DNA from: a virus
Taxonomy: Duplodnaviria; Heunggongvirae; Uroviricota; Caudoviricetes
Direction: 5' to 3' (one strand)
Length of the DNA: 12,717 bases
IMG/VR virus record: IMGVR_UViG_2681813421_000003
Position numbers and translations under genes: made by a program
Shown here: positions 1 through 12,717 of the stretch, piece after piece
How positions within the stretch are numbered: position 1 is the first letter of the stretch
How the letters are laid out: every line of letters begins with the position of its first letter
The notes under the pieces: generated by a model
Seen by the model: the letters and a program-made list of their open reading frames with translations, nothing else
Told to the model about the DNA's origin: nothing
Databases searched by the model: none

Positions 1-123
1 GAGCTGGTGGAGACGCGGGAACGACTGGTGAGAGACGCTGATGATTTTGTCGCAGTGGCGATCGCTGGTTTCAATCAGATGAATCGTGGTGGCCCGGCAG
101 GAAATGCCTTGGTGATGCACTAA
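1..123 (+). CDS. 3' end of an upstream gene (partial, unknown function)
   Basis: Frame 1 is open from the window edge to TAA at 121-123 (…ELVETRERLVRDADDFVAVAIAGFNQMNRGGPAGNALVMH*). Its position directly upstream of the replication initiator suggests a cII/YdaT-position gene, but there is no recognisable motif. Confidence 0.35.
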   Translation, partial: ELVETRERLVRDADDFVAVAIAGFNQMNRGGPAGNALVMH

Positions 124-146
124 AAGCACGGTGTTCGGAGTTTTTT

Positions 147-1094
147 ATGAGCAGCAAGCTTCATGGTCTTGTCTGGGAAGGGTGTGCCTTCACCGGCATG
201 ATCTTATCCAGGGTGGCAGTTATGGCTCGCCTTGCAGATTACAGCAATGACGAAGGTGTGTCATGGCCTGCAGTGGAGACCATTCGTCGTCAGATTGGGG
301 CAAAGAGTGAATCAACGGTTAAAGCTGCGATAGCAGAACTGGAAAAGAACGGCTGGCTGACGAAGGAGGAACGTAAGGTCGGTGGGCGTAATGAAAGCAA
401 TATCTACCGTCTTAATGTGGAAAAACTCGAAGCAGCAGCAGCGGCGGCGCGTGAGGCATATAAACCGAAAAGAAAAATTAGCCAGGCAAAAAATGACCCG
501 TCAAATATTGCCCCCTCAACGGTTAACCCATCAAATTTTGATGGATCAACCGTTGATAAAAAACAGTCGGATAGGGGGGCGATGGTTGGCCCCGATCCGT
601 CAGTATTAAAACCTGATCCGTCAGATAAAAGATCTTTTCGTCCGGAAGCTTCGCAACCGGACATGCAGACGGCTGAACAGGATTTTTTAACCCGACACCC
701 TGACGCGGTTGTGTTCAGTGCGAAAAAACGCCAGTGGGGTAGCCAGGAAGATTTAGCGTGTGCGCAGTGGATCTGGGGGCGAATCGTGAGTCTTTACGAG
801 CAGGCCGCCAGCGATGATGGCGAGATTTCGCGACCGAAAGAACCCAACTGGACCGCATGGGCCAACGACGTGCGCACAATGCGGATGCTGGATGGCAGAA
901 CTCACAGACAAATTTGTGAAATGTTTGGTCGGGTGCAGCGGGATCCATTTTGGGTAAAAAATATCATGAGTCCGTCAAAGCTTCGCGAAAAATGGGATGA
1001 ACTGGTTATCCGCCTGGGGCGTTCGTCTGTACAGCGTTGTGTGAATCATATTTCTGAGCCGGATACCGAAATTCCGCCGGGATTCAGGGGGTGA
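147..1094 (+). CDS. phage replication initiation / primosomal protein (lambda O-like, DnaT-like), N-terminal helix-turn-helix
   Basis: 315-aa ORF with a GGAG Shine-Dalgarno 6 nt upstream. The N-terminus (…VSWPAVETIRRQIGAKSESTVKAAIAELEKNGWL…) is typical of phage replication-initiator HTH domains. It lies immediately upstream of a DnaC-like loader and contains iteron-like repeats internally, as lambda O does. From memory it resembles Rac YdaU. Confidence 0.8.
   Translation: MSSKLHGLVWEGCAFTGMILSRVAVMARLADYSNDEGVSWPAVETIRRQIGAKSESTVKAAIAELEKNGWLTKEERKVGGRNESNIYRLNVEKLEAAAAAAREAYKPKRKISQAKNDPSNIAPSTVNPSNFDGSTVDKKQSDRGAMVGPDPSVLKPDPSDKRSFRPEASQPDMQTAEQDFLTRHPDAVVFSAKKRQWGSQEDLACAQWIWGRIVSLYEQAASDDGEISRPKEPNWTAWANDVRTMRMLDGRTHRQICEMFGRVQRDPFWVKNIMSPSKLREKWDELVIRLGRSSVQRCVNHISEPDTEIPPGFRG
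495..630. repeat. iteron-like direct repeats, putative origin of replication embedded in the initiator gene
   Basis: Four ~16-bp related repeats: gacccgtcaaatattg (495-510), aacccatcaaattttg (525-540), gatccgtcagtattaa (594-609), gatccgtcagataaaa (615-630), plus the palindrome gatcaaccgttgat (544-557). An A/T-richer stretch follows. The arrangement mirrors ori-lambda inside gene O. Confidence 0.5.
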
Positions 1095-1100
1095 CGTGTC

Positions 1101-1847
1101 ATGAAAAACATTGCGGCAGGTGGTGTTCTTGAGCGTATCCGTAAGCTGGCCCCACAGCATGTAATCGCGCCGTACCGGACAGTGGACGAGTGGCGCGAGT
1201 GGCAACTAGCAGAAGGGCGAAAACGTAGCGAGGAAATCAACCGCCAGAATCGCCAGTTGCGGGTGGAAAAAATCCTGAATCGTTCGGGCATCCAGCCTCT
1301 GCACAGCAAATGCTCGTTTGCGAATTATCAGGTGCAGAATGACGGGCAAAAACACGCGCTGAGCCAGGCAAAATCCATCGCTGACGAACTGATGACCGGG
1401 TGCACGAATTTTGTGTTCAGCGGTAAGCCGGGTACCGGAAAGAACCACCTTGCAGCCGCCATTGGTAATCATCTTCTGGCGAAAGGTCGCAGCGTGATTG
1501 TGATAACGGTGGCTGATGTGATGCTGGCGTTACACAACAGCTACGACAACAAAAACTCAGGCGAAAAATTTTTACAGGGGTTGTGTGATGTTGACCTGCT
1601 TGTCCTGGATGAAATCGGAATGCAGCGGGATACGCGCAACGAGCAGGTCACGCTGAACCAGATAGTCGACCGCAGAACGGCTTCGATGCGCAGTGTCGGA
1701 ATGCTGACAAACCTGAACCACGTAGCGATGAGTACGCTTCTTGGTGAGCGTGTAATGGACCGCATGGTCATGAACGGTGGTCGCTGGGTGAATTTTAACT
1801 GGGAGAGCTGGCGTTCGAATGTCAGGCACCTGAGGGTTGTGAAGTAA
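1101..1847 (+). CDS. DnaC-like replicative helicase loader (AAA+ ATPase)
   Basis: 248 aa with a Walker A motif (FSGKPGTGKNHLAAAIG) and Walker B (DLLVLDEIG). It is colinear with E. coli DnaC from MKN… through …LGERVMDRM…NFNWESWRS. From memory it resembles Rac YdaV. Confidence 0.9.
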   Translation: MKNIAAGGVLERIRKLAPQHVIAPYRTVDEWREWQLAEGRKRSEEINRQNRQLRVEKILNRSGIQPLHSKCSFANYQVQNDGQKHALSQAKSIADELMTGCTNFVFSGKPGTGKNHLAAAIGNHLLAKGRSVIVITVADVMLALHNSYDNKNSGEKFLQGLCDVDLLVLDEIGMQRDTRNEQVTLNQIVDRRTASMRSVGMLTNLNHVAMSTLLGERVMDRMVMNGGRWVNFNWESWRSNVRHLRVVK

Positions 1848-1868
1848 TTTTGTCCGGAGGAAATTTTA

Positions 1869-2630
1869 ATGGAAACCGTTTTTGACGCACTGAAAGCAAT
1901 GGGAAAAGCCACATCCATAGAACTTGCTGCGCGACTTGATATCAGTCGTGAAGAAGTGCTGAACGAACTATGGGAACTGAAAAAGGCTGGTTTCGTTGAT
2001 AAAAGCGCGTACACCTGGCGTGTGGCTGATAACAACGTTCAGCAGGAACAGCCAGCGCAGGCAGAACTGCCGGAAGAAACCTCCACGGCGACAGTAGCGA
2101 AAATCTCAGAGTGCGATTTAACCGCGACGATTGAACAACACGGACCACAAACGGCTGATGAGCTGGCTACATTGTTTGGTACCACATCACGCAAAGTGGC
2201 TTCAACGCTGGCAATGGCAATCAGCAAAGGACGCCTGATTCGTGCAAATCAGGACGGTAAATTTCGTTACTGCATGCCGGGCGATAATTTACCAGCAGAG
2301 CCGAAAGCAGCATCGGTAGCGGAAACTGATGGTAAAGCCTTTCCTCAGCCTGCATGTGTTGCGTTACCAGTACAGGAGGCTGCAACACAGGAAGATATTA
2401 AAACAGAAACTGTGGCGGACATTGTGCAGTCGCTGCCATCGTTTACTGAAACGCGAGCGGATGACCTGGTTTTACCATCGCTGCATATGGCAAACCGCGA
2501 ACTGCGTCGGGCGAAAAGTCATGCCCAGAAGTGGGAACGAGTCTGCGCCGCGCTGCGGGAGCTGAACAAGCACCGGGATATTGTTCGACATATTTTCGAT
2601 TCCTCCAGTCATATTGTGTCGGAAAAGTGA
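1869..2630 (+). CDS. hypothetical phage protein with N-terminal winged-helix-like domain (YdaW-position gene)
   Basis: 253-aa ORF with GGAGG 8 nt upstream. The N-terminal ~45 aa (…[29 protein letters not shown]) look like a wHTH; the rest is acidic and low-complexity. No function can be assigned from sequence. Confidence 0.65.
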
Positions 2631-2646
2631 TTCCTGGGGAGGGCTT

Positions 2647-3069
2647 ATGGCAAAAGTTTTTACACAAGAAGAGCGAGAAAAAATTAAAGGGCAGGTTGTT
2701 GAACTCGTACGCCAGAGTGGGCGTGAGACGTTACGGCAACTGGAAGTCAAGACAGGTGCGACAAGATATCTGATGAGCGTTCTCGCAAGAGAGCTGGTTG
2801 CCAGCGGCGATGTATACAACTCTGGTTACGGGTTATTCCCGTCTGAACAGGCGCGTAAGGACTGGCAAAATGCCCGTAAAAAACTATCAAGGGCAAAGGT
2901 GAAGAAACCGGTTGTGGTTGATCCTGACCTTATCTGGTCATTACCCGACGGAGAAATACGTCGTTACGACAGGCGTCTGAACATAATCTGTCGCGAGTGC
3001 CGGAAGAGTGAGGTTATGCAGCGAGTGCTGGCGTTTTATCAGGGTAATTTTCAGGAGGTGATGGCGTGA
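2647..3069 (+). CDS. hypothetical nin-region-like protein
   Basis: The tracked ORF 2581-3069 was trimmed to the ATG at 2647, which has GGGGAGGG 4 nt upstream. 140 aa, basic, with a C-terminal ICRECRK motif. Its stop overlaps the next gene's start (GTGA). Confidence 0.55.
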   Translation: MAKVFTQEEREKIKGQVVELVRQSGRETLRQLEVKTGATRYLMSVLARELVASGDVYNSGYGLFPSEQARKDWQNARKKLSRAKVKKPVVVDPDLIWSLPDGEIRRYDRRLNIICRECRKSEVMQRVLAFYQGNFQEVMA

Positions 3070-3479
3070 GGGTGAGGGTTTATATCGCTGGTCCGATGAC
3101 CGGGTATAAAAATTTCAACCGTGAGGCGTTCCACAAGGCGGAAGAGGAACTGAAACGGGAAGGGCATACAGTCTTGAACCCGGCAGTACTTCCGGACGGG
3201 CTGACACAGCCACACTACATGGATATCTGCATGGCGATGATTCGTTGCGTGGATGCGATTTACATGCTGCAAGGCTGGCAGCGGTCAGCAGGCGCTAAAG
3301 CGGAACTGGCTCTGGCGGAGAAGCTAGGGCATGTGGTTGTTTTTCAGAGGGGGCGATATGCCGATTCTCTGGTTTCAGGAGGTGTGGGAAAAAGAAATGT
3401 GGGAAGGTCTTGTGATTGTGGCCGAAACAGTTCTTTTATTATGGTCTGTGATTGCGTGTATTTTTATGATTTATTGTGA
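3066..3479 (+). CDS. DUF4406-like / nucleoside 2-deoxyribosyltransferase-like protein
   Basis: GTG start with AGGAGG 8 nt upstream. The N-terminal ~95 aa (VYIAGPMTGYKNFNREAFHKAEEELKREGHTVLNPAVLP…GWQRSAGAKAELALAEKLGHVV) match the family. The reading frame then runs ~40 aa further than expected for this family. Confidence 0.6.
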   Translation: MRVRVYIAGPMTGYKNFNREAFHKAEEELKREGHTVLNPAVLPDGLTQPHYMDICMAMIRCVDAIYMLQGWQRSAGAKAELALAEKLGHVVVFQRGRYADSLVSGGVGKRNVGRSCDCGRNSSFIMVCDCVYFYDLL

Positions 3480-3483
3480 ATGA
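3358..3483 (+). CDS. putative small hydrophobic peptide (41 aa), unannotated short ORF
   Basis: ATG at 3358 with AGAGGGGG 4 nt upstream. Encodes MPILWFQEVWEKEMWEGLVIVAETVLLLWSVIACIFMIYCE, with one predicted transmembrane segment. It overlaps the 3' tail of the DUF4406 ORF in another frame. Below the 60-aa cut-off of the ORF track. Confidence 0.25.
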   Translation: MPILWFQEVWEKEMWEGLVIVAETVLLLWSVIACIFMIYCE

Positions 3484-3510
3484 TGTGAATCTCGCGGTGG
3501 CCACTGAATT

Positions 3511-3553
3511 GCAACCATTACCCCCTGTGATGTAATTGTGGGGTAATGGTTGC
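3511..3553. repeat. perfect 14-bp inverted repeat with 15-nt spacer (hairpin or protein-binding site)
   Basis: gcaaccattacccc (3511-3524) pairs with ggggtaatggttgc (3540-3553). No T-run follows, so it is not a canonical intrinsic terminator. It sits in the intergenic gap upstream of the 3587 gene. Confidence 0.6.
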
Positions 3554-3586
3554 GCAGGCATAGCGACAGGACTGGATGAGAAAAAT

Positions 3587-4009
3587 ATGACGAAATTTAC
3601 CAGAGAGCAATTGATTGCTCATGCTAATGAAAGTGTGAAATCCATGAAATTTGCTGCGCGACAGACCGTGTTTAAGACTTCAAGAGTTGCCATTGAAATG
3701 GATCTTGCGCTTGCCCGTATTGCGCTTGCCTCACTTGAAGCAATGCCAGTTGCATGGTCCTGTGCTCACAATATGGTTTTGTTCAATGCTGAATCTGTTG
3801 CGGCATACGCAAAACACTCAGCCATTGCGCCAAAACCCCTGTACGCTGCGCAACCGGCATCACTTTCACATGAGGAAGAGTTGACAATGCTGGTTAAACA
3901 ATTGGTAAGTCAGTTGAAAAAAGCGAAACCAGATTGCAAATTACCGGATATGGCGATGGGGTATCTGGAGCGGAATGGGCTGATAAGCGCGGAGGATGTT
4001 TTACGATGA
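3587..4009 (+). CDS. hypothetical phage protein
   Basis: The tracked ORF 3536-4009 was trimmed to the ATG at 3587 (MTKFTREQLIAHANE…), because the 3536 start lies inside the inverted repeat. 140 aa, with no recognisable motif. Confidence 0.5.
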   Translation: MTKFTREQLIAHANESVKSMKFAARQTVFKTSRVAIEMDLALARIALASLEAMPVAWSCAHNMVLFNAESVAAYAKHSAIAPKPLYAAQPASLSHEEELTMLVKQLVSQLKKAKPDCKLPDMAMGYLERNGLISAEDVLR

Positions 4010-4089
4010 CCTGGCCGGAGGCATTCACAACGACAGGAATTGCAATGGCGGCAGCACTTGTTGTGTATTCGATTTGCCGCTGGGGATAA
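4006..4089 (+). CDS. putative small hydrophobic peptide (27 aa), translationally coupled
   Basis: ATGA stop/start overlap with the upstream gene. Encodes MTWPEAFTTTGIAMAAALVVYSICRWG. Below the ORF-track cut-off; there is no homology evidence. Confidence 0.2.
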   Translation: MTWPEAFTTTGIAMAAALVVYSICRWG

Positions 4090-4096
4090 AAACGGT

Positions 4097-4124
4097 TTGC
4101 AGTGAAAGGGGAGTTAAGTAGAAT
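4097..4124 (+). promoter_or_regulatory. putative sigma70 promoter of the hok transcript
   Basis: TTGCAG (4097-4102), a 16-nt spacer, then TAGAAT (4119-4124). The predicted start near 4131 places the 5' end exactly at the segment that is complementary to the 3' end of the locus. Confidence 0.4.
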
Positions 4125-4300
4125 TGCTGCGGGTGCTTGAGGCTATCTGCCTCAGGCATGAACACCAAAAGGCAGATAGAGAAAAGCCCCAGTTAACATT
4201 ACGCGTCCTGCAAGACGCTTAACATTAATCTGAGGCTCAATCTATGTCTCACAAATGTAGGTTAGCCTCTTACGTGCCGAAAGGCAAGGAGAAGCAGGCT

Positions 4301-4456
4301 ATGAAGCAGCAAAAGGCGATGTTAATCGCCCTTATCGTCATCTGTTTAACCGTCATAGTGACGGCACTGGTAACGAGGAAAGACCTCTGCGAGGTACGAA
4401 TCCGAACCGGCCAGACGGAGGTCGCTGTCTTCACAGCTTACGAACCTGAGGAGTAA
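4301..4456 (+). CDS. hok: Hok/Gef-family type I toxin (small membrane-depolarising peptide)
   Basis: 51 aa, MKQQKAMLIALIVICLTVIVTALVTRKDLCEVRIRTGQTEVAVFTAYEPEE, with the hallmark transmembrane helix followed by the conserved Cys and the RTG motif. It matches HokD/RelF-type peptides from memory. AAGGAG lies 9 nt upstream. An in-frame upstream ATG at 4244, with a GAGG Shine-Dalgarno, would give a 70-aa mok-like extended product. Confidence 0.85.
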   Translation: MKQQKAMLIALIVICLTVIVTALVTRKDLCEVRIRTGQTEVAVFTAYEPEE

Positions 4457-4463
4457 GAGACCA

Positions 4464-4485
4464 GGCGAGGGAGAAATCCCTCGCC
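4464..4485 (+). other. stable stem-loop with GAAA tetraloop in the hok 3' UTR
   Basis: ggcgaggga (4464-4472), loop gaaa, tccctcgcc (4477-4485): a 9-bp stem directly after the hok stop codon. Confidence 0.6.
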
Positions 4486-4524
4486 ACCTCTGATGTGTCA
4501 GGCATCCTCAACGCACCCGCACTT

Positions 4525-4546
4525 AACCCGCTTCGGCGGGTTTTTC
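4525..4546 (+). terminator. intrinsic terminator (hok 3' end); first copy of a duplicated 20-mer
   Basis: Stem cccgc / gcggg with a ttcg loop (4527-4540), followed by TTTTT. The 20-mer aacccgcttcggcgggtttt (4525-4544) recurs identically at 5372-5391. Confidence 0.7.
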
Positions 4547-4671
4547 GTCGCATAATGAGGTTGTAATTTTAGCTACCATTAGACTATCCTAAGGATCTCA
4601 AACAGATCTATTTTGCATCAAATTTGGTGCATGGCTTTGCCAATAATCGGAAAACAAAAGGACTCATTAGT

Positions 4672-4851
4672 ATGAGCTGCCCACTCAAAAAACACACGCG
4701 GTTGAGTATTCCGCCTCGCGATAAAAGCGTTGTGGCAGTCCCTCGCCCAGCGATTGATGAAAACTGCGCACATCGTGAACAAGTGAAAAATGCTTTTGAT
4801 TTCGGTTTTTCTCGTTATGAGAAAGCCATGGAAGAACTTTCAAAAGTGTAA
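4672..4851 (+). CDS. putative antitoxin partner of the Doc-family toxin (unclassified small protein)
   Basis: 59 aa, from the ATG at 4672 with AAAGGA 9 nt upstream; the tracked ORF begins at 4624 but has no Shine-Dalgarno. It ends 18 nt before the Doc-family gene. Not obviously Phd/YefM-like, so the call rests on position only. Confidence 0.45.
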   Translation: MSCPLKKHTRLSIPPRDKSVVAVPRPAIDENCAHREQVKNAFDFGFSRYEKAMEELSKV

Positions 4852-4869
4852 TGATGGGTATTGTGCTCT

Positions 4870-5355
4870 ATGGCTGAGATTGTTGAAGGAGTGCATTACC
4901 TTACGGTTGATGATCTTGTTGAAATCAATCGTTCCCTAATTGAATTACAGACGCCAGATGAGCCCGTTGGTGTTCTGAGTCCAGATAACTTAAGTTCTTC
5001 TCAGGCCCGTCCCAGCATGGTTCGATGGTATGAACAGACTAATGACATGTTTGTACTGGCATCGGTATTGATTGAAAGTCTGATTCAGAATCATCCGTTT
5101 GCTAATGCGAACAAACGAACAGCTATGATGGCTGGTTACGTCTTCTTGTTGTTGAATGGCTATGAGTTAACAGCACCAGGCGATGAAATCGTGGAAATGG
5201 CAGAGGGACTGGCCTGCAAAACCTATACTCGAGAAGATCTCGAGAACTGGTTGTGTTATTGGTCTCGCGCGTATGACAGCCGGGAATTATGTAAAACAGG
5301 CGCAACTATTGTTTTGTATGAAACTATCAAGCTTAAAATAGAACAGCAAAACTAA
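4870..5355 (+). CDS. Doc/Fic-family (death-on-curing) toxin
   Basis: 161 aa containing HPFANANKRTA, which fits the Doc-type motif HxFx(D/N)(A/G)NKR. Overall size and layout are typical of Doc toxins. Confidence 0.8.
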   Translation: MAEIVEGVHYLTVDDLVEINRSLIELQTPDEPVGVLSPDNLSSSQARPSMVRWYEQTNDMFVLASVLIESLIQNHPFANANKRTAMMAGYVFLLLNGYELTAPGDEIVEMAEGLACKTYTREDLENWLCYWSRAYDSRELCKTGATIVLYETIKLKIEQQN

Positions 5356-5371
5356 AGGTGCTTCCAATGAA

Positions 5372-5398
5372 AACCCGCTTCGGCGGGTTTTGTTTTTT
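5372..5398 (+). terminator. intrinsic terminator after the Doc gene; second copy of the duplicated 20-mer
   Basis: Stem cccgc / gcggg with a ttcg loop (5374-5387), followed by ttttgtttttt. Identical 20-mer to 4525-4544. Confidence 0.7.
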
Positions 5399-5470
5399 CC
5401 TGGCATTCTGGTTTACAATTCGCACGCCAGCCTGAACAACTGGCACCTGCTGCGCCAGCAGAGACAACCG

Positions 5471-5743
5471 ATGGCGCACAAAAACAAATTTCACAATTCT
5501 GATACCGACCTTGCCATCCGGCACGGGCGGCGTTCACACGCATTTAAAACCGACTGGTACCAACACCCACCATGTACTGAAGAACAGGCCGAATGGCTAA
5601 TTCATAACTACCGCAGGCGCGGATACGAGGTTAAGAAAGCCCTCAGCCTCGATTATCGTCACTGGATAATCTATGTCAGGCTCCCTTATTCCGAACGCCC
5701 ACCGCGTCCGTCCCGCACATTCCAGCAACGCATCTGGAGGTAA
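5471..5743 (+). CDS. hypothetical basic protein (orphan ORF at a deletion junction)
   Basis: The tracked ORF 5390-5743 begins inside the terminator, so the first plausible start is the ATG at 5471 (MAHKNKFHNSD…), giving 90 aa. Weak Shine-Dalgarno and no recognisable domain. Confidence 0.35.
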   Translation: MAHKNKFHNSDTDLAIRHGRRSHAFKTDWYQHPPCTEEQAEWLIHNYRRRGYEVKKALSLDYRHWIIYVRLPYSERPPRPSRTFQQRIWR

Positions 5744-5748
5744 CGTGC

Positions 5749-6183
5749 GGGTATTACTTCGACCTGTTCCGGTATCCCAACGGCACTGTTGATGTTTTCC
5801 GTGGCTGGCTGAGCTCACTGGGTAAAACCATTGCCTCAAAAGACGTGATGACCCGCACTGTGAAAATCAGCGGTGTGGGGCGTCCACATCTGGCAGAGGA
5901 AGGCACTGAAACCGTGAGCGTTACCGGGCTGACAGTAGCACCGGCATCTGCCAGTGTAAGAGTGGGAGCAACCACCACGCTGACCTTTACAGTAAAACCT
6001 GACGAAGCCAGTGACAAAGCGATCAGTGTGCATTCGACAGATCCACAGACTGCCACGGTGACCCTGAACGGGCTTGTGGCCACGGTGAAAGGCGTGAAGC
6101 AGGGCAGTGTCAGTATTGTGGGCATGACTTCTGACGGCGATTTTGTGGCAGTGGCTACGGTGGCTGTCAGCGCCGCAGGTTAA
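5749..6183 (+). pseudogene. V: major tail protein V, N-terminally truncated remnant (C-terminal Ig-like/Big_2 part retained)
   Basis: Frame 1 translation …[38 protein letters not shown]… is colinear with lambda gpV (…[39 protein letters not shown]…) through to the C-terminal Ig-like domain. There is no start codon or N-terminal domain; the frame is open from 5635 but similarity begins only around 5750. Confidence 0.7.
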
Positions 6184-6203
6184 CAGGACGATACTCATCA
6201 TTT

Positions 6204-6228
6204 GCCCCGGTTATCCGGGGCTTTTTTG
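6204..6228 (+). terminator. hairpin + T-run between V remnant and G
   Basis: gccccgg ttat ccggggc followed by TTTTTT (6222-6227). Confidence 0.5.
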
Positions 6229-6240
6229 CAGGTGGAGAAC

Positions 6241-6630
6241 ATGATGTTTCTGAAACAGGACACGTTTAATTATGAAAAACAGTCCGTGGTGCTCAGTGAG
6301 CTGTCCGGGCTGCAGAGAATTGAATATCTGACGTTTGTTCAGCAGCGAACGGCAAAGTTTGATGCCGGGGAGGGAGAGCTGCCGGGGGCTGAACGACAGA
6401 TTGCTTTTCTGCGGATGGGGATGGATATCAATGCCTGGCTGGTTTCCCGCTCACTGTGGAATGCGGAACAGTCTCAGGATGTTGAGACGCTTTACGCATC
6501 CGTTATTACAACATGGTCGTATGATGCCCTGGGGGCGGGGGCAGAGATGGTTCTGTCGCTGAGCGGTATGGGAGCCATTGAGAATGCCGGGGATTTGGAG
6601 CATGAGGTGCTGACGCCGGAAAAGTCCTGA
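6241..6630 (+). CDS. G: tail assembly chaperone G
   Basis: MMFLKQDTFNYEKQSVVLSELSGLQRIEYL… aligns with lambda gpG (MFLKTESFEHNGVTVTLSELSALQRIEHL…). The tracked ORF was trimmed to the ATG at 6241; 6244 is an alternative start, with GGAG upstream. Confidence 0.85.
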   Translation: MMFLKQDTFNYEKQSVVLSELSGLQRIEYLTFVQQRTAKFDAGEGELPGAERQIAFLRMGMDINAWLVSRSLWNAEQSQDVETLYASVITTWSYDALGAGAEMVLSLSGMGAIENAGDLEHEVLTPEKS

Positions 6631-6968
6631 CGCGGGAAATGCAGTTTGTCATGCGGCTTGCCCGGGAGTTCCGGCGGGCAGACTGGCGGCGGATGCTGTC
6701 GGAAATGTCGGCCACTGAGCTTGGTGAGTGGGGCGATTATTTCCGGATGCAGAGCTTCAGTGATGTGTGGATGGATGCGCAGTTTGCCTCGCTGAAGGCA
6801 TTGATCGTGAGAATGGTGTCCGGCAGCAGTGATGCTGTGGTGGCTGATTTCAGCCTTTTACCGGAAGAGAACGGGATACCGGAGCGAACGGACGAAGAAC
6901 TGATGCATCTTGGGGAAGGTATTTCCGGAGGTGTGCGTTATGGACCAGATAGCCAACCTGGTCATTGA
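6618..6968 (+). CDS. T: tail assembly chaperone T segment, expressed as G-T fusion by -1 frameshift
   Basis: An ORF in the -1 frame relative to G overlaps the G 3' end with no stop between. A candidate slip site is G GAA AAG at 6618-6624, just before the G stop codon. The arrangement is the conserved lambda G/GT one. Confidence 0.6.
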   Translation, partial: GKVLTREMQFVMRLAREFRRADWRRMLSEMSATELGEWGDYFRMQSFSDVWMDAQFASLKALIVRMVSGSSDAVVADFSLLPEENGIPERTDEELMHLGEGISGGVRYGPDSQPGH

Positions 6969-9900
6969 TTTGGGGATTGATGCGGCAGAGTTTAAAAATG
7001 AAATTCCCCGTATCAAAAACCTTCTGAATGGTGCAGCCAGCGATGCAGAACGGTCTTCTGCCCGTATGCAGCGTTTTATGGAGCGTCAGACTCAGGCCGC
7101 CCGGCAGACAACGCAGGCGGCTTCTTCGGCTGCAACAGCCGCATCCGTCCATGCGCAGACGGTGGAGAAGAACGCACAGGCCCATGAACGCATGGCCCGT
7201 GAGGTGGAGCAAACCCGCCAGCGCATGGAGGCACTGAGCCAGAAAATGCGCGAGGAACAGGCGCAGGCCATGGCTCTGGCGGAGGCTCAGGATAAAGCGG
7301 CTGCTGCGTTTTATCGTCAGATTGACAGTGTGAAACAGGCCAGTGCGGGGCTGCAGGAATTACAGCGTATTCAGCAGCAGATCCGACAGGCCAGAAACAG
7401 CGGCGGGATTGGTCAGCAGGATTATCTGGCGCTGATTTCTGAGGTTACGGCGAAAACCCGTGTTCTTACACAGGCTGAGGAAGAGGCTACCCGACAGAAA
7501 GTGGCGTTTATCCGTCAGCTTAAAGAGCAGGCAACCCGCCAGAATCTTTCATCTTCTGAGTTGCTTCGCGCCAGGGCAGCCCAGCTGGGGGTAAGCGGTG
7601 CTGCAGAAGTGTATATCCGCAAAATGGAGCGGGCAGGAAAAGCCACGCATTCGCTGGGTCTGAAAAGTGCAGCAGCCCGCCAGGAGATAGGCGTTCTGAT
7701 AGGTGAACTGGCCCGCGGCAATTTAGGGGCGCTGAGGGGATCCGGGATAACGCTGGCTAACCGTGCCGGATGGATAGACACACTGATGTCACCGAAAGGC
7801 ATGATGCTTGGCGGGGTTATTGGCGGTATTGCCGCGGCCGTCTATGGTCTGGGTAAAGCCTGGTATGACGGTCAGAAGGAGGGGGAAGAATTTAACCGCC
7901 AGCTGTCGCTGACGGGGCATTATGCCGGAGTCACTGCCGGGCAGCTGTGGGTGCTCAGTCGTGCTATTTCCGGGAATGGTATCACGCAACATGCTGCAGC
8001 CGGTGCGCTGGCTCAGGTGGTGGGGAGTGGTGCATTTCGTGGAGGTGATATCGCCATGGTGGCGAAAGCTGCCGCGCAAATGGAACGTTCAGTGGGGCAG
8101 TCTGTCAGCGACACCATAAGTCAGTTTAAGCGACTGAAGGATGATCCGGTAAATGCAGCCAGGACGCTGGATAATGAACTGCATTTCCTGACTGCCACCC
8201 AGCTTGAACAAGTCCGTGTTCTCGGGGAACAGGGGCGTGCCAGTGATGCTGCCCGGATCGCCATGTCAGCGCTGGCAGAGGAAACCGGTAAACGCACATC
8301 TGATATTGATAATAATCTCAATGCGCTGGGCAGTACGCTGCAAACCTTATCTGACTGGTGGAAGCAGTTCTGGGATGCCGCCATGAATATCGGGCGTAAT
8401 GATTCCCTTGATGCGCAGATTGCGGCGCTGCAGGAAAAAATTCAGCGTGCGAAAAAATCGCCCTGGACAAATGCATCCACCACAGTGGAATACGACCAGC
8501 AGCGCCTTGATGAACTTCAGGAGAAAAAGCGCCAGAAAGATTTACAGGATGCAAAAGCGCAGGCTGAACGAAATTATCAGGAACAGCAGAAACGCCGGAA
8601 TGCTGAAAATGCTGCGCTGAACCGGATGAATGAAACGGAGGCGGCGCGACATCAACGTGAAATTGCGCGCATCAATGCCATGCAGTATGCCGACCAGGCG
8701 GTCAGGGACGCAGCGATACAGCGTGAAAATGAACGTTACAAAAAAGCCATTAAGAAAAAAACATCTGAAAACCGCAATGATGAAGCCACCCGGTTGCTGT
8801 TGCAGTACAGTCAGCAGCAGGCGCAGGTGGAGGGGCAGATTGCCGCCGCCAGACAGTCCGCGGGACTGACCACGGAAAAAATGACAGAGGCGCATAAGCA
8901 GCTTCTGGCCCTGCAGCAGCGTATCAGTGATCTGGCGGGTAAAAAGCTGACAGCAGATGAAAAAAGCGTGCTGGCGCATAAGGATGAGTTGATTCAGGCA
9001 CTGACGCTGCTGGATACAAAACAGCAGGAGCTGCAGAAGCAGACGGCGCTGAATGACCTGAAGAAAAAATCCATTCAGCTTGCCAGCCAGCTGGCGGAAG
9101 AGGAACGGGCTCTGCGTCAGCAACATGACCTGGATATCGCCACAACAGGGATGGGGGATAAACAGCGTCAGCGGTACCAGACACAGTTCAGTCTGCAACA
9201 GAAATATCAGCAGCAAATGGAGCAACTGGAGCGTGACAGTAAACAGAAAGGAACATACGGCTCAGATGAATACCGGGATGCTGAGCAGATGCTGACAGAC
9301 AGTCTTAACCGGCAACTGAACGAAAACAGACATTACTGGCAGGAGCAGGAACTGATGCAGGCAGACTGGAAAAACGGTGCCATGCGGGCGTTTCAGAATT
9401 TTACAGAGAGTGCGGATAACGCGGCAGGTACCGCTGAGCAGATGTTTACAGCGGCATTTAACAGCGCAGGTAATGCACTGGCGACGTTCTGCACCACCGG
9501 AAAACTGAACTTCAAATCTTTTACCGCCTCGCTCCTTTCTGATCTGGCAAAAATCATGTCGCAGATGGCCATGATGCAGGCGGTGAAGGGGATTGGTTCG
9601 GCGTTTGGCTGGGGGAGTGCAGCAGCTGCCAGTGTGACGCCAAATGCGGATGGCGGTGTTTATCAGTCTGCTGATTTGAGTCGCTACAGTGGCACGGTGG
9701 TTAACCGTCCGACGTTTTTTGCTTTTGCAAAAGGCGCGGGTGTGATGGGAGAAGCGGGGCCTGAAGCCATTCTGCCATTGCGTCGTGGTGCTGATGGCAA
9801 GCTGGGTGTTGTGGCGGATATTGGTGGTTCAGGTATGGTGATGTTTGCCCCGCAGTACAACATCGAGATCAATAACGATGGTACGAACGGGCAGATAGGT

Positions 9901-10005
9901 CCGGCTGCCCTGAAGGTGGTTTATGACCTCGGGAAAAAAGCAGCAGCGGACTTTATGCAACAGCAGGCCCGTGATGGTGGTCGGTTAAGTGGAGCATATC
10001 GGTAA
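6940..10005 (+). CDS. H: tail tape measure protein
   Basis: 1021 aa from the ATG at 6940 with GGAGG upstream. Long Q/A/R/E-rich coiled-coil body and a Gly-rich C-terminal region. It lies immediately after G-T and before M, as lambda H does. Confidence 0.9.
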   Translation: MDQIANLVIDLGIDAAEFKNEIPRIKNLLNGAASDAERSSARMQRFMERQTQAARQTTQAASSAATAASVHAQTVEKNAQAHERMAREVEQTRQRMEALSQKMREEQAQAMALAEAQDKAAAAFYRQIDSVKQASAGLQELQRIQQQIRQARNSGGIGQQDYLALISEVTAKTRVLTQAEEEATRQKVAFIRQLKEQATRQNLSSSELLRARAAQLGVSGAAEVYIRKMERAGKATHSLGLKSAAARQEIGVLIGELARGNLGALRGSGITLANRAGWIDTLMSPKGMMLGGVIGGIAAAVYGLGKAWYDGQKEGEEFNRQLSLTGHYAGVTAGQLWVLSRAISGNGITQHAAAGALAQVVGSGAFRGGDIAMVAKAAAQMERSVGQSVSDTISQFKRLKDDPVNAARTLDNELHFLTATQLEQVRVLGEQGRASDAARIAMSALAEETGKRTSDIDNNLNALGSTLQTLSDWWKQFWDAAMNIGRNDSLDAQIAALQEKIQRAKKSPWTNASTTVEYDQQRLDELQEKKRQKDLQDAKAQAERNYQEQQKRRNAENAALNRMNETEAARHQREIARINAMQYADQAVRDAAIQRENERYKKAIKKKTSENRNDEATRLLLQYSQQQAQVEGQIAAARQSAGLTTEKMTEAHKQLLALQQRISDLAGKKLTADEKSVLAHKDELIQALTLLDTKQQELQKQTALNDLKKKSIQLASQLAEEERALRQQHDLDIATTGMGDKQRQRYQTQFSLQQKYQQQMEQLERDSKQKGTYGSDEYRDAEQMLTDSLNRQLNENRHYWQEQELMQADWKNGAMRAFQNFTESADNAAGTAEQMFTAAFNSAGNALATFCTTGKLNFKSFTASLLSDLAKIMSQMAMMQAVKGIGSAFGWGSAAAASVTPNADGGVYQSADLSRYSGTVVNRPTFFAFAKGAGVMGEAGPEAILPLRRGADGKLGVVADIGGSGMVMFAPQYNIEINNDGTNGQIGPAALKVVYDLGKKAAADFMQQQARDGGRLSGAYR

Positions 10006-10334
10006 TGGAGACGTTTCACTGGAAAGTGCGCCCGGATATGAATGTGGTATCAGAGCCGAAAGTGGTGACAGTGAAGCTGGGCGATGGTTATGAACAGCGT
10101 CGTGCGGCGGGACTGAATAACCAGTTGTCGACTTACAGCGTGACGATACGTGTTCGTAAATGTGAACACCCATCTTTGAAAGCCTTTCTGGAACGGCACG
10201 GTGGCGTCCGCGCATTTCAGTGGACGCCACCTTATGACTGGAAGCCGATCACGGTGGTTTGTCGTAAATGGTCGGCAAGCGTGGGGGCGCTGTGGGTAAC
10301 CATAACGGCAGATTTTGAACAGGTCGTGGCATAG
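10005..10334 (+). CDS. M: minor tail protein M
   Basis: METFHWKVRPDMNVVSEPK…GDGYEQRRAAGLN…TYSVT…WTPPYDW…FEQVV matches lambda gpM along its length. Its start overlaps the H stop (TAATG). Confidence 0.9.
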   Translation: METFHWKVRPDMNVVSEPKVVTVKLGDGYEQRRAAGLNNQLSTYSVTIRVRKCEHPSLKAFLERHGGVRAFQWTPPYDWKPITVVCRKWSASVGALWVTITADFEQVVA

Positions 10335-10343
10335 GAGGCCCTG

Positions 10344-11042
10344 ATGCAGGATATTCCACAGGAAACACATCATGAGACGACACGCCTTACTCAGTCAGCC
10401 CAAGTGGTGCTCTGGGAAATCGATCTGACAGAGGTCGGTGGTGAACGTTATTTTTTCTGTAATGAGCAGAACGAAAAAGGTGAGCCGGTCACCTGGCAGG
10501 GGCGGCAGTATCAGGCATACCCCATTCAGGGGACGGGATTTGAACTGAACGGTAAGGGCAGTGCTGCCCGTCCGACACTGACGGTCTCTAACCTGCACGG
10601 CATGGTCACCGGGATGGCGGAAGACCTGCAGAGTCTGGTCGGCGGAACGGTGGTCAGGCGTAAGGTTTACGCCCGCTTTCTGGATGCGGTGAACTTCGTC
10701 AACGGAAACAGCGACGCCGATCCGGAGCAGGAGGTGATCAGCCGCTGGCGCATCGAGCAGTGTAGCGAACTGAGTGCGGTCAGTGCCTCCTTTGTGCTCT
10801 CCACACCGACGGAAACGGATGGTGCTGTTTTTCCGGGGCGCATCATGCTGGCCAACACCTGCACCTGGACCTATCGCGGCGATGAGTGCGGTTATCACGG
10901 TCCGGCTGTCGCTGATGAATATGACCAGCCGACGTCCGATATCACGAAGGATAAATGCAGCAAATGCCTGAGTGGTTGTAAGTTTCGCAATAACGTCGGC
11001 AACTTTGGCGGCTTCCTTTCCATTAACAAACTTTCGCAGTAA
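10344..11042 (+). CDS. L: minor tail protein L (Fe-S cluster tail tip protein)
   Basis: 232 aa with AGGAGG 5 nt upstream. It carries the conserved C-terminal cysteine cluster (CTWTYRGDECGYHG … CSKCLSGCKF). Confidence 0.9.
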   Translation: MQDIPQETHHETTRLTQSAQVVLWEIDLTEVGGERYFFCNEQNEKGEPVTWQGRQYQAYPIQGTGFELNGKGSAARPTLTVSNLHGMVTGMAEDLQSLVGGTVVRRKVYARFLDAVNFVNGNSDADPEQEVISRWRIEQCSELSAVSASFVLSTPTETDGAVFPGRIMLANTCTWTYRGDECGYHGPAVADEYDQPTSDITKDKCSKCLSGCKFRNNVGNFGGFLSINKLSQ

Positions 11043-11046
11043 TCCC

Positions 11047-11211
11047 ATGACACAGACAGAATCAGCGATTCTGGCGCACGCCCGGCGATGTGCGCCAGCG
11101 GAATCGTGCGGCTTCGTGGTGAGAACGCCGGAGGGGGAAAGATATTTTCCCTGCGTGAATATCTCCGGTGAGCCGGAGGCGTATTCCGGCGGTGGCATTC
11201 AGTGGCGCTAA
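11047..11211 (+). pseudogene. K: tail assembly protein K, truncated after ~46 residues
   Basis: [46 protein letters not shown] is a typical K N-terminus. It is then followed by unrelated residues (SGGGIQWR) and a stop, so the peptidase core is absent. Confidence 0.75.
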
Positions 11212-11245
11212 GCATGAGAGAGAGCATACTGATATTTACTCCTCA

Positions 11246-11473
11246 TGCCGTCTGATAGTGCGGAAAAACGGTGCTGAAATTTATAACCGTACCGCGCTGG
11301 ATAATACGCTGATTTACAGTGGCGTTATTGATATGCCTGCCGGTCACGGTCACATGACGCTGGAGTTTTCGGTATCAGCATGGCTGGTGAATAACTGGTA
11401 TCCCACAGCAAGTATCAGCGATTTGCTGGTTGTGGTGATGAAGAAAGCCACCGCAGGCATCAGTATCAGCTGA
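11246..11473 (+). pseudogene. J: host specificity protein J, C-terminal remnant only
   Basis: …[75 protein letters not shown] matches, from memory, the extreme C-terminal receptor-binding end of lambda-family J. There is no upstream J coding sequence. The junction coordinate is approximate. Confidence 0.6.
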
Positions 11474-11491
11474 ATTTTATAACCCATATAC

Positions 11492-11518
11492 GGGCGCCAG
11501 AAATGGCGCCTTTTTTAT
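11492..11518 (+). terminator. intrinsic terminator after the J remnant
   Basis: gggcgcc agaaat ggcgcc followed by TTTTTTATT. Confidence 0.6.
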
Positions 11519-11540
11519 TGCAGAAAAGCGAGAGGTAATT

Positions 11541-12140
11541 ATGCGTAAATTATGTGCTGTTATTCTGTCCGCAGCCATCTGTCTGTCCGTATCCGGTGCG
11601 CCTGCATGGGCGTCTGAACATCAGTCCACACTGAGCGCGGGGTATCTTCATGCCCGTACGAACGCTCCCGGCAGCGATAATCTGAACGGGATTAACGTGA
11701 AATACCGTTATGAGTTTACGGACACGCTGGGGCTGGTGACGTCATTCAGTTATGCCAATGCCAAAGATGAGCAAAAAACGCATTACAGCGATACCCGCTG
11801 GCATGAAGATTCCGTGCGTAACCGCTGGTTCAGCGTGATGGCGGGGCCGTCTGTACGCGTGAATGAATGGTTCAGCGCGTATGCGATGGCGGGTATGGCT
11901 TACAGCCGTGTGTCGACTTTCTCCGGGGATTATCTCCGCGTAACTGACAACAAGGGGAAAACGCACGACGTGCTGACCGGAAGTGATGACGGTCGCCACA
12001 GCAATACCTCTCTGGCGTGGGGAGCTGGCGTGCAGTTTAACCCGACCGAATCCGTGGCCGTTGATGTCGCTTATGAAGGCTCCGGCAGCGGTGACTGGCG
12101 TACCAACAGTTTCATCGTGGGTGTCGGCTATAAATTCTGA
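11541..12140 (+). CDS. lom: Lom/Ail-family outer membrane beta-barrel protein
   Basis: 199 aa with a signal peptide (…SVSGAPAWA/SE). It is colinear with lambda Lom, including GINVKYRYE, SVMAGP, YAMAG and the C-terminal VDVAYEGSGSGDWRT..FIVGVGYKF. Confidence 0.9.
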   Translation: MRKLCAVILSAAICLSVSGAPAWASEHQSTLSAGYLHARTNAPGSDNLNGINVKYRYEFTDTLGLVTSFSYANAKDEQKTHYSDTRWHEDSVRNRWFSVMAGPSVRVNEWFSAYAMAGMAYSRVSTFSGDYLRVTDNKGKTHDVLTGSDDGRHSNTSLAWGAGVQFNPTESVAVDVAYEGSGSGDWRTNSFIVGVGYKF

Positions 12141-12166
12141 TTAGCCAGGTAACACAGTGTTATGAC

Positions 12167-12193
12167 AGCCCGCCGGTTCAGGCGGGCTTTTTT
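12167..12193 (+). terminator. intrinsic terminator after lom
   Basis: gcccgcc ggttca ggcgggc followed by TTTTTT. Confidence 0.65.
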
Positions 12194-12195
12194 GT

Positions 12196-12205
12196 GGGGG
12201 GGGGG
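12196..12205. repeat. G10 homopolymer tract immediately upstream of the stf start codon
   Basis: Ten consecutive G (12196-12205), then aat, then the ATG at 12209. Confidence 0.9.
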
Positions 12206-12208
12206 AAT

Positions 12209-12717
12209 ATGGCAGTACTGATTTCAGGTGTACTGAAAGACGGTGCAGGTAAGCCGATACAAAACTGCACCATTCAGCTAAAGGCCAGGCGCAACAGCAC
12301 CACGGTGGTGGTGAACACAGTGGCCTCAGAAAATCCGGATGAAGCCGGGCGTTATACAATGGACGTCGAGTATGGTCAGTACAGCGTCAGTCTGTTGGTG
12401 GAGGGGTTCCCGCCGTCACACGCCGGGATTATCACCGTATATGAGGACTCAAAGCCTGGCACACTGAATGATTTCCTCGGTGCAATGACGGAGGATGATG
12501 CCCGTCCGGAGGCACTGCGCCGTTTTGAGCTGATGGTGGAAGAGGTGGCGCGTAACGCCTCCGCGGTGGCACAGAACACGGCAGCCGCGAAGAAGTCAGC
12601 CAGCGATGCCAGCACATCAGCCCGTGAGGCGGCAACCCGTGCGACTGATGCTGCAGGCTTAGCACGTGCCGCCAGCACGTCAGCCGGACAGGCCGCATCG
12701 TCGGCTCAGTCAGCGTC
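12209..12717 (+). CDS. stf: side tail fiber protein, N-terminal part (runs off the window)
   Basis: MAVLISGVLKDGAGKPIQNCTIQLKARRNSTTVVVNTV…DVEYGQYSV…FPPSHAGIITVYEDS… is near-colinear with the lambda Stf N-terminus, followed by the Ala/Ser-rich repeat region. There is no stop within the window. Confidence 0.85.
   Translation, partial: MAVLISGVLKDGAGKPIQNCTIQLKARRNSTTVVVNTVASENPDEAGRYTMDVEYGQYSVSLLVEGFPPSHAGIITVYEDSKPGTLNDFLGAMTEDDARPEALRRFELMVEEVARNASAVAQNTAAAKKSASDASTSAREAATRATDAAGLARAASTSAGQAASSAQSA

What the first reader, a model, noticed from the sequence alone, without database searches (positions are those of the whole stretch)
3066..3483. DUF4406-like gene with an unusually long C-terminal tail that overlaps a strongly initiated small membrane-peptide ORF
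The nucleoside 2-deoxyribosyltransferase-like homology ends around …KLGHVVVF, but the frame stays open for ~40 more codons. In a different frame, a 41-codon ORF (3358-3483) with an excellent Shine-Dalgarno (AGAGGGGG, 4-nt spacer) encodes a hydrophobic peptide. Either the DUF4406 gene has lost its stop, or the window hides an unannotated small membrane protein coupled to a putative nucleotide-metabolism enzyme. The latter would be an uncommon pairing and could be an effector pair.
Basis: partly seen in the sequence, partly recalled or inferred. Interest (0 to 1): 0.5.

Follow-up and report, generated by a model that had tools for sequence, protein, structure and literature searches.

The report
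Variable G-run at prophage gene junction
The long tail on this prophage enzyme gene is a read-through by-product of a gene-module swap plus a one-base change in an unstable run of Gs, and the small membrane-peptide ORF it overlaps is a plausible but unproven orphan gene seen only in a few E. coli prophages.

Summary
A GTG-started ORF (3066-3479, 137 aa) carries a complete DUF4406 domain in residues 4-93 and then 44 more codons. A 41-codon ORF (3358-3483) with a very strong Shine-Dalgarno overlaps that tail.

The tail is not a conserved extension. DUF4406 homologues end 1-7 residues after ...FQ. DNA homology to the common Rac-type gene stops after codon Q94 (3347), where a rare ~520-bp module begins, found in 36 of 5426 complete E. 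coli genomes.

At the joint sits a G-run: G5 here, G6 in most relatives, and G7, G8, G9 or G4AG5-7 in others. It changed length at least 8 times among 21 haplotype/tract combinations. The tail is therefore read in all three frames:
- 22 aa in G6 alleles.
- 43-44 aa in G5 and G8 alleles.
- An in-frame fusion to the peptide in G7 and G4AG5 alleles.

PGAP flags the window's G5 allele as a pseudogene, yet the enzyme core is intact.

The small ORF is intact in all 61 loci examined. It begins where the next gene begins in canonical prophages, and its hydrophobicity is second in the window only to Hok. It has no homologue in 1.8 billion cluster representatives and shows no codon-position selection signal. 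I rate it a credible but unproven small membrane protein. An "effector pair" is not supported.

The parts
3066..3347 (+). DUF4406 core (codons 1-94, GTG start), with a nucleoside 2-deoxyribosyltransferase/DNPH1-like fold; it is intact in the window
   Evidence: Pfam PF14359 at 129 bits, residues 4-93 covering the full model. AF2 pLDDT is about 79-97 for residues 1-90 and 68 on average for 91-100, with the last strand at 90-93. Foldseek top hits are NDT, DNPH1 and MilB. 37 variable sites among relatives, 27 at third codon positions. PGAP annotates exactly 3066-3347 as the retained part.
3348..3479 (+). Read-through tail of the DUF4406 frame in this G5 allele (residues 95-137, RGRYADSLVSGG...VYFYDLL, stop TGA 3477-3479)
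   Evidence: No homologue shares it except near-identical alleles with G5, G8 or G4AG6. AF2 gives pLDDT below 50 and no secondary structure for residues 97-137. Homologues end 1-7 aa after FQ.
3349..3353 (+). Length-variable G-run at the mosaic joint; it forms part of the Shine-Dalgarno of the small ORF (AGAGGGGG 3346-3353)
   Evidence: Among 61 non-redundant loci from targeted look-ups, not an unbiased frequency sample: G5 in the window plus 6 loci, G6 in 39, G7 in 6, G8 in 5, G9 in 1, G4AG7 in 2, G4AG5 in 1. G4AG6 is inferred from the protein sequence of P0003. One identical 940-bp flank haplotype carries both G6 and G7. At least 8 length changes on an NJ tree.
3358..3483 (+). 41-codon orphan ORF encoding an acidic N-terminus plus one hydrophobic helix (candidate small membrane protein)
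   Evidence: SD duplex energy -11.1 kcal/mol, rank 2 of 178. Hydropathy rank 2 of 203. Intact in all 61 loci; variants are I3T, F6L, L27I, I35V, V21V, a stop loss and a 15-nt in-frame deletion. AF2 models this frame as a helix with pLDDT 73-91 in the fused allele. Present in the protein database as P0001, 'putative membrane protein'. No homologue found.
3413..3415 (+). TGA stop used by the DUF4406 frame in the common G6/G9 alleles (116-117 aa protein ending ...AICRFSGFRRCGKKKCGKVL)
   Evidence: Alignment and ORF list of E24377A; the RefSeq proteins WP_001266138 and WP_001266139 are 116 aa.
3383..3405 (+). 8-nt direct repeat TGTGGGAA (3383-3390 and 3398-3405); one 15-nt unit is deleted in the G4AG lineage, removing five residues from the peptide in frame (MPILWFQEVWEGL... 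in place of ...QEVWEKEMWEGL...)
   Evidence: Sequence of L012; P0124 and P0146; variable-site table.
3511..3553 (+). Perfect 14-bp inverted repeat (GCAACCATTACCCC / GGGGTAATGGTTGC) with a 15-nt loop, lying between the small ORF and the next gene; no T-tail follows, so it is not a canonical intrinsic terminator
   Evidence: RNA fold of 3480-3600: -36.6 kcal/mol, z = -2.8. No terminator call. No Rfam match.
3587..4009 (+). 140-aa hypothetical protein (mosaic early-region phage protein). Its N-terminal two-thirds belong to the same rare module as the small ORF
   Evidence: Annotated as WP_001397096. Matches phrog_660, phrog_5117 and phrog_60. Only the part from about window 3875 onward has DNA matches above 80% identity in other phages.

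Best explanation
The window is the early-right operon of a Rac-like lambdoid prophage of enterotoxigenic E. coli.

The DUF4406 gene, an NDT/DNPH1-like enzyme, is complete by about residue 94-96. In canonical prophages its last few codons contain the ribosome-binding site of the next gene, and a stop follows within 5-7 codons. Here a recombination joint inside that RBS-like sequence (CAG|AGGGGG, about 3347/3348) replaced the downstream genes with a rare ~520-bp module. That module opens with its own strong RBS and an ATG (3358).

The incoming module has no early stop in the DUF4406 frame, so ribosomes run on until the first chance stop. Which stop they reach depends on the length of a slippage-prone G-run at the joint:
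- G6 (the common allele): a 22-aa tail.
- G5 (this window, a 1-nt contraction) or G8: a 43-44-aa tail.
- G7: an in-frame fusion to the peptide.

The tract changes freely among close relatives while the core evolves under purifying selection, so the tail is unconstrained and most likely functionless. The enzyme domain remains intact despite PGAP's pseudogene flag.

The 41-codon ORF sits exactly where a next-gene start is expected. It is probably translated into a 4.9-kDa single-helix membrane peptide of unknown role, perhaps a phage early-region accessory protein acting at the inner membrane.

Shown: the anatomy, the joint, the tract polymorphism, the lack of tail conservation and the intactness of the ORF. 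Inferred: translation and membrane insertion of the peptide, neutrality of the tail, and the slippage mechanism.
For: - Domain end: Pfam covers the full model by residue 93. Homologues are mostly 95-101 aa and stop 1-7 residues after FQ. AF2 is confident for the core (pLDDT about 79-97 to residue 90) and gives pLDDT below 50 for 97-137.
- Joint: similarity to Rac-SA53 and 689R5 ends at CAG 3345-3347. The downstream module is in 36 of 5426 genomes, always next to DUF4406, and is absent from the phage collection upstream of about 3875.
- Same architecture as canonical prophages: in Rac-SA53 the next gene's GTG lies 11 nt after CAG; here the ATG lies 10 nt after it.
- Tract: G5 to G9 and G4AG5-7. 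The variants occur in many independent NCBI, Logan and ENA assemblies. There are at least 8 length changes and at least 7 frame changes, against 0-1 at the seven other homopolymer runs.
- Core under selection: 27 of 37 variable sites are at third codon positions.
- Small ORF: SD rank 2 of 178. G-run RBSs are used by confirmed neighbours such as 1101 and 2647. Hydropathy is second only to Hok. AF2 predicts a helix. It is intact in 61 of 61 loci and is called by gene finders in 427 collection blocks.
Against: - The small ORF shows no codon-position bias: 4 non-synonymous changes, 1 synonymous, 1 stop loss and 1 in-frame deletion. Diversity is too low to test selection.
- It has no homologue anywhere and RefSeq/PGAP does not annotate it.
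- Its net charge is -5, with a Glu inside the hydrophobic stretch, which is atypical for inner-membrane peptides.
- The MFE fold pairs the SD and AUG in a local hairpin, although the fold is not better than shuffles (z = -1.4).
- An overlap of 56-122 nt with an upstream translated frame is unusual for real gene pairs.
- A G-run polymorphism this rich could also reflect selection for switching rather than neutrality.
Confidence: 0.65

Rival explanations
1. The small ORF is a chance ORF. On this reading, 3348-3586 is an untranslated AT-rich spacer with a hairpin between DUF4406 and the 140-aa gene. The SD-like G-run is simply what is left of the recombination joint.
For: It is an orphan: the only hit among 1.84 billion cluster representatives is itself, and nothing is found in phages or in GTDB species representatives. 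There is no codon-position signal. A common allele has lost the stop and adds 8 aa. GC is 39% with T-rich second codon positions, so any frame looks hydrophobic. PGAP does not call it.
Against: The SD strength is in the top 0.3% of starts, and nearly all comparable sites in the window are gene starts. The ORF starts where the next gene starts in canonical relatives. It carries no nonsense or frameshift in 20 haplotypes. Its two internal 5-nt runs never vary, whereas both 5-nt runs in the spacer do. The other two frames are not helix-like or hydrophobic.
Confidence: 0.3
2. The G-run is a genuine phase-variation (contingency) switch. Slipped-strand mispairing would reversibly toggle the enzyme between a soluble form with a short basic tail, a long-tailed form, and a membrane-anchored DUF4406-peptide fusion. 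It would also change how upstream ribosomes affect initiation of the free peptide.
For: All three frames exist in nature, and G6 and G7 occur on the same flank haplotype. There are at least 7 frame changes on a shallow tree. The tract reaches G9. The fusion allele is widespread, in 41 collection blocks, and its tail models as a confident helix.
Against: G6 dominates (about 30 of 36 complete genomes and 18 of 26 IMG/VR contigs), as expected for an ancestral state with occasional neutral slips. Tracts of 5-6 nt are short for high-rate switching. No DUF4406 homologue elsewhere has a membrane anchor. E. coli is not known, to my knowledge, to use poly-G contingency loci. There are no within-population data.
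Confidence: 0.12
3. The ancestral gene is a DUF4406-transmembrane fusion (the G7 state). On this reading the window and the G6 alleles are frameshift-inactivated derivatives, so the 'small ORF' is just the stranded C-terminal domain.
For: G7 and G4AG5 alleles give one continuous ORF of 135-139 aa. PGAP treats the window copy as a pseudogene.
Against: The DUF4406 fold and Pfam model are complete without the extension. Relatives end at 95-101 aa. DNA homology breaks exactly between the two parts. An ATG with a strong SD sits at the start of the second part. G7 is a minority state nested among G6 haplotypes.
Confidence: 0.06
4. Programmed ribosomal or transcriptional slippage on the G-run produces the fusion protein as a minor product from G5 or G6 alleles, as in lambda G/GT or dnaX.
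For: In G6 alleles a -1 slip of tRNA-Gly on the G-run gives exactly the G7 protein sequence (my reading of the sequences). A rare AGG codon and an SD-like sequence, both known frameshift stimulators, lie at the site.
Against: There is no X XXY YYZ heptamer in the zero frame (CAG AGG GGG CGA). No significant downstream structure is seen (z = -1.4). The required shift differs between alleles (+1 for G5, -1 for G6), so no single programmed event is conserved.
Confidence: 0.04

Closest known systems
Mosaic module joints of lambdoid/Rac-like prophages (exchange at gene boundaries)
   Same: The homology break falls at a gene boundary, inside the RBS-like sequence that ends one gene and starts the next. 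DUF4406 alleles and upstream partners (DUF977/LygF or a 93-aa protein) are shuffled independently of the downstream module.
   Different: The incoming module lacks an early stop in the upstream frame, so the upstream gene gains a 22-44-aa read-through tail. A variable G-run sits at the joint.
Homopolymeric-tract (poly-G) phase-variable contingency loci of Neisseria, Haemophilus, Campylobacter and Bordetella
   Same: G-run length polymorphism between near-identical strains shifts the reading frame of a coding sequence.
   Different: The tract is short (5-9 nt) and lies after the functional domain, so it changes only a tail rather than switching the gene on or off. Reversible high-frequency switching is not shown. 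The host is E. coli, which is not known for this mechanism (my own knowledge).
Small hydrophobic phage/prophage peptides such as type I toxins (Hok, encoded 800 bp downstream at 4301-4456)
   Same: About 40-50 aa with a single hydrophobic helix, located in a prophage early region.
   Different: No family HMM match in Pfam, NCBIfam, PHROGs or PADLOC. No sok-like antisense RNA. Net charge is -5, with the helix at the C-terminus, whereas Hok-type toxins are basic (my own knowledge).
DUF4406 / nucleoside 2-deoxyribosyltransferase-DNPH1-MilB N-glycosidase superfamily
   Same: The core matches PF14359 fully. The predicted fold matches NDT, DNPH1 and MilB structures. S74, G76 and E80 are invariant, and their S-x-G-x-x-x-E spacing resembles the catalytic motif (the motif itself is from my own knowledge).
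   Different: About 95 aa against 130-160 aa for characterised enzymes. The Pfam Nuc_deoxyrib_tr score is below its cut-off (13.2 against 28.8). No substrate is known.

Membership tests
DUF4406 (PF14359) | Score above Pfam's gathering cut-off with full-length model coverage | tested here: met
   129 bits against 22; model positions 2-91 of 91 matched by residues 4-93.
DUF4406 (PF14359) | Typical single-domain length (about 95-101 aa), ending a few residues after the last strand | tested here: not met
   The window ORF is 137 aa. Homologues end 1-7 aa after FQ. The excess is explained by the joint and the G-run, not by a family feature.
Nucleoside 2-deoxyribosyltransferase / DNPH1 superfamily | Flavodoxin-like NDT fold | tested here: met
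   Foldseek against the PDB: 2a0k E = 5.8e-5, DNPH1 9da6 E = 9.6e-4, probability 1.0, about 93-105 aligned columns, on a model whose core has pLDDT about 79-97.
Nucleoside 2-deoxyribosyltransferase / DNPH1 superfamily | Sequence-family membership (PF05014) | tested here: not met
   13.2 bits against a cut-off of 28.8; no PDB sequence hit at E <= 1.
Nucleoside 2-deoxyribosyltransferase / DNPH1 superfamily | Catalytic Glu nucleophile in place; N-glycosidase or transferase activity | tested here: inconclusive
   S74, G76 and E80 are invariant in 42 sequences. I did not verify that they superpose on the catalytic residues. Activity cannot be tested here.
Type I toxin (Hok/Gef-like and similar) | Family HMM match | tested here: not met
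   No Pfam, NCBIfam, PHROG or PADLOC hit for the 41-aa peptide.
Type I toxin (Hok/Gef-like and similar) | Cis-encoded antisense RNA antitoxin | tested here: inconclusive
   No Rfam hit in 3000-4100 apart from the separate hok/sok locus. One weak minus-strand promoter-like site at 3489-3460, no more than shuffles give.
Type I toxin (Hok/Gef-like and similar) | Toxicity or membrane depolarisation on expression | not testable with these tools
   Needs an expression experiment.
Simple-sequence-repeat phase-variable locus | Homopolymer tract in a coding region whose length differs among close relatives and changes the frame | tested here: met
   G5 to G9 and G4AG5-7; G6 and G7 on identical flanks; at least 7 frame changes.
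Simple-sequence-repeat phase-variable locus | High-frequency reversible switching within a clonal population, with a phenotypic consequence | not testable with these tools
   No read-level or culture data are available.
Programmed -1/+1 ribosomal frameshift site | Conserved slippery heptamer plus a stimulatory element, with a fixed frame relationship | tested here: not met
   The zero frame reads CAG AGG GGG CGA, which has no X XXY YYZ. The frame relationship varies between alleles. The local fold is not significant.

The most novel reading that the evidence does not exclude
The G-run would be a functional slippage switch in an E. coli prophage. It would stochastically convert a soluble NDT/DNPH1-like nucleotide N-glycosidase into a membrane-tethered fusion (G7 state), or uncouple it to release a free 41-aa membrane peptide (G5/G6 states). 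A lysogen population would then hold alternative phage-encoded nucleotide-metabolism or exclusion phenotypes. That would be a poly-G contingency locus of the Neisseria/Campylobacter type, in a species and an element where none is described.
Probability: 0.1. Interest if true: 0.65.

Novelty: new member of a known kind. Interest (0 to 1): 0.3.

Why it matters
In practice this is mainly an annotation lesson. The 'pseudogene' (G5), the 116-aa 'DUF4406 protein' (G6) and the 139-aa fusion (G7) in databases are one gene whose catalytic core is always intact. They differ only by a slippery G-run at a mosaic joint. The tails should not be read as domains, and the pseudogene flag should not be read as loss of function.

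The locus also supplies a well-defined candidate for small-protein discovery. It is a 41-codon orphan ORF whose RBS is the second strongest among the window's 178 ATG-started ORFs of at least 41 codons, and it is RefSeq-unannotated. It occurs naturally in free and fused forms, which gives ready-made isogenic comparisons.

If the tract proved to switch at high rate, it would be an unusual case of homopolymer phase variation in an E. coli prophage.

Tried and rejected
1. Distant homologues of the 41-aa peptide.
2. Family assignment of the peptide and of the 140-aa neighbour. The peptide gave nothing in Pfam, PHROGs, NCBIfam or PADLOC. The neighbour gave only PHROGs of unknown function.
3. A conserved 'small membrane ORF + 140-aa gene' pair. 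Relatives of the 140-aa protein's N-terminus in Stx phages and phage Dewey sit in tightly packed arrays with no such partner.
4. A selection test on the small ORF. Only 6 variable sites exist, so it has no power.
5. The hairpin 3511-3553 as a known RNA or terminator. No Rfam hit and no T-tail.
6. Literature. There is nothing on DUF4406 in lambdoid prophages, on this peptide sequence, or on ribosome profiling of strain E24377A.
7. Sequencing error as the source of tract variation. Rejected, because each length recurs in many independent assemblies from different sources.
8. Long C-terminal tails in other DUF4406 hits (P0097, P0107, P0116 and others). They are unrelated to this tail and to each other, apart from a shared Cys-rich motif in two proteins.
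Full report
**Observation**

The stretch reads as the first-stage reader described. A GTG-started ORF runs from 3066 to 3479 and encodes 137 aa. Pfam DUF4406 matches residues 4-93 over the whole 91-position model, at 129 bits against a cut-off of 22. Forty-four codons therefore follow the domain.

In the +1 frame a 41-codon ORF runs from ATG 3358 to TGA 3481-3483. It is preceded by AGAGGGGG (3346-3353) and a 4-nt spacer. It encodes MPILWFQEVWEKEMWEGLVIVAETVLLLWSVIACIFMIYCE.

A 44-codon open run is not itself unusual (about 0.12 by my arithmetic). The start signal is. Its anti-SD duplex energy of -11.1 kcal/mol ranks 2 of 178 ATG-started ORFs of at least 41 codons in the window. Five of the six other starts with a duplex of -9 kcal/mol or stronger coincide with gene starts annotated in relatives or with a strong Pfam match (1101, 1869, 2647, 8056, 10344); the sixth, 6940, lies inside the tape-measure ORF. 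The peptide's best 19-residue hydropathy is second only to Hok among 203 open stretches.

**Context**

The first ~5770 bases are 100% identical to a Rac-like lambdoid prophage of enterotoxigenic E. coli, for example O6:H16 2014EL-1346-6 and E1739. The gene order is YdaT, an O-like HTH protein, a P-like ATPase, DUF1627, DUF977/LygF, DUF4406, a 140-aa hypothetical protein, hokD/sok and a Fic/Doc toxin.

It does not annotate the small ORF.

**Where DUF4406 normally ends**

Most of the 120 best homologues are 95-101 aa long. In an alignment of 42 of them, all but a few longer outliers stop 1-7 residues after the ...FQ that follows the last strand. The phage copies end ...FQEATSEQN* in Rac-SA53 (101 aa) and ...FQEANSE* in 689R5 (99 aa).

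AlphaFold2 with this alignment models the core confidently, with pLDDT about 79-97 up to residue 90 and a mean of 68 for residues 91-100. Its last strand is at 90-93, and residues 97-137 are coil with pLDDT below 50. The core matches the structures of nucleoside 2-deoxyribosyltransferases, DNPH1 and MilB. The tail is therefore not part of the fold or of the family.

**The joint**

Nucleotide similarity to the common Rac-type gene runs up to CAG (Q94, 3345-3347) and then collapses. The sequence from 3348 to about 3875 is a rare module. It is present in 36 of 5426 complete E. coli genomes, always directly after DUF4406, and has no match in 50,697 phage records.

In Rac-SA53 the sequence after CAG is GAGGCAACCAGTG. 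That is an RBS followed by the GTG of the next gene (ead) 11 nt after CAG, and the DUF4406 stop comes a few codons later. In the window the sequence is AGGGGGCGATATG, an RBS followed by an ATG 10 nt after CAG.

The small ORF thus occupies exactly the next-gene slot. The difference is that the new module offers no early stop in the DUF4406 frame. This accounts for a read-through tail without invoking a function for it.

**The G-run**

The window differs from E24377A by a single base across this stretch, G5 against G6. With G6 the protein is 116 aa...FQRGAICRFSGFRRCGKKKCGKVL*, ending at TGA 3413-3415. Protein-cluster members and 61 non-redundant loci show the states below.

| Tract | DUF4406-frame product |
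|---|---|
| G5, G8, G4AG6 | 43-44-aa tail beginning ...RYADS |
| G6, G9, G4AG7 | 22-23-aa tail beginning ...AICRF |
| G7, G4AG5 | in-frame fusion: ...FQRGGDMPILWFQEVW...IYCE (139 aa, P0141), ...FQRGGGDMPILW... (133-135 aa, P0146/L060) |

G4AG6 is inferred from the protein sequence of P0003.

- The variants recur in many independent NCBI, Logan and ENA assemblies. The G7 protein is in 41 collection blocks and the G8 protein in 47. They are therefore not sequencing noise.
- One identical 940-bp flank haplotype carries both G6 and G7, and G5 sits on two unrelated haplotypes.
- On an NJ tree of 21 haplotype/tract combinations the tract changed length at least 8 times and changed frame at least 7 times. 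The seven other homopolymer runs of at least 5 nt in 3066-4003 changed 0-1 times.
- The DUF4406 core has 37 variable sites, 27 of them at third codon positions.

The simplest reading is that the core is under purifying selection, the tail frame is not, and the G-run slips. In samples that were not chosen by tract state, G6 dominates: about 30 of 36 complete genomes and 18 of 26 IMG/VR contigs. That fits an ancestral G6 with sporadic derived states, of which the window's G5 is one.

**Is the small ORF a gene?**

For:
- The RBS is strong, and G-run RBSs are used by confirmed neighbours at 1101 and 2647.
- It sits at the canonical next-gene start.
- It is intact in all 61 loci across 20 haplotypes, with only conservative replacements (I3T, F6L, L27I, I35V), one synonymous change and an in-frame 15-nt deletion between TGTGGGAA repeats.
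- AF2 models this frame as a single long helix (pLDDT 73-91) in the fused allele, in contrast to the coil predicted for the G5 tail.
- Gene callers and some GenBank submitters already list it as a 'putative membrane protein'.

Against:
- It has no homologue in 1.84 billion cluster representatives, in phages, or in 185,579 species-representative genomes.
- Six variable sites give no power to detect selection, and they show no third-position excess.
- A common allele has lost the stop and adds 8 aa.
- The peptide is acidic (net charge -5) with a Glu inside the hydrophobic stretch.
- The region is T-rich.
- The MFE fold sequesters the SD and AUG, although not significantly.

I put the probability that it is translated into a stable product at about one half to 0.6.

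**Rival readings**

- A true contingency switch is compatible with the polymorphism. It is not supported by G6 dominance, the short tracts, or the absence of membrane-anchored DUF4406 proteins elsewhere.
- An ancestral fusion gene is contradicted by the homology break, by the internal RBS and ATG, and by the complete domain upstream.
- Programmed frameshifting lacks a slippery heptamer and lacks a conserved frame relationship.
- The 'effector pair' idea fails on distribution. DNA similar to the DUF977-DUF4406 query stretch is in about 3500 genomes, while the module is in 36.

**Verdict**

The long tail is a by-product of mosaic recombination plus a 1-nt homopolymer slip, which is ordinary and explained. 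The small ORF is a credible, RefSeq-unannotated orphan candidate for a membrane peptide. The variable G-run that can fuse the two ORFs is a modest curiosity worth a targeted experiment. Interest is 0.3, and I class it as a new member of a known kind.

Noticed in passing
window 12196-12205: A run of ten Gs lies directly after the Lom terminator hairpin (GCCCGCCGGTTCAGGCGGGC followed by TTTTTT, about 12170-12195) and 4 nt before ATG 12210 of the tail-fibre (stf-like) gene. This is a second G-run serving as an RBS and, at 10 nt, a much better candidate for slippage than the one studied here.
   Followed up: no
window ~5745-5850: The early-right operon is joined, a few codons into the DUF968 gene, to the 3' Ig-like (Big_2) end of a major-tail gene. 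That is followed by the G/T tail chaperones, tape measure, further tail genes, Lom and stf. Intact relatives instead continue with DUF968, RusA, Q, a Ser/Thr kinase and phosphatase, a methyltransferase and tRNAs. The window's prophage therefore appears to carry a large internal deletion and to be defective.
   Followed up: partly
window 3511-3553: A perfect 14-bp inverted repeat with a 15-nt loop lies between the small ORF and the 140-aa gene. It is stable as RNA (fold of 3480-3600: -36.6 kcal/mol, z = -2.8), has no T-tail and gives no Rfam match. The C5 run on its left arm (3521-3525) is C6 in the L012/L060 lineage. Point variants in other haplotypes break single pairs without compensation.
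   Followed up: partly
window 4131-4456: A complete hok/sok type I toxin-antitoxin locus: Rfam sok at 121.6 bits (4131-4306) and the hokD CDS at 4301-4456. A Fic/Doc-family toxin gene follows at 4870-5355.
   Followed up: partly
P0116 (Yokenella), P0097 and P0104: A few DUF4406 proteins from other Enterobacterales carry a different 35-40-aa C-terminal extension. These extensions share a Cys-rich motif (...E(N/Q)C(R/L)C(Q/I)S...). That may be a genuine extra zinc-ribbon-like module, and it is unrelated to the tail in this window.
   Followed up: no
window 3066-3347 compared with 3354-4003 across loci L001-L066: DUF4406 alleles differ by up to 21 of 282 nt between haplotypes, while in most haplotypes the right-hand module differs by only 1-5 of about 650 nt. 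Upstream partners also vary (DUF977/LygF, a 93-aa protein, or a 105-aa protein). Recombination is therefore reshuffling the left side around a young, nearly clonal right-hand module.
   Followed up: partly

Follow-up and report, generated by a model that had tools for sequence, protein, structure and literature searches.

What role, if any, does a perfect inverted repeat play in the spacer just upstream of a phage gene? The stretch of viral DNA analysed here, 12,717 nucleotides long and called the window throughout, holds such a repeat at 3511-3553, ahead of a gene that starts at 3587. The original prediction, made from the letters alone, offered two roles for it, the operator of a dimeric regulator or an RNA structure that controls the downstream gene. 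The first of these is supported by none of our tests; the second is plausible, and a stable hairpin is indeed predicted. We set out below what the repeat is, where it lies and how it is distributed, and weigh each possible role against the evidence that bears on it.

The inverted repeat and its predicted fold

The left arm (GCAACCATTACCCC, 3511-3524 on the plus strand) is the exact reverse complement of the right arm (GGGGTAATGGTTGC, 3540-3553, plus strand), and the two enclose a spacer of 15 nt (CTGTGATGTAATTGT, 3525-3539, plus strand); the perfect 14-bp arms and the length of the spacer are thus exactly as first described. The stem of 14 bp has a G+C content of 50%, and the centres of the arms are 29 bp apart. 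A scripted search found this to be the sole perfect local inverted repeat of at least 11 bp (spacer of at most 40) in the 12.7 kb of the window. When the window was shuffled 1000 times with its dinucleotides preserved, a perfect repeat of at least 14 bp (spacer of at most 40) appeared in 0.2% of the shuffles, one of at least 12 bp in 3.5%, and one of at least 10 bp in 35%. The repeat is real and beyond chance, as the original prediction had claimed. It is also non-coding, because stop codons at 3528-3544 close all three plus-strand frames across it.

As RNA the repeat is predicted to fold stably from either strand. A 56-nt plus-strand segment folds with -26.9 kcal/mol (z = -4.0; an equally stable fold in 0 of 200 shuffles), and the minus-strand hairpin with -25.4 kcal/mol (z = -4.8); the hairpin formed as DNA has -15.4 kcal/mol. 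On the plus strand the stem is lengthened slightly by a U-G pair (3510/3554) and by two pairs in the loop, and it is solely through these two weak inner pairs that the loop narrows to 6 nt. The predicted hairpin is kept when it is folded in contexts of 121 nt and 281 nt. It begins 27 nt past the stop codon of a small open reading frame and ends 33 nt before the ATG at 3587, and it makes up most of the 103 untranslated nucleotides that separate the small ORF from the downstream gene. The ribosome-binding sites and start codons of both neighbouring ORFs lie outside the predicted pairing. As for control of translation, the stem stops 33 nt short of the ATG at 3587 and is not predicted to pair with the ribosome-binding site of that gene.

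An intrinsic terminator was likewise considered and rejected. The 15 bases past the stem contain one T on the plus strand and three on the minus strand, so that neither strand has a T-run; in addition the loop is 15 nt long and the stem, at 50% G+C, is not G+C-rich. These observations bear out both the absence of a T-run and the unlikeness to a simple terminator that had been noted at the outset. A terminator scan of 3000-4700 was silent at the repeat but also missed a canonical terminator at 4525-4548, and the direct count of T residues is therefore the main evidence. The scan's failure at 4525 is likely explained by the extension of the stem into the A/T flanks, which consumes the T-run.

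A promoter scan found no sigma-70-like promoter overlapping 3511-3553 on either strand. The best arrangement by eye, TTGCAA (3509-3514) and TGTAAT (3531-3536) separated by 16 bases, was rejected as it lacks the essential A at the second position of the -10 hexamer, and at the repeat the minus strand offers nothing comparable. The nearest promoter-like site runs from 3489 to 3460 on the minus strand; two such sites were found, and 1.6 are expected by chance. No Rfam family matched the region 3480-3600 at E <= 1, in a scan that detected sok with 121.6 bits. As judged by eye, the consensus positions of attC, dif, CRP and IHF sites do not appear to fit the repeat, and a literature search for the sequence of the arms returned no match.

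An orphan cassette in a prophage early region

In the window we recognise a defective Rac/Qin-like lambdoid prophage from enterotoxigenic E. coli. Positions 1-5774 are 100% identical to a prophage of the enterotoxigenic strain E1316, and positions 1-4544 are 98.9% identical to a prophage of E24377A, which is also enterotoxigenic. The gene order matches that of the early-right operon of Rac/Qin-like lambdoid prophages, and comprises, all on the plus strand, an O-like helix-turn-helix protein (147-1094), a DnaC/IstB-like ATPase (1101-1847), DUF1627 (1869-2630), DUF977 (2647-3069), the domain-coding part of a DUF4406 gene (3066-3350), whose usual stop is replaced by a cassette junction, an Eaa-like gene (3587-4009) and a full hok/sok locus (4131-4306, recognised by its sok score, with the Hok ORF within 4244-4456). 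The prophage is defective, because Q, the lysis genes and the head genes are missing.

The gene downstream of the repeat starts at ATG 3587 and encodes an Eaa-like protein of 140 aa (phrog_660), which belongs to an early-region family of lambdoid phages and is labelled as a hypothetical protein in RefSeq. The family is large and mosaic, with conserved N- and C-terminal blocks, and the gene at 3587 is genuine. Despite a 23-nt DNA repeat (D10), the N-terminus of the Eaa-like protein has no protein similarity to DUF1627. The genes that flank the repeat are all co-oriented within one early operon, and no promoter-like site lies between them on the plus strand; the repeat is presumably transcribed, given this layout of the operon.

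Several other features of the window deserve a record. An isrK-like match at 4465-4546 stays below threshold (27 bits, with a gathering score of 50) and ends in the first of two identical 20-bp terminator hairpins (AACCCGCTTCGGCGGGTTTT, at 4525-4544 and 5372-5391). These hairpins flank an 827-bp insert that contains a 59-aa ORF (4672-4851) and a Fic/Doc toxin gene (4861-5355). The prophage of E24377A and an O157 prophage have one terminator copy and lack the 827-bp insert; from this comparison of sequences, it looks as though the Fic/Doc cassette was inserted by recombination at the terminator. At 5774/5775 the early region, identical to that of E1316 up to 5774, is fused directly to lambda-like tail genes, which include G (6202-6630), T (6639-6968), the tape measure gene (6910-10005), M, L and Lom (11541-12140). 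Inside the O-like replication gene, positions 516-556 hold an inverted repeat with 20-nt arms (TCAACGGTTAACCCATCAAA and TTTGATGGATCAACCGTTGA) that are 90% complementary around a 1-nt spacer. A related motif is found at 301-320, and the two together look like origin iterons.

The small ORF and the hairpin form an orphan mosaic cassette of 227 bp (about 3351-3577, plus strand) between the DUF4406 and Eaa-like genes. Homology to phage Rac-SA53 ends at 3350, which marks the left boundary, and homology to the Eaa/DUF551 gene of an O157 prophage begins at 3578, nine bases before the ATG, which marks the right one. Both boundaries coincide with gene starts at the junction. The left boundary is a recurrent mosaic junction: in other prophages it is followed by one of at least ten different genes, all of which begin at an identical position, and the start of the small ORF takes the position that the start of the next gene has in every other variant of the junction. 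The 3' end of DUF4406 reads TTTTCCAGGAGG-N6-GTGA at the junction, with a stop that overlaps the next start (loci L150-L229; 3330-3360 in the window). Other cassettes at this junction likewise finish in hairpins. The motif TTTCAGGAGGTG of the DUF4406 3' end is found again at 3049, 3373 and 6922 in the window.

The left junction also carries a poly-G tract (3351-3355, plus strand), likely the ribosome-binding site of the small ORF. Its length differs among near-identical copies, which have 5, 6 or 8 G or read GGGGAGGGGG; this could be sequencing noise or slipped-strand variation. As the tract changes in length, so does the reading frame at the C-terminal end of the DUF4406 ORF (3066-3479), and the RefSeq calls are inconsistent as a result: the ORF runs on to 137 aa in the window, measures 116 aa in E24377A and carries a pseudogene label in E1316.

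The existence of mosaic junctions on both sides of the repeat raises the possibility that the stem-loop itself promotes the exchange of ORFan cassettes, in the manner of the PeSL stem-loops that mediate shuffling in T4-type phages (PMC2839356). The Fic/Doc cassette, flanked by two identical terminator hairpins of which related prophages have one, could be cited in favour of such a role. However, each prophage has one copy of the repeat and no partner copy, the breakpoints themselves map to ribosome-binding-site motifs near 3350 and 3578 and not to the repeat, and there is no consensus promoter. Among the roles discussed here, we give this one the slimmest chance.

The small ORF (3359-3483, plus strand) is unannotated, begins with the ATG at 3359 after the G-tract, and encodes a hydrophobic, membrane-like peptide (MPILWFQEVWEKEMWEGLVIVAETVLLLWSVIACIFMIYCE) of 41 codons. 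It appears to be translated, and to be transcribed as part of the operon. The exact protein is recorded as 'putative membrane protein' on 194 contigs; it matches no protein family, and no diverged relative was found among 5.8 billion proteins. A 15-nt deletion in one variant leaves the frame intact. In three haplotypes the change A3483G removes the stop codon and adds seven codons up to a TGA at 3505-3507, and the substitutions in the ORF are mostly non-synonymous.

The peptide could be taken for a type I toxin-like or membrane-acting product, with the hairpin as a 3' stabiliser of its mRNA or as an upstream element of a minus-strand antisense RNA that starts near 3453. The hydrophobic character of the ORF, its plausible ribosome-binding site and the survival of its frame through the 15-nt deletion would fit a toxin-like module, as would the minus-strand promoter-like site, which is antisense to the 3' part of the ORF, and a neighbourhood rich in toxin-antitoxin genes, with hok/sok and Fic/Doc nearby. 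Nevertheless, the ORF is without a homologue or a family, its substitutions include the loss of the stop codon in addition to being mostly non-synonymous, the antisense promoter match is at chance level, no terminator was found for an RNA of this kind, and no antitoxin RNA in Rfam matches here. We regard a toxin-like module as very improbable. A broader form of the idea, to which we grant even less, is that the small ORF and the hairpin together are an autonomous and previously undescribed mini-cassette for a toxin-like or exclusion peptide. The hairpin would then set the expression of the peptide, acting via RNA processing or via an antisense transcript that starts beside the hairpin, and the G-tract would be a possible phase switch.

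Distribution, variation and the possible role of the repeat

The cassette was found by a blastn search for distant matches in 36 of 5426 complete E. coli genomes, with all copies at least 98% identical. It occupies a single place in each genome, apart from one genome with two. In viral contigs there are 24 near-identical copies, along with two unrelated chance matches, and a search of metagenomes via the small ORF recovered four contigs with near-identical copies. No copy was found among 50,697 phage records or 72,556 plasmids. Species-representative genomes gave 36 matches, all in unrelated phyla, where about 10 are expected by chance under an estimate that assumes uniform composition; we take their number to be roughly at the level of chance. 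No diverged copy was found in any of these collections (E. coli genomes, phages, plasmids, viral contigs, species representatives and metagenomes). The single-copy occurrence and the restriction to 36 of 5426 genomes led us to reject a REP/BIME element, a MITE, an IS end or any other dispersed repeat.

The original prediction had made its case depend in part on conservation in related elements, and here the result is negative: the repeat is absent both upstream of other Eaa-like genes (54 loci in viral contigs and the O157 prophage) and from other DUF4406 junctions. The palindrome is single-copy, and the window has no other copy of an arm. Most of those 54 Eaa-like loci directly abut the preceding gene. 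About 60 nt upstream of position 1501 in loci L093 and L094, the stretch before an Eaa-like gene consists of AGGAGG, a hairpin (GCCGCCCGAAAGGGCGG), 8 nt and an ATG. This hairpin is not the one at 3511-3553, although its position is analogous; it has no T-run, and it may shorten the distance from the ribosome-binding site to the start codon.

Variation was scored over 55 copies, which represent 12 haplotypes. The recurrent polymorphisms are in the loop, namely T3536C and, where arm and loop meet, a C-run lengthened by one C. The arms show three changes, of which one contig has 3512 C>A and 3544 T>G and a second contig has 3519 T>G; each disrupts a pair without compensation, and they come from single draft assemblies in which sequencing errors are possible. 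Three of the 28 arm positions vary, compared with 13 of 199 positions elsewhere in the cassette (Fisher p = 0.43), and these data speak neither for nor against constraint. Covariation lends the stem no support, because the copies are nearly identical and the few changes in the arms break pairs.

One explanation is that the repeat is a selectively neutral palindrome without a function of its own, which persists only because the lineage is young. Such a palindrome could have arisen by a mutational event such as template switching or quasi-palindrome correction, or could have arrived with the cassette from its donor. The near identity of all copies, confined as they are to a few E. coli genomes and 24 viral and four metagenome contigs, agrees with this interpretation, and so do the arms, which are no better conserved than their flanks and whose mutations are uncompensated, the relatives of both flanking genes that lack the repeat, and the failure of the repeat to match any known motif, family, promoter or terminator. 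On the other hand, a perfect 14-bp repeat was seen in only 0.2% of the shuffled windows, and this one falls precisely within a non-coding spacer that follows an ORF, a location in which hairpins commonly have a function. Moreover, any such stem in a transcribed spacer folds and alters the behaviour of the RNA somewhat. We consider a neutral palindrome a serious though unlikely explanation, and nearly as likely as an RNA stem-loop with a function.

Another explanation takes the repeat for a DNA operator, whose arms would be bound by a dimeric or tetrameric protein of the phage (DUF977, DUF1627, the O-like protein or YdaT) or of the host; this protein would govern how the Eaa-like gene, or an antisense RNA, is transcribed. 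The perfect symmetry would suit an operator, genes for several winged-helix or helix-turn-helix proteins lie just upstream, the weak minus-strand promoter-like site adjoins the repeat, and transcription factors with palindromic boxes do exist in Rac-type prophages (PMC11879457). However, no promoter overlaps the repeat, and the promoter-like match on the minus strand occurs at chance frequency. The site is single as well, with no further half-sites beyond chance in the window or in 21-25 kb of the E1316 and E24377A prophages (loci L001 and L002). Helix-turn-helix dimers bind operators with short half-sites, which have a centre-to-centre distance of about 10-11 or 21 bp and are often present in several copies; the 14-bp arms seen here, whose centres are separated by 29 bp, are not typical of such dimers. 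Furthermore, the same cassette is found under differing immunity, with a LexA-family CI and Cro in one case and a RelBE pair and another regulator in the other, and the candidate proteins occur in thousands of genomes that do not have the site. An operator is in our judgement improbable, and it is true of the operator, the toxin-like module and the recombination element alike that each fails at least one direct test.

Our preferred, if tentative, reading is that the repeat is an intercistronic RNA stem-loop in the early-right transcript, a decay barrier or a processing site that is carried along with the ORFan cassette. Stable hairpins without a U-tract in intercistronic spacers serve as barriers to 3' exonucleases or as double-strand-specific cleavage sites, and by analogy we infer that the hairpin may affect RNA decay or processing. 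A small ORFan cassette would have recombined into the recurrent mosaic junction of the early-right operon, with the repeat as its 3' trailing element. Once the operon is transcribed, the repeat would fold into a stem-loop of 14-16 bp (-27 kcal/mol) in the 103-nt spacer. Its action would be post-transcriptional: the stem-loop may block 3'-to-5' exonucleases, or may be a processing site for a double-strand-specific enzyme of the RNase III type. In either case the parts of the message before and after the hairpin would have stabilities independent of each other. In favour of this reading are the perfect repeat that exceeds chance, the very stable predicted fold, the non-coding position between co-oriented genes of one operon, the cassette boundaries at gene starts, the hairpins that finish other cassettes at the junction, and the terminator hairpins on both sides of the Fic/Doc insert. 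Against it stand the uncompensated changes and the lack of covariation, arms that are no less variable than the rest of the cassette, the absence of an Rfam match, the distance of the hairpin from the ribosome-binding sites and start codons of its neighbours, and the homologous Eaa-like genes that do without it.

The repeat has little significance beyond annotation; if it is a processing or stability element, it adds another example of genes expressed differentially inside an early operon of a prophage. Of more use is its setting, which shows the way in which short conserved junctions at ribosome-binding sites take up ORFan cassettes in the Rac/Qin-like prophages of enterotoxigenic E. coli.

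Comparison with known stem-loops and palindromes

The repeat is a new instance of a common type of feature and belongs to none of the defined families that we tested. The PeSLs of T4-type phages combine a stem-loop with consensus sigma-70 promoters, terminate transcription strongly and occur in about 50 copies per genome (PMC2839356). Like a PeSL, the repeat forms a stem-loop in a spacer beside an ORFan, in a hyperplastic mosaic part of the genome, and even the layout is similar, with the -35-like TTGCAA overlapping the left arm and the -10-like TGTAAT in the loop. In contrast to the PeSLs, the -10-like hexamer of the repeat lacks the key A, the scan finds no promoter, and the element is single-copy.

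The YdaT box of Rac-type prophages (Rac/CP-933P) is TTGATT-N6-AATCAA (PMC11879457). The repeat shares with it the form of an inverted repeat and a place in a Rac-like early region, here in a prophage with a gene for a YdaT-family protein. It differs in the length of its half-sites (14 bp versus 6 bp) and of its spacer (15 bp versus 6 bp), and its sequence is unrelated; the box was rejected as a match, since TTGATT-N6-AATCAA is absent from 3495-3570. Unlike the YdaT box, the repeat overlaps neither a promoter nor a start codon.

A moron is a gene with its own promoter and terminator that is inserted between two phage genes (PMC3594210). The cassette resembles a moron in that a small extra gene followed by a hairpin lies between genes that are adjacent in related prophages, whereas neither a promoter of its own nor a functional-looking terminator was detected for the small ORF.

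The window itself offers a comparison in its two intrinsic terminators (AACCCGCTTCGGCGGGTTTT, 4525-4544 and 5372-5391). These too are stem-loops that follow directly after an ORF in the phage early region. They have a G+C-rich stem, a 4-nt TTCG loop and a T-run, whereas the repeat has a stem of 50% G+C, a 15-nt loop and no T-run.

Closest to our preferred reading are the stem-loops that act between cistrons as decay barriers or processing sites, such as the REP hairpins of malE-malF and the RNase III sites in the early transcripts of lambda and T7. REP elements are distributed genome-wide, whereas the repeat is single-copy and has no sequence relation to them. The classical substrates of RNase III have roughly 20 bp, whereas the stem of the repeat, a putative processing site, has the shorter length of 14-16 bp. 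What the repeat shares with the REP and RNase III hairpins is a stable fold of similar length and stability, free of a U-tract, in an untranslated spacer between co-oriented genes.

Follow-up and report, generated by a model that had tools for sequence, protein, structure and literature searches.

Organization of the small-ORF locus

The window analysed here is the whole stretch of 12,717 nucleotides from a tailed-phage record of IMG/VR (IMGVR_UViG_2681813421_000003). At positions 4006-4089 of its plus strand lies a small open reading frame (ORF) of 27 codons, closed by a TAA stop at 4087-4089, which encodes the peptide MTWPEAFTTTGIAMAAALVVYSICRWG. The ATG of the small ORF (4006-4008) overlaps the TGA (4007-4009) of the preceding gene, forming on the plus strand the ATGA start/stop junction at 4006-4009 that an earlier, sequence-only reading had described. 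A Shine-Dalgarno core (GGAGG, 3991-3995, plus strand) is located 10 nt 5′ of the ATG, and the ribosome-binding site is thus encoded in the final codons of the upstream gene. Codons 2 and 3 are spanned by a Dcm site (CCTGG, 4010-4014, plus strand). The hok promoter, TTTGCA-17-TAGAAT (4096-4124, plus strand), is the sole sigma-70-like site on this strand near the small ORF; its -35 box lies 6 nt beyond the stop codon, and on the 3′ side it delimits the small-ORF module, to which it is a neighbour and not a functional part. The Rfam hok/sok model matches 4131-4306, and the hok coding sequence occupies 4301-4456.

The upstream gene (3587-4009, plus strand; PGAP CDS WP_001397096.1) is an early accessory gene that encodes a hypothetical protein of 140 amino acids. 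The N-terminus of this protein resembles those of ead/Ea22-type proteins, and the protein matches PHROG 660, a family of unknown function, at 3.9e-47, while searches of Pfam and NCBIfam gave no match. The setting is the early-right (nin-type) region, with replication genes and DUF1627, DUF977 and DUF4406 genes upstream of the small ORF and with hok, a Doc-family toxin gene and the start of a DUF968 gene downstream. Positions 500-5774 of the window are identical to a prophage of the ETEC O6:H16 strain 2014EL-1346-6, in which PGAP annotates the upstream gene and hokD and skips the small ORF. The 27-codon hydrophobic ORF is therefore present and unannotated, as had been noted. The 1.5 kb around it contain 28 ORFs of at least 20 amino acids, so that an ORF of 27 codons is unremarkable on its own and comparative data are needed to judge it.

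Several other features of the window deserve mention. The DUF4406 gene (3066-3479) is called a pseudogene without C-terminus by PGAP in the identical prophage, and its frame in the window runs on into an unrelated hydrophobic tail (…SSFIMVCDCVYFYDLL). Toxin-antitoxin-type modules are clustered at 4131-5355, comprising hok/sok (4131-4456) and the Doc (death-on-curing) toxin (4870-5355); a separate small ORF at 4672-4851 precedes the latter and could be its antitoxin. In other phages (ArgO145, ETEC4079), the position of the Doc toxin is occupied by RelE/ParE-ParD. The complete identity to the ETEC prophage ends at 5774, and at the 5774/5775 junction (region 5745-6200) the 5′ end of the DUF968 gene meets tail genes, namely an Ig-like tail protein fragment (5845-6183), tail chaperones (6202-6968) and the tape measure gene (6910-10005). 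Among the complete E. coli genomes of the collection, none bridges 5774/5775; the junction represents either a large deletion that removed Q and the lysis, terminase and head genes, leaving a defective prophage, or an assembly join.

Coupling to the upstream gene

IMG/VR, phage records and genomes together supplied a family set of 198 instances of the small ORF. In all 198 copies it joins the upstream gene tightly; 169 carry the ATGA overlap, 17 a 1-nt overlap (TGATG or TAATG) and 12 a 4-nt gap. Every copy starts with ATG, and a Shine-Dalgarno core is present in 196, most often as AGGAGG at a spacing of 7 (152 copies) or as GGAGG at a spacing of 10 (29 copies). The unrelated proteins encoded upstream have a common sequence limited to their last residues, QEVNQ*, and these are the codons of the Shine-Dalgarno sequence, spelling AGGAGGTGA. 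The constancy of the junction supports, at the level of sequence, the translational coupling that had been proposed from the single overlap. RNA folds around the Shine-Dalgarno site are no more stable than those of shuffled sequence (z-score 0.1-0.9), and the site is not hidden.

Two further possibilities were considered for this junction and rejected. A structured RNA is not indicated, as the stability of the local fold equals the level of shuffled sequence. An obligate partnership with the upstream protein does not fit the finding of one peptide behind different upstream families, nor the occurrence of upstream genes without the small ORF. In 26 of 118 cases, a sequence unrelated to the small ORF comes after the tail of a gene of the type found in the window, which shows that the upstream gene is independent of it.

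Mosaic genomic contexts

The boundaries of the small ORF become apparent when the window is compared with related phages. In O157:H7 prophages, a copy with 25 of 27 identical residues follows an unrelated DUF551 gene with the ATGA overlap retained, and the ATG (position 4006) is the exact point from which the DNA is homologous to the window. Chromosomal hok loci are homologous only from 4084 onwards, where the small ORF comes to its end, and they lack the small ORF itself, which places it outside the ancestral hok/sok module. Phage 933W carries a 73%-identical copy between L0139 and sokW/hokW. In ArgO145, BP-4795, PhiR12_1 and TH18, by contrast, hok is absent downstream; the small ORF is preceded by EaA/Ea22/DUF551-type genes, and xis/int, other genes or a terminator follow it.

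In the 198 instances, the proteins encoded upstream fall into 6 clusters, and no fewer than 19 unrelated contexts occur downstream. The small ORF precedes a small gene on the xis/int side in 70 instances and the hok promoter directly in 54, and several instances lie immediately before intrinsic terminators; overall, roughly a quarter to a third of the sampled copies precede hok. A single peptide variant can be preceded by three or more types of upstream tail and followed by five or more different contexts. The block common to these different contexts extends from the Shine-Dalgarno sequence through the stop codon, and the sequence comparison establishes that the small ORF moves among phage genomes as a unit with these limits, independently of both neighbours. 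A functional link to hok was rejected in view of the many contexts without hok and of the chromosomal hok homology that begins only at 4084. The small ORF is not a component of hok/sok. Its location directly upstream of the hok promoter, to which the sequence-only reading had drawn attention, is correct as a position, but the adjacency is incidental. An element of the prophage that lies next to hok/sok can thus be treated as an independent gene outside that system.

Two neighbouring ORFs were noticed in the course of this comparison. At some loci (for example L015, approximately 10476-10620), a second small hydrophobic ORF, MSDDISLAMEGALAVIVVVGVYCLVVLLMDRLGS, occurs within about 35 nt after the small ORF, and in one protein (P0038), loss of the stop codon has fused the two; the second ORF could be another unannotated membrane microprotein. 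In the record of Stx2 converting phage I, ORF-38 (L223, 201-950) is a 750-nt antisense ORF that covers L0139 together with the small ORF and the hok promoter. It appears to be over-annotated rather than a gene, given that the record holds 196 features in 62 kb.

Distribution

A blastn search of 5426 complete E. coli genomes with the 84 bases of the small ORF returned a match in 1610 of them and a full-length match in 1609. At least 1610 of these 5426 genomes, approximately 30% to a third, thus carry the family, often in several copies and with as many as 7 per genome. Plasmids account for 163 of the places in the complete E. coli genomes, and the carriers are P1-like or other phage-plasmids with ead/Ea22/DUF551 clusters. 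The family is also present in Stx phages such as 933W and those of the VT2-Sakai type, and a 24-residue variant with a TAATG overlap, MSWPEAFAIVGVAMAIAAIFIFWG, is found in the P1-like Salmonella phage SJ46. The K-12 cryptic prophages CPS-53, Rac, Qin and DLP12 contain no copy, so that ribosome-profiling data from K-12 are unusable for the small ORF.

A pattern scan of 185,579 species, each represented by one genome, identified true members in Escherichia and Shigella only. The other matches were three chance hits and two tiny non-enteric contigs that look like contamination. These contigs, one of 431 bp assigned to Xanthomonas pisi (L206) and one of 369 bp assigned to Acinetobacter idrijaensis (L211), encode peptides identical to variants from E. 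coli phages or viral contigs, that of X. pisi matching the 933W copy, and they most likely represent E. coli or phage contamination of the assemblies.

Selection on the encoded peptide

The 198 instances comprise 66 distinct DNA versions encoding 40 peptides, each of 27 residues, with the consensus M-[T/S/N]-W-P-[E/D]-A-F-T-T-V-G-I-A-M-A-V-A-L-V-V-Y-S-I-C-R-W-G. Residues W3, P4, A6, G11, A15, R25 and W26 are near-invariant, and Y21, S22, I23 and C24 are strongly preferred. When substitutions were counted on a minimum-spanning tree over the 66 DNA versions, 51, 50 and 145 fell on codon positions 1, 2 and 3, respectively. The synonymous fraction is 0.52 against an expected 0.24 (binomial p = 8e-21), and it is 0.49 against 0.27 (p = 3e-11) for codons 7-24, which were unconstrained by the search patterns; both p-values are rough, as the tree is an approximation and the sequences are related and recombining. 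In the two other forward frames, the synonymous fraction is 0.16-0.18, and stop codons interrupt nearly all sequences. Amino-acid replacements in the frame of the small ORF are conservative, with a mean BLOSUM62 score of +0.40 compared to values from -0.39 to -1.04 in other frames.

The antisense frame that shares the wobble position has an equal synonymous excess and is open in 64 of the 66 versions. However, its mean BLOSUM62 score is -0.39 and its start and stop are not conserved across contexts. Antisense coding is rejected on these two grounds alone, the non-conservative replacements and the unconserved boundaries.

Family sequences differ at about 40% of their synonymous sites yet keep the length of the ORF. 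Conservation of the reading frame across homologous prophages, which had been suggested as a check, is hence borne out by the third-position excess, the synonymous fraction and the conservative replacements, together with the retained length, start, Shine-Dalgarno sequence and stop. The substitution pattern demonstrates, as far as such comparison reaches, that the small ORF is under purifying selection at the amino-acid level, and it is highly probable that 4006-4089 is a true gene, by which lambda-like phages and prophages encode a very small membrane peptide.

Intact copies and null alleles

Frame disruption in close homologues had been named in advance as an observation that would speak against a gene. 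To estimate its frequency, samples were anchored on the tail of the upstream gene alone and were not conditioned on the small ORF. With the DUF551-type tail (CARGAGGTGAAYCAATGA), 116 of 120 usable sites are followed by an intact 27-codon ORF, one by a copy whose third codon is a stop and three by unrelated sequence. With the tail type of the window (GGAGGATRTTTTACGATGA), 118 usable sites yielded 85 intact copies, 26 unrelated sequences and 7 disrupted copies, of which two have a nonsense codon at position 3, four a one-base deletion in codon 2 and one a stop-loss extension. Taken together, 201 of 209 family copies (116/117 and 85/92; 96%) are intact, and the eight that are not consist of three nonsense, four frameshift and one stop-loss alleles. 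The frame is therefore largely preserved, but disrupted copies do exist at about 4%, all of them at codons 2-3. This is the level to be expected of decaying prophages and falls short of refuting a coding function. The null copies, together with the upstream genes that sometimes lack the small ORF, indicate that it is dispensable.

Every null allele strikes the ACC-TGG of codons 2-3, by a change of TGG to TAG or to TGA or by loss of one C (L009 1501-1584, L230, L315, L240, L246 and L213). The codon-3 TAG alleles are found in POCJ13 and in IMG/VR copies. The sequence ACCTGGCC contains the Dcm site. Deamination of 5-methylcytosine at CCWGG is a mutational hotspot, and an event on the bottom strand turns TGG into TAG; the Dcm site at 4010-4014 is likely to be the hotspot behind the recurrent TGG-to-TAG alleles. 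It accounts neither for the one-base deletion, which recurs on at least two backgrounds, nor for the finding that no null mutations further 3′ were seen.

Complete E. coli genomes also contain the same one-base deletion, an in-frame six-base deletion that leaves 25 amino acids, and a stop-loss allele of 44 amino acids. In the stop-loss allele, found in E. coli S163-2 (L215, 601-735), TAA has changed to CAA and the ORF extends to 44 codons. This is the sole form annotated by PGAP (WP_258188236.1), and since the 27-codon form is skipped, the omission is an effect of length. The suggestion that a small membrane peptide had been missed by annotation is well founded in this respect, and the family provides a well-supported case of what is lost when annotation pipelines discard ORFs of fewer than 30 codons.

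Database and literature status

Sequence searches of Pfam, PHROGs, NCBIfam, PADLOC and the PDB returned no significant match to the peptide. When four family variants were run against Pfam with E-values up to 1, only compositional, sub-threshold matches to DUF883_C and B12D were obtained, and the Hok/Gef profile PF01848 was not matched by any of the four. The best NCBIfam match, KdpF (TIGR02115), scores 13.4 bits (E = 0.061) and so lies below the cut-off of 26.85. When four variants were joined into one query for a protein search, the only matches were sporadic fusions created by deletion, frameshift or stop loss. Two exact variants are present in GenBank under the names ‘bacteriophage protein’ or ‘prophage protein’, and some records name the peptide ‘DUF551 domain-containing protein’. 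A DUF551 identity was rejected, as the peptide has no Pfam match and the sequences of neighbouring DUF551 proteins do not contain it; the label is an artefact of clustering or of name transfer from these neighbours.

The peptide strings are absent from the searchable full-text literature and from the supplements of the Sakai small-gene and Enterobacteriaceae microproteome studies. The published Ribo-seq screen of Sakai covered ORFs of at least 30 amino acids, a range that does not include the 27-codon family, and a review-type modelling paper on the exo-xis region does not mention a transmembrane small ORF. The gene is thus missing from RefSeq annotation, Pfam, PHROGs and NCBIfam, and yet it is carried by medically important Stx phages and by P1-like phage-plasmids.

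Membrane character and proposed action

The peptide had been described as a single short hydrophobic helix. The mean Kyte-Doolittle hydropathy of its 19-residue core is 1.73 in the window, which is consistent with one transmembrane helix, and ranges from 1.71 to 2.76 in the family, with a median of 2.16. By the Hessa scale, the family median of the sum is approximately 0, and the variant of the window, at +1.45, is the least hydrophobic of the family. A hydrophobic stretch of about 19 residues that exceeds the Kyte-Doolittle threshold, with interfacial aromatic or charged flanks (W3, Y21, R25 and W26), is predicted throughout the family, as expected for a single membrane span.

These properties suggest the following course of events. 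Ribosomes that terminate on the upstream early accessory gene could reinitiate on the small ORF via the ATGA junction, and the peptide would then insert into the inner membrane as a single helix of approximately residues 6-24. The acidic N-terminus (TWPE) and the C-terminal arginine suggest, by the positive-inside rule, an N-out/C-in topology, with the N-terminus in the periplasm and the C-terminal Arg-Trp-Gly in the cytoplasm. Trp3 on one side and Tyr21 and Trp26 on the other would be placed at the two membrane interfaces. Co-transcription with nin-region or exo-xis/ea22-type accessory genes suggests that the peptide acts early after infection or induction; exo-xis/ea22 genes are described as among the earliest transcribed in two reports (PMC10834534, PMC8614690). 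A face of small residues (Gly11, Ala13, Ala15, Ala17) and the conserved termini may pack against a larger membrane protein of host or phage. A tolerant core between sharply conserved ends (M-x-W-P-E-A and Y-S-I-C-R-W-G), together with such a face, fits specific binding better than a membrane-damaging toxin. By analogy with known bacterial single-helix microproteins, the peptide would modulate its larger partner.

Overall, we regard it as probable that the small ORF encodes a translationally coupled, selected, 27-residue single-span microprotein of the inner membrane, expressed early and modulating a membrane protein, independently of hok/sok and of any particular upstream protein. A narrower proposal, to which we give a low probability, is that the peptide is a phage effector directed at a specific inner-membrane machine, where it might block superinfection, disarm an abortive-infection or toxin system, or shift the balance between lysis and lysogeny together with ea22-type genes. 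If true, a new family of exclusion or counter-defence microproteins would be encoded by the major Shiga-toxin phages and by roughly one in three E. coli genomes. The gene is in any case a defined candidate for small-protein studies, as it offers natural amber alleles, a compact unit and an inducible native context.

Alternative explanations

A first alternative accepts the peptide as real but assigns it to the type I-like toxins such as Ibs, ShoB, TisB, DinQ and Hok, which would depolarise or permeabilise the inner membrane once the early operon is switched on. Size and overall hydrophobicity are the same as in type I toxins, and the window contains a run of toxin-antitoxin modules (hok/sok, 4131-4456; Doc-family toxin, 4870-5355). 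The known null alleles, moreover, all abolish the peptide at codons 2-3, as counter-selection of a harmful product would have it; the Dcm hotspot, however, would account for the TAG alleles. No antisense RNA was found, as the Rfam search gives sok alone (4131-4306), outside the small ORF, and no dedicated folded mRNA is apparent from a local fold that is no more stable than shuffled sequence. Type I toxins are tightly silenced, whereas the small ORF is, in each of the 198 copies, coupled to accessory genes of an ordinary kind, and 96% of copies are intact in lysogens. The core is rich in Ala, Gly and Thr and only moderately hydrophobic, and conservation is specific to the termini. We consider a toxin improbable.

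Alternatively, translation itself may matter while the peptide has no function: ribosomes kept on the 3′-terminal part of the early mRNA would prevent polarity caused by Rho or influence the next terminator or promoter. The small ORF is indeed very short and always lies 3′ of a gene to which it is tightly coupled, and in many cases an intrinsic terminator or the hok promoter comes immediately after it. However, a spacer of this kind would accept any sense codons and a variable length, which does not agree with the selection on amino acids, the near-invariant residues, the conservative replacements and the fixed number of 27 codons, and the elements downstream are of at least 19 unrelated kinds. 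The chance that this explanation is correct appears slim.

It is very unlikely that the small ORF is untranslated and that the conserved 100 bp represent a DNA boundary or linker aiding recombination between phage modules, or a hitch-hiking remnant. Such a role would agree with the mosaic breakpoints at both ends of the small ORF, its absence from the annotation of most records and the disruption of some copies. Three-base periodicity of substitutions and conservative replacements are, however, not expected of a linker, nor would a linker conserve the ATG, the Shine-Dalgarno sequence, the stop and the ORF length despite about 40% divergence at synonymous sites.

Programmed -1 ribosomal frameshifting, by which the hydrophobic segment would be added to the upstream protein as a C-terminal membrane anchor, has hardly any probability: the small ORF does lie in the -1 frame of the upstream gene, a frame that in the window has no stop over the preceding 24 codons, and is joined to this gene in sporadic natural deletion or frameshift fusions (P0031-P0035), but these fusions are rare accidents of 1-11 member sequences, a slippery heptamer occurs in 8 of 85 distinct upstream contexts with none conserved, in-frame stops precede the ATG by 1-5 codons in some contexts, and the ATG and Shine-Dalgarno sequence are conserved.

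Comparison with known systems

Our preferred reading of the small ORF as a gene for a partner-modulating membrane microprotein can be set against four kinds of known systems. With the type I toxins Hok/Gef, Ibs, ShoB, TisB and DinQ, the peptide shares its small size and hydrophobicity, and Hok (4301-4456) is encoded 200 nt downstream. It differs from them in that it has no Hok match in Pfam and that neither an antisense RNA nor a fold-back mRNA was found; it is coupled to ordinary early genes, mostly without hok, and is absent at chromosomal hok loci.

The regulatory leader or arrest peptides of the TnaC and SecM type are likewise encoded by very short ORFs, and the conserved Trp and Pro and the C-terminal motif of the phage peptide are reminiscent of them, as is the way in which the small ORF stops shortly ahead of a regulatory element, the hok promoter in the window and terminators in other contexts. 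However, the small ORF lies 3′ of a gene and not ahead of a regulated one, its body corresponds to a transmembrane-like helix, and what follows it belongs to at least 19 unrelated kinds of element.

T4 Imm, P22 SieA and HK97 gp15 are membrane proteins through which phages exclude superinfection, and they belong to a group that targets the envelope of the host either early or in the lysogenic state. Like these, the small ORF is a non-essential phage accessory gene with a predicted membrane location of its product and a mosaic distribution, but the exclusion proteins are several-fold larger and unrelated in sequence, and PADLOC gave no match to the peptide.

The small single-helix inner-membrane proteins of E. 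coli include YohP (27 amino acids), YpdK (23), KdpF (29), MgtS (31) and AcrZ (49). Proteins of this type were found by comparative genomics and ribosome-binding-site models, and those that have been studied bind and modulate larger membrane proteins. There is no sequence relationship with the phage peptide, the closest being KdpF (TIGR02115) with 13.4 bits against 26.85, and the genes of the E. coli proteins are chromosomal, whereas the small ORF is mosaic, phage-borne and coupled to an upstream gene. The likeness lies in a length of 20-50 amino acids, one helix with aromatic or charged flanks, a Shine-Dalgarno sequence and omission by gene callers. The peptide is in this sense an undescribed family of a well-known kind, that of the small single-helix membrane proteins.

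Follow-up and report, generated by a model that had tools for sequence, protein, structure and literature searches.

Since the 1980s–90s, the hok/sok locus has served as the textbook example of post-segregational killing under antisense control. For plasmid R1, the tac, fbi, ucb and dcb elements of the mRNA, together with its metastable hairpin, are summarised in PMC9841398; in this system only the translation of mok as far as the hok start is required. A locus of the same type is annotated in phage 933W and has been characterised experimentally in Sp5, where hokW-sokW was shown to be a toxin–antitoxin system of type I: HokW is toxic and is neutralised by sokW, in a manner partly dependent on RNase III and Hfq; both RNAs are detected on Northern blots and the HokW protein is found at the inner membrane (PMC8621323).

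Set beside these systems, the segment 4097–4546 of the DNA analysed here (a stretch of 12,717 nt from a tailed-phage record, IMGVR_UViG_2681813421_000003; hereafter the ‘window’) is, on the evidence of its sequence and modelled folds, a complete hok/sok-type type I toxin–antitoxin locus. The toxin peptide matches Pfam family PF01848 (HOK_GEF) with E = 3e-23 and 81.6 bits, against a cut-off of 22, and the leader scores 121.6 bits against Rfam RF01794 (gathering score 59); model positions 1–157 align to 4131–4306 on the plus strand, such that model position 1 falls at 4131. As RF01794, which carries the name ‘sok’, matches the strand of the hok mRNA, the antitoxin needs to be placed by hand on the opposite strand. 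Over 464 bp the locus shows 100% identity to hokD-annotated loci of ETEC O6:H16 and other genomes, and in thousands more the identity is >95%; of 5426 complete E. coli genomes, 4728 have matching DNA, as do 102 phage records. An earlier, sequence-only reading of this DNA had proposed a complete locus of hok type, silenced by fold-back and with an upstream frame resembling mok; Rfam, Pfam, folding, covariation and annotated relatives all agree with it, and every sequence feature it listed is found where it had been placed. We hold with high confidence that this is an intact hok/sok module—the hokD locus of E. coli in complete form, closely related to hokW-mokW-sokW—that lies within the early region of a prophage of lambdoid type and works by an R1-like mechanism. 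Sequence and folds provide evidence for each of its elements, which by analogy would behave as they do in R1; transcription start sites, 3′ processing, Sok expression and toxicity we infer from the sequence and from the same analogy. The locus is an already known one, a textbook hok/sok example with the classic RNA control elements and no new system; as a discovery it matters little, its practical use lying in annotation. The window offers a clean, complete hokD reference copy, the hokD of K-12 being a 5′-truncated remnant.

Positions 1–5774 of the window are 100% identical to an ETEC prophage region, with O-like and DnaC-like replication genes upstream of the locus and a Doc-family toxin downstream. 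At 5774/5775 this early region abuts a tail gene that is truncated, and the prophage seems to lack its late genes; both points would suit a locus that is intact in sequence but biologically inert, a relic carried along with a defective prophage and similar to the hok copies in the chromosomes of laboratory E. coli, with little or no transcription, or with no killing once Sok is lost. Those copies themselves lend the idea some weight: in K-12, hokD of the Qin prophage is missing its entire leader as well as the mok start and sok, similarity beginning only at window position 4287; hokC adjoins IS186, with fbi not in its usual place; and chromosomal hokA, hokB and hokC gave no post-segregational killing in earlier tests, as related in the summary of a preprint (10.1101/2025.08.07.668861), such that an intact sequence is no guarantee of that biological role. 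Here, however, all of the regulatory elements are present and in register; the locus is preserved without change in several ETEC genomes and at >95% in the thousands of others; compensatory changes between relatives, in both the 3′ stem-loop and the tac/fbi pairing (see below), indicate continued selection on the RNA structure; and the 94%-identical hokW-sokW is functional (PMC8621323), by analogy with which the toxin of the window would kill or arrest cells and Sok would neutralise it. We consider an inert relic unlikely, and describe the locus below as an intact module.

Transcription of this module is predicted to start from a plus-strand promoter at 4097–4124, made up of a −35 element TTGCAG (4097–4102), a 16-nt spacer and a −10 element TAGAAT (4119–4124). 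This is the promoter that had been claimed from the sequence, and the 5′ end then predicted near 4131 agrees with the start of the Rfam hok-leader model: the −10 element ends 6–7 nt before 4131, and a −10-like hexamer lies at this same distance from the Rfam-defined 5′ end in all lineages surveyed. A consensus scan of 3950–4700 returned the hok promoter as its sole promoter-like site (read as TTTGCA-17-TAGAAT), with ~0.9 such sites expected by chance; the bare consensus match is thus no better than chance, and it is the position relative to the 5′ end that carries the weight. The full-length hok mRNA, of ~416 nt, would span 4131–4546 on the plus strand, from a predicted 5′ end at 4131/4132 to a 3′ end at the terminator, as judged from Rfam and the fold of the whole molecule. 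Sequence and fold both point to an intrinsic terminator at 4526–4545 (plus strand; ACCCGC-UUCG-GCGGGU then a U-run), which is kept in K-12 hokD and in Rac MN652886 and is not found in 933W; a simple promoter/terminator scan missed this terminator, as well as the Sok promoter with its weak −10. The GNRA-capped hairpin reported to follow the stop codon is at 4464–4485 (plus strand) and consists of a 9-bp stem capped by GAAA; it is kept in all lineages surveyed, with compensatory stem changes, and is presumed, by analogy with mutagenesis in R1 (PMC9841398), to form the 3′ end of the processed, active mRNA and to block 3′–5′ exonucleases.

The toxin gene itself, hok (4301–4456, plus strand), is a 51-codon open reading frame whose 51-aa product, recognised by Pfam, is identical to HokD (RelF); the coding sequence differs from that of K-12 hokD by a single synonymous base, and PGAP names the product HokD (WP_000813254) in a 100%-identical locus. 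Its Shine-Dalgarno sequence, AAGGAG, can be read directly at 4286–4291 (plus strand). Fifty-seven nucleotides upstream of the hok ATG lies that of mok, at 4244, preceded at a distance of 8 nt by its own Shine-Dalgarno GAGG (4232–4235, plus strand, within the dcb region); the open reading frame list gives a mok frame of 70 codons (4244–4456, plus strand) that is in phase with hok and ends at the same stop codon, which is the architecture of mokW and mokC. The 70-codon frame, its Shine-Dalgarno and its phasing with the 51-codon hok had all been described from the sequence and are present; an identical 70-aa product is in the databases from ~1000 contigs.

An in-frame mok had been thought unusual in view of R1, whose mok is out of frame. 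For R1 this holds (offset 58 nt), but the arrangement seen here is not unusual: K-12 mokC/hokC and 933W mokW/hokW are annotated likewise, and in a survey of 52 distinct loci it is the commonest, with 29 loci showing it, 15 having mok in frame +1 (the R1 arrangement) and 8 having it in frame +2, its end overlapping the start of hok in AUGA. Across these loci the mok start is fixed to within 1–2 nt while its frame with respect to hok takes all three values; on the sequences surveyed, the mok frame is no defining feature of the family, and this natural variation backs the experimental conclusion that translation of mok need only reach the hok start. An earlier paper on gef reportedly deals with the overlapping upstream frame of that gene; our literature search found no explicit discussion of in-frame versus out-of-frame mok.

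With mok in frame, ribosomes that begin there would produce, in addition, a 70-aa Hok with an N-terminal extension, and this basic stretch of 19 residues could in principle create a second functional isoform, differing in membrane insertion, toxicity or timing; we regard this as very unlikely, the variation in frame among the 52 loci arguing against it more than for it. Gene callers routinely list the 70-aa mok-hok read-through as the toxin, and NCBI records name it ‘Hok family toxin’ on the ~1000 contigs, so that 4244–4456, with GAGG 8 nt before its ATG, might be taken for the real and only toxin gene, with no separate coupling of mok to hok. Against this, hok has its own strong Shine-Dalgarno and its own ATG, and the Pfam domain is limited to residues 25–66 of the 70-aa form; the same Hok peptide occurs in Rac MN652886 and in locus L016 with mok thrown out of frame by a single-base indel (offset 58), and in other relatives mok runs into the hok start with the AUGA overlap (offset 56), such that the N-terminal extension is not conserved as a part of the toxin. 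Moreover, the 51-aa HokW reading frame is toxic on its own (PMC8621323), and mok of R1 needs translating only up to the hok start. We give a 70-aa-only toxin hardly any credence, and take the 51-aa Hok, its synthesis coupled to the translation of mok, as the toxin of the locus.

The sequence-only reading could not confidently place a Sok promoter or terminator on the minus strand. Both can be placed, by means of a position-conserved promoter and a terminator hairpin, giving a predicted Sok gene of ~59–71 nt that runs from a 5′ end at ~4252 to 4182 on the minus strand. Its position is equivalent to those annotated for sokW (933W) and for sokC (K-12, where it overlaps the first 9 nt of mokC). 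The predicted RNA folds at −30 kcal/mol (z = −6.1) into an unpaired 5′ tail of 14 nt (4252–4239), complementary to the mok start region, followed by a terminator hairpin (4238–4184) and a U-run. The putative promoter (4259–4287, minus strand) comprises a −35 element TTGCCT (4287–4282), a 17-nt spacer and a −10 element TAACCT (4264–4259), the last matching 3 of 6 consensus positions; the promoter sequence is identical in 933W/Sp5, and in hokW-sokW mutation of the identical −10 with primer YO-421 abolishes protection by sokW (PMC8621323). A promoter-like element ending at hok ATG-42 is found in most of 51 distinct loci, those of R1 type included. Sequence comparison thus places a candidate Sok antisense gene, with its own promoter and terminator, opposite the mok start.

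At the 5′ end of the mRNA is tac, the translational activator element (GGGUGCUUGAGG, 4131–4142, plus strand), for which three partners are predicted: fbi in the full-length RNA, ucb in the 3′-trimmed RNA and 4149–4159 in the nascent RNA. The first of these, the fold-back inhibitory element (CCUCAA-C-GCACCC, 4506–4518, plus strand, with C4512 bulged), is placed by the fold and by covariation with tac. Complementarity between 4128–4142 (TGCGGGTGCTTGAGG) and 4506–4521 (CCTCAACGCACCCGCA), just upstream of the terminator, had been pointed out beforehand; the one is the exact reverse complement of the other save for the bulged C at 4512. We reject a functional complementarity that reaches as far as 4128: positions 4128–4130 lie only 4–6 nt past the −10 element and upstream of the family-defined 5′ end. 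Folding of 4131–4546, the check that had been proposed for this pairing, places the 5′/3′ duplex within the minimum-energy structure, 4131–4142 pairing with 4506–4518 (−173.7 kcal/mol, z = −7.6, with 0 of 100 shuffles as stable). In isolation the tac/fbi duplex has an energy of −21.5 kcal/mol, which is only moderately unlikely: when the 90-nt 3′ UTR is shuffled with its dinucleotides kept, 40 of 2000 shuffles equal or better it (~0.02). Within all 12.7 kb of the window, however, the 5′ segment has its best partner in fbi and its second best in the neighbouring metastable-hairpin partner at 4149–4159.

Covariation was assessed on 80 loci gathered from genome contigs with a three-sequence Hok alignment as query, their 5′ ends being set by Rfam. 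Covariation of tac with fbi is seen in ~40 distinct loci that belong to several enterobacterial genera; at pair 4/37, for example, 22 sequences have C-G, 16 U-A and 2 U-G, with 1 unpaired. None of 500 shuffles reaches the observed paired fraction and a single one reaches the covariation score, whilst pairing falls from 81% in register to 28–60% when the partner is slid by 1–3 columns. In the Sodalis/Mixta clade, a tac of GGGUGCUCUGGAUC is met by a complementary fbi (GAUC..GAGCACCC). Clean comparison between clades is limited to the first six pairs, one fixed register for the second half giving muddled counts because a bulged base (here C4512) is present in some clades and absent from others; the remainder of the helix is seen in the duplexes drawn for each locus. 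Duplexes of tac with cognate 3′ UTRs are more stable than those with non-cognate ones (means of −21.4 and −18.4 kcal/mol, Wilcoxon p = 5e-4), a modest difference that is uninformative for the tac type of the window, as its GGGUGC also pairs with GCGCCC through G-U wobble. Fold and covariation together support the tac/fbi-style long-range pairing that had been suggested. That the complementarity is a chance match of two G+C-rich segments with no regulatory role, as the shuffles of equal stability might allow, we can practically discount, given that the pairing is part of the fold of the whole RNA, that fbi is the top partner in the entire window, that equivalent segments pair, with compensatory changes, in nearly every lineage examined, and that the loci missing it are visibly disrupted (K-12 hokC by IS186, L043 by a stretch of Ns and L054 by a frameshift in hok).

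With the tac/fbi pairing accepted as regulatory, two further elements of the leader complete a predicted switch. The first, at 4149–4159 (GCCUCAGGCAU, plus strand), pairs with 4133–4143 in the fold of a 3′-shortened RNA and by analogy with the R1 model (PMC9841398) would be the partner of tac in the 5′ metastable hairpin. The second, the ucb or anti-Shine-Dalgarno box at 4184–4192 (AAGCCCCAG, plus strand), is predicted to pair with the mok Shine-Dalgarno region in a ‘closed’ form and with tac in an ‘open’ form; the Rfam consensus structure has 4131–4138 paired with 4184–4190. The minimum-energy fold of the full-length RNA is the closed form, with tac paired to fbi and the mok Shine-Dalgarno to ucb (3 of its 4 bases). 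Comparison of the two by constrained energies, at several cut points, indicates that with fbi present the closed form is favoured over a forced tac/ucb form by 12 kcal/mol (−173.7 versus −161.6), whereas cutting the RNA at 4505 makes the tac/ucb form the one of lowest energy (−147.4 kcal/mol). At other cut points it lies 0.7–2.9 kcal/mol above the minimum, and the minimum-energy fold of 4131–4500 keeps the closed leader, with no tac/ucb open form. Removal of fbi in silico can thus shift the modelled fold to the open form, which supports a switch by 3′ trimming; with the closed leader kept in some truncated RNAs (e.g. that cut at 4500), this thermodynamic prediction is support for the switch and no proof.

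Taken together, the elements suggest a mechanism of the following kind. The constitutive promoter at 4097–4124 would give rise to a stable mRNA of ~416 nt from ~4131, the 5′ tac segment being kept in a local metastable hairpin during synthesis. In the finished RNA, tac (4131–4142) would pair with fbi (4506–4518) and ucb (4184–4192) would cover the mok Shine-Dalgarno, permitting neither translation of mok and hok nor binding of Sok. Slow 3′ trimming back to the stem-loop at 4464–4485 would remove fbi and let tac pair with ucb, upon which the mok start region would refold as a hairpin targeted by Sok and mok could be translated; ribosomes on mok (from 4244) would open the hok start (Shine-Dalgarno 4286–4291, ATG 4301), leading to production of the 51-aa, membrane-depolarising Hok. 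Sok would be an unstable antisense RNA of ~60–70 nt; as long as it is present it would pair with the trimmed mRNA at the mok start region, the duplex being destroyed by RNase III. Should its synthesis stop, because the element is lost or the prophage induced, the pool of stable mRNA would be activated, resulting in killing or lysis.

The closest described systems can be compared with the window element by element. K-12 hokD has the same Hok peptide and the same 3′ UTR, fbi and terminator included, but lies behind relBE in the Qin prophage and is without everything upstream of window position 4287 (promoter, tac, ucb, mok start and sok). In K-12 hokC (gef), Hok is 82% identical to that of the window; mokC and hokC share a stop codon and are in frame at an offset of 57, as here, and sokC overlaps the start of mokC exactly as predicted for the Sok of the window, whereas the leader is 150 nt rather than 170 nt and, with IS186 immediately downstream, there is no fbi partner at the normal distance. 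The hokW-mokW-sokW locus of 933W/Sp5 (VT2-Sakai) is ~94% identical over 4105–4528, with the same in-frame pair of a 70-codon mok and a 51-codon hok and with Sok promoter and body identical save for a few bases; five residues at the C-terminus of HokW are different (VDYESEK versus TAYEPEE, the common Y and E being unchanged), and 933W has a different −35 element (TTGCGG), diverges just after fbi and is without the terminator hairpin of 4526–4545. R1 hok/sok (parB) is more distant in sequence, its Hok being ~43% identical, and its mok starts 58 nt before hok, out of frame, and ends 4 nt before the hok stop; its tac starts GGCGCUU, as opposed to GGGUGCUU in the window, with matching changes in fbi. 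Its leader nonetheless matches the same Rfam model, its Sok promoter lies at the same distance from the hok ATG, and the same elements follow each other in the same order: promoter, tac, metastable hairpin, ucb, Sok target, mok, hok, 3′ stem-loop, fbi and terminator.

Reading the locus from its 5′ end, we find the hok promoter where the sequence-only reading had put it (TTGCAG at 4097 and TAGAAT at 4119, with a 16-nt spacer between them); judged by consensus alone it lies at chance level (1 site versus 0.9 expected), but in every lineage examined, despite differing surroundings, a −10-like hexamer ends 6–7 nt ahead of the 5′ end that Rfam defines. The mRNA is likely to start at 4131, as set by alignment to RF01794 (‘sok antitoxin, CssrC’), the sole Rfam match in a scan of the whole window (full model on 4131–4306, plus strand; 121.6 bits against a gathering score of 59); the model leaves Sok itself unplaced. 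Despite its name, RF01794 models the hok mRNA leader strand; in the window and all related loci alike, its match is on the hok mRNA (plus) strand, so automatic annotation would put ‘sok’ on the wrong strand and ∼100 nt too long.

The hok reading frame (4301–4456, plus strand, 51 codons) encodes MKQQKAMLIALIVICLTVIVTALVTRKDLCEVRIRTGQTEVAVFTAYEPEE, and mok (4244–4456, plus strand, 70 codons) shares its frame; Pfam HOK_GEF matches residues 25–66 of the 70-aa translation (E = 3e-23). The codon for Hok Tyr47 is TAC followed by G (4439–4442); UACG is the motif recognised by the A-to-I editing enzyme TadA, and editing of A4440 would recode Y47C, although the local hairpin predicted around the codon is weak (−1.7 kcal/mol). 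Editing of the hokC, hokD and hokE mRNAs at the equivalent tyrosine, to cysteine as in hokB Y29C, is described in a preprint.

Folding of 4131–4546 bears out the proposed fold-back: the 5′ segment is complementary to 4506–4521, save one bulged C4512, and the minimum-energy structure (−173.7 kcal/mol, z = −7.6) pairs 4131–4142 (‘tac’) with 4506–4518 (‘fbi’). The same structure contains the predicted post-stop hairpin (4464–4485, GAAA loop), the terminator (4526–4545) and the mok Shine-Dalgarno (GAGG, 4232–4235) paired with 4185–4192. Of all sites in the whole window, fbi pairs best with the 5′ segment, followed by the adjoining 4149–4159, which forms the metastable hairpin in the R1 model. Taken alone, the 5′/3′ pairing exceeds chance only modestly: of 2000 dinucleotide-shuffled 3′ UTRs, 40 matched or beat the duplex in stability.

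The decisive evidence for the predicted tac/fbi pairing beyond chance is comparative, and comes from 80 Hok-encoding loci on contigs from one genome per species (Escherichia, Shigella, Kluyvera, Photorhabdus, Pantoea, Sodalis, Mixta, Erwinia, Buttiauxella, Enterobacter, Klebsiella and others), with mRNA 5′ ends assigned by Rfam. In almost every locus the first 12–16 nt find their best partner 40–57 nt past the hok stop codon. Among distinct sequences, the fourth base of tac and its partner read C-G in 22, U-A in 16 and U-G in 2, with one unpaired, and shifting the 3′ partner by 1–3 columns lowers pairing from 81% to 28–60%. The Sodalis/Mixta clade carries a divergent tac, GGGUGCUCUGGAUC, with a correspondingly changed fbi; those loci without the pairing are visibly damaged, namely K-12 hokC (IS186 alongside), L043 (N run) and L054 (frameshifted hok). 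Covariation in the hok family was already reported in the 1990s, and ours repeats that result on new data.

We also set the best overall structure against the best one that has tac constrained to pair with ‘ucb’ (4184–4190), as the Rfam consensus shows it. The closed form is favoured by 12 kcal/mol as long as fbi is there; when the RNA is cut at 4505 the tac/ucb form becomes the minimum-energy structure, and at other cut points it comes within 0.7–2.9 kcal/mol of the minimum. The predicted open form gives the mok start region a hairpin of its own, the Sok target, in line with the account of the R1 model in PMC9841398. The switch between closed and open forms is, as modelled, a thermodynamic argument.

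Sok, which could not be placed from the sequence alone, is now located by several concordant lines on the minus strand, 4252→4182. The sokW of 933W, annotated on the opposite strand, aligns to this interval, and K-12 sokC overlaps the first 9 nt of mokC, giving the same Sok 5′ end here, 4252. The 71-nt RNA is predicted to fold (−30 kcal/mol, z = −6.1) as a 14-nt single-stranded 5′ tail, complementary to 4239–4252 and thus spanning the mok ATG, then a long hairpin ending GGGGCUUUU. Upstream lies a candidate promoter (TTGCCT-17-TAACCT, 4287–4259, minus strand), identical in 933W/Sp5; most distinct loci have a promoter-like element ending 42 nt before the hok ATG, reading TTGCGC-17-TATCCT in R1-type loci. 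In the published promoter-less sokW mutant, primer YO-421 turns TAGGTTA into CCGGCTC, a change falling exactly on the equivalent of the Sok −10 here; the mutation rendered the hokW construct toxic, with partial rescue by sokW in trans (PMC8621323).

In R1 mok is indeed out of frame (an R1-type plasmid has the mok start 58 nt ahead of hok and the mok end 4 nt short of the hok stop), but in-frame mok, thought unusual, is a normal feature of the lineage; it is the annotated state of K-12 mokC/hokC and 933W mokW/hokW, and an identical 70-aa product is recorded for ∼1000 contigs. Across 52 distinct hok loci (the window, L001, L004, L005 and L007–L084), the mok start is fixed within 1–2 nt relative to hok, yet all three frames are found: in frame at an offset of 57 nt (rarely 48 or 60) in 29, ending at the hok stop; +1 at 58 nt in 15, ending near or before it; and +2 at 56 or 59 nt in 8, ending at a TGA overlapping the hok ATG (AUGA), the classic termination-reinitiation arrangement. 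The frame also changes inside clades: Rac MN652886 and L016 encode a Hok the same or nearly the same as that of the window, with mok put out of frame by a one-base insertion, and L071, a member of the R1-like clade, has mok in frame. Such variation fits mok translation being needed only up to the hok start, the experimental conclusion being that translation to this point suffices; with the frame switching even within clades, it argues that the 19-residue extension is not selected as protein. A recent survey preprint left Mok unanalysed as hard to call.

Window 1–5774 is 100% identical to the early region of a lambdoid prophage in ETEC O6:H16 strain 2014EL-1346-6, with O-like and DnaC-like replication genes upstream and a Doc-family toxin downstream. 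From 5775 the window continues inside a major tail protein gene, in its C-terminal portion, and then runs through the G/T chaperones, the tape measure and the minor tail genes; the 5774/5775 junction bypasses Q and the lysis and head genes. Nowhere in 5426 complete E. coli genomes is 80% of window 5300–6900 covered, which leaves a private deletion (a defective prophage) or an assembly join as the origin of the junction. Directly downstream of hok, 4672–5355 holds a second toxin-antitoxin-like pair: a small ORF (phrog_2208, function unknown), then a Doc/Fic-family toxin (Pfam Fic, E = 7e-12; phrog_577, ‘Doc-like toxin’), annotated as death-on-curing family in the identical ETEC locus. An unannotated 27-codon ORF (4006–4089), its ATG overlapping the stop of the ORF upstream (ATGA), encodes a hydrophobic peptide, MTWPEAFTTTGIAMAAALVVYSICRWG, conserved with amino-acid substitutions in 933W (MTWPEAFANVGTVMAVVLVVYSICRWR) and L007; it may code for a small membrane protein immediately ahead of the hok promoter.

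Plasmid-borne hok/sok is a post-segregational killing system; chromosomal hokA/B/C gave no such killing in earlier tests, according to the summary in a recent preprint (10.1101/2025.08.07.668861). In hokW-sokW of Sp5, the closest characterised relative, mitomycin C makes sokW vanish and HokW build up in the inner membrane, RecA-dependently, and deletion delays growth arrest and halves phage release (PMC8621323). The window prophage looks defective, and we speculate that addiction or defence is therefore favoured over lysis help as the role of the locus here.

The observation of a complete hok-type locus with fold-back pairing is confirmed and its interpretation supported; the system at 4097–4546 is already known, and offers little new as a discovery. 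Megablast of 4097–4560 hits 4728 of the 5426 complete E. coli genomes (median two places per genome), with a 100% identical copy annotated hokD in five ETEC-type chromosomes. It also matches 102 phage records, among which those of 933W and VT2-Sakai/Sp5 label the locus mokW, hokW and sokW.

Among the relatives, hok/sok lies directly beside a CRISPR array in Erwinia sp. CGal63 (L062, 250–397) and Kalamiella sp. (L078, 362–389), with CRISPR-DR4 repeats (RF01317) ∼100 nt upstream of the hok leader. Two leaders within ∼600 bp, in Photorhabdus temperata (L040, 556–703 and 1185–1333) and an Enterobacteriaceae MAG (L079, 1–169 and 521–694), indicate tandem duplication of the module; Photorhabdus genomes carry many hok copies. 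Short contigs of assemblies labelled Veillonella, Acinetobacter, Xanthomonas, Ferruginibacter, Streptomyces and Oscillibacter (L015, L025, L032, L067, L068 and L069) carry loci identical to E. coli hokD or R1 hok, most likely enterobacterial/plasmid contamination or mis-binning.

The 933W hokW locus (L001, ∼1915–1960) departs from the window (4519–4546) right after fbi and lacks the terminator hairpin common to the window, K-12 hokD and Rac MN652886. K-12 hokD, which follows relBE in Qin, shares with the window just the part from 4287 on, retaining hok, the 3′ stem-loop, fbi and the terminator but lacking the promoter, tac, ucb, mok start and sok; with this 5′ part missing there, it is the window that holds the complete form of the hokD locus.

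Follow-up and report, generated by a model that had tools for sequence, protein, structure and literature searches.

The lambdoid Stx2 phage 933W and Sakai prophage Sp5 carry a hokW-mokW-sokW locus consisting of a hok promoter, tac, mok, hok, fbi and an antisense sok, and both Hok toxicity and its Sok-dependent rescue are known for hokW-sokW (PMC8621323), which is 93% identical to the locus described below. Among cryptic prophages, a type II module next to a type I toxin has a precedent in relB-relE-hokD (relBEF) of the Qin prophage of Escherichia coli K-12. Lambdoid morons are promoter-gene-terminator units inserted between conserved genes. Among Doc toxins, the phd-doc module of P1 mediates post-segregational killing (PMC10899753), and the Doc consensus HxFx(D/N)(A/G)NKR is of the kinase type, with Lys rather than Gly at position 8 (PMC4177925). 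The PanA:Doc pair of Corynebacterium doosanense further indicates that a short C-terminal helical Phd-C element suffices to neutralise Doc, without a globular or DNA-binding domain (Ernits et al. 2023, PMC10440598).

The window analysed here is the whole 12,717-nt stretch of IMG/VR record IMGVR_UViG_2681813421_000003 (Caudoviricetes). Two unrelated toxin systems, a hok/mok/sok locus and a Doc cassette, were found side by side in it, as the initial annotation had proposed. The hok locus has the same elements as that of 933W, with 93.4% DNA identity over 439 nt and 47 of 51 Hok residues identical (92%). In 933W, by contrast, hokW is followed by a YgiW-like gene, the CCCGCTTCGGCGGG terminator and a Doc cassette are both absent, and the prophage is inducible, whereas the window prophage has no late genes. 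With K-12 Qin the window shares an identical Hok protein (HokD/RelF of strain MG1655, same accession WP_000813254.1), the same terminator and a position in the nin slot, with a small ORF and ydfU (DUF968) downstream. In Qin, however, relBE is found on the upstream side, in place of the hok leader, mok and sok, and homology begins only at window position 4287, while in the window hok/sok is complete and the type II-like module is Doc, located downstream of the terminator.

Similarly to P1 phd-doc, the window module combines a toxin of the Doc subfamily (TIGR01550) bearing a kinase-type motif with a small partner gene immediately upstream, and is carried by a temperate phage. It differs from P1 in that identity to P1 Doc is 34% over 47 residues only, the window toxin is 35 residues longer, and the partner, a 59-aa protein, is not Phd and has no folded DNA-binding domain in an AlphaFold2 model. 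The invariant C-terminal helix of this partner recalls Phd-C in concept, without demonstrated sequence similarity; Phd-C consists of two helices on a Panacea or Phd domain, whereas a single helix is predicted in the window partner, after a disordered IPPRDK segment. The Doc cassette also resembles lambdoid morons in its presence/absence polymorphism with a precise empty site, its own terminator, its deviant GC content, a weak candidate promoter that keeps its position from variant to variant, and mosaic boundaries falling exactly at the terminator. Its boundaries are formed by a perfect 20-nt duplication of the terminator of the adjacent gene, which morons do not generally show.

Anatomy of the hok/mok/sok locus

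Judged by its sequence, the segment at 4096–4547 is a complete hok/mok/sok type I locus. The type I toxin module expected in this part of the window was borne out by matches of both the RNA leader and the protein. The Rfam hok leader (RF01794) aligned to 4131–4306 on the plus strand with a score of 121.6 bits (gathering score 59), over the full model length, beginning at the 5′ end of the mRNA and reaching the AUG of hok. The 51-aa hok toxin gene (4301–4456, plus strand) matched Pfam HOK_GEF (PF01848; E = 3e-23, 81.6 bits versus a cut-off of 22) and phrog_251 (2.8e-33). A 70-aa mok frame (4244–4456, plus strand) runs in frame with hok to a common stop codon and is the counterpart of mokW as annotated in phage 933W.

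A promoter-like site for hok (4096–4124, plus strand; TTTGCA, 17-nt spacer, TAGAAT; 9 of 12 consensus positions) ends 7 nt upstream of the hok mRNA 5′ end at 4131, and nearly all of its positions, both hexamers included, were invariant across four aligned hok loci including that of 933W. The full-length hok mRNA (4131–4547, plus strand) starts with the tac element GGGUGCUUGAGG, predicted to pair with the 3′ fbi element at approximately 4506–4518. Consistent with this, nucleotides 1–12 paired with the fbi element CCUCAACGCACCC near the 3′ end in the minimum-free-energy fold of 4131–4548 (-173.7 kcal/mol, z = -7.66 versus shuffles). On the opposite strand, a putative Sok antisense RNA (4182–4252, minus strand) overlaps the mok start codon, aligns with the annotated sokW of 933W and folds into a free 5′ tail and a long hairpin (-33 kcal/mol, z = -5.45). 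Its candidate promoter (4259–4287, minus strand; TTGCCT, 17-nt spacer, TAACCT), read by eye and scoring below the consensus-scan threshold, would place the start site at about 4252; this region was nearly invariant in the hok alignment. The locus closes with a terminator hairpin at 4525–4547 (plus strand), the first copy of a 20-nt direct repeat, at which hok homology stops in thousands of genomes.

All hok regulatory elements were intact and nearly invariant in comparison with the functional hokW-sokW, with compensatory stem changes between variants. A hok locus was present in approximately 87% of complete E. coli genomes, mostly in multiple copies, with many defective prophages, as well as the Qin remnant of K-12, among the carriers. 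Under the mechanism proposed for such a locus, the stable hok mRNA would stay translationally silent as long as the 5′ tac element is paired with the 3′ fbi element, and the short-lived antisense Sok RNA would block translation of mok and hok. Were transcription of the locus to stop, Sok would decay, the processed hok mRNA would be translated and the 51-aa Hok peptide would depolarise the inner membrane.

The Doc cassette, its small partner and the terminator repeat

The second toxin module, of the Doc/Fic type and directly downstream of hok, consists of a toxin gene at 4870–5355 preceded by a 59-aa ORF. Both lie on the plus strand within an 847-bp cassette (4545–5391, plus strand) that comprises a weak putative promoter, the two ORFs and a terminator, and its GC content is 42.9%, versus 51–53% for the flanks. 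In the window the shared terminator sequence AACCCGCTTCGGCGGGTTTT has two exact copies, at 4525 and 5372, and no more; chance would give 0.01 matches even with three mismatches allowed. The downstream copy is followed by a T-run and forms the cassette terminator (5370–5398, plus strand; repeat search and terminator scan), right after which the sequences of doc-bearing prophages diverge; the T-run of the upstream copy, belonging to hok, is short, and the scan did not count this copy as terminator-like.

A construct representing the empty site, in which 4345–4544 was joined to 5392–5700, matched as one continuous piece (98.6% identity) and was present in this form in 3051 of the 5426 complete E. 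coli genomes; the arrangement can be seen in an individual doc-less locus (L006). The 20-nt repeat was found in two copies in every doc locus examined and in one copy in doc-less loci. Because the empty site exists as one continuous piece, Doc is recognised as a moron inserted at the hok terminator, and the hok terminator is present twice because the insertion took place exactly there. The earlier proposal that a shared terminator ties the two modules together was thus right as to the repeat itself, which exists in two exact copies. It fails as to a functional tie, since the repeat is the duplicated boundary of the inserted 847-bp cassette. Sub-threshold Rfam matches at the two terminators (rsmX, isrK, RydC and istR) were rejected as reflecting the shared hairpin only.

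The toxin itself (161 aa) was assigned to the Doc family by TIGR01550 (DOC_P1; 128.5 bits versus a cut-off of 38.65), Pfam Fic (PF02661; 6.9e-12) and phrog_577 (Doc-like toxin; 1.8e-51), with matches to PDB entries 9vzc (4.7e-13) and 3k33, the P1 Doc (5.6e-5). Its Fic motif HPFANANKR (residues 75–83) agrees with the kinase-type Doc consensus and was invariant across homologues from five genera; the protein retained 56–96% identity across genera. Going by this motif, the window Doc would be expected to phosphorylate EF-Tu and so to arrest translation. Both ORFs of the module are full length and the catalytic motif is intact. A weak candidate promoter for the operon (4561–4590, plus strand; TTGTAA, 18-nt spacer, TATCCT) was absent from the consensus scan; TTGTGA and TATGCT, separated by an 18-nt spacer, occupy the same position with the same layout in the O104:H4, O157:H7 and M19 loci, whose intergenic variant has otherwise diverged.

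The partner ORF (4672–4851, plus strand), a probable Doc antitoxin, ends 18 bp before doc. It matched phrog_2208 (unknown function; 6.9e-41) and returned no match in Pfam, NCBIfam or PDB, the PDB profile search yielding no Phd and, as its sole match, a chance ribosomal one. Identification of the partner as Phd was rejected, given a probability of 0.4% in hhalign against P1 Phd, nothing in Pfam or NCBIfam and no PhdYeFM match. AlphaFold2, run with 12 sequences, left residues 1–33 unstructured and modelled a single helix at 34–57 (pLDDT > 90), with no N-terminal DNA-binding domain predicted. The family has 38 representatives among 1.84 billion proteins, mostly 47–69 aa long; in four of the five representatives of 82–121 aa, no known DNA-binding domain was seen by eye. 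The partner shows an invariant IPPRDK motif within the disordered segment and an invariant C-terminal helix (AF..RYEKA.EEL.KV).

In 16 loci, a homologue sharing at least 53% identity with the partner immediately precedes Doc; these are the window, E1316, E1739, three other E. coli prophages, Salmonella, eight other species and two Pseudomonas phages. Homologues with no Doc gene after them were also encountered, one 66% identical on a metagenomic contig (L012) and two distant ones (L025 and L027). P1-type Phd-Doc modules have a Phd/YefM antitoxin upstream and an autoregulating N-terminal DNA-binding domain, and neither was found in the 59-aa partner. Since the partner lacks both Phd similarity and a predicted DNA-binding domain, a classical autoregulated type II circuit is not established; the module does share with type II systems in general a small partner gene conserved directly before the toxin gene within a single operon. 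The 59-aa protein, presumably labile, most likely acts through its invariant C-terminal helix to neutralise Doc.

Prophage setting and the deletion junction

The host element is a decayed lambda-like (lambdoid) E. coli prophage integrated at ompW, with two large internal deletions and a DUF4406 pseudogene. Comparison with related prophages places the hok/sok and Doc cassettes in their native nin (early-right) slot, between the replication genes and DUF968-RusA-Q. Prophages E1316, E1739 and 510016 carry the same hok and Doc modules followed by DUF968, RusA and Q, and the first two are 100% identical to window positions 1–5774. The O104:H4, O157:H7 and M19 prophages likewise have the pair in the nin region, with late-region genes downstream; among these three, Q is annotated only in O104:H4.

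Downstream of the cassettes, a small 90-aa nin-region ORF with no assigned function (5471–5743, plus strand; phrog_1212, 1.3e-36), which normally precedes DUF968, is intact in the window and has the same annotated position in E1316, 510016 and K-12. It is followed by the first 10 codons of the DUF968 gene (5745–5774, plus strand), which break off at the junction 5773/5774; E1316 has DUF968, RusA and Q in full. Beyond the junction lie a 3′ remnant of tail gene V (5775–6183, plus strand), encoding the Ig-like C-terminal part of the major tail protein, and then tail genes G to L. Window positions 5773–11188 correspond to 9001–14417 of L002 at 95.5% identity, the match starting inside the tail gene in the V position (L002 8668–9411). 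At the junction, DUF968 codon 10 runs into the interior of tail gene V in a different frame, with a 2-bp TA overlap.

No exact match to the junction was found among species-representative genomes or JGI metagenomes, and in no complete E. coli genome did a single place cover 80% or more of the window. Because no independent copy of the junction was found, the scar is defined by comparison with relatives alone. The deletion is a separate, independent event of illegitimate recombination.

The initial annotation had put the modules immediately next to the deletion scar and in the place of the Q, lysis and head genes, which would make them an island that occupies or has replaced the late segment, is linked to the scar and is held together by a common terminator. 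The two modules do lie less than 400 bp from a genuine deletion junction, and the two terminators are identical across 20 nt. Nevertheless, the scar is situated approximately 375 bp beyond the Doc terminator with the intact nin ORF in between, the relatives identical over 1–5774 have the modules and then DUF968, RusA and Q, the O104:H4, O157:H7 and M19 prophages keep the pair upstream of late-region genes, and the insertion polymorphism accounts for the terminator repeat. We therefore regard this reading as highly improbable. The pair of cassettes is neither a product of the loss of the late genes nor a stand-in for them.

Complete E. coli genomes with doc numbered 125, with an adjoining hok in 120. 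In Salmonella, hok accompanies Doc on the opposite strand, and Yersinia, Serratia, Kluyvera, Morganella, Providencia and Pseudomonas phages have the Doc pair without hok. Obligate functional coupling of hok and Doc was rejected, as no match to the hok leader was found beside Doc in eight other species and two Pseudomonas phages. Toxin-antitoxin genes pile up at the nin site elsewhere, as in a Salmonella locus (L009), which has hok, doc, ParDE and VapBC, and in O104:H4, which has hok, doc and RelE/ParE. Searching the literature with the protein accession retrieved no report. A catalogued defence-system label was also considered and rejected, PADLOC-DB v2 giving weak matches for Doc (PDC-S23, PDC-S05) and none for Hok or the 59-aa ORF.

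Biological role and wider meaning

We infer both the activity of the two toxins in the window's strain and their biological role. The likeliest explanation, to which we assign a probability of roughly 0.7, is that the nin region holds two autonomous, independently mobile TA cassettes of an ordinary kind whose net effect is probably selfish retention (addiction), the deletion being independent of them. Loss of the DNA segment with both cassettes would leave the cell killed or arrested, and protection against other phages would be a by-product, if it occurs. R1 hok-sok and P1 phd-doc kill cells that lose the replicon, with survival of 1.5e-2 and 6.4e-4, respectively (PMC10899753). The addiction role is suggested by analogy, post-segregational killing being known from plasmid and P1 homologues and not from chromosomal deletion of the window segment. 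Counting against it, the documented role of the prophage hokW-sokW locus is a benefit to the phage through help with lysis on induction, rather than proven addiction (PMC8621323).

Sequence does not separate addiction from abortive infection, a point on which we agree with the initial annotation. If the pair were primarily an abortive-infection island, a superinfecting lytic phage shutting down host transcription and translation would cause decay of Sok and of the labile 59-aa protein, Hok would collapse the membrane and Doc would stop translation, and the infected cell would die or stall before phage release. R1 hok-sok on a high-copy plasmid lowered the plating efficiency of T4 by 42% and plaque size by ~85%, as cited in PMC8621323, a small effect that depended on the high-copy plasmid. 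The gathering of TA modules at the nin site in L009 and O104:H4 resembles prophage defence hotspots, and Pseudomonas temperate phages carry the Doc module too. Yet neither module was recognised by PADLOC models (best Doc matches E = 0.002–0.023, to unrelated candidate systems), and our literature searches turned up no Doc toxin described as acting in phage defence. We consider a primary role of this kind possible but rather unlikely. We give a similarly tentative standing to a broader proposal in which the partner is a distinct, non-Phd family of Doc antidotes without a DNA-binding domain, its Doc-less homologues (e.g. L012) may serve as phage anti-Doc counter-defence, the CCCGCTTCGGCGGG terminator may act as a recombination anchor stacking TA cassettes at the nin site, and hok-doc (and hok-doc-parDE-vapBC in Salmonella) may form a dedicated layered abortive-infection hotspot of lambdoid prophages.

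A benefit to the phage itself is unlikely to be the explanation here, although it has direct precedent. In Sp5 (933W-like), sokW RNA is depleted by mitomycin C, production of HokW depends on RecA and phage release is halved without hokW-sokW (PMC8621323), and the window locus is 93% identical to hokW-sokW in DNA and 92% in protein. On this reading, hok/sok would be an aid to lysis and progeny release, left functionless in this prophage by the loss of its lysis and head genes, and Doc a passenger moron. Such a role does not explain Doc, and sits poorly with a hok locus that occurs in so many genomes, defective prophages among them, and that is sequence-perfect despite two large deletions, which points to retention that does not depend on the ability to lyse. 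In laboratory K-12, several of the chromosomal hok loci are described as inactive relics, and one or both modules could likewise lack any present function. The heavy decay of the prophage, with its two internal deletions and pseudogene, the short T-run of the first terminator copy and the weak Doc operon promoter are in line with this. Set against these are the intact, nearly invariant hok regulatory elements with their compensatory stem changes, the full-length Doc-module ORFs, and the intact catalytic motif in a toxin conserved across genera, and we find inactivity of either module improbable. Addiction by two autonomous cassettes remains our preferred interpretation.

The main value of the analysis is corrective, in that what looked like a toxin island replacing late genes is ordinary nin content for this prophage lineage, unrelated to the deletion beside it. 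The terminator duplication and the precise empty site document the gain, or possibly the loss, of a TA moron at a very common prophage hok locus. Novelty is modest and lies in a Doc partner that is unannotated, minimal and not Phd-like. Should the partner be confirmed as an antitoxin, "hypothetical protein" labels would need to be updated in approximately 2% of complete E. coli genomes, as well as in several other Enterobacterales and in Pseudomonas phages, and the partner would be a further natural case in which a bare linear or helical element neutralises Doc.

A hok/sok locus and a Doc cassette on one strand

The interval 4097–5398 holds two gene modules, both on the plus strand, a hok/mok/sok locus followed by a Doc cassette (847-bp unit, 4545–5391), and the initial annotation was right to place two unrelated toxin systems side by side. 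The Rfam 'sok' model RF01794, which in effect covers the hok mRNA leader from its 5′ end to the hok AUG, matched at full length at 4131–4306 (+) with 121.6 bits (E = 7e-28; gathering score 59). A 70-aa mok frame (4244–4456, +) includes, in frame, the 51-aa hok coding sequence (4301–4456, +; Pfam HOK_GEF, 3e-23), the product of which also matches phrog_251 'MokW-like host killing'. The promoter-like site at 4096–4124 (+; TTTGCA, 17-nt spacer, TAGAAT) ends 7 nt 5′ of the mRNA start. When 4131–4548 was folded (−173.7 kcal/mol, z = −7.66), the 5′ element GGGUGCUUGAGG paired with the 3′ element CCUCAACGCACCC at ~4506–4518, a predicted pairing that corresponds to the tac-fbi fold-back of hok mRNAs. 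The sokW RNA annotation of phage 933W projects onto ~4182–4252 of the minus strand, which folds as a free 5′ tail and a long hairpin (z = −5.45), with a weak candidate sok promoter (−; TTGCCT, 17-nt spacer, TAACCT) just upstream. Across an alignment of four hok variants, promoter and leader are nearly invariant and the stems show compensatory changes. Hok shares its RefSeq accession with MG1655 HokD and is therefore identical to K-12 HokD/RelF; since ~87% of complete E. coli genomes also have a match to the hok/sok locus, this half of the pair is already known. In the standard circuit, Sok decay would permit Hok translation and hence membrane depolarisation.

Just 5′ of the hok promoter, a 27-aa hydrophobic ORF (MTWPEAFTTTGIAMAAALVVYSICRWG, 4006–4089) overlaps the stop codon of an upstream 140-aa ORF via an ATGA motif; the O104:H4 and O157:H7 loci have a different small ORF annotated in this position.

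The 161-aa toxin ORF of the second module (4870–5355, +), already labelled as Doc by PGAP, matched Pfam Fic (6.9e-12), TIGR01550 DOC_P1 (128.5 bits, cut-off 38.65), phrog_577 'Doc-like toxin' and the solved Doc structures 9vzc (4.7e-13) and P1 Doc 3k33 (5.6e-5). With P1 Doc it shares a low 34% identity across 47 residues. Its motif HPFANANKR conforms to the Doc-specific consensus HxFx(D/N)(A/G)NKR, in which Lys at position 8 makes Doc an EF-Tu kinase rather than an AMPylase (PMC4177925). According to the standard circuit, loss of the partner protein would free Doc to phosphorylate EF-Tu and arrest translation. RefSeq also annotates a 63-aa antisense 'hypothetical protein' (5333–5524, −) spanning the Doc terminator, probably a spurious call.

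Position of the modules relative to the deletion scar

ETEC strains E1316 and E1739 have a prophage integrated at ompW that matches window positions 1–5774 with 100% identity, and in it both modules are followed by a small ORF, a complete DUF968 gene, RusA, Q, a kinase/phosphatase pair and a methyltransferase. The hok-doc pair likewise sits in the nin region of the O104:H4, O157:H7 and M19 prophages, with nin and late-region genes downstream of it (Q being annotated only in O104:H4 among these three). This shared order places the modules, on comparative grounds, in their native nin slot with no late genes displaced, contrary to the suggestion that they stand in place of Q, lysis and head genes. 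The proposed scar beside them does exist, as a junction at 5773/5774, but ~375 bp past the Doc terminator and separated from it by an intact 90-aa nin ORF (5471–5743, +; phrog_1212). At this junction the DUF968 gene, cut after ~10 codons, is joined out of frame, with a 2-bp TA overlap, to the interior of a V-position tail gene, and tail genes G, T, H, M and L follow the remnant. Searches of complete E. coli genomes, species-representative genomes and JGI metagenome contigs did not recover the junction.

Late-region deletions differ in E1316 and E1739 (holin to tail-fibre assembly; tRNAs to lom'); all three derivatives retain the left arm, which includes both toxin-antitoxin modules. Each ETEC strain has a second, doc-less hok locus elsewhere. 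Compared with strain 025542-1, the window also lacks ~4.4 kb at 11182–11188, a second internal deletion that joins tail gene K (5′ part) to J (3′ end), with imperfect microhomology over a short stretch (TATT..CCGG) where they meet; next come lom and a tail-fibre N-terminus. The first 123 positions of the window are part of an immunity-region gene of the YdaT family ('toxin YdaT'), and prophage decay also shows in a DUF4406 pseudogene truncated at its C-terminus (3066–3347).

The Doc cassette as a terminator-bounded insertion

The 20-nt sequence AACCCGCTTCGGCGGGTTTT occurs in the window at 4525 and 5372 only (chance expectation 0.01), and its first copy is the exact end of hok homology in thousands of genomes. 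A virtual empty site, made by fusing 4345–4544 directly to 5392–5700, gave one continuous match (best identity 98.6%), and 3051 of 5426 complete E. coli genomes contain 80% or more of it; strain 510016 has the empty-site order hokD, terminator, small ORF, DUF968, RusA, Q. The Doc module was found in only 125 of the complete genomes, always on the chromosome, and in 120 it adjoins hok. The 20-mer is present twice in each doc-bearing locus examined and once in doc-less loci and K-12; right after the second copy, different doc-bearing prophages diverge. The GC content of the Doc unit is 42.9%, against 51–53% in the flanks. Taken together, the empty site, copy numbers, divergence point and GC content mark the repeat, at the sequence level, as delimiting a moron that was inserted at, or is excisable from, the hok terminator; excision could proceed by recombination between the two copies. 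No hok leader was found beside the Doc pair in eight other species or in the two Pseudomonas phages, and in Salmonella the hok locus is on the opposite strand. The terminator sequence had been taken to tie the modules together physically; it is instead an insertion boundary, with no functional link. As far as our literature searches go, which found no description of it, this precise terminator-bounded insertion polymorphism is undescribed.

The cassette has its own weak candidate promoter (TTGTAA, 18-nt spacer, TATCCT), conserved in position: the diverged intergenic variant has TTGTGA, an 18-nt spacer and TATGCT at the same place. The 5′ untranslated region also contains a near-perfect palindrome, TGCATCAAATTTGGTGCA (4614–4631), not conserved in the other variant (O104:H4/O157:H7).

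In the textbook precedent, the cryptic K-12 prophage Qin (L013, 917–2138), the type II module relB-relE is back to back with the same hok gene at the same nin site. There, however, relBE takes the place of the hok leader, mok and sok, with homology only from window position 4287, and rem directly follows the single hok terminator, the insertion point of the Doc cassette. Toxin-antitoxin modules accumulate at the nin site occupied by hok-doc: O104:H4 (L003, 4636–6364) combines hok and the 59-aa ORF plus Doc with a RelE/ParE toxin and its HTH partner, and ~2.5 kb of Salmonella (L009, 2496–5009) holds hok (minus strand), the 59-aa ORF plus Doc, ParE/ParD and PIN/VapB.

A minimal Doc partner and the role of the pair

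The 59-aa partner ORF (4672–4851, +) has a good Shine-Dalgarno sequence and lies 18 bases upstream of the Doc ORF. Pfam, NCBIfam and PDB searches gave no match, the sole match being phrog_2208 (unknown function). A Phd/YefM antitoxin was ruled out (0.4% probability in profile comparison with P1 Phd). AlphaFold2, run on a 12-sequence alignment, predicted no structure for residues 1–33, a single helix at 34–57 (pLDDT above 90) and no DNA-binding fold. The family is tiny, with 15 clusters at 90% identity and, among 1.84 billion proteins, 38 representatives at 50% identity, mostly stand-alone proteins of 47–69 aa; two segments, IPPRDK and the C-terminal AF..RYEKA.EEL.KV, are invariant.

Sixteen loci have a partner homologue (at least 53% identity) immediately 5′ of a Doc homologue. 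They comprise the window, its siblings E1316 and E1739 (100% identical), a further three E. coli prophages, Salmonella, Kluyvera, Serratia, Morganella, Yersinia pestis, four Providencia and two Pseudomonas temperate phages (partner 55–57%, Doc 56–57% identity). Exceptions without a following Doc gene are a 66%-identical homologue on metagenome contig L012 and two distant homologues (L025 and L027). This pairing and the predicted helix suggest that the partner is probably the cognate antidote and would use its helix to neutralise Doc. A linear 'Phd-C' element alone suffices to neutralise a Doc toxin (PMC10440598), to which the mode proposed here would be analogous in principle. On L012 (859–1286) the next ORF is an unrelated one of 76 aa, not Doc; this homologue may be an orphan antidote, possibly for phage counter-defence. 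Literature searches found no description of this minimal, non-Phd partner protein, which to that extent is undescribed.

Sequence alone cannot choose among addiction, abortive infection and help with lysis, and for the first two we agree with the initial annotation on this. The pair may act in abortive infection, T4 being modestly inhibited by R1 hok-sok in work cited in PMC8621323; however, PADLOC recognises neither module, and our literature searches turned up no case of a Doc toxin defending against phage. Prophage hokW-sokW aids lysis upon induction (PMC8621323), a role that would be moot here since the lysis genes are gone. By analogy, selfish retention of the DNA segment is the best-supported role of both modules, because R1 hok-sok and P1 phd-doc both kill replicon-losing cells (survival 1.5e-2 and 6.4e-4; PMC10899753).

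What the first reader, a model, noticed from the sequence alone, without database searches (positions are those of the whole stretch)
4525..5398. Doc-family toxin cassette bracketed by two identical terminator hairpins, with an unclassified upstream partner
The 20-mer aacccgcttcggcgggtttt occurs at 4525-4544 (the hok terminator) and again at 5372-5391, exactly flanking an A/T-richer 847-bp segment. That segment carries a 59-aa ORF and a Doc-motif protein (HPFANANKRTA). The pattern looks like a moron inserted by recombination at a terminator, which was duplicated in the process. The upstream partner does not look like a Phd/YefM antitoxin, so this may be a non-canonical pairing. An imperfect palindrome tgcatcaaa/tttggtgca (4615-4632) lies in the cassette's promoter region and is a candidate autoregulatory operator.
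Basis: partly seen in the sequence, partly recalled or inferred. Interest (0 to 1): 0.65.

Follow-up and report, generated by a model that had tools for sequence, protein, structure and literature searches.

The report
Doc toxin cassette with unclassified partner
Next to a hok/sok killer locus, a defective E. coli prophage carries a self-contained two-gene cassette: a Doc-family toxin and a 59-residue partner of an unclassified family that always travels with it. The "duplicated" terminator around the cassette is really two copies of a very common terminator at which prophage cassettes get swapped.

Summary
AACCCGCTTCGGCGGGTTTT occurs exactly twice (4525-4544, 5372-5391), around a slightly A/T-richer cassette that encodes a 59-aa protein (4672-4851) and a clear Doc-family toxin (4870-5355; TIGR01550 128.5 bits; motif HPFANANKRTA).

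The second copy is not a duplicate of the hok terminator. Doc homologues carry the same or a compensated hairpin where there is no hok. The exact 20-mer occurs in at least 120 viral contigs, with about 90 unrelated left flanks. One phage (Evi) has a single copy with both of the window's flanks. Another (689R5) has two near-copies around unrelated cargo. The DNA right of copy 2 falls into at least four unrelated classes. So hok/sok and partner-Doc are two separate morons. Each ends in a generic terminator that acts as a recombination joint.

The partner matches no Pfam, NCBIfam, PADLOC or PDB family, and hhalign against P1 Phd gives probability 1.2%. It lies directly upstream of this Doc subfamily in 14/14 genomes from other genera and 80/80 viral contigs. 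AlphaFold predicts a disordered N-terminal half and one confident C-terminal helix, so it is probably a minimal antitoxin without a DNA-binding domain. Neutralisation is inferred, not tested. The proposed operator palindrome is no better than chance. This is a modestly interesting variant of a known kind.

The parts
4131..4306 (+). sok/hok leader region of the neighbouring type I toxin-antitoxin locus. This is a separate cassette, not part of the Doc module.
   Evidence: Rfam RF01794 sok, 121.6 bits against a gathering score of 59, E 7e-28.
4244..4456 (+). mok/hok reading frame. hokD itself is 4301-4456 by RefSeq annotation of the identical ETEC locus.
   Evidence: Pfam HOK_GEF 3e-23. RefSeq hokD at L005 5757-5912, which is window 4301-4456.
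4525..4544 (+). Terminator copy 1: the hok transcript's own UUCG-tetraloop hairpin terminator. Its T-tail is short (TTTTTCGTCG).
   Evidence: Exact 20-mer. Hairpin -11.8 to -12 kcal/mol. The same 20-mer follows hok in phages that lack the Doc cassette: Evi, HannyBb and Stx2_14040. 32 of the 122 viral sites follow hok.
4561..4590 (+). Best candidate sigma-70 promoter of the cassette: TTGTAA, 18 nt, TATCCT (8 of 12 matches).
   Evidence: Relaxed hexamer scan. The same position in the diverged O157-type leader has TTGTGA-18-TATGCT, and these hexamers are conserved islands in a leader alignment that is otherwise only moderately conserved. The strict scan found no promoter here. Inferred, not shown.
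4614..4631 (+). Imperfect palindrome TGCATCAAATTTGGTGCA. It is probably not an operator and may be a 5'-UTR RNA hairpin.
   Evidence: 8 of 9 positions complementary. Not above chance, 98/300 shuffles. Not conserved in the O157-type leader. In the type-3 leader the equivalent CGCGCCAGGTTGGTGCG keeps the pairing if G-U pairs are allowed, and a second hairpin, GGC(N3)GCC, is also kept.
4672..4851 (+). 59-aa partner protein, the putative antitoxin. It belongs to an unclassified family (PHROG 2208) with a conserved N-terminal L-x-IP-x-RDK motif and a C-terminal helix QVxNAFxxxFxRYxKAxxxLSKV.
   Evidence: phrog_2208 matched over its full length, 6.9e-41. No Pfam, NCBIfam or PADLOC hit. 38 representatives at 50% identity among 1.84 billion proteins. 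AF2: coil 1-33, helix 34-58 at pLDDT 94-96. Always directly upstream of Doc.
4870..5355 (+). Doc-family toxin, 161 aa (alternative TTG start at 4861). It has a conserved C-terminal extension, WLCYWSRxYDSRxLC, that P1 Doc lacks.
   Evidence: TIGR01550 DOC_P1 128.5 bits against a cut-off of 38.65. PF02661 6.6e-12. phrog_577 Doc-like toxin 1.8e-51. PDB 9vzc E. faecalis Doc 4.7e-13 and P1 Doc 3k33 5.6e-5. The extension is conserved in alignment A6.
5092..5124 (+). Catalytic motif HPFANANKRTA (Doc-type HxFx[D/N][A/G]NKR).
   Evidence: Aligns with HCFYNANKRTA of E. faecalis Doc and HIFNDANKRTA of P1 Doc. H(P/A)FANANKR is invariant in 20 of 20 homologues.
5370..5398 (+). Terminator copy 2, the cassette's own intrinsic terminator. 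The exact 20-mer is 5372-5391; the stem extends to AAAACCCGC/GCGGGTTTT and is followed by GTTTTTT. It is also the mosaic joint to the downstream phage DNA.
   Evidence: Flagged as a terminator. -14.3 kcal/mol, z -3.25. The same or a compensated hairpin follows Doc in 15 of the 18 distinct loci examined, including loci with no hok. Homology with other prophages breaks exactly here, with at least 4 right-flank classes.

Best explanation
Window 4131-5398 holds two independent, adjacent accessory cassettes (morons) in the nin region of a lambdoid prophage.

1. [quoted passage not shown]
2. A self-contained two-gene unit with a weak promoter near 4561-4590, the 59-aa partner, a Doc-family toxin and its own terminator (copy 2).

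The two terminators are identical because both are instances of a very common UUCG-tetraloop intrinsic terminator, AACCCGCTTCGGCGGGTTTT. Insertion did not copy one from the other. Because the sequence is shared, it acts as a short patch of homology at which lambdoid phages recombine. That recombination can insert, delete or exchange whatever lies between or beside the copies. It would explain the Evi-type single-copy site, the 689R5 alternative cargo, and the many different right flanks. The direction (insertion or deletion) cannot be decided from these data.

Functionally, the pair most likely works as a type II toxin-antitoxin module. Doc is a Fic-fold kinase that, by homology with P1 and Salmonella Doc, phosphorylates EF-Tu and arrests translation. 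The 59-aa protein is translated just upstream, probably with translational coupling (stop-to-start gaps of 3-10 nt in other genera). Its C-terminal amphipathic helix (residues 34-58) is proposed to fold onto Doc and block it, as the non-homologous C-terminal helix of Phd does. Its N-terminal half is disordered and has no recognisable DNA-binding domain. The antitoxin is therefore probably of a 'minimal' type, and classical operator autoregulation is doubtful.

Shown here: the sequence features, family membership of Doc, absence of Phd homology, strict two-way synteny, the mosaic joints, and the generic nature of the terminator. Inferred: toxicity, neutralisation, the EF-Tu target, promoter use, and recombination at the hairpin as the mechanism.
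For: Terminator and mosaic structure:
- Exact repeat.
- Evi has one copy with both of the window's flanks.
- 689R5 has two near-copies around an unrelated 130-aa ORF.
- In O121, O157:H7, O104:H4 and M19 prophages the cassette (87-96% identical) keeps both copies, while the DNA right of copy 2 differs.
- There are at least 4 unrelated right-flank classes, reassorted with 3 leader/left-context types.
- E. coli-type loci L160/L161/L174 have the cassette and copy 2 but no hok/sok and no copy 1.
- Two Xenorhabdus loci have the identical 20-mer after Doc, Citrobacter has the same 14-nt hairpin, and other genera have compensated variants such as CCCAC-TTCG-GTGGG.
- The 20-mer occurs in at least 120 viral contigs. 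Only 32 of 122 sites follow hok, and there are 94 distinct left and 104 distinct right flanks.

Toxin:
- TIGR01550 128.5 bits, PF02661, phrog_577 and PDB Doc hits.
- Motif invariant in 20 of 20 homologues.

Partner:
- No known family. hhalign against P1 Phd gives probability 1.2%.
- The partner is followed by Doc in 14/14 genomes of other Enterobacterales genera plus Orbaceae. The partner precedes Doc in 80/80 viral contigs.
- Stop-to-start gaps are 3-10 nt.
- Distances between partner sequences and between Doc sequences co-vary, r = 0.87 over 153 pairs, not corrected for phylogeny.
- Of 99 loci, 97 have both genes intact, 2 have Doc broken with the partner intact, and 0 show the reverse.
- AF2 with two alignment depths gives a single C-terminal helix at pLDDT 91-96 and a coil N-terminus.
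- Phd neutralises Doc through a C-terminal helix that is disordered when free and uses hydrophobic hot spots (PMC9207808).
- The contexts of the module differ widely, from phage tail or KilA-N regions to plain chromosomal genes in Y. pestis, so the pair moves as a unit.
Against: - No experiment or complex model supports neutralisation.
- The partner has no DNA-binding fold, and the window's palindrome is no better than chance. How the operon is regulated is unknown.
- The best promoter candidate matches only 8 of 12 positions, and the strict scan found none. Expression could depend on read-through of copy 1, whose T-tract is short.
- The decay asymmetry (2 vs 0) is too small to be statistically meaningful.
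- The co-divergence of the two proteins is what any two linked genes would show.
- Recombination at the 20-mer is inferred from joints. Joints exactly at a terminator could also arise because selection only keeps recombinants that preserve whole transcription units.
Confidence: 0.66

Rival explanations
1. A single insertion of the cassette at the hok terminator duplicated the 20-bp target, in the manner of a target-site duplication, so copy 2 is a copy of the hok terminator.
For: Exact 20-bp direct repeats at both ends. An Evi-type site with one copy and identical outer flanks. Lower GC inside the cassette.
Against: Copy 2 is present after Doc where hok and copy 1 are absent (L160/L161/L174). 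It is present as the identical 20-mer in Xenorhabdus, and as compensated hairpins in other genera. The 20-mer is a generic terminator with about 90 unrelated contexts. The same bracket holds unrelated cargo in 689R5. No transposase, integrase or terminal inverted repeats lie in or next to the cassette.
Confidence: 0.08
2. The 59-aa protein is not an antitoxin. It could be a co-factor, specificity subunit or regulator of a Doc-like kinase that serves the prophage, for example in host takeover, superinfection exclusion or abortive-infection sensing. The kinase would then not be constitutively toxic, and the pair would not be a classical addiction module.
For: The partner has no homology to any antitoxin and no DNA-binding domain. 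This Doc subfamily has an extra conserved C-terminal segment of unknown role. PHROGs files Doc-like toxins under moron/host takeover. No autoregulatory operator is evident.
Against: Gene order, size, tight spacing and strict two-way synteny are those of type II TA pairs. The Doc catalytic motif is fully canonical. The only decayed loci have lost Doc, not the partner. A disordered protein with one C-terminal amphipathic helix is the classic neutralisation-domain architecture.
Confidence: 0.2
3. The palindrome at 4614-4631 is the autoregulatory operator, bound by the partner or by the partner-Doc complex, as in phd-doc.
For: It lies in the leader about 41-58 nt upstream of the ATG. Some other lineages have better palindromes between clear -35 and -10 boxes, for example Providencia TAATGTAA-N6-TTACATTA, with arm changes in L023 that preserve the symmetry.
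Against: 98 of 300 shuffles do as well. The right arm is in an indel absent from the O157-type leader, although the proteins are about 90% identical. It lies downstream of the best conserved promoter candidate. No DNA-binding fold is predicted. The changes relative to the type-3 leader fit RNA pairing with G-U pairs better than DNA dyad symmetry.
Confidence: 0.1

Closest known systems
Phd-Doc of bacteriophage P1 and Salmonella (type II toxin-antitoxin; PDB 3k33, 3dd7)
   Same: The toxin family and catalytic motif are the same. A small gene lies immediately upstream of the toxin. The partner is predicted to be largely disordered with a C-terminal amphipathic helix of about 24 residues, the same architecture as the Phd neutralisation domain (PMC9207808). 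Both are carried on a temperate phage.
   Different: The partner shows no sequence relationship to Phd/YefM: no Pfam or NCBIfam hit, and hhalign probability 1.2%. It lacks the folded N-terminal DNA-binding domain. No convincing operator is present. The toxin is about 35 residues longer, with a conserved WLCYWSRxYDSRxLC tail.
Composite Doc modules with non-Phd antitoxins, e.g. TasA-TasB (MazE-Doc) of Bacillus thuringiensis pGI1 (PMC1626090) and E. faecalis Phd-Doc with a beta-sheet DNA-binding domain (PMC13034048)
   Same: They show that Doc toxins pair with different antitoxin families ('mix and match'). A non-Phd partner is therefore an expected kind of variation.
   Different: Those partners have recognisable DNA-binding folds (AbrB/MazE-like or a beta-dome). 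This one has none that could be detected.
PaaA2-ParE2 (with PaaR2) of an E. coli O157:H7 cryptic prophage (PMC8630535)
   Same: Both are prophage-borne and have a small antitoxin that does not itself bind operator DNA. The abstract says only that this TA system sits in an O157:H7 cryptic prophage and has an unusual transcriptional regulation; the details about PaaA2 are from my own knowledge.
   Different: That system has a third gene, the regulator PaaR2, and a ParE toxin. Here no conserved third gene accompanies the pair, because the flanks differ between loci.
Class I Fic proteins with a separate inhibitory small protein (VbhA-VbhT, YhfG-Fic)
   Same: A small upstream ORF supplies an inhibitory helix to a Fic-fold enzyme (own knowledge).
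   Different: The defining (S/T)xxxE(G/N) inhibitory motif is absent from the partner alignment; the conserved stretch is FxRYxKA. The enzyme has the Doc-type motif with K in place of G, so it is a kinase rather than an AMP transferase.
Morons of lambdoid phages, i.e. promoter-gene-terminator units ('The moron comes of age', PMC3594210; Juhala et al. 2000, from own knowledge)
   Same: The cassette is an independent transcription unit with its own terminator. It differs in base composition, shows presence/absence polymorphism among related phages, and has mosaic joints at the unit's edges.
   Different: Nothing essential differs. The point worth noting is that two adjacent morons and many unrelated ones use the very same 20-nt terminator, which coincides with the recombination joints.

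Membership tests
Doc / death-on-curing toxins (TIGR01550; Fic/DOC PF02661) | Profile score above the curated cut-off | tested here: met
   TIGR01550 128.5 bits against 38.65. PF02661 46.6 bits against 24. phrog_577 1.8e-51.
Doc / death-on-curing toxins (TIGR01550; Fic/DOC PF02661) | Doc-type catalytic motif HxFx(D/N)(A/G)NKR, with K where Fic AMPylases have G | tested here: met
   HPFANANKRTA at residues 75-85, aligned with the motif of solved Doc proteins. Invariant in 20 of 20 homologues.
Doc / death-on-curing toxins (TIGR01550; Fic/DOC PF02661) | Kinase activity on EF-Tu and growth arrest on expression | not testable with these tools
   Inferred from homology only (PMC9207808).
Phd/YefM antitoxins | Sequence membership (Pfam PhdYeFM_antitox or an NCBIfam model, or profile similarity to P1 Phd) | tested here: not met
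   No Pfam or NCBIfam hit at E <= 1. PDB profile searches find no Phd. hhalign of the family alignment A3 against P1 Phd gives probability 1.2%.
Phd/YefM antitoxins | Folded N-terminal alpha/beta dimerisation and DNA-binding domain | tested here: not met
   AF2 with 12 and with 37 sequences gives coil for residues 1-33 and no strands.
Phd/YefM antitoxins | C-terminal segment that folds into a helix on the toxin | tested here: inconclusive
   A helix at 34-58 is predicted with pLDDT 91-96.
Type II toxin-antitoxin module (generic) | Two small adjacent co-directional genes, closely spaced, and conserved as a pair | tested here: met
   An 18-nt gap to the ATG in the window. Gaps of 3-10 nt in other genera. 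Partner followed by Doc in 14/14 genomes, and Doc preceded by the partner in 80/80 viral contigs.
Type II toxin-antitoxin module (generic) | The antitoxin neutralises the toxin by direct binding | not testable with these tools
   Indirect support only: decay asymmetry of 2 vs 0 and co-divergence r = 0.87.
Type II toxin-antitoxin module (generic) | Autoregulation through an operator in the promoter | tested here: inconclusive
   The window's palindrome is not above chance and not conserved. Some other lineages have better-placed palindromes.
Class I Fic antitoxins (VbhA/YhfG type) | Inhibitory motif (S/T)xxxE(G/N) | tested here: not met
   Absent from alignments A2 and A3. The conserved C-terminal stretch is QVxNAFxxxFxRYxKAxxxLSKV.
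Phage moron | Own terminator at the 3' end | tested here: met
   Copy 2 is flagged as a terminator and folds at -14.3 kcal/mol. The hairpin is retained after Doc across genera.
Phage moron | Own promoter | tested here: inconclusive
   Only an 8-of-12 candidate at 4561-4590, although its position is conserved in the diverged leader.
Phage moron | Present or absent between otherwise related phages, with atypical base composition | tested here: met
   Evi single-copy site, 689R5 alternative cargo, and presence in 125 of 5426 E. coli genomes. GC 41-46% against 48-54%.
Transposable-element insertion with target-site duplication | The repeat is created by the insertion; transposase and terminal inverted repeats are present | tested here: not met
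   Both repeat copies exist independently in hok-only and Doc-only contexts. No transposase ORF or terminal inverted repeats.

The most novel reading that the evidence does not exclude
The 59-aa protein founds a previously undescribed family of minimal Doc antitoxins that lack a DNA-binding domain. The family runs from the Enterobacterales to Orbaceae and includes Y. pestis and the O104:H4, O157:H7 and O121 prophages. Neutralisation would rest on one C-terminal helix that evolved independently of Phd. The conserved N-terminal IPxRDK motif and the Doc C-terminal extension (WLCYWSRxYDSRxLC) would form a second, subfamily-specific contact or a degradation/regulation signal. In addition, a single ubiquitous 20-nt terminator hairpin would act as a portable recombination joint that lets such cassettes hop between phage genomes.
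Probability: 0.45. Interest if true: 0.45.

Novelty: new variant of a known kind. Interest (0 to 1): 0.36.

Why it matters
Doc toxins are already annotated in these prophages, but the partner is labelled 'hypothetical' everywhere: RefSeq WP_001277774 and WP_000119356, and PHROG 2208 'unknown function'. Automated toxin-antitoxin finders that need a known antitoxin domain would therefore likely score this Doc as an orphan.

Showing that a 59-residue, largely disordered protein with no Phd ancestry neutralises Doc would add an independent solution to the same inhibition problem. It would also give a short natural peptide template for Doc inhibition, an approach already pursued with Phd peptides in Salmonella (PMC9207808, PMC10728895). 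And it would assign a function to a gene present in outbreak-lineage prophages.

The terminator result is a clean, countable example of how identical generic terminators mark, and probably mediate, cassette exchange in lambdoid phages. It confirms an existing concept rather than changing it.

Tried and rejected
No complex model was obtained.
- The search for related loci with the diverse alignment A3 failed because no stretch was conserved enough. The closer alignment A2 worked.
- PDB profile searches with the partner family gave only insignificant hits: ribosomal protein S25 at E 0.2, and the HU-like A104R arm at E 0.4. Both were rejected as chance.
- PADLOC gave no defence-system assignment for either protein beyond weak Fic-like hits.
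- Literature searches found no paper describing this partner or pair. Searches covered the RefSeq accessions, Doc with prophage and hokD, Doc with Y. pestis, and novel antitoxin with Fic/Doc. The Erwinia and Photorhabdus surveys describe canonical Phd-Doc or FIC classes only. The hok survey preprint does not mention Doc or terminators. This library omits most subscription journals, so absence is not proof.
- The plasmid collection gave one distant hit only, in a Proteus record. The phage collection gave only Salmonella SW-37 (72%) and a Pseudomonas phage.
- A transposon or target-site-duplication reading was considered and rejected, as was a class I Fic-antitoxin reading (see the membership tests).
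Full report

Yes. AACCCGCTTCGGCGGGTTTT occurs exactly twice in the 12,717-nt window, at 4525-4544 and 5372-5391 on the + strand. None of 200 dinucleotide-preserving shuffles reached two matches. The identity stops at the 20 nt on both sides. The 847 bp is the start-to-start spacing, and the DNA between the copies is 827 bp. Both copies fold into a CCCGC-UUCG-GCGGG hairpin. Copy 2 has a longer A/U-extended stem (-14.3 kcal/mol, z -3.25) and a GTTTTTT tail. Copy 1 has a shorter T-tract. GC is 41-46% inside and 48-54% outside. The palindrome is one base off, at 4614-4631.

**2. Context**

Window 1-5774 is 100% identical to a lambdoid prophage of ETEC O6:H16 strain 2014EL-1346-6. The gene order there is: LexA-like repressor, Cro/CI, YdaT, replication genes, DUF1627, DUF977, hokD, the 59-aa 'hypothetical protein', the 'death-on-curing family toxin', a small ORF, DUF968/YdfU, RusA, Q. 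The cassette therefore sits in the nin region, directly after hok/sok (Rfam sok 121.6 bits; HOK_GEF 3e-23).

**3. The toxin**

The 161-aa product is a secure member of the Doc family:
- TIGR01550 128.5 bits against a cut-off of 38.65.
- PF02661 6.6e-12.
- phrog_577 'Doc-like toxin' 1.8e-51.
- Solved E. faecalis Doc 9vzc 4.7e-13, and P1 Doc 3k33/3dd7/3kh2 down to 5.6e-5.

Its HPFANANKRTA aligns with HCFYNANKRTA and HIFNDANKRTA of those structures. H(P/A)FANANKR is invariant in 20 homologues. Compared with P1 Doc, it carries a conserved C-terminal extension, WLCYWSRxYDSRxLC.

**4. The partner**

The 59-aa protein hits nothing in Pfam, NCBIfam or PADLOC at E <= 1. It hits nothing meaningful in the PDB by profile. 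A profile of 37 family members aligned against P1 Phd gives hhalign probability 1.2%.

The partner does match PHROG 2208 ('unknown function') over its full length, which supports the ATG at 4672. The family is small: 15 clusters among 5.8 billion proteins, and 38 representatives at 50% identity among 1.84 billion. All members are about 47-62 aa, or have that module at the C-terminus of a slightly longer ORF. Two segments are conserved: L-x-IP-x-RDK near the N-terminus, and QVxNAFxxxFxRYxKAxxxLSKV at the C-terminus.

AlphaFold2 with either 12 or 37 sequences gives the same picture. Residues 1-33 have no secondary structure, and there is one helix at 34-58 with pLDDT 91-96. The class I Fic-antitoxin motif (S/T)xxxE(G/N) is absent.

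**5. Are the two genes a unit?**

- Starting from the partner, 14 loci were recovered from species genomes of Kluyvera, Serratia, Citrobacter, Hafnia, Rosenbergiella, Morganella, Yersinia pestis, Providencia, Xenorhabdus and an Orbaceae bacterium. In all 14 the partner (56-75% identical) is followed by a Doc homologue (58-74% identical). In 13 the stop-to-start gap is 3-10 nt; in the 14th (L017) the gap is 80 nt because Doc is broken. None has hok upstream.
- Starting from Doc, 80 of 80 viral contigs with this Doc subfamily (70-100% identical) have the partner directly upstream. 43 have hok and 37 do not; 36 of those 37 have enough upstream sequence to judge.
- Pairwise divergences of the two proteins track each other (r = 0.87, 153 pairs, not corrected for phylogeny).
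- Among 99 loci, 97 have both genes intact, two have a broken Doc with an intact partner (L017, L174), and none shows the reverse.
- The neighbours differ completely between genera: HNH/DUF6246 in Kluyvera; KilA-N, ORF6N and a Dit tail protein in Xenorhabdus; HhH-GPD and HD-domain genes in Y. pestis.

So the pair moves as a two-gene module. This is the standard genomic signature of a type II toxin-antitoxin pair. Neutralisation itself is inferred.

**6. What the repeated terminator really is**

Four lines of evidence show that copy 2 belongs to the Doc cassette and was not copied from hok.

- (a) Most Doc homologues in other genera end with a hairpin terminator within 0-45 nt of the stop. In both Xenorhabdus genomes it is the identical 20-mer. 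In Citrobacter it is the same 14-nt hairpin. Elsewhere the stems carry compensating changes, such as CCCAC-TTCG-GTGGG or CCCGC-TCAG-GCGGG.
- (b) Three E. coli-type viral contigs (L160, L161, L174) carry the cassette, with a third leader type, directly after the ORF that precedes hok/sok in the window. They have no hok/sok and no copy 1, but they do have copy 2.
- (c) hok is followed by the same 20-mer in phages that lack the Doc cassette: Evi, HannyBb and Stx2_14040.
- (d) The 20-mer is a generic terminator. Of the 122 sites, only 32 follow hok, and there are 94 distinct left and 104 distinct right 25-nt flanks.

**7. The terminator as a mosaic joint**

- Phage Evi has one copy, with the window's left flank on one side and the window's right flank (GTTTTTTCCTGGCATTCTGG...) on the other. 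This is a perfect 'empty' or 'deleted' site.
- Phage vB_EcoS-689R5 has two copies, the left one decayed (GCGttTTTT), around a completely different cargo, and then the same right flank. The cargo is a 130-aa lipoprotein-like ORF, phrog_16082.
- The cassette is present in 125 of 5426 complete E. coli genomes. It is always chromosomal and 87-100% identical.
- In O121, O157:H7, O104:H4 and M19 prophages, homology to the window begins at the partner's ATG and ends exactly at copy 2.
- Across 55 E. coli-type loci, the DNA after copy 2 falls into at least four unrelated classes. Three were tied to annotated neighbours: DUF968/YdfU, DUF1367, and a minus-strand HTH/RelE pair. These classes are reassorted with three leader/left-context types.

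The data fit two neighbouring morons, each with its own copy of a common terminator. Exchange, insertion or deletion happens at that shared sequence. Whether the Evi type arose by deletion or the window type by insertion cannot be decided.

**8. Regulation**

The strict promoter scan finds nothing in 4545-4671. A relaxed scan gives TTGTAA-18-TATCCT at 4561-4590. Its counterpart, TTGTGA-18-TATGCT, sits at the same place in the O157-type leader. That leader is homologous but strongly diverged, and the hexamers are among its conserved islands.

It is matched or beaten by 98 of 300 shuffles. Its right arm lies in an indel absent from the O157-type leader, although the partner proteins are about 90% identical. 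Compared with the type-3 leader, the base changes preserve pairing if G-U pairs are allowed, and a second small hairpin next to it is also preserved. That hints at a 5'-UTR RNA structure, but with only two sequence types this is weak.

Some other lineages have better palindromes between clear -35 and -10 boxes, notably Providencia and Morganella. Operator control somewhere in the family therefore cannot be excluded, but the partner has no predicted DNA-binding fold.

**9. Most likely mechanism**

By homology, Doc phosphorylates EF-Tu and stops translation (PMC9207808). The partner is made just upstream from the same transcript. Its C-terminal amphipathic helix has a hydrophobic face (V38, F42, F46, Y49, M53, L56, V59) and a conserved Gly45. 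It most likely folds onto Doc and blocks it. This is analogous to the Phd 52-73 helix with its hydrophobic hot spots and Gly kink, but evolved independently.

Sitting beside hok/sok in a prophage, the pair plausibly stabilises the element or contributes to phage exclusion. That role is speculative.

**10. Comparison with what is known, and novelty**

The toxin is a known kind and is already annotated as such in RefSeq. Doc toxins with non-Phd antitoxins are known, for example MazE-Doc (PMC1626090). So are prophage antitoxins that do not themselves bind DNA, such as PaaA2 (PMC8630535). Morons bounded by terminators are textbook (PMC3594210).

What appears to be undescribed is this particular partner family and its strict association with a Doc subfamily that has a C-terminal extension. 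I found no paper on it, but the library is incomplete. I rate it a new variant of a known kind, with interest about 0.36.

Noticed in passing
window 5773-5774 (junction); ORFs 5845-6183 and 6202-6630: The window is 100% identical to the ETEC O6:H16 prophage only up to 5774. From 5773 on it matches phage tail genes: a Big_2 Ig-like C-terminal part of a tail protein, then the lambda-type tail assembly chaperone G. The start of the DUF968/ydfU gene is thus fused to the middle of a tail gene, and Q, lysis, terminase and head genes are missing. None of 5426 complete E. coli genomes spans this junction. It is either a large internal deletion, which would make this a defective prophage, or an assembly chimera.
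   Followed up: partly
window 5468-5743 (+): A small ORF just after terminator copy 2 matches PHROG 1212 ('unknown function', 1.3e-36). It is conserved after the terminator in Evi and 689R5. In 689R5 the corresponding ORF is annotated 'toxin to Rem'. No Pfam or NCBIfam hit.
   Followed up: no
Doc residues about 125-141 (window about 5242-5292) and homologues in L010-L023: This Doc subfamily has a conserved C-terminal extension, WLCYWSRxYDSRxLC, with invariant W127, W131, R133, D136, R138 and C141. P1 Doc lacks it. Its role is unknown; it could be a contact for the partner's conserved N-terminal IPxRDK motif.
   Followed up: partly
L015, L017, L018, L019, L023 (Providencia/Morganella), about 60-100 nt upstream of the partner ATG: There is a clear promoter, TTGACT-N17-(CAT)TATAAC, with a near-perfect palindrome (TAATGTAA-N6-TTACATTA) in the spacer. 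In L023 the arms change but keep the symmetry (TAATGAAAG-N4-CTTTCATTA). This is a much better operator candidate than the one in the window.
   Followed up: partly
L016 (Yersinia pestis NCTC5923, NZ_UAVH01000009.1), module at 2501-3167: Y. pestis carries the same partner-Doc pair (66% and 68% identical) between ordinary chromosomal genes (HhH-GPD glycosylase, HD-domain protein). Its motif reads HAFANANKR instead of HPF.
   Followed up: no
L008 (E. coli O104:H4), 3735-4313, minus strand: In the O104:H4 outbreak-lineage prophage the Doc cassette is followed immediately by a convergent HTH/RelE-ParE type II pair. Three toxin-antitoxin loci (hokD, partner-Doc, RelE-like) therefore sit side by side.
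   Followed up: no
window 5333-5524 and 5352-5543 (minus strand): RefSeq annotates a 63-aa 'hypothetical protein' on the opposite strand that runs across terminator copy 2 (L005 6789-6980). It is probably a spurious call, because it spans a terminator and a mosaic joint.
   Followed up: no
L002 (phage vB_EcoS-689R5), 1996-2388: The alternative cargo in the same terminator bracket is a 130-aa protein with a lipoprotein-like signal sequence (phrog_16082). It has faint similarity to Cor superinfection-exclusion proteins (E 0.007) and to Lpp-type lipoproteins.
   Followed up: no

Follow-up and report, generated by a model that had tools for sequence, protein, structure and literature searches.

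It is textbook knowledge that lambdoid prophages can be disarmed by internal deletions. The lambdoid prophages integrated at ompW (PPompW) are widespread in E. coli, and all those analyzed were defective through deletions and gene inactivation (PMC8112680). The published set derives from STEC O145:H28 and related EPEC and STEC strains and carries type III effector loci together with an internal attB near attR (PMC8112680). The stretch of DNA analyzed here, referred to as the window (12,717 bp), is the entire contig JPXJ01000066.1 of assembly GCA_000773555.1 from strain F6097, an enterotoxigenic E. coli (ETEC) O6:H16 sequenced as a 292-contig Illumina draft in 2014 (JPXJ00000000; PMC4271155). 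Its content corresponds to the early-right region and the tail region of an ompW-integrating type of lambdoid prophage. It resembles the published PPompW prophages in its lambdoid gene order, in having relatives at the ompW locus, in appearing defective through internal deletions (PMC8112680), and in a module formed by a 90-codon gene (ORF90) and ydfU, which was matched in LC567818, LC567820 and LC567822. It differs from them in its ETEC O6:H16 host, and in a junction between fragments of ydfU and the major tail gene V (ydfU'::V', junction 1) that was absent from 5,426 complete RefSeq E. coli genomes, 50,697 phage records and the GTDB species representatives.

The cryptic prophages Qin and Rac of E. 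coli K-12 share hokD, ydfU and an unannotated ORF90 homologue with the F6097 element, and dicB and ydfC were present on the longer contigs of the element. The replication genes of the element are presumably YdaU/YdaV-like, as in Rac. Like Qin and Rac, the element would be locked in through the loss of morphogenesis genes. Qin is generally seen as an ancient, heavily decayed element, with a copy of IS2 and several pseudogenes, and differs in keeping ydfU and a Q homologue. The F6097 element, in contrast, appears recently decayed: its flanks were 100% identical to intact relatives and no more than two clean deletions were visible in the window.

The window is a whole draft contig, with the integrase end of the F6097 prophage, its attachment sites and the remaining genome outside view. 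The ORF list and Pfam matches gave a lambdoid gene order, with replication genes and a nin-like region followed by V-G-T-H-M-L-K-I-J-lom-stf. The window was collinear with the ompW prophage of strain 025542-1 (L003) and with phages mEp460, cdtI and Ayreon. Other relatives used for comparison were the ETEC strains 2014EL-1346-6 (L001) and E1739 (L002) and the assembly GCA_014583555.1 (L014).

Window positions 4800-6700 were used as a megablast query against the 5,426 complete RefSeq E. coli genomes and the 50,697 phage records. The matches formed two sets, one stopping at query base 975 (window 5774) and the other beginning at query base 974 (window 5773), and no single record in these collections spanned both sides. 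The left set was annotated as death-on-curing toxin, hypothetical proteins and DUF968 domain-containing protein, and the right set as major tail protein V, G and T. Three-way alignments with the 100% identical relatives L014 and L007 placed junction 1 at 5773-5774 (no strand). The left parent reads CCGGTA/CCGGAAC and the right parent CAAATA/TCCCAAC, with the window reading CCGGTATCCCAAC; the bases TA at 5773-5774, present in both parents, were the only ones in common. An earlier note, made from the letters of the window, had described a deletion scar at 5398-5760 with the break near 5750, and had proposed alignment to lambdoid prophages and a search for microhomology. The scar is real, but its break, at 5773/5774, falls 13 bases past the right end of that interval, and the microhomology is limited to TA.

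The frames of ydfU' and V' differ at junction 1. Translation from the ydfU start therefore enters the wrong frame of V and gives a fusion ORF of 15 codons (5745-5792, plus strand) that ends with TGA at 5790-5792. Its peptide, MRVLLRPVPVSQRHC, is predicted to be junk. Comprising this out-of-frame peptide and a promoterless fragment of V, the junction probably encodes nothing functional. An Rfam scan of the window matched sok only, with no match at junction 1.

An intrinsic terminator-like hairpin (5370-5398, plus strand), with a 9-pair stem and a T run, lies 3' of the doc toxin gene. This hairpin marks the left edge of the ORF90-ydfU module common to many lambdoid phages, and phage matches to the module began at window 5372/5373. 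ORF90 (5471-5743, plus strand) is intact and matched phrog_1212 over its whole length (profile positions 1-66 of 66, E 1.3e-36); Pfam and NCBIfam gave no match, and PHROGs alone assigned the protein, which RefSeq labels hypothetical. The exact protein occurred in 117 blocks of the assembly collection, with a complete DUF968 gene directly downstream in all five of the places shown, and the ORF90-DUF968 order was conserved in L001, L002, L003, L013-L017 and K-12 Qin. In K-12 MG1655 the homologue is unannotated and lies on the minus strand between rem and ydfU, directly upstream of ydfU (3310-3585 of the Qin locus L018, approximately NC_000913.3 1644309-1644584); it was 78% identical over 92 aligned residues with gaps. 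Identity of ORF90 with Rem of Qin was considered and rejected, similarity to Rem being nil and the K-12 homologue being a separate ORF. The stop codon of ORF90 lies 30 bases before junction 1. Although the earlier note had regarded 5471-5743 as an orphan of unknown origin at the junction, the homologue check it advised identified a real, conserved phage gene that was not created by junction 1 and sits in its native position as the upstream neighbour of ydfU/DUF968.

What the same note had called an accessory region is, on its junction side, the start of this DUF968/ydfU-like gene. The remnant (5745-5774, plus strand) consists of the GTG start at 5745 and nine further codons of 349 (VRVLLRPVPV), the position at which the DUF968 CDS begins in L001 and L002. 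The same residues open the 349-aa DUF968 protein of L014, and K-12 YdfU begins VRVLLRPVLV. With only 10 codons left, no DUF968 domain was found. On the minus strand, a 63-codon antisense ORF (5333-5524; RefSeq hypothetical protein WP_001394303.1) overlaps the terminator and the start of ORF90 and is probably a spurious call.

On the right of the junction, V resumes at codon 112 (Y-P-N-G...) of its 247 codons. The fragment V' (5773-6183, plus strand; codons 112-247) was, from 5773 on, 100% identical to the intact V of L006, L007, L008 and L010. The translation of 5746-6180 matched phrog_41 (major tail protein) at profile positions 110-245 of 245 (E 4e-57), and V' matched Phage_TTP_12 (PF16461) only at positions 94-135 of 135, with a complete Ig-like Big_2 domain (PF02368). 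Compared with lambda gpV, the fragment thus covers Big_2 entirely and the tube domain in its final third, but encodes residues 112-247 only and does not have the native start. Codons 1-111 were absent, there was no complete tube domain with its own start codon, and V' would presumably be unable to form a tube protein. The abrupt onset of V similarity without an N-terminal part, as noted earlier, agrees with both profile matches; the accompanying remark that no start codon is present holds for the native start of V, but in-frame GTG (5845) and ATG (5848) codons exist. Because these are the first in-frame starts, gene callers report a 111-aa, Big_2-only ORF from the ATG (5848-6183). An exact-protein look-up returned matches for this ATG-start ORF and for the tape measure protein. 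The same look-up gave no match for the GTG-start ORFs of V' (5845-6183) and of the J fragment described below (11168-11473), since gene callers had picked other starts.

A second terminator-like hairpin (6204-6229, plus strand) lies 3' of V, where a terminator is annotated in phages Ayreon and mEp460. It is followed on the plus strand by intact G (6244-6630), T (6639-6968), tape measure gene H (6940-10005), M (10005-10334) and L (10344-11042), as given by the ORF list. The G-T-H-M-L block was nucleotide-identical to that of intact relatives, and the deletion is therefore recent enough for these genes to be still intact. They are now without a late promoter and Q, and are situated downstream of the two terminator-like hairpins at 5370-5398 and 6204-6229.

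A second deletion junction, K'::J' (junction 2), was located at 11182-11185 (no strand) by alignment with the parents L006 and L001. Its microhomology is the 4-base TATT, rising to 8 of 9 bases when TATT(T)CCGG is counted. About 4.4 kb was lost here (24417 to 28812 in L003), taking with it the remainder of K, the whole of I and the greater part of J. The remaining K' (11047-11185, plus strand) retains the first ~46 of the 247 codons of the tail tip gene before running out of frame into J, with a stop at 11211. J' (11186-11473, plus strand) retains the last ~96 codons of the tip attachment protein, which encode the C-terminal receptor-binding domain (PF12421, profile positions 39-135 of 135, E 4e-23). 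Both junctions are thus out of frame, and the second deletion confirms that the element is defective.

Exact parents were available for both flanks of junction 1. Window 1-5774 was 100% identical to the ompW prophage of the O6:H16 ETEC relatives L001, L002 and L014, all of which continue into the full 349-codon DUF968 gene, rusA and Q. Window 5773-11189 was, the second junction aside, 100% identical to L006, L007, L008 and L010, which encode an identical tape measure protein and carry terminase, portal and capsid genes upstream of V; the head and tail set was complete through U in L006 and L008. In L006 the genes run portal, protease-capsid, cement, a Gifsy-2-family gene, Z, U, V, G, T, H, M, L, K, I, J. 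The last 1,963 bp of L014 overlapped L006 at 99.95% identity, so that the two parents form one continuous intact prophage. The left arm adjoins ompW, int and xis in L001 and L002, and an identical tail block in L004 adjoins yciE/yciF/trp on the other side of the ompW locus. In L003, which is diverged but complete, the gene order can be followed in full, from ORF90-DUF968 through V to the tail fibre, within one prophage between ompW and yciE. The right end of the window (11894-12717) was 99.8% identical to lom'-stf of the ompW prophage in L002. Because the ompW-side arm, the yciE-side tail block, the overlap of the parents and the match to L002 all point to one element, the ydfU'::V' junction very probably arose as a deletion within a single ompW-type lambdoid prophage by illegitimate recombination. 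The single internal deletion proposed earlier, joining the early-right region to the middle of V, accords with this.

The size of the deletion was estimated as 16,841 bp from a composite of L014 and L006, on which the window maps to 4531-10304 and 27144-32561; the ancestor so represented is assembled from contigs of two strains and is not one sequenced molecule. A value of 15,894 bp from a composite of L014 and L007 was rejected, as L007 itself does not have 947 bp (a cement::U fusion). The same stretch spans ~15.3 kb in L003, the difference being accounted for by a smaller cargo region. The early part of the loss, read from L014, comprises ydfU/DUF968, rusA and the late antiterminator Q. Between Q and the tRNA genes a cargo block was lost (L001 23198-26319; L014 12527-15648) that encodes a Ser/Thr kinase, a PP2C phosphatase, a small ORF and a DNA methyltransferase; this block is kept in other deletion variants. 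Three tRNA genes (annotated in L001), two holins, an M15 endolysin, DUF1441 and the large terminase subunit come next. With the second terminase subunit, portal, protease-capsid, head-completion genes, Z, U and V codons 1-111 also missing, essential lysis, packaging and assembly genes have been lost. That Q and the genes for lysis, terminase, portal and capsid do not occur between the nin-like region and V had been read correctly from the window, as the ORF list and the relatives show. No head or lysis genes were found on the 19-kb contig of GCA_012388215.1 (L005), which carries the same junction and reaches from dicB as far as the tail fibre gene, whose end it includes.

Near-identical copies of the ompW prophage (at least 99.6%) were compared with the L014+L006 composite (L001/L013/L017, L002/L015, L016, L004 and L007). 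They carried at least six different deletions, of which four were large and not nested. The series includes a holin'::J'::stf fusion (left end at composite 16775), a join of the region after the tRNA genes to lom' (16383), and a join of endolysin' to the 3' part of stf (17245). Further members are V'::G' (510 bp) with a loss from just after K to tfa', the cement::U deletion of L007 (947 bp), and the window allele with ydfU'::V' plus K'::J'. The packaging and head genes are removed by all four of the largest losses. The starting points of three of these fall within 900 bp of one another, in the interval from the tRNA genes to the endolysin gene, so that in these three the lysis cassette is cut or missing. 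Since the large deletions are not nested, an intact progenitor must have given rise to each of them separately. That ETEC strains have repeatedly been under strong selection to disarm this prophage, with its immunity, toxin-antitoxin and cargo genes preserved, is a tentative and rather doubtful reading of this pattern. If it held, the lineage would offer a natural series of deletions in which the rate and the targets of prophage domestication could be measured; this would illustrate a known idea and no new mechanism.

Three other origins of the junction were weighed against an internal deletion. Faulty assembly of two prophage fragments into a chimeric contig is a concern here, as the source is a 2014 Illumina draft of 292 contigs (PMC4271155) and lambdoid prophages are rich in repeats. 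The junction 36-mer, however, was found in four loci, namely the window itself (L009) and three other assemblies: GCA_012388215.1 (L005), a 16-kb contig of strain F5995 (L012; JPXL00000000, PMC4271155) and Logan SRR6077263 (L011). The four come from different projects and pipelines: two are NCBI drafts of 2014, a third NCBI draft has its own accession, and the last is the Logan assembly. Because the same 36-mer occurs in independent assemblies and a 2-base overlap cannot drive a graph-based assembler to a mis-join, an artefact has next to no probability, and the junction is a real allele inherited within an O6:H16 ETEC sub-lineage. Recombination between different lambdoid prophages at different sites, with chromosomal deletion or inversion, would give a hybrid joint, and is not without precedent: ompW/ydfJ prophage recombination and inversions have been described in some strains (PMC8112680). 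No complete RefSeq genome matched the tail block (5773-12717) at more than 95% identity, with 100% matches available for the left arm, and the contig ends at the start of repeats. Such exchange normally proceeds through long homology, though, and the flanks here share two bases. The left parent L014 runs into terminase sequence 99.95% identical to that of the right-arm parents, and both the identical tail block of L004 at ompW/yciE and the match of 11894-12717 to L002 lom'-stf place the right arm in the same prophage. A hybrid joint is thus very unlikely.

The intact G, T, H, M and L genes, with Lom and a tail fibre gene retained, could also be taken for a designed or selected, compact architecture, either satellite-like or tailocin-like, in which a partial tail module is under early control; the independent loss of lysis, packaging or head genes by several near-identical copies might be seen in the same light. 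Such a tail module would be unworkable, however, with V missing its first 111 codons, Z, U and I gone, and K and J reduced to ~46 and ~96 codons. Both junctions are out of frame, the intact tail genes are explained by the recency of the deletion, and other variants retain different, non-overlapping parts. This explanation is more improbable still than a hybrid joint. A further candidate, in which the left breakpoint lay at an internal prophage attB and arose through integration and faulty excision, was rejected: the described attB sites lie near the effector loci and attR, and not at ydfU (PMC8112680).

For the favoured reading, deletion within one ompW prophage, the sharing of only two bases between the flanks implies joining by illegitimate recombination. 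One event would have removed ~16.8 kb, from ydfU codon 10 to V codon 112, between ends sharing only TA. Replication slippage is one possible route and, following a break, microhomology-mediated end joining another; the sequence cannot separate the two, and a 2-base microhomology is no more than chance expectation and singles out no repair pathway. With Q, the lysis cassette, terminase and head genes gone, late-expression killing of the host, packaging and particle formation are predicted from sequence to be abolished, which would leave the element locked in the chromosome. The 16.8-kb loss, together with the K'::J' deletion, supports the view, also taken in the earlier note, that this is a cryptic (defective) lambdoid prophage. 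Overall, the deletion and the cryptic state from that interpretation were upheld, and corrections were needed as to where the break lies, what the left flank is and how ORF90 is to be classed.

The junction is a case of ordinary prophage decay, of a kind already well known. For annotation, 5848-6183 (the Big_2 ORF), 11192-11473 and 5745-5792 are gene fragments, and ORF 5471-5743 is a real gene. As a clonal marker, the junction 36-mer cleanly identifies an O6:H16 ETEC sub-lineage that includes F6097, F5995 and at least two further isolates. With exact parents on both sides, the locus is a well-resolved case of illegitimate recombination at 2-base and 4-base microhomologies, and the set of sister deletions could be used for studies of prophage decay.

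The window retains O/P-like genes for replication, together with hok/sok, a doc-type toxin gene, Lom and the 5' part of the tail fibre gene. On the longer contigs that share junction 1, there are also dicB, a LexA-like repressor, Cro and YdaT. The hok/sok type I toxin-antitoxin locus spans 4131-4456, with an Rfam sok match of 121.6 bits (4131-4306) and a hokD ORF that ends at 4456. The Doc-family toxin gene (4870-5355; TIGR01550, E 1.5e-37) is preceded by a 59-codon phrog_2208 gene (4672-4851), which could be its antitoxin. Upstream, a DUF4406 ORF (3066-3479) matched the intact relatives up to ~3350 only and then ran into unrelated sequence; its equivalent in L001 and L002 is marked partial in RefSeq, with the C-terminus missing. 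A third small scar is one possible explanation of this break at ~3350, a mosaic boundary another.

Follow-up and report, generated by a model that had tools for sequence, protein, structure and literature searches.

Truncated tail genes K and J in a defective Rac-like prophage: very probably the scar of a recent, private deletion

Introduction

What event brought the start of tail gene K up against the end of tail gene J in a lambdoid prophage, and do the genes that survive around the join reflect selection or decay? The tail initiator complex of phage lambda requires J, I, L, K, H, M and G/GT, and V, U and Z are needed later. The locus lies in a stretch of 12,717 nucleotides of viral DNA (Caudoviricetes; IMG/VR record IMGVR_UViG_2681813421_000003), the whole of which we refer to as the window. 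An initial annotation described here the second deletion scar of the window, at which a truncated K is fused to the C-terminal tip of J, and left two readings of the tail genes retained beside it: neutral decay, or retention of parts that complement or recombine with incoming phages. We propose that the scar very probably records a recent, private deletion of ~4.4 kb in a Rac-like lambdoid prophage that was already defective, that both stubs are pseudogenes, and that the locus is in neutral decay.

Results and Discussion

The window carries a defective prophage

Window positions 1–5774 are 100% identical to the early/replication region of a Rac-like lambdoid prophage located in ompW of E. coli E1739. 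From position 5773 on, the sequence runs colinear with the tail operons found in intact lambda-like prophages. Among the sequences used for comparison, L002 (NZ_CP035832.1) and L086 (NZ_CP025892.1, from strain 503025) carry intact operons, as do phages Tritos, cdtI and mEp460. L003 (CP025902.1, 13,549 bp) was deposited as a complete phage, 'Escherichia phage 500465-3'; alignment of the window proteins to its H, L, lom and stf is in each case broken into several pieces, and the record appears to describe a prophage remnant, or to contain indel errors, rather than to represent a viable phage. Window positions 5773–11188 correspond to L002 3001–8417 (95.5% identity) and positions 11182–12717 to L002 12812–14343 (BLAST), so that colinearity with L002 is broken at one point. 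The features of this part of the window, with families assigned to the open reading frames by Pfam, are the following.

5773–6183, plus strand: V', a fragment of the major tail protein, residues 110–247 with the Big_2 domain (tblastn with V of L002; Pfam Big_2; BLAST break at 5773/5774)
6244–6630, plus strand: G, tail assembly chaperone, 128 aa, full length (Phage_TAC_2, 1.4e-40; 96–98%, ungapped against L002/L003)
6639–6968, plus strand: T reading frame, the G-T frameshift extension, 109 aa, full length (Phage_tail_T; 99%, ungapped against L002)
6940–10005, plus strand: H, tape measure, 1021 aa, full length (TMP_2, TMP_4, Tape_meas_lam_C; 95.6% over 1–1021, ungapped against L002)
10005–10334, plus strand: M, minor tail protein, 109 aa, full length (Phage_min_tail, 1e-39; 99% against L002)
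10344–11042, plus strand: L, minor tail protein, 232 aa, full length (Phage_tail_L, 2e-99; 99.6% against L002)
11047–11211, plus strand: K', pseudogene, 46 native codons (11047–11184), 8 foreign codons and TAA (tblastn, Pfam)
11182–11188, no strand: deletion junction (window against the K and J regions of L002/L003; overlapping BLAST pieces)
11186–11473, plus strand: J', pseudogene fragment, J residues 1064–1159 of 1159 plus the stop codon (tblastn, Pfam)
11492–11511, plus strand: terminator-like hairpin and T-run after J
11541–12140, plus strand: lom, Ail/Lom outer-membrane beta-barrel, 199 aa, full length (Ail_Lom, 6.5e-126, positions 1–199 of 199)
12209–12717, plus strand: stf, side tail fibre, N-terminal 169 codons, running off the window (phage_tail_N, 5e-73)

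The initial annotation had called G, T, H, M and L intact, and they are: all five are full length and free of stops, align with L002 without gaps at 95.6–99.6% amino acid identity, and belong to the expected Pfam families. The rest of the morphogenetic programme is gone. By open reading frames, Pfam and tblastn, U, Z, I, Q and the head, terminase and lysis genes are all missing from the window, and V, K and J are truncated. With its morphogenesis and lysis genes missing, the prophage in the window is a defective (cryptic) lambdoid prophage. Judged from this gene content it cannot produce tails or virions, since I, U and Z are absent, V, K and J are truncated, and Q and the head and lysis genes are absent; nor could G, T, H, M and L alone build a tail in the absence of J, I, K, the N-terminus of V, U, Z, the head and lysis genes and Q.

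K and J abut at a four-base repeat

Where exactly does K end and J begin? In BLAST comparisons of the window with L002 and L003, the last base of K homology is 11185 and J homology runs from 11186 on, with zero filler between them. The end that the initial annotation gave for K, at about 11185 after …EPEAY, is thus exact. Its second coordinate is not, because J homology picks up again at 11182/11186, abutting K, rather than at about 11246, and the interval 11185–11246 is itself J sequence. The four bases TATT (11182–11185) are a microhomology, present on both the K side and the J side and kept once in the window. The parental sequences are here those of relatives (L002, L003 and L086), which stand in for the true parent. 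With a slash marking the break, the short form of the junction is …GCGTATT/TCCG for K, …TTGTTATT/CCGG for J and …GCGTATTCCGG for the window. At greater length, the parental K side reads …GAGGCGTATT/TCCGTATG, the parental J side, identical in L002, L003 and L086, reads …ATTGTTATT/CCGGCGGTG, and the window across the junction reads …GAGGCGTATTCCGGCGGTG. A one-base bulge lengthens the match to TATT(T)CCG (11182–11188), which accounts for the 7-nucleotide overlap of the BLAST pieces.

Several features of this join are those of a microhomology deletion: the flanks are colinear with one parental order, filler is lacking, and a short repeat is retained once. No IS element or recombinase site is seen in the sequence at the junction, and an Rfam scan has the sok RNA at 4131–4306 as its sole match, with nothing at the scar. 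By our own calculation, junctional identity of at least 4 nucleotides is expected in ~1.4% of random blunt joins. The signature fits short-homology illegitimate recombination, for which a 4-bp microhomology is suggestive and no proof. From it we infer a mechanism in which TATT-mediated illegitimate recombination would join K codon 46 to J codon 1064, the likely routes being replication slippage or RecA-independent end joining between sites ~4.4 kb apart.

What is missing between the two stubs is K residues 47–247, the whole of gene I, and J residues 1–1063. The loss of the K core, of all of gene I and of most of J had been noted before, and tblastn with intact K, I and J bears it out. Gene I of L002 has no match in the window at E ≤ 0.01 in any frame, and neither open reading frames nor tblastn disclose a full-length J in an alternative frame, the one finding that the initial annotation thought would overturn its reading; a hidden gene I or K C-terminus is likewise not found by tblastn in the other frames of the window.

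How long was the deleted segment? The window lacks 4,394 bp relative to L002 and ~4,370 bp relative to L003, and the intact operons carry a K-I-J segment of 4.3–4.6 kb at this place. We also drew a population sample from IMG/VR, consisting of 80 listed loci gathered via the L protein. In every one of the loci that carry both flanks (32/32), the flanks lie 4.31–4.62 kb apart, and the junction is present in none. The size of 4.3–4.6 kb (~4.4 kb) and the parental junction sequences are estimates taken from relatives, because the nearest tail block is just 95–98% identical and the true parental K-I-J segment is absent from the collections. No parent at least 99% identical on both sides of the junction was found: the best match on the right is L086, at 99.93% (92% on the left), and the best on the left reach 95–98%.

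Both stubs are pseudogenes

Could the join have created a new protein, in which the K N-terminus bears the receptor-binding tip of J and takes on a new function? To such an in-frame chimera we give almost no credence. The coding fragments do abut without filler, as a chimera would need; the frames, however, are off by one, the K frame meets a TAA at 11209–11211, the J frame is closed upstream of GTG 11168, K 1–46 and J 1064–1159 are both incomplete domains, and no slippery motif is evident at 11186–11208. An in-frame fusion is ruled out by the sequence itself, through the frame mismatch and the TAA 8 codons past the junction. The fusion of K and J described by the initial annotation is therefore real at the level of DNA and absent at the level of protein, given that the frames differ, K' stops at 11209–11211 and J' has no credible start codon.

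When intact K (247 aa) is compared with the window by tblastn, only residues 1–46 are matched (11047–11184, 100% identity). K' begins at ATG 11047 and, past …EPEAY, reads J DNA out of frame as SGGGIQWR before reaching its TAA, giving a product of 54 aa without catalytic motifs. In intact K the JAB domain spans residues 3–105 with the motif HSHP at 68–71, and the NlpC/P60 domain (NLPC_P60) spans 111–224; K' lacks both the HSHP motif of JAB and the entire NlpC/P60 domain, which lie past the breakpoint at residue 46. What remains of Prok-JAB covers profile positions 3–40 of 114 and scores 23.3 bits against a curated Pfam cut-off of 25. A tip protein K ('C40 family peptidase') is known by a complete Prok-JAB domain with the HxH metal motif and by an NlpC/P60 domain, and K' possesses neither. 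The K' peptide has no record in an exact-protein look-up. An antisense open reading frame of 267 aa at 10395–11198, which overlaps L and K', matches no Pfam family and was taken as spurious.

From J (1159 aa), tblastn finds only the C-terminal 96 residues (1064–1159), at 11183–11470, in place of the ~75 residues counted initially. The first of them, Ile, is encoded by ATT 11183–11185, inside the microhomology. The J' frame differs from the K' frame, has no ATG before 11333, and extends upstream no further than GTG 11168, a codon within K' for which no Shine-Dalgarno sequence or ribosome-binding site is evident. A promoter scan of 10300–12717 gave nothing above shuffle expectation and nothing for J', and the J-frame open reading frame, with its first residue set to M, has no record in an exact-protein look-up. 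Intact J has six domains (FNIII-A, Phage-tail_3, Ig_J, Ig_J_second, Phage_Tail_Tip and Ig_GpJ_C), the last of which occupies residues 1029–1159; J' retains its profile positions 39–135 of 135 (Pfam). A tip attachment protein has the full multi-domain architecture and a complete Ig_GpJ_C in a translatable open reading frame, and J' shows neither. It aligns to lambda J 1039–1131 in PDB entries 8iyk and 8xcj, with E values of 7e-10 to 1e-27 against PDB chains, and among solved structures it is closer to 'A8 gpJ' than to lambda J. The statement that the receptor-binding tip of J is retained is accordingly right by homology, yet the domain, as judged from its profile and reading frame, is incomplete and not translatable. 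For annotation, K' (11047–11211) and J' (11186–11473) are best entered as pseudogene fragments of one deletion; labels such as fusion gene or small hypothetical protein should be avoided.

Related prophages have lost different segments

The intact V-G-T-H-M-L-K-I-J-lom-stf operons share gene order and families with the window, and their DNA is 92–98% identical to it left of the scar and 93–99.9% right of it. The tail block of the window is closest to L002 (95.5%), with phages Tritos, cdtI and mEp460 at ~98% for 9900–11189. The segment from the J tip through lom to stf is 99.93% identical to the intact prophage L086, which in its tail block matches the window at only 92%.

This difference in nearest relatives (L002 at 95.5% or Tritos at 98.6% on the left, L086 at 99.9% on the right) is what a join between two prophages in one cell would leave, if K came from one element and J from another. 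We nevertheless regard such a join as quite unlikely. Lambdoid tails are routinely mosaic, and one phage can be expected to have different nearest relatives along its length; the genes follow the order and orientation of one tail operon exactly; and the E1739 prophage in ompW has both the early region (at 100%) and the lom'-stf right end (at 99.76%), so that the two ends already belonged to one element. Given this mosaicism, and given that both ends are shared in E1739, a simple internal deletion is the more parsimonious account.

The E1739 prophage (NZ_CM180506.1, 1364231–1387514, in ompW) deserves closer comparison. It is 100% identical to window 1–5774 and 99.76% identical to 11894–12717, the last 824 bp, and on these identities the two evidently belong to one prophage lineage. 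At the position of the first scar of the window it has 6 kb comprising DUF968, RusA, Q, kinase/phosphatase, methyltransferase and tRNAs. It lacks window 5775–11893, and with it the tail block and the K'-J' junction, and carries a scar of its own in lom (L001 19852). The complementary losses in the window and in E1739 point to an ancestor that was more complete and very recent, from which the two lineages lost different segments independently. Judged by that of E1739, the attachment site of the window prophage is apparently ompW, and not ttcA as in Rac.

K-12 Rac (NC_000913.3, 1411899–1434958) offers a second comparison. Like the window it is defective and has kept its early/replication region and a right end of lom-stf; from both, internal deletions have removed the head and lysis genes along with part or most of the tail. 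Its ydaU/ydaV-like genes are 84% identical to window 1059–2318, and lomR-stfR is 91–99% identical to window 11783–12717. In Rac the deletion has its end point within lom, at the equivalent of window 11783, with an IS5 (L005 17428–18985), whereas the window keeps V'-G-T-H-M-L-K' and the J tip; in Rac the G-L block is absent, and the sole tape-measure remnant, ynaA, is of a different sequence type. The three Rac-type remnants thus have three right-hand end points: J codon 1064 in the window, lom in E1739, and lom with IS5 in K-12. Downstream of these points, stf and tfa are retained in all three.

The scar is rare and probably recent

How widespread is the K-J junction? A 201-bp query spanning it, at a coverage of at least 80%, is present in 0 of 5,426 complete E. 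coli genomes, each half alone giving thousands of matches. Exact junction words are absent from GTDB species-representative genomes and from JGI metagenome contigs and occur once in IMG/VR, in IMGVR_UViG_2698536676_000005. This contig is 100% identical to window 11019–12717 (1,699 bases) and shares its end point, and is most likely the very contig from which the window derives. On this distribution, and with the E1739 sister so closely identical, the scar is best explained as strain-private and recent.

A junction known from a single public contig, identical to the window over the same 1,699 bases, also raises the question of an artefact of assembly or of prophage calling, with no K-J join in the cell. 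Paralogous lambdoid tail operons, which occupy a median of 4 places per E. coli genome, are a known cause of misassembly. Misassembly arises at long shared repeats, however, and the K and J sites share only TATT or TATT(T)CCG; moreover, neither flank is repeated inside the window, the flanks keep operon order and strand, and comparable real deletions are found in finished genomes (E1739 and K-12 Rac). An artefact is, in our judgement, highly improbable.

We return to the preferred reading, a recent deletion, and to what it implies for the genes beside the scar. Since 5.8 kb of the sister lineage match the window at 100% identity, the deletions would be too recent for decay to have become visible, and intact G-L open reading frames are expected under neutrality: at the divergence between the window and E1739, one or two substitutions are expected across the 4.8-kb G-L block. 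G, T, H, M and L would be intact simply because too little time has passed for them to decay. We infer neutrality from this recency; the intactness of open reading frames beside a scar is itself no evidence for selective retention, and should not be taken as such in other prophages. The selective retention of an intact G-H-M-L block, which the initial annotation had singled out, thereby loses its footing, and its alternative of neutral decay gains support from the private junction, the microhomology, the frame mismatch and the complementary deletion in E1739. On the same four grounds, as far as sequence comparison can tell, neutral decay is the best-supported account and is favoured over selective retention.

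Retention as a reservoir for recombination

Is there nevertheless a case for selection? G-T-H-M-L, the J tip, lom and stf could have been preserved for an advantage that they give to the host or to incoming phages, either as a reservoir for recombination that alters the host range of superinfecting lambdoid phages or as a source of tail parts that complement in trans, and either role would be compatible with an accidental deletion. Phage lambda picks up relic DNA of Rac, Qin and DLP12 at ~1e-6 to 1e-4 per phage, including across stf/tfa (PMC3945230), and recombination of lambda J with the J relic ECB_00512 of E. coli REL606 doubled lambda fitness (Borin et al., bioRxiv 10.1101/2020.11.02.365361). 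Besides these precedents, the J tip matches lambda J 1039–1131, within the receptor-binding domain; a homologous partner exists in L086, 99.9% identical from the J tip through lom to stf; and the window, E1739 and K-12 remnants, for all their different deletion end points, all keep stf. ECB_00512 resembles J' in that both are chromosomal pseudogene fragments derived from J, and sets a precedent for such a fragment as donor to an infecting lambdoid phage. It differs in having given ~1.3 kb of internal J in an experimental exchange; J' amounts to 291 bp from the very C-terminal end of J and is known here from sequence. By analogy with Rac, Qin, DLP12 and a J relic, for which the idea already has experimental backing, a role of the present relic as a recombination reservoir is plausible.

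That selection for such a role has kept these genes is a different proposition, and we consider it unlikely. The private junction, together with a sister that is 100% identical over 5.8 kb, means that intact open reading frames are expected without selection. The G-L block is dispensable, being wholly lost in E1739 and in K-12 Rac. Q went with the first deletion, as presumably did the adjacent late promoter of lambdoid phages, which makes expression for complementation doubtful. Finally, an exchange of the J tip would have only 291 bp of left-hand homology to draw on, and the receptor-binding domain is incomplete. A bolder version, in which G-T-H-M-L and J-tip-lom-stf form a maintained 'spare-parts' cassette, drawn on by superinfecting lambdoid phages through homologous recombination or trans-complementation for switching host range, or by the host as mismatched assembly parts that poison the tails of incoming phages, appears to us very unlikely; if it held, selection would account for the repeated retention of the right-end module among independent Rac-type remnants.

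We therefore class the prophage as defective and the scar as ordinary prophage decay, an already known kind of event whose significance beyond annotation is small. As a pair, the window and E1739, with 5.8 kb identical and different multi-kb deletions, illustrate neatly, on a small scale, the speed at which lambdoid prophages decay.

Other features of the window

The first deletion scar, at 5773/5774, joins the start of a DUF968 gene (5745) to V codon 110; the frames do not match, and the two sides overlap by 2 bp. Strong terminator-like hairpins with T-runs are present at 6204–6221, in the interval between V' and G, at 11492–11511, after J, and at 12167–12188, after lom; the latter two flank lom as a small unit of its own. 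A run of ten G (12196–12205) lies between the lom terminator and the stf ATG at 12209, in the ribosome-binding region of stf. The length of this run is variable: 10 in L086, 8 in E1739 (L001) and L003, and 6 in three IMG/VR loci. In the early region, a hok/sok type I toxin-antitoxin system consists of the sok RNA (4131–4306; Rfam RF01794, 121.6 bits) and a hokD-like open reading frame (4244–4456), and the annotation of E1739 places a Doc-family toxin gene downstream of it.
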